Origin: an uncultured Thermococci archaeon
GTDB taxonomy: Archaea; Methanobacteriota_B; Thermococci; Thermococcales; Thermococcaceae
Length of the DNA stretch: 17,029 nt
Direction: 5' to 3'
NCBI GenBank assembly: GCA_964615185.1
Contig: CAZTOS010000015.1
Span: 19,342-36,370, forward strand
Part shown: positions 1-17,029 of the stretch, piece by piece
Numbering within the stretch: position 1 is the first letter of the stretch
How the letters are laid out: every line of letters begins with the position of its first letter
Notes under the pieces: model-generated
What the model saw: the letters and a program-made list of their open reading frames with translations, nothing else
What the model was told of the DNA's origin: nothing
Databases searched by the model: none
Program-made: the position numbers and the translations under genes

Positions 1-44
1 AATTGTGCACTAATCTTATTAACCTATTTTCCAAATCTCCTAAC

Positions 45-1397
45 ATGTTCCATGTGATTGTGAGAGCAAGAAAGGATGCCAAAGCACTGCAATACATAAA
101 TGAGCGTAATTATGGTGGTTTTTTGAGAGTTTCGAGCCTTGGCGGTGGAAGGAGATTTGACGAAGTTGAGAATACTCTGGAAGAACTAAAAGAGGATCCT
201 TATATTCCTATCTTGTTGTTTGGGGAAAAGGAAAGGGAGTTAGCACGGAACATTAATGAATATCTCTCTGAGTTGGGAAAGCCTTTCTATTCTCGAATTT
301 TGAGAACTAAAAAAGTTAGGAACATGCGTGTTGACGAGCTTTATGCTCACTTGGAAGAAATCAAAGCCAGGTTTAGGCTTGGGATTAAGTGGGATGGGAC
401 TTACAAGCTTGATCCAGATAATCCATTTGGCATTGAAATTAATCCAGATTATGACATCTACTTGGCCTTTGGTGATGCCTTTAGAGAAAACATGAGAGAG
501 CTCTTGGGGATAGATATTGGATGTGTTTCACTTGTTTTGAGAAAGCTAATGAATCAGGAAGTGTATTACTCGGGAAGCATGAAGATAGCTGAAGTCAGCA
601 AGCGCATCGGAGAAGGAACTGAGGTACTCTGGAGGATTCCTCACACCGAAGATGTTAGCCTAAAGGACATTATCAAGGCAAATGAATCTTATATCAGGGC
701 TTTTGAAGAAGCAAGCAAGAGTTTTCTTGAACAATTTAAGGATTATGACATAATAGTCCCTTGGAGCGGTGGAAAAGACTCAACAGCAACTTTAATTTTA
801 GCAAGCAAAGTTTTCAAAAATGTTACAGCCGTTTATGTTAGAATGGAATACGAGATGCCTCAAACTGATGAGTATGTTGAAGAACTTGCTAAAAAGCTTG
901 GCATTGATGTTGTCGAAACCTTCGTTCCGATGCCCATTGATAAGTACGGAATCCCCACTCATTACAACCGCTGGTGCACAAAGATGAAGGTAGAGGCTCT
1001 CTACAAGGCTATAGAAGAATTTGAAAATCCAATTTTGGTTGTAGGTGATAGAGATGGTGAAAGTGCAAGAAGGAGGCTAAAGCCACCGGTGATTGAGAGA
1101 GAAAACGAAATTCTTGGTAATTTCTTGGAAATAATGCCCATTAAGTTCTGGTCAGGCATGATGGTGCAGCTCTACATCTTGATGAATGGCTTTGACCTGC
1201 ATCCTCTTTATTATGAGGGATTCTACCGTTTAGGATGCACAATCTGCCCCAGCTTGGCTGATTGGGAAATAAAACTGCTTGATAAGAGAAATGAATTGCC
1301 AGAATTTTCAAGAGATTTATTTTTGGAGAAAAGGAAGAAGAGTAAAAAGCTTAAACTCTCCTCCCAACGACGATTCCAATTATCAGACCTAAAATAA
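45..1397 (+). CDS. PAPS-reductase-family (PP-loop) protein with an uncharacterised N-terminal domain
   Basis: The C-terminal half has the PP-loop PWSGGKDS, RWCT, GDRDGES..R, PIKFW and the Fe-S-type YRLGCTICP motif. The start is moved from the ORF track's TTG at 3 to ATG at 45, which lies about 23 nt after TATA-like CTTATTAA (15-22), consistent with a leaderless transcript. Confidence 0.8.
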   Translation: MFHVIVRARKDAKALQYINERNYGGFLRVSSLGGGRRFDEVENTLEELKEDPYIPILLFGEKERELARNINEYLSELGKPFYSRILRTKKVRNMRVDELYAHLEEIKARFRLGIKWDGTYKLDPDNPFGIEINPDYDIYLAFGDAFRENMRELLGIDIGCVSLVLRKLMNQEVYYSGSMKIAEVSKRIGEGTEVLWRIPHTEDVSLKDIIKANESYIRAFEEASKSFLEQFKDYDIIVPWSGGKDSTATLILASKVFKNVTAVYVRMEYEMPQTDEYVEELAKKLGIDVVETFVPMPIDKYGIPTHYNRWCTKMKVEALYKAIEEFENPILVVGDRDGESARRRLKPPVIERENEILGNFLEIMPIKFWSGMMVQLYILMNGFDLHPLYYEGFYRLGCTICPSLADWEIKLLDKRNELPEFSRDLFLEKRKKSKKLKLSSQRRFQLSDLK

Positions 1398-3267
1398 CAC
1401 CTAATGCACCAATTCCTCCCAGAAGTGATGTTGGAACACTTTTTGCAGGGATTGTGCTGGTTGTTTGGGTTTGTGTATCAGTTTGCGTAGCGGTTGGGCT
1501 TGGTGTTAGCTGTGGTGTAGTTGTTTCTTCGGTTATCTTTGGCGTTGTCTTTGGAAGGAACATCATTGCAGTTTCTTTTGCATATTGGTAGAATATCATG
1601 GCTGTCTGGATATTTTCAATTCCTCCTTGCTTTTCATAGCTTTGAGCAAACTCATAGTATGCCATTCCAAGGATTGTATAAACACCTTTGCTCTGTGCTA
1701 TTGCTATCGCAGTTTTTGCATCCTCCTTCATGTGCTGGAGCTTATCCATTAGCACTGTTTCGTTGTCTATTCCAAGAGTATCAAGTATAACCTCTGCCCT
1801 AATTCTTGCCTCCATTGCTGAAAATAACGCTGCTGAATACTTTCCGTCCTCATAATACTGCTCTCCCTTATTCAACTCATCAACGAGTCCTTGCATTAGG
1901 CTTTCTCCAAACATTGAGGTTATGTATGTAACAACCAGACGAGCATTATCTAAGTACGCTCTCGCTGTCTCTTTGATCACATTTCTGTCGATTACATCTC
2001 CTCTTGCATACCTTTCTCCTAATTTAGCCCAGAATTTTGCTGTCTGTGCTCTTTCATATGCGAATGCTGCATTACTCACCGCATTCCAATAGTCACCTTT
2101 GTAGTAATCACTCCATGCATCTTTGAGAAGAGATTTTGCTTGTTCTATCCTTTCCTCACTTGCTGCAACAGCTTGTAGCATGGTGGTTCCTTTAATGGTC
2201 AAATTTGAGACGTAAGCTTCAGTTTTCTTGATATCCTCATTCACCATATTAAGTAGATTTTCAATATCCTTGTCGTTCTTGATGTTCAAGTACCAATCGA
2301 CGTGCCTGATGACAATCCTTGCCTGGAAATCTTTACTTAAGGCAGTGTAGTACATTCCAGAATCAAGAGCATTCTTTGCCTCTTTTAATGTTTTATTTGC
2401 ACCATCTAAAGCTGCCTTAAGGTAGGAATATGTGGTATAGCTTACATCACTTTCTTTTAGCTTCGTTTCAACTTGGTTATAATATTTGGTGGTGTTTTGA
2501 TAATCCTTTATGGCATCATTTCTCAAGAAGGAAGTGTCTATTTTGATGCTCTCAGGAGCCTTAGGTTTTTCTATTTTATGCCCCGTAAAGTAATACACAG
2601 CCTCATAGATGTCCTTGACTTCCCTTACCTCCAGCCCCCATCTTTCTTTTGCGTATTTAACAACATCAACTTTTTCTTCTTTTGTTGTGATTTGGACAAG
2701 AGGTCCAATTTGTTTTTGTTCAGTTTTTTGAACCACCTGAATTCTCTGGCCTTCGGGTATTAAGAACAGTTTGGCTCCAACACTATGGGCAGCTGAGGCT
2801 TTCTCCAAAATTCCTCCTACTGGACCGATTGTTCCATCTGGATTTATCATCCCGGTCATCATAACGTCATCTCTAAGTTTCCATCCCTTTAGTGCCGCTA
2901 TGATTCCAACAGTCATTGTTCCCCCGGCGGAGGGTCCTCCAATTATAGGAGAATCAGCCTTGACTTGTATGAAGACATCGTATTTGTCCATATCAACTCC
3001 AAGAACCCTGCCGGCAACTTGGGCAGCTAATCTTGCACTTGCTTGCATGTCAACTTCTGCTAATGGCCATGTCTCCACATATACGTGTCCGCTTCCAGGT
3101 GCAACTGTAATTACGAAGTCTGTTGCCACACCGATCAATTCTCCATTGGCAGTTTTTGAGAGTGCTGGGGCCTTTAGGATTACTGTATGACCTTCAGATG
3201 GACATTGGGCAAGTGCCAGTGGCGAAATAAGCAGAATTAACGCCAAAAACGGTAACAACTTTTTCAT
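1351..3267 (-). CDS. Secreted, membrane-anchored S16 (Lon-protease-domain) serine protease, archaeal COG1750-like
   Basis: It has the N-terminal signal peptide MKKLLPFLALILLISPLALA. The Lon-type catalytic motifs GGPSAG (Ser) and MTGMINPDGTIGPVGGILEK (Lys) are present, with no AAA+ domain. A long helical region, Thr/Pro-rich linker and C-terminal TM helix with basic tail follow. The SD GGGGGTGA is at 3272-3279. Confidence 0.85.
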   Translation of the reverse strand: MKKLLPFLALILLISPLALAQCPSEGHTVILKAPALSKTANGELIGVATDFVITVAPGSGHVYVETWPLAEVDMQASARLAAQVAGRVLGVDMDKYDVFIQVKADSPIIGGPSAGGTMTVGIIAALKGWKLRDDVMMTGMINPDGTIGPVGGILEKASAAHSVGAKLFLIPEGQRIQVVQKTEQKQIGPLVQITTKEEKVDVVKYAKERWGLEVREVKDIYEAVYYFTGHKIEKPKAPESIKIDTSFLRNDAIKDYQNTTKYYNQVETKLKESDVSYTTYSYLKAALDGANKTLKEAKNALDSGMYYTALSKDFQARIVIRHVDWYLNIKNDKDIENLLNMVNEDIKKTEAYVSNLTIKGTTMLQAVAASEERIEQAKSLLKDAWSDYYKGDYWNAVSNAAFAYERAQTAKFWAKLGERYARGDVIDRNVIKETARAYLDNARLVVTYITSMFGESLMQGLVDELNKGEQYYEDGKYSAALFSAMEARIRAEVILDTLGIDNETVLMDKLQHMKEDAKTAIAIAQSKGVYTILGMAYYEFAQSYEKQGGIENIQTAMIFYQYAKETAMMFLPKTTPKITEETTTPQLTPSPTATQTDTQTQTTSTIPAKSVPTSLLGGIGALGVILGLIIGIVVGRRV

Positions 3268-3399
3268 TGTTTCACCCCCAAATCCAAAAAGGTTTATTAA
3301 TTTAATAGCTCTTGTGGTTCATGACTCTAAGATTAGAGGATTGCACCAAATAAATTTAATATCTTTAAGTCGTTGTAATAAAATGCCGAGGGGATACCC

Positions 3400-3945
3400 A
3401 TGGGTCTGTTTTCATCATTGATCCAAAGAAAATTTAAAGACATCGCTGGAAAAAGATACGAAAGGATTCTCAAAGAGTACAGGGATTTCTTGCTGACTGA
3501 GGAGGAGATGGTGCTTCCCGAGATTAAGTCGGTGCTAATACCTCTTGATAGATTTATAGGGGAGATTCCAGTTGAGGTCTATGAAACCCTTTCTGCATAT
3601 AGAGATGCAAAGTTTGTCCTCTTATATATAATTGATATCCATGTATCCTACATGATTGAGCAGACACTTGGGGTTGAGGCAAGTGAAGAATTTAAAAAGA
3701 AGGAGAAAGAGGAGGGCATGAAATTGCTTGGAAAAATCTCCAGAAACTTTGAAGCTTTGGGAATTAACCCCCAACTGAGACTCTTCTTTGGGGATAAAAG
3801 TAGGGACATAATAAGCCTTGCACAAAAACATGACTTGCTTGTTCTTTCGAAGGCATACGGGTCTGAAATTACAAAGACTCATCCTCTTAGTCCTGTAGTT
3901 TTGAAGATTGTGCAACATGTTAATATTCCTGTGATAGTTTATTGA
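3400..3945 (+). CDS. Universal stress protein (USP)-like, divergent, with N-terminal extension
   Basis: Shows the USP pattern IKSVLIPLD...VLLYII...G....IISLAQKHDLLVL...S....KIVQHVNIPVIVY. Confidence 0.7.
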   Translation: MGLFSSLIQRKFKDIAGKRYERILKEYRDFLLTEEEMVLPEIKSVLIPLDRFIGEIPVEVYETLSAYRDAKFVLLYIIDIHVSYMIEQTLGVEASEEFKKKEKEEGMKLLGKISRNFEALGINPQLRLFFGDKSRDIISLAQKHDLLVLSKAYGSEITKTHPLSPVVLKIVQHVNIPVIVY

Positions 3946-3955
3946 GGTGACGGAA

Positions 3956-5233
3956 ATGACTCCAGAAACAGTGGCTGTTGCAGTGTTCCTGTTTACCTAC
4001 GCCCTTGTGGTTAGCGAGAAGATTCATAGGGCTGTTGCAGCGATGTTTGGAGCATCTGTAATACTTTTTCTGAAAATAGTTCCATGGGAAAACATTCCCA
4101 AGTACCTTGATTTAAATACACTTTTCCTCCTTATGGGGATGATGATCATTGTAAATACTGCAAGGAATAGCGGTCTTTTTGAATATGTGGCAATAAAAAC
4201 GGCAAAACTTGCACATGGCAGTCCAATTAGAGTCCTGTTGCTGTTTTCTATCGTTACCGCTGTTATCAGTTCTGTTTTAGATAATGTGACAACCGTTTTA
4301 CTTTTAACACCAATGCTGCTTTACATTTCCCGTTTGATGGAGCTAAGTCCGATTCCCTTTTTGCTTTCTGAAATCTTTGCCTCGAACATAGGTGGTACAG
4401 CAACCCTCATTGGTGATCCCCCAAATATAATGATAGGTTCTGCAGCAAAATTAAGCTTCAATGAATTTTTGATAAATATGGGGCCAATTGCGGCGATTGA
4501 TTTAGGTGTAACTATCCTGATAATATACCTCGCATACAATAATGCCCTTAAGGTAACTCCCAAGAAAAAGGTCATGATAATACAAACTCTTCGTGGCTTG
4601 GATGAAAAGGCTGCGATTAGAGATATAAGGCTTTTTAGGAAGTCTGTGGCAATAATTTTATTTGTGGTTGCTTTATTCTTTCTCCATGATAGATTGGGAA
4701 TAGAACCAGCTGTTGTTGCACTTTTTGGAGCATCTCTTATACTATTGTGGACACGTGAGGATCCTGAGGGAATTTTCGAGAAAATTGAGTGGCCAGCTCT
4801 CTTTTTCTTTGGAGGGCTCTTTATAATCGTCGGTGCACTGGAGGAGACTGGCACAATAGCAAAGGTGGCAGAGTGGGTTTTAACTCACGTGCATACCCAA
4901 GGCGAAGCTTTGCTTGTAATTACATGGTTTTCCGCATTCTCTTCTGCAATAGTTGACAATATACCTCTAACTGCTGCAATGATACCTTTAATAAAGCACA
5001 TGGGCGCTTCGATGAATGTGTACCCTCTCTGGTGGGCTCTTAGTTTGGGAGCGTGTTTGGGAGGTAACGGAACTGCAATAGGTGCATCTGCAAACGTTGT
5101 TGTTATAGGAATAGCTGAACGTGAAGATGTCAGGATAACTTTTGTGGACTTTTTAAAAGTTGGAATGATCATTATGATTATAACCGTTGCCATAGGTGTT
5201 GGAATACTCTGGATTAGATATGTTGGGTGGTAA
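3956..5233 (+). CDS. ArsB/NhaD (ion transporter superfamily, P-protein-like) permease
   Basis: It has about 11-12 hydrophobic segments and the paired motifs SSVLDNVTT/ASNIGGTATLIGDPPN and SAIVDNIP/GACLGGNGTAIGASAN. ATG 3956 is preferred over GTG 3947 because the SD GAGGTGA is at 3944-3950. Confidence 0.85.
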   Translation: MTPETVAVAVFLFTYALVVSEKIHRAVAAMFGASVILFLKIVPWENIPKYLDLNTLFLLMGMMIIVNTARNSGLFEYVAIKTAKLAHGSPIRVLLLFSIVTAVISSVLDNVTTVLLLTPMLLYISRLMELSPIPFLLSEIFASNIGGTATLIGDPPNIMIGSAAKLSFNEFLINMGPIAAIDLGVTILIIYLAYNNALKVTPKKKVMIIQTLRGLDEKAAIRDIRLFRKSVAIILFVVALFFLHDRLGIEPAVVALFGASLILLWTREDPEGIFEKIEWPALFFFGGLFIIVGALEETGTIAKVAEWVLTHVHTQGEALLVITWFSAFSSAIVDNIPLTAAMIPLIKHMGASMNVYPLWWALSLGACLGGNGTAIGASANVVVIGIAEREDVRITFVDFLKVGMIIMIITVAIGVGILWIRYVGW

Positions 5234-5685
5234 TGATGAAGATATTGGTGCTCATAGATGGGTCAAAATGGAGTCAAAAAGCAGCACTCCACGCTATAGC
5301 CATAGCCAAAAGAAAAAACGCCAAGATAATTCTGTTTTCTGTTCTGGATAGAAGAGAAGCCAAGGCAATTGCTTTCAATCTGAGCATGAGAAGTGACAAA
5401 ATTGAAGAAATAAAGAGATTTGAAGAGCAGATATGGAAAGATATGAAAAAAAGTGTTAAGGAAATAATGGTTGGTTTACTTGAACTCTGTCATGAGGAAA
5501 ACGTTAATTGTTCAATGAAAATAGTGGAAGGTATAGCAAAGGATGAAATCCTGAAAGAGGCAAACAGTGGAGCTTATGCTCTGGTTGTCATGGGGGCTTA
5601 TGGAAAAAGTGGGAAAACGAGAATCGGAAGCCTGTTGGAGGAGCTTGCAGGTGTTATCCAGCCTCCTTTGCTGATAGTTCGTTAA
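5233..5685 (+). CDS. Universal stress protein
   Basis: Classic USP pattern MKILVLIDGS..S.KA...A...LVVMGAYGKSG...IGS......PPLLIVR. The start is ATG 5233 (TAATG overlap with the permease stop) or ATG 5236. Confidence 0.85.
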   Translation: MMKILVLIDGSKWSQKAALHAIAIAKRKNAKIILFSVLDRREAKAIAFNLSMRSDKIEEIKRFEEQIWKDMKKSVKEIMVGLLELCHEENVNCSMKIVEGIAKDEILKEANSGAYALVVMGAYGKSGKTRIGSLLEELAGVIQPPLLIVR

Positions 5686-5942
5686 TCTCTCTTTACGACA
5701 GCTATGAAAAACAGCAGGAGTATTATCAGCTCGAGCACAGTTGCCACTATATCGAGAGTATTCTCTCTTATCTCCGTTATTGTGTGGAGGTTTTCCAGTG
5801 TCTTTTTAATTCCAAAAAGCAGAAAAGCAAGAAGCAGGAATAAGATGCTCTTCATACCACTTTTTTTATATGCTACCCATGAGACAAATGAAAGGAAGAG
5901 TGCAATACCTATTATTGCGACATCGAGGATTATGTCAATCAT
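5682..5942 (-). CDS. Small 3-TM membrane protein, hypothetical
   Basis: An 86-aa ORF with three hydrophobic segments. The SD GGTGGTGA lies in the end of the upstream regulator gene, and an 8-bp overlap with that gene suggests translational coupling. Confidence 0.7.
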   Translation of the reverse strand: MIDIILDVAIIGIALFLSFVSWVAYKKSGMKSILFLLLAFLLFGIKKTLENLHTITEIRENTLDIVATVLELIILLLFFIAVVKRD

Positions 5943-6453
5943 TTAATTCACCACCTCTTAGAGTTAGCATGAGATCAATAAGCCTATCTGCAAGCTTATC
6001 CCACAGTTTTGGCCTATATTCGCTGATTACTCTCACTATTACCTCGATATCACACTTCAGGCTGTATACAACGTTTCGCCCTTGTTTTCTCTTGTCAATC
6101 AAGCCCAATTTGCTGAGGATGTTCATATGGTAGTTTATCGTTGCTTGAGTCAGCTTTAATCTTTCGGCGATTTCTCGTTGGTTCATTTCTCCTTCTGCCA
6201 GTAGGAGCAGTATCTTTCGCTGAGTTTCATTTGAGATTGCTATCAGCAATGGTTCATATTCCTTCTCAAATTCCTTGGGGAATATATATCTCCTTCCTCC
6301 AAGCTTTTTTGAAACTATCATGCCTTCTTTTTCAAGCTGATAAAGATGGTACTGAAGGTTCCCTATTCCTATCCCAAGCTCATCTGATAGTCTTCGGAAT
6401 GTTATTCCTGGATTTTTGGAGATATGCTGAAGTATCTCCTCTCTATGACTCAT
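5935..6453 (-). CDS. Transcriptional regulator with two winged-HTH (ArsR-like) domains, COG3398-like
   Basis: Two repeated wHTH units: ILQHISKNPGITFRRLSDELGIGIGNLQYHLYQLEKEGMI and ILLLLAEGEMNQREIAERLKLTQATINYHMNILSKLGLI. ATG 6453 is preferred over GTG 6486, with the SD-like GGTAAGTGA upstream. Confidence 0.8.
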   Translation of the reverse strand: MSHREEILQHISKNPGITFRRLSDELGIGIGNLQYHLYQLEKEGMIVSKKLGGRRYIFPKEFEKEYEPLLIAISNETQRKILLLLAEGEMNQREIAERLKLTQATINYHMNILSKLGLIDKRKQGRNVVYSLKCDIEVIVRVISEYRPKLWDKLADRLIDLMLTLRGGELND

Positions 6454-6563
6454 GCTATCACTTACCTTATTCTCCTTTTGGTACACCCCTCTATAGATTA
6501 CATGGAAAGAGATATAAATTGGTTTGGGGTTATGATGGGTGTCTCTTTTACGGGGTGGGAGAG

Positions 6564-7931
6564 GTGAATATAGACAGACTGATAAAAAAGGCTGAAGAGC
6601 TTGCAGGAAGATATGGGGTTACTTATTATGAGGTGAGAGTGGTTAAAATAAGTGTTGCTCATCTGGAAATGCAGAATTCTCATTTGGAAGAGATTTCCTC
6701 AAACATGGAAATTGGTATTGGTGTGAGAGCATTTCAGGGAGCATGGGGATTTTCTTCTGCTAATGATATTGGGAGAGCAGAAAAGGCAATAGAAACAGCA
6801 ATGAAAATAGCAAAGTTGATGAAGGGGAGCTCAAAAGTTTATCTCAATGATCCAATAAAAGATAGGGCTGAAATTAAAGCAAAAAAGCCTTTTATAAACG
6901 TGGATTTGGATGAGAAACTTGAACTTGTGAAGACTGTGGATAAATTTCTGGAGGATAATGATATTGTAAACAGAAAGGTATCCTACGGAGATGGCTTGAA
7001 ATGGCAGTTTTACTTTAACTCACTGGGAAGTGAAATTGAAACAATAATCCCAAGAATAAGACTCAGCTTCTCTGCAACAGCTAAAAAAGGAAATGAAATG
7101 CAAAGTTACTGGAAGATTTTTGGTGGAACTGGTGGATGGGAAATTGTTGAGGATGTTGACTTAGAATATTGGACAGCTTTTGTGAAAGAAAAATCAAAAT
7201 CCTTGCTGAATGCTCAGTTACCCCCTTCTGGAGAGTTTGATGTAATAATGGATCCAGAGCTTGCTGGTGTGTTCATTCATGAAGCATTAGGACATGCAAG
7301 CGAAGGCGACGCAATAAAGAATGGAGAGAGCATTTTAGAGGGTAAGCTTGGAGAGAAAATAGCTGTTGAAGAGCTTACGGTTGTTGATGACCCTACCCTT
7401 GAGGGAAAATTTGGTTCATATATTTATGATGATGAAGGGGTAAAAGCAAGAAGGGTTGAAATAATTAAGGATGGAGTTCTCAATGAGTACCTCCTTGATA
7501 GAGAAACAGCGGCTTATTTCGATATGGAACCGAATGGACATGGGAGAGCACAAAGCTACAACTATCAGCCTTTGGTCAGAATGAGCAATACTTATATTGA
7601 ACCCCGTGACTGGAGCTTTGAGGAAATGCTCAGTGAAGTGAAGCGTGGTTTATATTTAATCGGAGATAAAGGAGGAGAAGTGGATATAGCGAATGGAACA
7701 TTCATGTTTGGAGCAAAAGAGGGATATTTAATTGAAAATGGAGAAATTAAGGCCCATATACGAGATGTTGCATTATCAGGAAAGATACTTGATGTTCTCA
7801 AAAATATCCGGGCTATTGGTAAAGACCTAAAGGTTGAGTTTCCGGGCTACTGTGGAAAAGGCCAGTGGGTTCCTGTTGATGACGGTGGGCCTCATGTGTT
7901 GACAAGAGCTTTAGTGGGTGGATTGCTATGA
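6564..7931 (+). CDS. tldD: TldD/PmbA-family metalloprotease, TldD (catalytic) subunit
   Basis: Has GIGVRA..GAWGFSS, the metal motif FIHEALGHASEGD, YDDEG, RMSNTYIEP and C-terminal YCGKGQWVPV. The likely start is GTG 6564, with SD GGGGTGG at 6552-6558. The ORF track's 6141 start runs antisense through the regulator gene. Confidence 0.9.
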   Translation: MNIDRLIKKAEELAGRYGVTYYEVRVVKISVAHLEMQNSHLEEISSNMEIGIGVRAFQGAWGFSSANDIGRAEKAIETAMKIAKLMKGSSKVYLNDPIKDRAEIKAKKPFINVDLDEKLELVKTVDKFLEDNDIVNRKVSYGDGLKWQFYFNSLGSEIETIIPRIRLSFSATAKKGNEMQSYWKIFGGTGGWEIVEDVDLEYWTAFVKEKSKSLLNAQLPPSGEFDVIMDPELAGVFIHEALGHASEGDAIKNGESILEGKLGEKIAVEELTVVDDPTLEGKFGSYIYDDEGVKARRVEIIKDGVLNEYLLDRETAAYFDMEPNGHGRAQSYNYQPLVRMSNTYIEPRDWSFEEMLSEVKRGLYLIGDKGGEVDIANGTFMFGAKEGYLIENGEIKAHIRDVALSGKILDVLKNIRAIGKDLKVEFPGYCGKGQWVPVDDGGPHVLTRALVGGLL

Positions 7932-9232
7932 TAGATGAACTCATCAAAATCCTCAATCATAAAGACATTGAGTGGGAGATTTACTGGGAGATAGGAAGAG
8001 GAAGTTCCTTTAAAATTGAGAGATGTGAGTTGGTGAGAGCTCAGCGTAAATATCACTCAGGTATTGGATTGAGAGTTGGGTATAAGGGAAAAGTGGGTTT
8101 CTCCTACATTACAGGGATAAATCATGACAAAACGAGTTTGGAAAGATTCGTGAACAGGACGATAAAGCTCGCAAAAGTTAGTGAAGTACCTTTTTATGGC
8201 TTTTCTACCAACAATAAAAATAGAAAAGTTAAATCTCTCTATGATAGGAAAATTGAGGAGATGAGTTTTGACGATGCATATTCAATAGCTCTCCTTTTAA
8301 CTGAAAAAGAGAGGGAGCTAAAGGAGAGACTTGGGGTGGAATACGCTTTTTCCGGAGGTATAGCTTTTGGGATGTCCACGGATGGAATTGCGAATTCTAA
8401 TGGGATAGAGAAAATCGAAAAAACAACAGGGATGAGTGTGAATATTCATATCGTCAAAAGGGCGGAGAAGAGTGGAAGTGGAAGCTACTATAGGGGATTT
8501 CGACTAATGCCAGATTTTGGGAAGGAATTTTCAGTAGGGCTTGAGAGAGCTTTGGAAGAGGTGGAGCTAAGCTACTCTGCCAAGAAAATCAACGGGTATC
8601 ATGGAGAGATTATCCTGGAACCTCATGCAGTGGCCTCTCTTGTAAGTATTTTAATGTCAAACCTGTACGGGGATAATGTATATCACAAACGTTCAAGGTT
8701 CTCAAAAATAGGTGATTCAATTGCGAGTGAAAGCTTCACGCTCATAGATGACGCAACTCTTGAAGGTAAACTTGGCAGTTATTCCTTTGATGGGGAAGGG
8801 AATCCGTCTCAAAGGACTGTATTGATAGAGGATGGCATATTAAAAGGTTTTCTCTTTGATGAGGCCTATGCCAAACTTATGAATGCAAAAAGCACGGGGA
8901 ATGCTGTGAGGGACTTTAGAACTGTTCCCCACATTGGAAACAGTAATGTCATTATCGATGGAAAAAGGGAAAACTTAGAGGATCTGGAGAAAGCTGTAGT
9001 TGTAAAACGTGTCTTTGGTGAGCATACAGCGAATCCACTGAGTGGAGATTTTTCCCTCACAATTGAGCTTGGATATTTAATCGAAAATGGAGAGGTTAAG
9101 CCATTCAAAGACAACATGTTTGCGGGCAATATTTTTGAGTTGATAAACTTAATCATAAATGTTGGAAAAGAAAAGGAAGAAGTTGGCAGTTTCCTCTCTC
9201 CAAGAGTGCTTATCCTCGGCAAAATTATATAA
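7928..9232 (+). CDS. pmbA: TldD/PmbA-family protein, PmbA/TldE subunit
   Basis: Has GIGLRV...GKVGFS, FDGEG, LIEDGILKGF, STGNAVR and ANPLSGDFS, and lacks the HExxxH motif. An ATGA overlap couples it to tldD. Confidence 0.85.
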   Translation: MIDELIKILNHKDIEWEIYWEIGRGSSFKIERCELVRAQRKYHSGIGLRVGYKGKVGFSYITGINHDKTSLERFVNRTIKLAKVSEVPFYGFSTNNKNRKVKSLYDRKIEEMSFDDAYSIALLLTEKERELKERLGVEYAFSGGIAFGMSTDGIANSNGIEKIEKTTGMSVNIHIVKRAEKSGSGSYYRGFRLMPDFGKEFSVGLERALEEVELSYSAKKINGYHGEIILEPHAVASLVSILMSNLYGDNVYHKRSRFSKIGDSIASESFTLIDDATLEGKLGSYSFDGEGNPSQRTVLIEDGILKGFLFDEAYAKLMNAKSTGNAVRDFRTVPHIGNSNVIIDGKRENLEDLEKAVVVKRVFGEHTANPLSGDFSLTIELGYLIENGEVKPFKDNMFAGNIFELINLIINVGKEKEEVGSFLSPRVLILGKII

Positions 9233-9298
9233 AACTCTTGTTAATTTGGGCAAACTATTTATACTTCAAATCCAAAAATTAATTCCGGTGGTAAGCAA

Positions 9299-9973
9299 AT
9301 GGCTGAACAAGGGTTTGGATTCATCTTTTCTAAAATGAGAGCTGGTGAAACGGTGCTCATCGAATATTCATCCGCATCATCTCCCGAGGTTCTTCTTTAC
9401 GTCATGGGAAAGTATTGTCAGCAAAAGAATATTCCGATGATAATAGATGATGTTGCTGATACAATGGTGGAGTTCTTAACACGTCTGGAGCTTATGGGAC
9501 TTTCTGTAGAAAGATTTCAAAACGTTGCTGTAATAAAAATAGGGGGTCATAGGATAAGTGGAAAGATTGTTGGTAAAATTGATATCGAAAAATATTTCCT
9601 TGACCCTCAATATTATATTCCCGTTTATGAAAGAGTCCGTCCCTCTAAGATGGTATGCAATCCTGTTCTTGGAGTTTACAAGCTTTTTCTGATAAACACA
9701 ATAAAGGAGTTTGGGGAAGGAGGTATTAGGCTTCTTAGGAATATATCCAAGTATGTAGGAAATACAACCCGTATAGCATTTTATTTCCTCAACCATGACC
9801 TCATGAAATCTAAGTTTCCCGAGTTGCTTTATCTTTTTGAAGAAATTTCTACATCTATCATGCAATGGGAAAGAAAAGGGAGTGTATTCCAGCTGAAGGT
9901 TGTTAAATCAGCAAACAATGAAATCCTTGATAAAATTGCCACAATTACCTTTGATGAAATAATGAAAATGTGA
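9299..9973 (+). CDS. DUF257-family protein (Thermococcales; degenerate RecA/KaiC-like fold)
   Basis: Has GETVLIEYSS...PE, IIDDVADT, VIKIGG, GNTTRIAFYFLN and FEEISTS. It has its own TATA (TTTATA 9258-9263) and SD GGTGGT at 9287-9292. Confidence 0.75.
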   Translation: MAEQGFGFIFSKMRAGETVLIEYSSASSPEVLLYVMGKYCQQKNIPMIIDDVADTMVEFLTRLELMGLSVERFQNVAVIKIGGHRISGKIVGKIDIEKYFLDPQYYIPVYERVRPSKMVCNPVLGVYKLFLINTIKEFGEGGIRLLRNISKYVGNTTRIAFYFLNHDLMKSKFPELLYLFEEISTSIMQWERKGSVFQLKVVKSANNEILDKIATITFDEIMKM

Positions 9974-10016
9974 GACATTGCCAAAACAATGAATTGGCAA
10001 AATAAATATTTTGTTG

Positions 10017-10238
10017 TTATCCATGATAATATTCTTCAAAAAGTGCTGATTTTTCTTCCTCCCAAATGCTTTTCCATTTAAACGGATCTTTTTCTTCTCT
10101 TGCATCTTCTTTGGGTTGTTCAATCTCTATTTTAGGATGCTCCTTATGCATAAAACTTGCTAACCAGAGAAAAGCGAAAGGTCCAGTAAGGATGAGTAGC
10201 ATTAGGAAGATAATAATCTTTTTCCGTTTTTCGTTCAT
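10017..10238 (-). CDS. Small single-TM membrane protein, hypothetical
   Basis: MNEKRKK is followed by a hydrophobic helix and a charged tail. ATG 10238 sits about 26 nt downstream of minus-strand TATA TTTAATATA (10272-10264). The ORF track's longer start at 10319 runs through the upstream gene's U-tract. Confidence 0.55.
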   Translation of the reverse strand: MNEKRKKIIIFLMLLILTGPFAFLWLASFMHKEHPKIEIEQPKEDAREEKDPFKWKSIWEEEKSALFEEYYHG

Positions 10239-10291
10239 ATATTTGGCTTTTAATATCACCAGGTATATTAAACTTAGCGAAACCTGGTCAG

Positions 10292-10312
10292 TAAAAAAAG
10301 GTAAATAAAAAA
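10292..10312 (-). terminator. U-tract terminator of the bPH-SHOCT gene
   Basis: The minus strand reads TTTTTTATTTACCTTTTTTTA directly after the stop at 10316. Confidence 0.55.
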
Positions 10313-10315
10313 GCT

Positions 10316-10888
10316 TCAAATCTTTTCCAGGAGCTTTTTCCTCTTTTCTTCGTACTCTTCTTGGGTTATAACCCCCATATCATAGAGTTCTTTTAACTTT
10401 TTGAGCTTCTCAAGGGGATCTTCTTCTCTCTTTTCTCTAAATTTCCTTGGTTCCATTCTAATTGATCTGCTCACAGCTTCCTTTGGCTTGTGGATAGCCC
10501 ACTCTTCACTCATCAGATGTTTCTTTCTCTCAATGCTTACGGGCTCAACTGCAATCTCATTTAATGCATCTCTAATGGCTTCTATTGCCTTTCTTGCTTC
10601 ATCTTTATCCATCTTTGTCAGCTTAATCTCGCTTCCATCTTCCTTCTTAATTAGAAACTCTGAGTACATTTTTCCAACCTTTACATAAACAAGTTCAAGC
10701 TTCTCATAGGGAACAGCTGTTAGCTCATACCTTCCCAATAGCTTTTCATCAACATATAGAATTCTTCTATCAGTTATAACCAGCCATTTGGGTTTTGCCT
10801 CTAAGCTGAATTTCTTTTTTATGGCATATAGGACTTCTTCATTGGGGTAAAGATTTTCTATAATCCCCTTTGGGAGTTTTCCGCTCAT
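10316..10888 (-). CDS. Bacterial-type PH domain plus C-terminal SHOCT domain protein
   Basis: Has LYPNEEVLY...WLVITDRRILYVD (bPH) and C-terminal LEKLKKLKELYDMGVITQEEYEEKRKKLL (SHOCT). The SD AGGTGAT is at about 10896-10902. Confidence 0.8.
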   Translation of the reverse strand: MSGKLPKGIIENLYPNEEVLYAIKKKFSLEAKPKWLVITDRRILYVDEKLLGRYELTAVPYEKLELVYVKVGKMYSEFLIKKEDGSEIKLTKMDKDEARKAIEAIRDALNEIAVEPVSIERKKHLMSEEWAIHKPKEAVSRSIRMEPRKFREKREEDPLEKLKKLKELYDMGVITQEEYEEKRKKLLEKI

Positions 10889-10964
10889 GGAATTATCACC
10901 TGTATTTTACTATATTCAAGTTGTATATTAAGCTTTGCACGTGAAAACAATTCCTCACTAAAAC

Positions 10965-10980
10965 CAAAAAGTATATTAAC
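10965..10980 (+). promoter_or_regulatory. BRE/TATA promoter, copy 1 (CAAAAAGTATATTAAC)
   Basis: A purine-rich BRE is followed by TATATTAA. An identical 16-mer occurs at 12027-12042. Confidence 0.7.
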
Positions 10981-11004
10981 CAAAGTATATATAACATGTT
11001 AAAA

Positions 11005-11047
11005 GCAAAGCCTGTCCCGCTTTTCTTTTCTGCGAGATGGTTTTTGC
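11005..11047 (+). ncRNA. Conserved leader hairpin, copy 1 (candidate cis-regulatory RNA)
   Basis: GCAAAGCC-T-GTCCCGC [TTTTCTTTTCT] GCGAGAT-GGTTTTTGC, homologous to 12088-12129. It abuts the SD GGTGGTGA at 11051-11058. Confidence 0.6.
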
Positions 11048-11062
11048 ATTGGTGGTGATATA

Positions 11063-11470
11063 GTGAAAAAACAACTCGTGGTCATGGGATTTTGGGTACT
11101 AACCTTACCTTTAGTGCTATGTCAGGAAGGTGGAGATTATTTAACGGGTCTCAGGATAGGAGGCCCTTTTATTGGTGCTGTACTGATAGCTGCACTCCTT
11201 CTCTTGCTCTGGCTAACTCGAAAATACTTGGTTAAATTTATTCTTGTCTCCATTGTGGCTGTGACCCTTGGGGGCGTTGGGTACTTAATTGGCTCGATGT
11301 TTATTCAAGGTCTTGAAGTACCCTTGGGTATGGGATTCTTTATTCTTGGTCTTCTGGTGTCCCTGAAGATGCCGAAGGCAAAAGGTAGGAGTGCTATTAG
11401 GACATCACTTGGGAGCAACGAAGATGAGAGCGGGTTTTTTGATAATGACGAATGGGACTGGAGTGATTAA
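11063..11470 (+). CDS. Hypothetical membrane protein (signal-like N-terminus, about 3 TM, acidic/aromatic tail)
   Basis: GTG start with SD GGTGGTGA, several hydrophobic segments, and the tail NEDESGFFDNDEWDWSD. Confidence 0.7.
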   Translation: MKKQLVVMGFWVLTLPLVLCQEGGDYLTGLRIGGPFIGAVLIAALLLLLWLTRKYLVKFILVSIVAVTLGGVGYLIGSMFIQGLEVPLGMGFFILGLLVSLKMPKAKGRSAIRTSLGSNEDESGFFDNDEWDWSD

Positions 11471-11537
11471 GGATGATGGGGAATTTTCGTTTGAGAAAAG
11501 GAACCAAACAAAGCTATAAAGTAAAGGAGGTGAGAAT

Positions 11538-11924
11538 ATGGGACTAATAAAGAAGCTCATAATAGGATTCATTGTCCTGCTTGTTGTGGGAGTTGCATTT
11601 ACATTTGGTATTTACCATTACACTCTTGCAACCCATGAAAAGGAACTAATCATAAGCCAGAGCGAGACAGTTAACGGCCCAGTTTATTATACCTCAGCCG
11701 TTTTACCCGCTGGAAAATACTTTATAGAAGCAGAAAGCTCAGGAGTCGTTGAAGGCGTGCAAATACTCAAAGCGGACACAGATGAAGTTGTGACAGAATT
11801 TGAAGGTGGAAATGTCATATACAGTTCAGCAAATCCTTTCAGGGTTCGCATTCAGTACAATGCACCAAATCCAAATGAAGACTACACGGTCTCTGTTAAG
11901 ATATATCGGCTTGTGAAAAAGTGA
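11538..11924 (+). CDS. Hypothetical N-terminally membrane-anchored beta-rich protein, paralog 1
   Basis: Perfect SD GGAGGTGA at 11526-11533 and an N-terminal TM helix. Clearly similar to 15715-16098. Confidence 0.8.
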   Translation: MGLIKKLIIGFIVLLVVGVAFTFGIYHYTLATHEKELIISQSETVNGPVYYTSAVLPAGKYFIEAESSGVVEGVQILKADTDEVVTEFEGGNVIYSSANPFRVRIQYNAPNPNEDYTVSVKIYRLVKK

Positions 11925-11929
11925 TCTTG

Positions 11930-11961
11930 GAGTTTTGTTTCTTGTTTATCTTTTTTCTTTT
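11930..11961 (+). terminator. U-rich archaeal terminator ending unit 1
   Basis: GTTTTGTTTCTTGTTTATCTTTTTTCTTTT follows just after the stop at 11924. Confidence 0.6.
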
Positions 11962-12026
11962 AGTTAGGAGAAAATGATAGGTCTTTTTTCGACTTCCTTT
12001 GATACCAGATAATCTCATCTAACAAA

Positions 12027-12042
12027 CAAAAAGTATATTAAC
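12027..12042 (+). promoter_or_regulatory. BRE/TATA promoter, copy 2 (CAAAAAGTATATTAAC)
   Basis: Identical to 10965-10980. Confidence 0.7.
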
Positions 12043-12079
12043 AATAAAGAGTTATTGTACATCAAAGGAAAAATGTAAT

Positions 12080-12139
12080 ACACCAAAGCAAAACCTGTCT
12101 CGTTTTTCTTTTCTACGAGATGGTTTTGCAAATTGGTGT
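12080..12139 (+). ncRNA. Conserved leader hairpin, copy 2 (candidate cis-regulatory RNA)
   Basis: ACACCAA-A-GCAAAACC-T-GTCTCGT [TTTTCTTTTCT] ACGAGAT-GGTTTTGC-AAA-TTGGTGT forms three stacked helices of 7, 8 and 7 bp. The core at 12088-12129 is homologous to 11005-11047. Confidence 0.65.
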
Positions 12140-12176
12140 CCCGTAAGTGGAATTCGCTCTCTGGTGTGTGATAGAT

Positions 12177-15100
12177 ATGAAACGAAAAATTGTATTGACA
12201 TTGGCACTTTTGTTATTTGGTTTTAGTTTTATACCTGAGACTTTGGCTCAAAGTGAGGACTACAAACTAATCTATGGCACATATTTTGGATGGGGAAACT
12301 CTGCGGACAACATAATAAGCATTGATGTAAAAGAGGGAGAGGCTTATATTGCCGGGAACCATGCTATGGGAGTTGGCAATGTGGACATCTACTATGCGAA
12401 GTTCACAAAAAGTGGGAGGGATGTTGAGTATATTCACTTCTTTGGTGGAAGTGCAAATGAAGAGATCACAAAAATTAGGGTTGATGGAAACGGCAACATA
12501 TACCTCTTTGGAAAAACCTCATCCAGAGACATGCCTACGAAAAATGCCTTTCAAAGTAAGCTGATTGGCGACAGTGATCTGTTCATTGCCAAGCTCTCCC
12601 CCAATGGTGAACTAATCTTTTCCACTTACTTTGGCGGCGAATATACTGAAGAACCATACGATATGGAAGTTGATAGCGAGGGTAATGTATACATAACAGG
12701 CTACACTAGGCACGCATGGGGCGAGAATAATAACTTGAGGCACATTCCTCTAAAAAATGAGAAAATAGGTGTTGAAGGCATAAAGAAATTCGACTTCTAT
12801 ACAAGACCATTTATAGCAAAATTTGACACAAATGGCAACTTGATATTCTCGACTTATTGGCCTCTTTATGAGATAAATCTGGCTCCAGTTAAGGACGGTC
12901 TCTACATCGGTGGACATACTGTGAATCCAGATTATTATACCACACCGGGTGCATTCGATACTGTATGCGGGATTAAAGAGCAGAAATGCGACCCGTACCT
13001 GAAAAACAGCGATATAGCAATAACAAAGCTTGACAGTAATTTGAATATCGTTTACTCCACCTTCATAGGCTCAACTGGAGCGGATTACCTCAAAGACCTC
13101 TATGTGGACGAAGAAGGTTATGTATACGGTGTGGGAGTTCAGGCATGGAAAAACAATGACTTTCCACTCAAGAATCCATCCATGACAAAGCCTGAGGGGG
13201 ATGGGGCTGATTACGGCATTGTTTTCAAGATGACGCCTACACTAAGTGCCCTTGTGTACTCGACGTACTTCATGAGAGAAGCTTCAGTTCACTCGATTAG
13301 AGCTGAGAATGGTGAGGCATATGTAATAGGCATAACTCAGAACGCCACCGGTTCCCATTTAACCACTCCAAATGCCCTCATGCCAAAAGACACTTCCTCA
13401 TTAACACAAAACGCTTTCTTTGCGAAGCTTGATTCAAACGGTCACATTCTGTATTGCACGCTCTTAGGGGGTCACGAAAAGGATTATACTCAAAGAGAAT
13501 GGGCATCCGAAATAGCTGTTGAGAATGGTGAAGCCTACATAGGTGGCTACACCAGAGCCTATGACTTTCCAATTACAAAAGATTCCTTCAAAGAAGAGCC
13601 TGCTAAAGACCTCTCTTATCTTGCTGAGGGTTATATCGTCAAATTTGGCTTTAAAGAATACCCTCCCCAGCTCCCCAAGATAACACTCAACAAGACTATC
13701 TCAATAGGTGAAAGCGTTTGGGGGAAGGACATCAAGGAAGTAAGTGACGGCTATGCAATTTTGGCAGCTTCTGAGGGAAATCCAAGCTATCCAATACTTG
13801 TGAAAACTGATAAAGAGGGTAATCTCATTTGGTTTAAGAAGTACACCAACATAATTGGTGACTTCCCATCTCTTGCCATTGAAAACGATGGCTACCTGAT
13901 CTTTGGAACTCTGGAAGGTAAAGCCACACTTATAAAAACCGACTTAAGTGGAAACATCTTGTGGAGCAAAAACTATGCAGAACATGGGACTTTCCAGAGA
14001 GGAAGAGAGATTATGAAAGTCCAGGATGGTTATATCCTAATGGGTTCCACCAATGGAACTTGGGGCGGAAGTAGGGGGGTTTATGGCGAGTTGTTCTTGG
14101 TAAACGTAGATAAAAGTGGCAATCTTTTATGGGAGAGCTACATTAATGTTGAAAAGCTCGGAATGAGTCCAGACATGATGCCCCATCAAGTTAAGAAAAC
14201 CAAGGACGGCTACATAATAATTGGGGATACTGTAAAAACGAAAAAGAGCAACATGCATAGAATATTTGTCGTCAAAACGAACTTAGAGGGAAAGGAGGAG
14301 TGGGTCAAATATCTTGGGAAGAACAGTGATAAAAAGGAAGATTACGCAGTGGGCTTCAGTGTGGAAGTTCTGGACAACGGATATCTTGTAGCAGGTTACG
14401 TGTACAACAACCTTTTCGGAGGGAGTGATCTCTACATTGCAAGGCTTGATTTAGCTGGCAATTTAGTATGGGAAAAGGTTGAGGGAAAAGTAGAAAGTGA
14501 TGAACCAGTTAAAATCCTAAAAGCTGATGATGGCTTTGTGCTCTTTGACAGAGGAATGGAAAATGCCTGGACAGGTAAGAAAGGTTACTTCTTCAAATTC
14601 AACGATAGGGGCATTAAAGAGTACTCTTTTGATATAGATATGCCAAAGCAAGATTGGGCACTAAATATGGAGAGAGTTAGCGACGGATATTTGCTCTTAT
14701 TGTCAAGTAACTCCTTCAGCAATACTCGTGACCTTTGGCTTATCAAGGTGGAGGCACCACAGTCCACAGAAACCTCGACAAGCACTTCAACCCAGATATC
14801 CACAACTTCAGCTCCAACATCAGTACAAACTTCCTTTAGATACCGCGACGAGTTCAACTCACTGAACAGAGACTTCTGGTGGGTTGGAGAGTGGGTTACC
14901 CTCAGGGAAGCTTACGAGAAGGTTAGGATAGAGAATGGTATACTCGAGATGCCAGTGAAAGAAACGGATAGGAATGGAGTAGTGGTTAGCAAGCCAATAA
15001 AAGTGAACAAAGGCGACATAGTTATAGTCAGGAGGAGAGTTTTGGCTCATTATGCCAATGAGTACTTCCAGGGTGGCTTTGAGTTCTATCAGACAAATGA

Positions 15101-15713
15101 GAGCGCTCTCAAGATAACGAGATATGATAAGTACTGGCTCAACTCGTATGGAAGGAGGCTTTTCGCAGTGGGTTACTATCACTACTACTACGAAAAACCC
15201 GGCGTTTCACTTTATGTGCCGACTAAGAACGGTTTTGCTGTTTATGGCCAGAACTGGAGGAATGCCAAGAACTATGCGGTTTTTGACCCCATCTGGGATA
15301 ACTGGTTTGAGGAGGAGATTATTTACGACACCGGTACAGAGGAAGTAACCTACAAGCTCAACGGACAGGAGGGGAAGATCTTAGCGGCTCCCTACAATAG
15401 CAGTCATATCAGAATTGTCATGCATCCCTATGGATGGTATACCGGACATTATATGAAAGTTGACTGGATTGAAGTGGAAGTAAAGTCTGCTAAGCCATCT
15501 GAAGAAACTACGACAACCCGGACTTCCACAATCCAAACATCAAAAACTTCCACAATCGTAGGAACTGAGAACATTACAGAAACCGCCAAGGAGATTGCAA
15601 CCAGTGCGACAGAAAAAGCTAAGGAAGTTGCTAAGGGAGTCTGCGGACCGGGAATGATAGTTGCAGTGATTCTTCTGCCATTAATCTTAAGGAGAAAGAG
15701 GGAAGGTGCTTAA
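12177..15713 (+). CDS. Large cell-surface protein: SBBP-type beta-propeller, second beta-propeller, ConA/GH16-like domain and CGP-CTERM sorting signal
   Basis: Signal peptide from ATG 12177 (SD GGTGTGTGA at 12163-12171). Repeats of the type F(I/F)AK(L/F)xxNGxLIFSTY span about 12260-13650, and repeats of the type (L/V)(V/I)KTDxxGNLxW span about 13680-14750. S/T linkers flank a domain bounded by FRYRDEFNSLN..FW and MKVDWIEV. The C-terminus is VCGPG, a TM helix and RRKR (15642-15713). Confidence 0.85.
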   Translation: MKRKIVLTLALLLFGFSFIPETLAQSEDYKLIYGTYFGWGNSADNIISIDVKEGEAYIAGNHAMGVGNVDIYYAKFTKSGRDVEYIHFFGGSANEEITKIRVDGNGNIYLFGKTSSRDMPTKNAFQSKLIGDSDLFIAKLSPNGELIFSTYFGGEYTEEPYDMEVDSEGNVYITGYTRHAWGENNNLRHIPLKNEKIGVEGIKKFDFYTRPFIAKFDTNGNLIFSTYWPLYEINLAPVKDGLYIGGHTVNPDYYTTPGAFDTVCGIKEQKCDPYLKNSDIAITKLDSNLNIVYSTFIGSTGADYLKDLYVDEEGYVYGVGVQAWKNNDFPLKNPSMTKPEGDGADYGIVFKMTPTLSALVYSTYFMREASVHSIRAENGEAYVIGITQNATGSHLTTPNALMPKDTSSLTQNAFFAKLDSNGHILYCTLLGGHEKDYTQREWASEIAVENGEAYIGGYTRAYDFPITKDSFKEEPAKDLSYLAEGYIVKFGFKEYPPQLPKITLNKTISIGESVWGKDIKEVSDGYAILAASEGNPSYPILVKTDKEGNLIWFKKYTNIIGDFPSLAIENDGYLIFGTLEGKATLIKTDLSGNILWSKNYAEHGTFQRGREIMKVQDGYILMGSTNGTWGGSRGVYGELFLVNVDKSGNLLWESYINVEKLGMSPDMMPHQVKKTKDGYIIIGDTVKTKKSNMHRIFVVKTNLEGKEEWVKYLGKNSDKKEDYAVGFSVEVLDNGYLVAGYVYNNLFGGSDLYIARLDLAGNLVWEKVEGKVESDEPVKILKADDGFVLFDRGMENAWTGKKGYFFKFNDRGIKEYSFDIDMPKQDWALNMERVSDGYLLLLSSNSFSNTRDLWLIKVEAPQSTETSTSTSTQISTTSAPTSVQTSFRYRDEFNSLNRDFWWVGEWVTLREAYEKVRIENGILEMPVKETDRNGVVVSKPIKVNKGDIVIVRRRVLAHYANEYFQGGFEFYQTNESALKITRYDKYWLNSYGRRLFAVGYYHYYYEKPGVSLYVPTKNGFAVYGQNWRNAKNYAVFDPIWDNWFEEEIIYDTGTEEVTYKLNGQEGKILAAPYNSSHIRIVMHPYGWYTGHYMKVDWIEVEVKSAKPSEETTTTRTSTIQTSKTSTIVGTENITETAKEIATSATEKAKEVAKGVCGPGMIVAVILLPLILRRKREGA

Positions 15714-15714
15714 G

Positions 15715-16098
15715 ATGGGAAAGCTTTCCACTTTTGTGGTGATATTAATCCTGCTTGGTGCAGGAGCGTGGTATTTAAACTACCACCTCAAGCTCTCTGA
15801 ATATGACAAGGAATTACTGTTCAATGAAGAGAAAACTGTTCAAGGAGCTGCATACTACACCTCACCCGTGATTCCAGCAGGTACCTACAGAATCAAGATA
15901 GAGCCGAGCGAAAATGTGGACAATGTAAGAATTATCAGTGAGTCTGGTAAAGTTCTTCATAAGCCTCTTATGGTTGTCAAATCGGATTTCGTTTACACAT
16001 CAGATGTGCCTTTCAAGGTTGAAGTGAAGTTTCATCCAGAAGAAGGCTACAACAAGTACAGCATCTCAGTGAGGATTTACAAGCTCATAAAGAAGTGA
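15715..16098 (+). CDS. Hypothetical N-terminally membrane-anchored beta-rich protein, paralog 2
   Basis: ATG 15715 follows the upstream stop after 1 nt, with SD GGAAGGTG. It shares YH..L....KEL, TV.G..YYTS.V.PAG.Y.I, Y.S..PF.V and SV.IY.L.KK with 11538-11924. Confidence 0.8.
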   Translation: MGKLSTFVVILILLGAGAWYLNYHLKLSEYDKELLFNEEKTVQGAAYYTSPVIPAGTYRIKIEPSENVDNVRIISESGKVLHKPLMVVKSDFVYTSDVPFKVEVKFHPEEGYNKYSISVRIYKLIKK

Positions 16099-16117
16099 TT
16101 TCCATCTTTAAAAATTT

Positions 16118-16145
16118 AGAAAGGGATTCTTCTCCCCTTTCTTTT
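16118..16145 (+). terminator. Hairpin/pyrimidine-tract terminator ending unit 2
   Basis: AGAAAGGG (16118-16125) and CCCTTTCT (16135-16142) form an 8-bp inverted repeat with a pyrimidine-rich loop, followed by TTT. Confidence 0.5.
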
Positions 16146-16193
16146 AGGTAAACTTTATTTACCCTCAAAGCCCTTCTAATTTTCGGTGATCTT

Positions 16194-16973
16194 ATGGACT
16201 TCGAGCGAAAAGTTCTCATTGGAATGGTTCACCTCAAACCATTACCTGGCTCATACCTTTACGATGGAAACTTTGATGAAGTAGTAGAACATGCAATTGA
16301 TGAAGCTAAAAAGCTTGAAAAAGCTGGTTTTGATGCGATAATGGTGGAAAACTTTAGGGACATACCTTTTCCAAAAACCGTTGAGAAAATAACAGTTTCA
16401 GCTATGAGTGTCATTTCAAAAGCAATTCGCGAGGAAGTTTCTCTCCCCTTGGGCATAAACGTCTTGAGGAATGATGGAATTGCTGCTTACTCAATAGCCT
16501 ACGCTGTGAAAGCGGACTTCATAAGGGTGAATGTCTTGAGCGGGGTTGCATACACTGACCAGGGGATAATAGAGGGCATAGCCTATGAGCTGGCAAAGCT
16601 GAGGAAGCTCTTGCCGAGCAAAATAAAGGTTTTTGCAGATGTGCATGTTAAACATGCGTATCACTTCGGAGAATTTGAAGATGCATTAAGGGATACTATT
16701 GAGAGGGGCTTGGCTGACGCTGTAATTATCAGTGGAAAGGCAACTGGAATGGAAGTTGATGTTGAGGAACTTAAAAAAGCAAAGGAGATTTCACCAGTTC
16801 CAGTTATTGTAGGCTCAGGGACAACCTACGACAACCTTCCAAAGCTGTGGAAATATGCTGATGGCTTCATAGTGGGGACATGGATTAAGAAAGAGGGGAA
16901 AACAAAGAATGATATTGACCTGAGAAGAGCCAAGAAATTAGTGGAGCTTGCGAATGAGCTAAGGAACTGGTAA
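16194..16973 (+). CDS. BtpA/SgcQ-family TIM-barrel protein
   Basis: Has IGMVHLKPLPGS, GFDAIMVENF.D.PF, LGINVLRND, FIRVN, FADVHVKH, ADAVIISG.ATG and ADGFIVGT. The SD GGTGAT is at 16185-16190. Confidence 0.9.
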   Translation: MDFERKVLIGMVHLKPLPGSYLYDGNFDEVVEHAIDEAKKLEKAGFDAIMVENFRDIPFPKTVEKITVSAMSVISKAIREEVSLPLGINVLRNDGIAAYSIAYAVKADFIRVNVLSGVAYTDQGIIEGIAYELAKLRKLLPSKIKVFADVHVKHAYHFGEFEDALRDTIERGLADAVIISGKATGMEVDVEELKKAKEISPVPVIVGSGTTYDNLPKLWKYADGFIVGTWIKKEGKTKNDIDLRRAKKLVELANELRNW

Positions 16974-17029
16974 TCCAGGTTTGGAGCAAAATCAGGGGTG
17001 AAGTTTTTAAGTCAGAAGGAGAATGTTAA

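What the first reader, a model, noticed from the sequence alone, without database searches (positions are those of the whole stretch)
11005..12139. Repeated structured 5'-leader element with an invariant U-rich loop and a compensatory base pair: candidate new archaeal cis-regulatory RNA
Seen in the sequence: two intergenic copies, 11005-11047 (GCAAAGCCTGTCCCGC TTTTCTTTTCT GCGAGATGGTTTTTGC) and 12088-12129 (GCAAAACCTGTCTCGT TTTTCTTTTCT ACGAGATGGTTTTGC). Each lies between a promoter and the first start codon. The 11-nt loop is identical and both stems keep a bulged U (11013/12096). The loop-closing pair covaries (C11020-G11032 vs T12103-A12115), and an A-U becomes a G-U wobble at 11010. Copy 1 also has one C-A mismatch (11017/11035) and one extra U. 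Both copies are followed within 1-3 nt by TTGGTG. In copy 2 this pairs with ACACCAA, and in copy 1 it overlaps the SD. The downstream genes are unrelated and most flanking sequence has diverged, which argues for selection on the element. Established: archaeal termination occurs at U-tracts (aCPSF1/FttA), and Sm-like archaeal proteins bind oligo-U. Inference: it could be an attenuator/antiterminator, a protein-binding loop (e.g. SmAP), a translational switch or thermosensor, or a DNA hairpin/recombination site. I do not recognise it as a known RNA family.
Basis: partly seen in the sequence, partly recalled or inferred. Interest (0 to 1): 0.85.

Follow-up and report, generated by a model that had tools for sequence, protein, structure and literature searches.

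The report
U-loop leader hairpin, archaeal surface operons
A small folded RNA with a uridine-rich loop sits at the very start of the messenger RNAs for surface-protein operons in most Thermococcus-type archaea; it is conserved, transcribed and undescribed in the libraries searched, and it may be a switch that decides whether these operons are read through.

Summary
Real. Both 42-43-nt hairpins are as described, but the two window copies come from one duplicated promoter-leader cassette, so they alone prove little. Across genomes the case is strong. A covariance model matches 60 of 99 Thermococcales genomes and 0 of 36 outside the family. The core is 91% identical where synonymous sites of the neighbouring gene are 41%. 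The top covarying column pairs are all stem pairs, and wobbles favour the sense-strand RNA. The hairpin heads a variable operon of exported proteins (btpA-glmM locus). A shorter form with a like loop heads an unrelated lipoprotein operon. Published start sites and raw reads put it at the mRNA 5' end, with its base next to the ribosome-binding site. Rfam has no match. Best mechanism (about 35%): a fold-gated site for the termination nuclease FttA. The loop fits its U-reading pattern, one library shows a 3' end 7 nt past the loop, and the stem is predicted to be half melted at 85 C. The register is imperfect and the operon can be highly expressed. Rivals are a protein-bound translational operator, a 5' stabiliser, or an antitermination signal. 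Loop-SD pairing was rejected.

The parts
10964..10979 (+). BRE plus TATA box of unit 1 (inferred); start site expected near 11000-11003. A second TATA-like run at 10986-10994 is not kept in the closest orthologues
   Evidence: sequence; shared with copy 2; orthologous promoters
11005..11047 (+). Leader hairpin, copy 1: lower A/U-G/U stem, bulged U 11013, upper stem with C-A pair 11017/11035, loop 11021-11031, conserved U at 11038 (model position 37)
   Evidence: (66.9 bits)
11051..11058 (+). Shine-Dalgarno-like sequence next to the hairpin base; GTG start at 11063, 31 nt after the loop
11063..11470 (+). 135-aa membrane protein: signal-like N-terminus, then the xLTG..GP..G helix also seen in the 41-46-aa leader ORFs of relatives; no Pfam match
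11538..11924 (+). 128-aa protein, one N-terminal helix plus beta-sandwich; marker gene of the operon; paralogue of 15706-16098
12026..12041 (+). BRE plus TATA box of unit 2 (inferred); start site expected near 12064-12066
12088..12129 (+). Leader hairpin, copy 2: loop 12104-12114, bulged U 12096, conserved U at 12121
   Evidence: (73.4 bits)
12147..15713 (+). Large exported beta-propeller protein (in-frame GTG 12147 or ATG 12177), SBBP repeat, C-terminal CGP-type anchor seen by eye
15706..16098 (+). Second member of the 127-130-aa family, closing unit 2
16194..16973 (+). BtpA-family gene, landmark of the locus (upstream of the hairpin in most relatives)

Best explanation
It is a cis-acting RNA hairpin at the 5' end of mRNAs for exported proteins (about 85-90% for that much). 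Most likely working: a fold-gated checkpoint for FttA/aCPSF1-dependent termination. SHOWN: it is transcribed from the start site, it is conserved as a sense-strand stem with a pyrimidine loop, and its base abuts the ribosome-binding site. INFERRED: when polymerase reaches the first start codon, the loop and the 3' arm have just left it and no ribosome can yet load. If the stem is open, the loop (UUU-C-UUU) is read by the KH domains of FttA and the RNA is cut in the 3' arm, ending transcription about 35-40 nt in. If the stem closes, the cut site is paired and the operon is read through. What tips the balance (temperature, polymerase speed or a loop-binding protein) is unknown.
For: FttA reads U at -30 to -32 and -34 to -36 and cuts at -22/-23, preferring U at -23 (PMC11616081). 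Loop positions 21-27 give 5.6 of 6 U in that pattern; the register cutting after position 37 has U at the site in 83% and 5.9 of 6 pyrimidines. In run X16 one contig has a poly(A) stretch joined after L090:4123, which is model position 37, at word depth 35.5 against 329.6 downstream. A cut there puts polymerase at position 59; a start codon with an SD-like sequence lies 27-33 nt after the loop (about positions 58-64) in 58 of 70. The G-U pair 13/37 stays G-U in 51 of 69 and is G-C in 3. Predicted pairing of the upper stem falls from 0.95 at 60 C to 0.54 at 85 C. In raw reads X24 depth is about 50 over the hairpin and 0-2 in the gene body.
Against: The best U register (cut after position 34) has A at the site; the register of the observed end has only 3.3 of 6 U. 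FttA does not explain the near-invariant loop C24 and C29 or the C-A pair. The 3' end is one contig of one run, and it also marks the end of the upper helix, where 3'-5' trimming could stall. The X24 drop rests on 70 reads with short inserts, no control gene was laid, and read length or 5' enrichment can give the same shape; no end was listed at position 37 in X24. The orthologous operon in T. onnurineus has expression values of 2,100-7,400 against 340-510 for btpA, so any attenuation is leaky or off there. Mapped archaeal terminators generally lack hairpins (PMC8716108). Melting figures come from a nearest-neighbour model without polyamines or base modification.
Confidence: 0.35

Rival explanations
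1. Translational operator: a cellular RNA-binding protein recognises the UUUNCUUUUCY loop on a G/C stem and, bound beside the SD, blocks or licenses 30S loading on mRNAs for exported proteins.
For: The same 11-nt loop type sits on rewritten stems (GCCC/GGGC, CGGC/GCCG, CCGC/GCGG, CCGC/GCGA, UCGU/ACGA). The stem base lies 13-17 nt before the start codon in 34 of 51 short-form rows (duplicates included) and at a like distance in the long form. Loop C24 and C29 are kept in 68 and 64 of 69.
Against: No candidate protein: no operon gene is both universal and RNA-binding-like, and the cytosolic PH-like gene is missing from the window's genome. Short-form loops vary from 10 to 13 nt with G, A or C at the interrupting place. 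The SD itself is not paired.
Confidence: 0.25
2. 5' stability element: a terminal hairpin shields the mRNA from 5'-3' exonuclease, with the U-rich loop acting as a nuclease or Sm-protein handle that sets its half-life.
For: The long form begins 1-3 nt after the start site by distance and reads begin at L090:4088. The operon can be highly expressed.
Against: The short form starts about 19 nt in (with L117) and window copy 2 about 20 nt in; a plain shield needs no conserved loop and no fixed distance to the start codon.
Confidence: 0.14
3. Processive antitermination signal: like ops/JUMPstart or LoaP leaders of bacterial surface operons (recalled, no call), it loads a factor on polymerase so that long operons with U-rich signal-peptide codons are read to the end.
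For: It heads long, variable operons of exported proteins and is repeated at internal promoters before the largest gene.
Against: No dedicated Spt5/NusG paralogue was seen in the loci (genomes not searched for one). It also heads one- and two-gene units, and internal lipoprotein genes with their own promoter-like sequences lack it.
Confidence: 0.1
4. DNA site: a palindromic operator (6-11-6 inverted repeat just after the start site) for a repressor, or a single-strand DNA hairpin used in gene shuffling.
For: The inner palindrome is nearly invariant with little covariation, and gene content behind it is heavily shuffled.
Against: Apart from the two fixed non-canonical pairs, G-U outnumbers A-C 75 to 10 on the sense strand. 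Spacers of 10-13 nt and rewritten half-sites occur in the short form. There is one per promoter, not one per gene, and no recombinase among the recurring neighbours.
Confidence: 0.1
5. Neutral relic of promoter duplication or a small mobile repeat.
For: The two window copies share promoter, leader and a paralogous gene.
Against: Core 90.6% identical against 41.1% at four-fold sites of btpA over 1,225 pairs of 50 loci; 1-3 copies per genome, always sense and leader-placed; present in 56 of 57 genomes that carry the marker gene.
Confidence: 0.03

Closest known systems
FttA/aCPSF1-dependent terminators (PMC11616081, section 3 part 1 and passages; PMC8716108, passages)
   Same: U-rich block 7-13 nt upstream of a U; one observed 3' end at that U; placed where translation cannot yet shield the RNA.
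   Different: Lies in a 5' leader, not at a gene end; the U block is a hairpin loop and the cut region is paired; C-interrupted register fits only partly.
Thermococcal leader RNAs: crcB fluoride riboswitch, sRk28, sscA/sRk33, sRkB (PMC4247193 and PMC3124441, passages)
   Same: Structured RNAs in or near 5' leaders of Thermococcales, with proposed regulatory roles.
   Different: Other genes and other folds; none is described at the btpA-glmM locus; no Rfam match here.
ops/JUMPstart-RfaH, LoaP leader hairpins, EAR RNA (recalled, no call)
   Same: Short conserved leader element heading variable operons for surface or exported products.
   Different: Bacterial; need a dedicated NusG paralogue or a larger RNA; no sequence likeness shown.
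fourU and ROSE RNA thermometers (recalled, no call)
   Same: U-rich element next to the SD; predicted melting range overlaps the growth range.
   Different: The SD is outside the stem and loop-SD pairing is no better than control.
Protein-bound loop operators such as lambda boxB, MS2 hairpin, ribosomal-protein leaders (recalled, no call)
   Same: Exchangeable stem, conserved loop, conserved bulge and mismatch.
   Different: No partner protein identified; genes controlled are exported proteins.

Membership tests
Any Rfam 15 family | Match to a covariance model at the gathering score | tested here: not met
   Window: 2 weak matches elsewhere, E 2 and 3.1; 0 matches at E<=2 in 6 homologous loci
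Cis-regulatory 5'-leader RNA | Transcribed, downstream of the start site, upstream of the first ORF | tested here: met
   Published primary start sites 179, 57 and 191 nt before TK2180, TK1942 and TON_1448; hairpins lie within these distances in L090, L117, L131; reads begin at L090:4088. Not shown for the window's own organism
Cis-regulatory 5'-leader RNA | Structure supported by covariation | tested here: met
   Top 5-6 of about 1,000 column pairs are stem pairs in 3 of 3 analyses; E<0.05 for 3, 2 and 0 of 15 pairs: modest
Cis-regulatory 5'-leader RNA | Changes expression of the downstream genes | not testable with these tools
   Needs reporters
FttA-dependent terminator | U at -23 with U at -30 to -32 and -34 to -36 | tested here: inconclusive
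   One register has 5.6 of 6 U but A at the site; another has U at the site (83%) but 3.3 of 6 U
FttA-dependent terminator | RNA 3' end at the predicted site | tested here: inconclusive
   Poly(A) joined after position 37 in 1 contig of 1 of 4 runs laid
FttA-dependent terminator | Dependence on FttA | not testable with these tools
   Needs depletion or in vitro cleavage
fourU/ROSE thermometer | U-rich strand pairs with its own SD | tested here: not met
   Own -4.71 versus swapped -4.69 kcal/mol, permutation p 0.45, 68 distinct pairs; not clearly better than 300 other RBS regions
Bacterial-type intrinsic terminator | G/C stem followed directly by a long U run | tested here: not met
   The 3-4 U after the upper stem pair with the 5' arm and covary with it
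MITE or REP-like repeat | Many dispersed copies in either orientation | tested here: not met
   1-3 per genome, sense to the downstream gene
Integron attC-like site | One hairpin per gene cassette, with a recombinase | tested here: not met
   One per promoter in operons of up to 6-7 genes; no recombinase among recurring neighbours
ops/JUMPstart-type antitermination element | Dedicated NusG/Spt5 paralogue | not tested
   None seen in the loci; whole genomes not searched
ac4C site of TkNat10 | CCG motif that is acetylated | tested here: inconclusive
   C at position 16, which completes CCG, in 55 of 69 but not in window copy 2; no row found in the one supplement searched, which was cut when stored

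The most novel reading that the evidence does not exclude
An archaeal attenuator in which RNA folding gates the CPSF73-like nuclease FttA: a hairpin tuned to melt near the growth optimum hides or exposes a cleavage site just before the first ribosome can load, and so sets the output of two unrelated operons for exported surface proteins, possibly as a temperature sensor acting on termination.
Probability: 0.22. Interest if true: 0.85.

Novelty: new variant of a known kind. Interest (0 to 1): 0.63.

Why it matters
Very few cis-acting leader RNAs are known in archaea; the 2014 T. kodakarensis transcriptome paper states there was then no direct in vivo support for attenuators or riboswitches in Archaea (PMC4247193). 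This element is short, is present in a genetically tractable model (leaders of TK2180 and TK1942), and makes a base-precise prediction about FttA cleavage, so it makes the question of structure-controlled attenuation in archaea directly testable. If instead a protein reads the loop, it defines a regulon for exported proteins and a bait to find the factor. It also points to an uncharacterised, highly variable surface operon.

Tried and rejected
Loop-SD pseudoknot: no advantage for own pairs. Pairing with SRP RNA: best duplex -7.5 to -11.7 kcal/mol in a region the fold shows paired, no control run, so no support. A second copy of the loop 12-mer just upstream of the BRE looked like a DNA site, but btpA ends there, reads stop by L090:4060, and it is absent from the window's promoters: read as the btpA terminator. 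Wider regulon in the window's genome: two loose hairpin scans gave 16 and 31 rows and no further leader example; model R2 gave none. Of 40 weak unassigned R2 matches fetched (E 3e-4 to 0.046), 2 head the already known large lipoprotein and the rest show no common pattern. Viral contigs: 0 exact matches. Genome-contig scan: 21 matches, 20 Thermococci and 1 Christensenella record lacking the outer stem, taken as chance; this scan missed many genomes found by the model, so it does not bound the range. Function of operon proteins: Pfam blank for most, Atlas scores at most 0.78, fold searches without a match at E<=0.001. Weak cross-hits between the lipoprotein family and operon families look like shared signal and linker segments; they were not inspected. 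Temperature-resolved expression data: none found; the Nagaoka 2013 paper is not held. T-box reading of the Phe-like triplets in the loop: rejected by reasoning, as the genes are unrelated to amino-acid supply. Earlier scan findings: none bore on this.

Full report
1. Observation. Both hairpins are present as written and are the only two copies in the assembly. Rfam gives no match over them or in 6 homologous loci. The window alone is weak evidence for selection. The promoter block is shared at 26 of 29 positions, the alignment continues to the start codon, and both units end in paralogous genes. The two copies are a duplicated promoter-leader cassette.

2. Distribution. A DNA search with copy 2 and its flanks hit the hairpin alone in many relatives. 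A covariance model from 24 of these sequences matched 60 of 99 Thermococcales genomes at E<=0.05, 1-3 per genome, and 0 of 36 genomes of the other families of the phylum. One genus of the family (g3) has 0 of 9. The 127-aa marker gene is in 57 of 99 genomes; comparing the two tables by hand, 56 of the 57 have the hairpin, the exception being 80% complete. All 80 matches were fetched and re-found (81 rows, one a reverse-strand shadow, dropped).

3. Context. The long form heads a variable operon between btpA and the phosphosugar mutase gene: large exported proteins, a membrane-anchored partner, beta-propeller proteins, the 127-aa family, a lipoprotein and a PH-like protein, in changing order and number. 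It moves with the operon when this is relocated (L083, L113, L114, L042) and recurs at internal promoters. In many loci a 41-46-aa single-helix ORF follows directly. The weakest matches led to a second class: a 4-8-bp G/C stem with a U-rich loop before the SD of a lipoprotein operon whose protein family is in 82 of 99 genomes. A hairpin of this kind was found before 51 of 106 lipoprotein-like starts examined, a set that includes duplicates and internal genes. A third lipoprotein with a related promoter carries it in 4 genomes. Whether long and short forms are homologous or convergent is not settled. Of 77 first ORFs of 100 aa or more, 75 have an N-terminal hydrophobic stretch, against 170 of 540 other genes; these are few families, not independent events.

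4. Selection and structure. Statistics use the 71 full-length, higher-scoring rows (69 distinct); the 9 weakest were left out. Over 1,225 pairs from 50 loci with btpA, the 30-column core is 90.6% identical and the loop 88.5%, against 41.1% at four-fold sites. On the model-fitted alignment of all rows 89.3% of cells pair and 12 of 15 pairs show double changes (this leans towards the model). In my own R-scape-like test with a tree-based null, the top 5 or 6 of about 1,000 column pairs were all stem pairs in 3 of 3 runs, but only 3, 2 and 0 of 15 reached E<0.05, the last on a structure-blind alignment: consistent but modest support, mostly in the lower stem. Leaving out the two fixed non-canonical pairs (G-U 13/37, C-A 16/34), G-U outnumbers A-C 75 to 10, which favours the sense strand. 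The loop consensus is UUUUCUYUUCY.

5. It is in the mRNA. Published primary start sites lie 179 nt before TK2180, with none listed for TK2181-2184, 57 nt before TK1942 (PMC4247193, supplement rows) and 191 nt before TON_1448 (PMC5316973, supplement rows). In loci with first genes of the same size and order, the model match begins 178 nt (L090) and 188 nt (L131) before the start codon, and the short form in L117 lies 38-18 nt before it. Raw reads of run X24 begin at L090:4088, one base into the match (13 molecules), with depth about 50 over the hairpin, falling over the next 150 nt to 0-2 in the gene; 7 molecules end at 4205 (70 reads, no control gene). One contig of run X16 carries poly(A) after 4123, model position 37. 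No RNA data were examined for the window's own organism.

6. Mechanism. A start codon with an SD-like sequence lies 27-33 nt after the loop in 58 of 70 rows, whatever the gene; window copy 1 has 31. Loop-SD pairing was tested and rejected. The FttA structure defines U contacts at -30 to -32, -34 to -36 and -23 from the nascent 3' end (PMC11616081). Loop positions 21-27 fit the six KH contacts (5.6 of 6 U) but point to a cut after A34; the observed end at U37 has 3.3 of 6. Either cut places polymerase at about the start codon, before a ribosome can load. The upper stem is predicted to be 95% paired at 60 C and 54% at 85 C. I therefore favour a fold-gated FttA site, at about 35%. Against it: the imperfect register, the unexplained loop cytidines, the single-run 3' end that trimming could also give, and high expression of the T. 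onnurineus operon. A protein-bound operator (25%), a 5' stabiliser (14%), an antitermination signal (10%), a DNA site (10%) and a relic (3%) remain.

7. Novelty. No description was found in searches of the held library, which lacks most subscription journals. Files 13-15 of the PMC4247193 supplement were not searched and may list this leader as a small RNA. Papers seen: PMC4247193 and PMC5316973 (passages, supplement rows), PMC11616081 (passages, section 3 part 1), PMC11928934 (passages, one cut supplement), PMC8716108, PMC13675443, PMC3124441, PMC9800685 (passages). ops/RfaH, LoaP, EAR, fourU, boxB, attC and T-box are recalled. The labels c3, c32 and similar are my clusters; 'CGP-type anchor', 'PH-like' and 'signal peptide' are read by eye.

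8. Verdict. A real, selected, transcribed leader hairpin family confined to Thermococcaceae and tied to exported-protein operons; not a member of any tested family; mechanism open, with one sharp testable model. Interest 0.63.

Noticed in passing
L048:10730-10867 and many others; window 11063-11470: A 41-46-aa single-helix ORF (EPLTG..GP..G) follows the hairpin in many loci, recurs before other large exported genes, is fused to the big protein in L046, and forms part of the window's 135-aa protein. It could be a small membrane partner or a sensing leader peptide.
   Followed up: partly
L051:8303-10434, L033:8954-12221 and orthologues: The first two operon genes form a pair: a large exported protein with a variable N-terminus and one of two alternative C-terminal domains, mostly followed by a partner of matching size class. 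This recalls polymorphic toxin-immunity or adhesin systems; no fold match was found.
   Followed up: partly
window 11538-11924 and 15706-16098: Paralogous 127-130-aa proteins, one helix plus a beta-sandwich (pLDDT 94); nearest folds are PPC/GOLD/PliG-like at E about 0.002-0.01 only.
   Followed up: partly
window 10316-10888 (-): Bacterial PH plus SHOCT domain gene, divergent from the hairpin promoter here and near the locus in many relatives.
   Followed up: no
L090:4226-4240: A second U-rich tract at the end of the leader ORF coincides with the last fall in X24 read depth; it may be a further termination point or a read-length effect.
   Followed up: no
promoters of the long form, e.g. L048, L041: A short inverted repeat ATTAC-N10-GTAAT spans the TATA box and the region behind it in many orthologous promoters; possible operator.
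   Followed up: no
L192, L194-L196, L199: In genus g3, which lacks the long form, the lipoprotein leader often has a different hairpin with a 5-6-nt pyrimidine loop next to the SD.
   Followed up: no
window 1351-3267 (-), 3400-5685 (+), 5935-6486 (-): Exported protein with a Lon C-terminal protease domain; a transporter-like gene flanked by two stress-protein-like genes (read by eye); a double winged-helix regulator. Ordinary.
   Followed up: no
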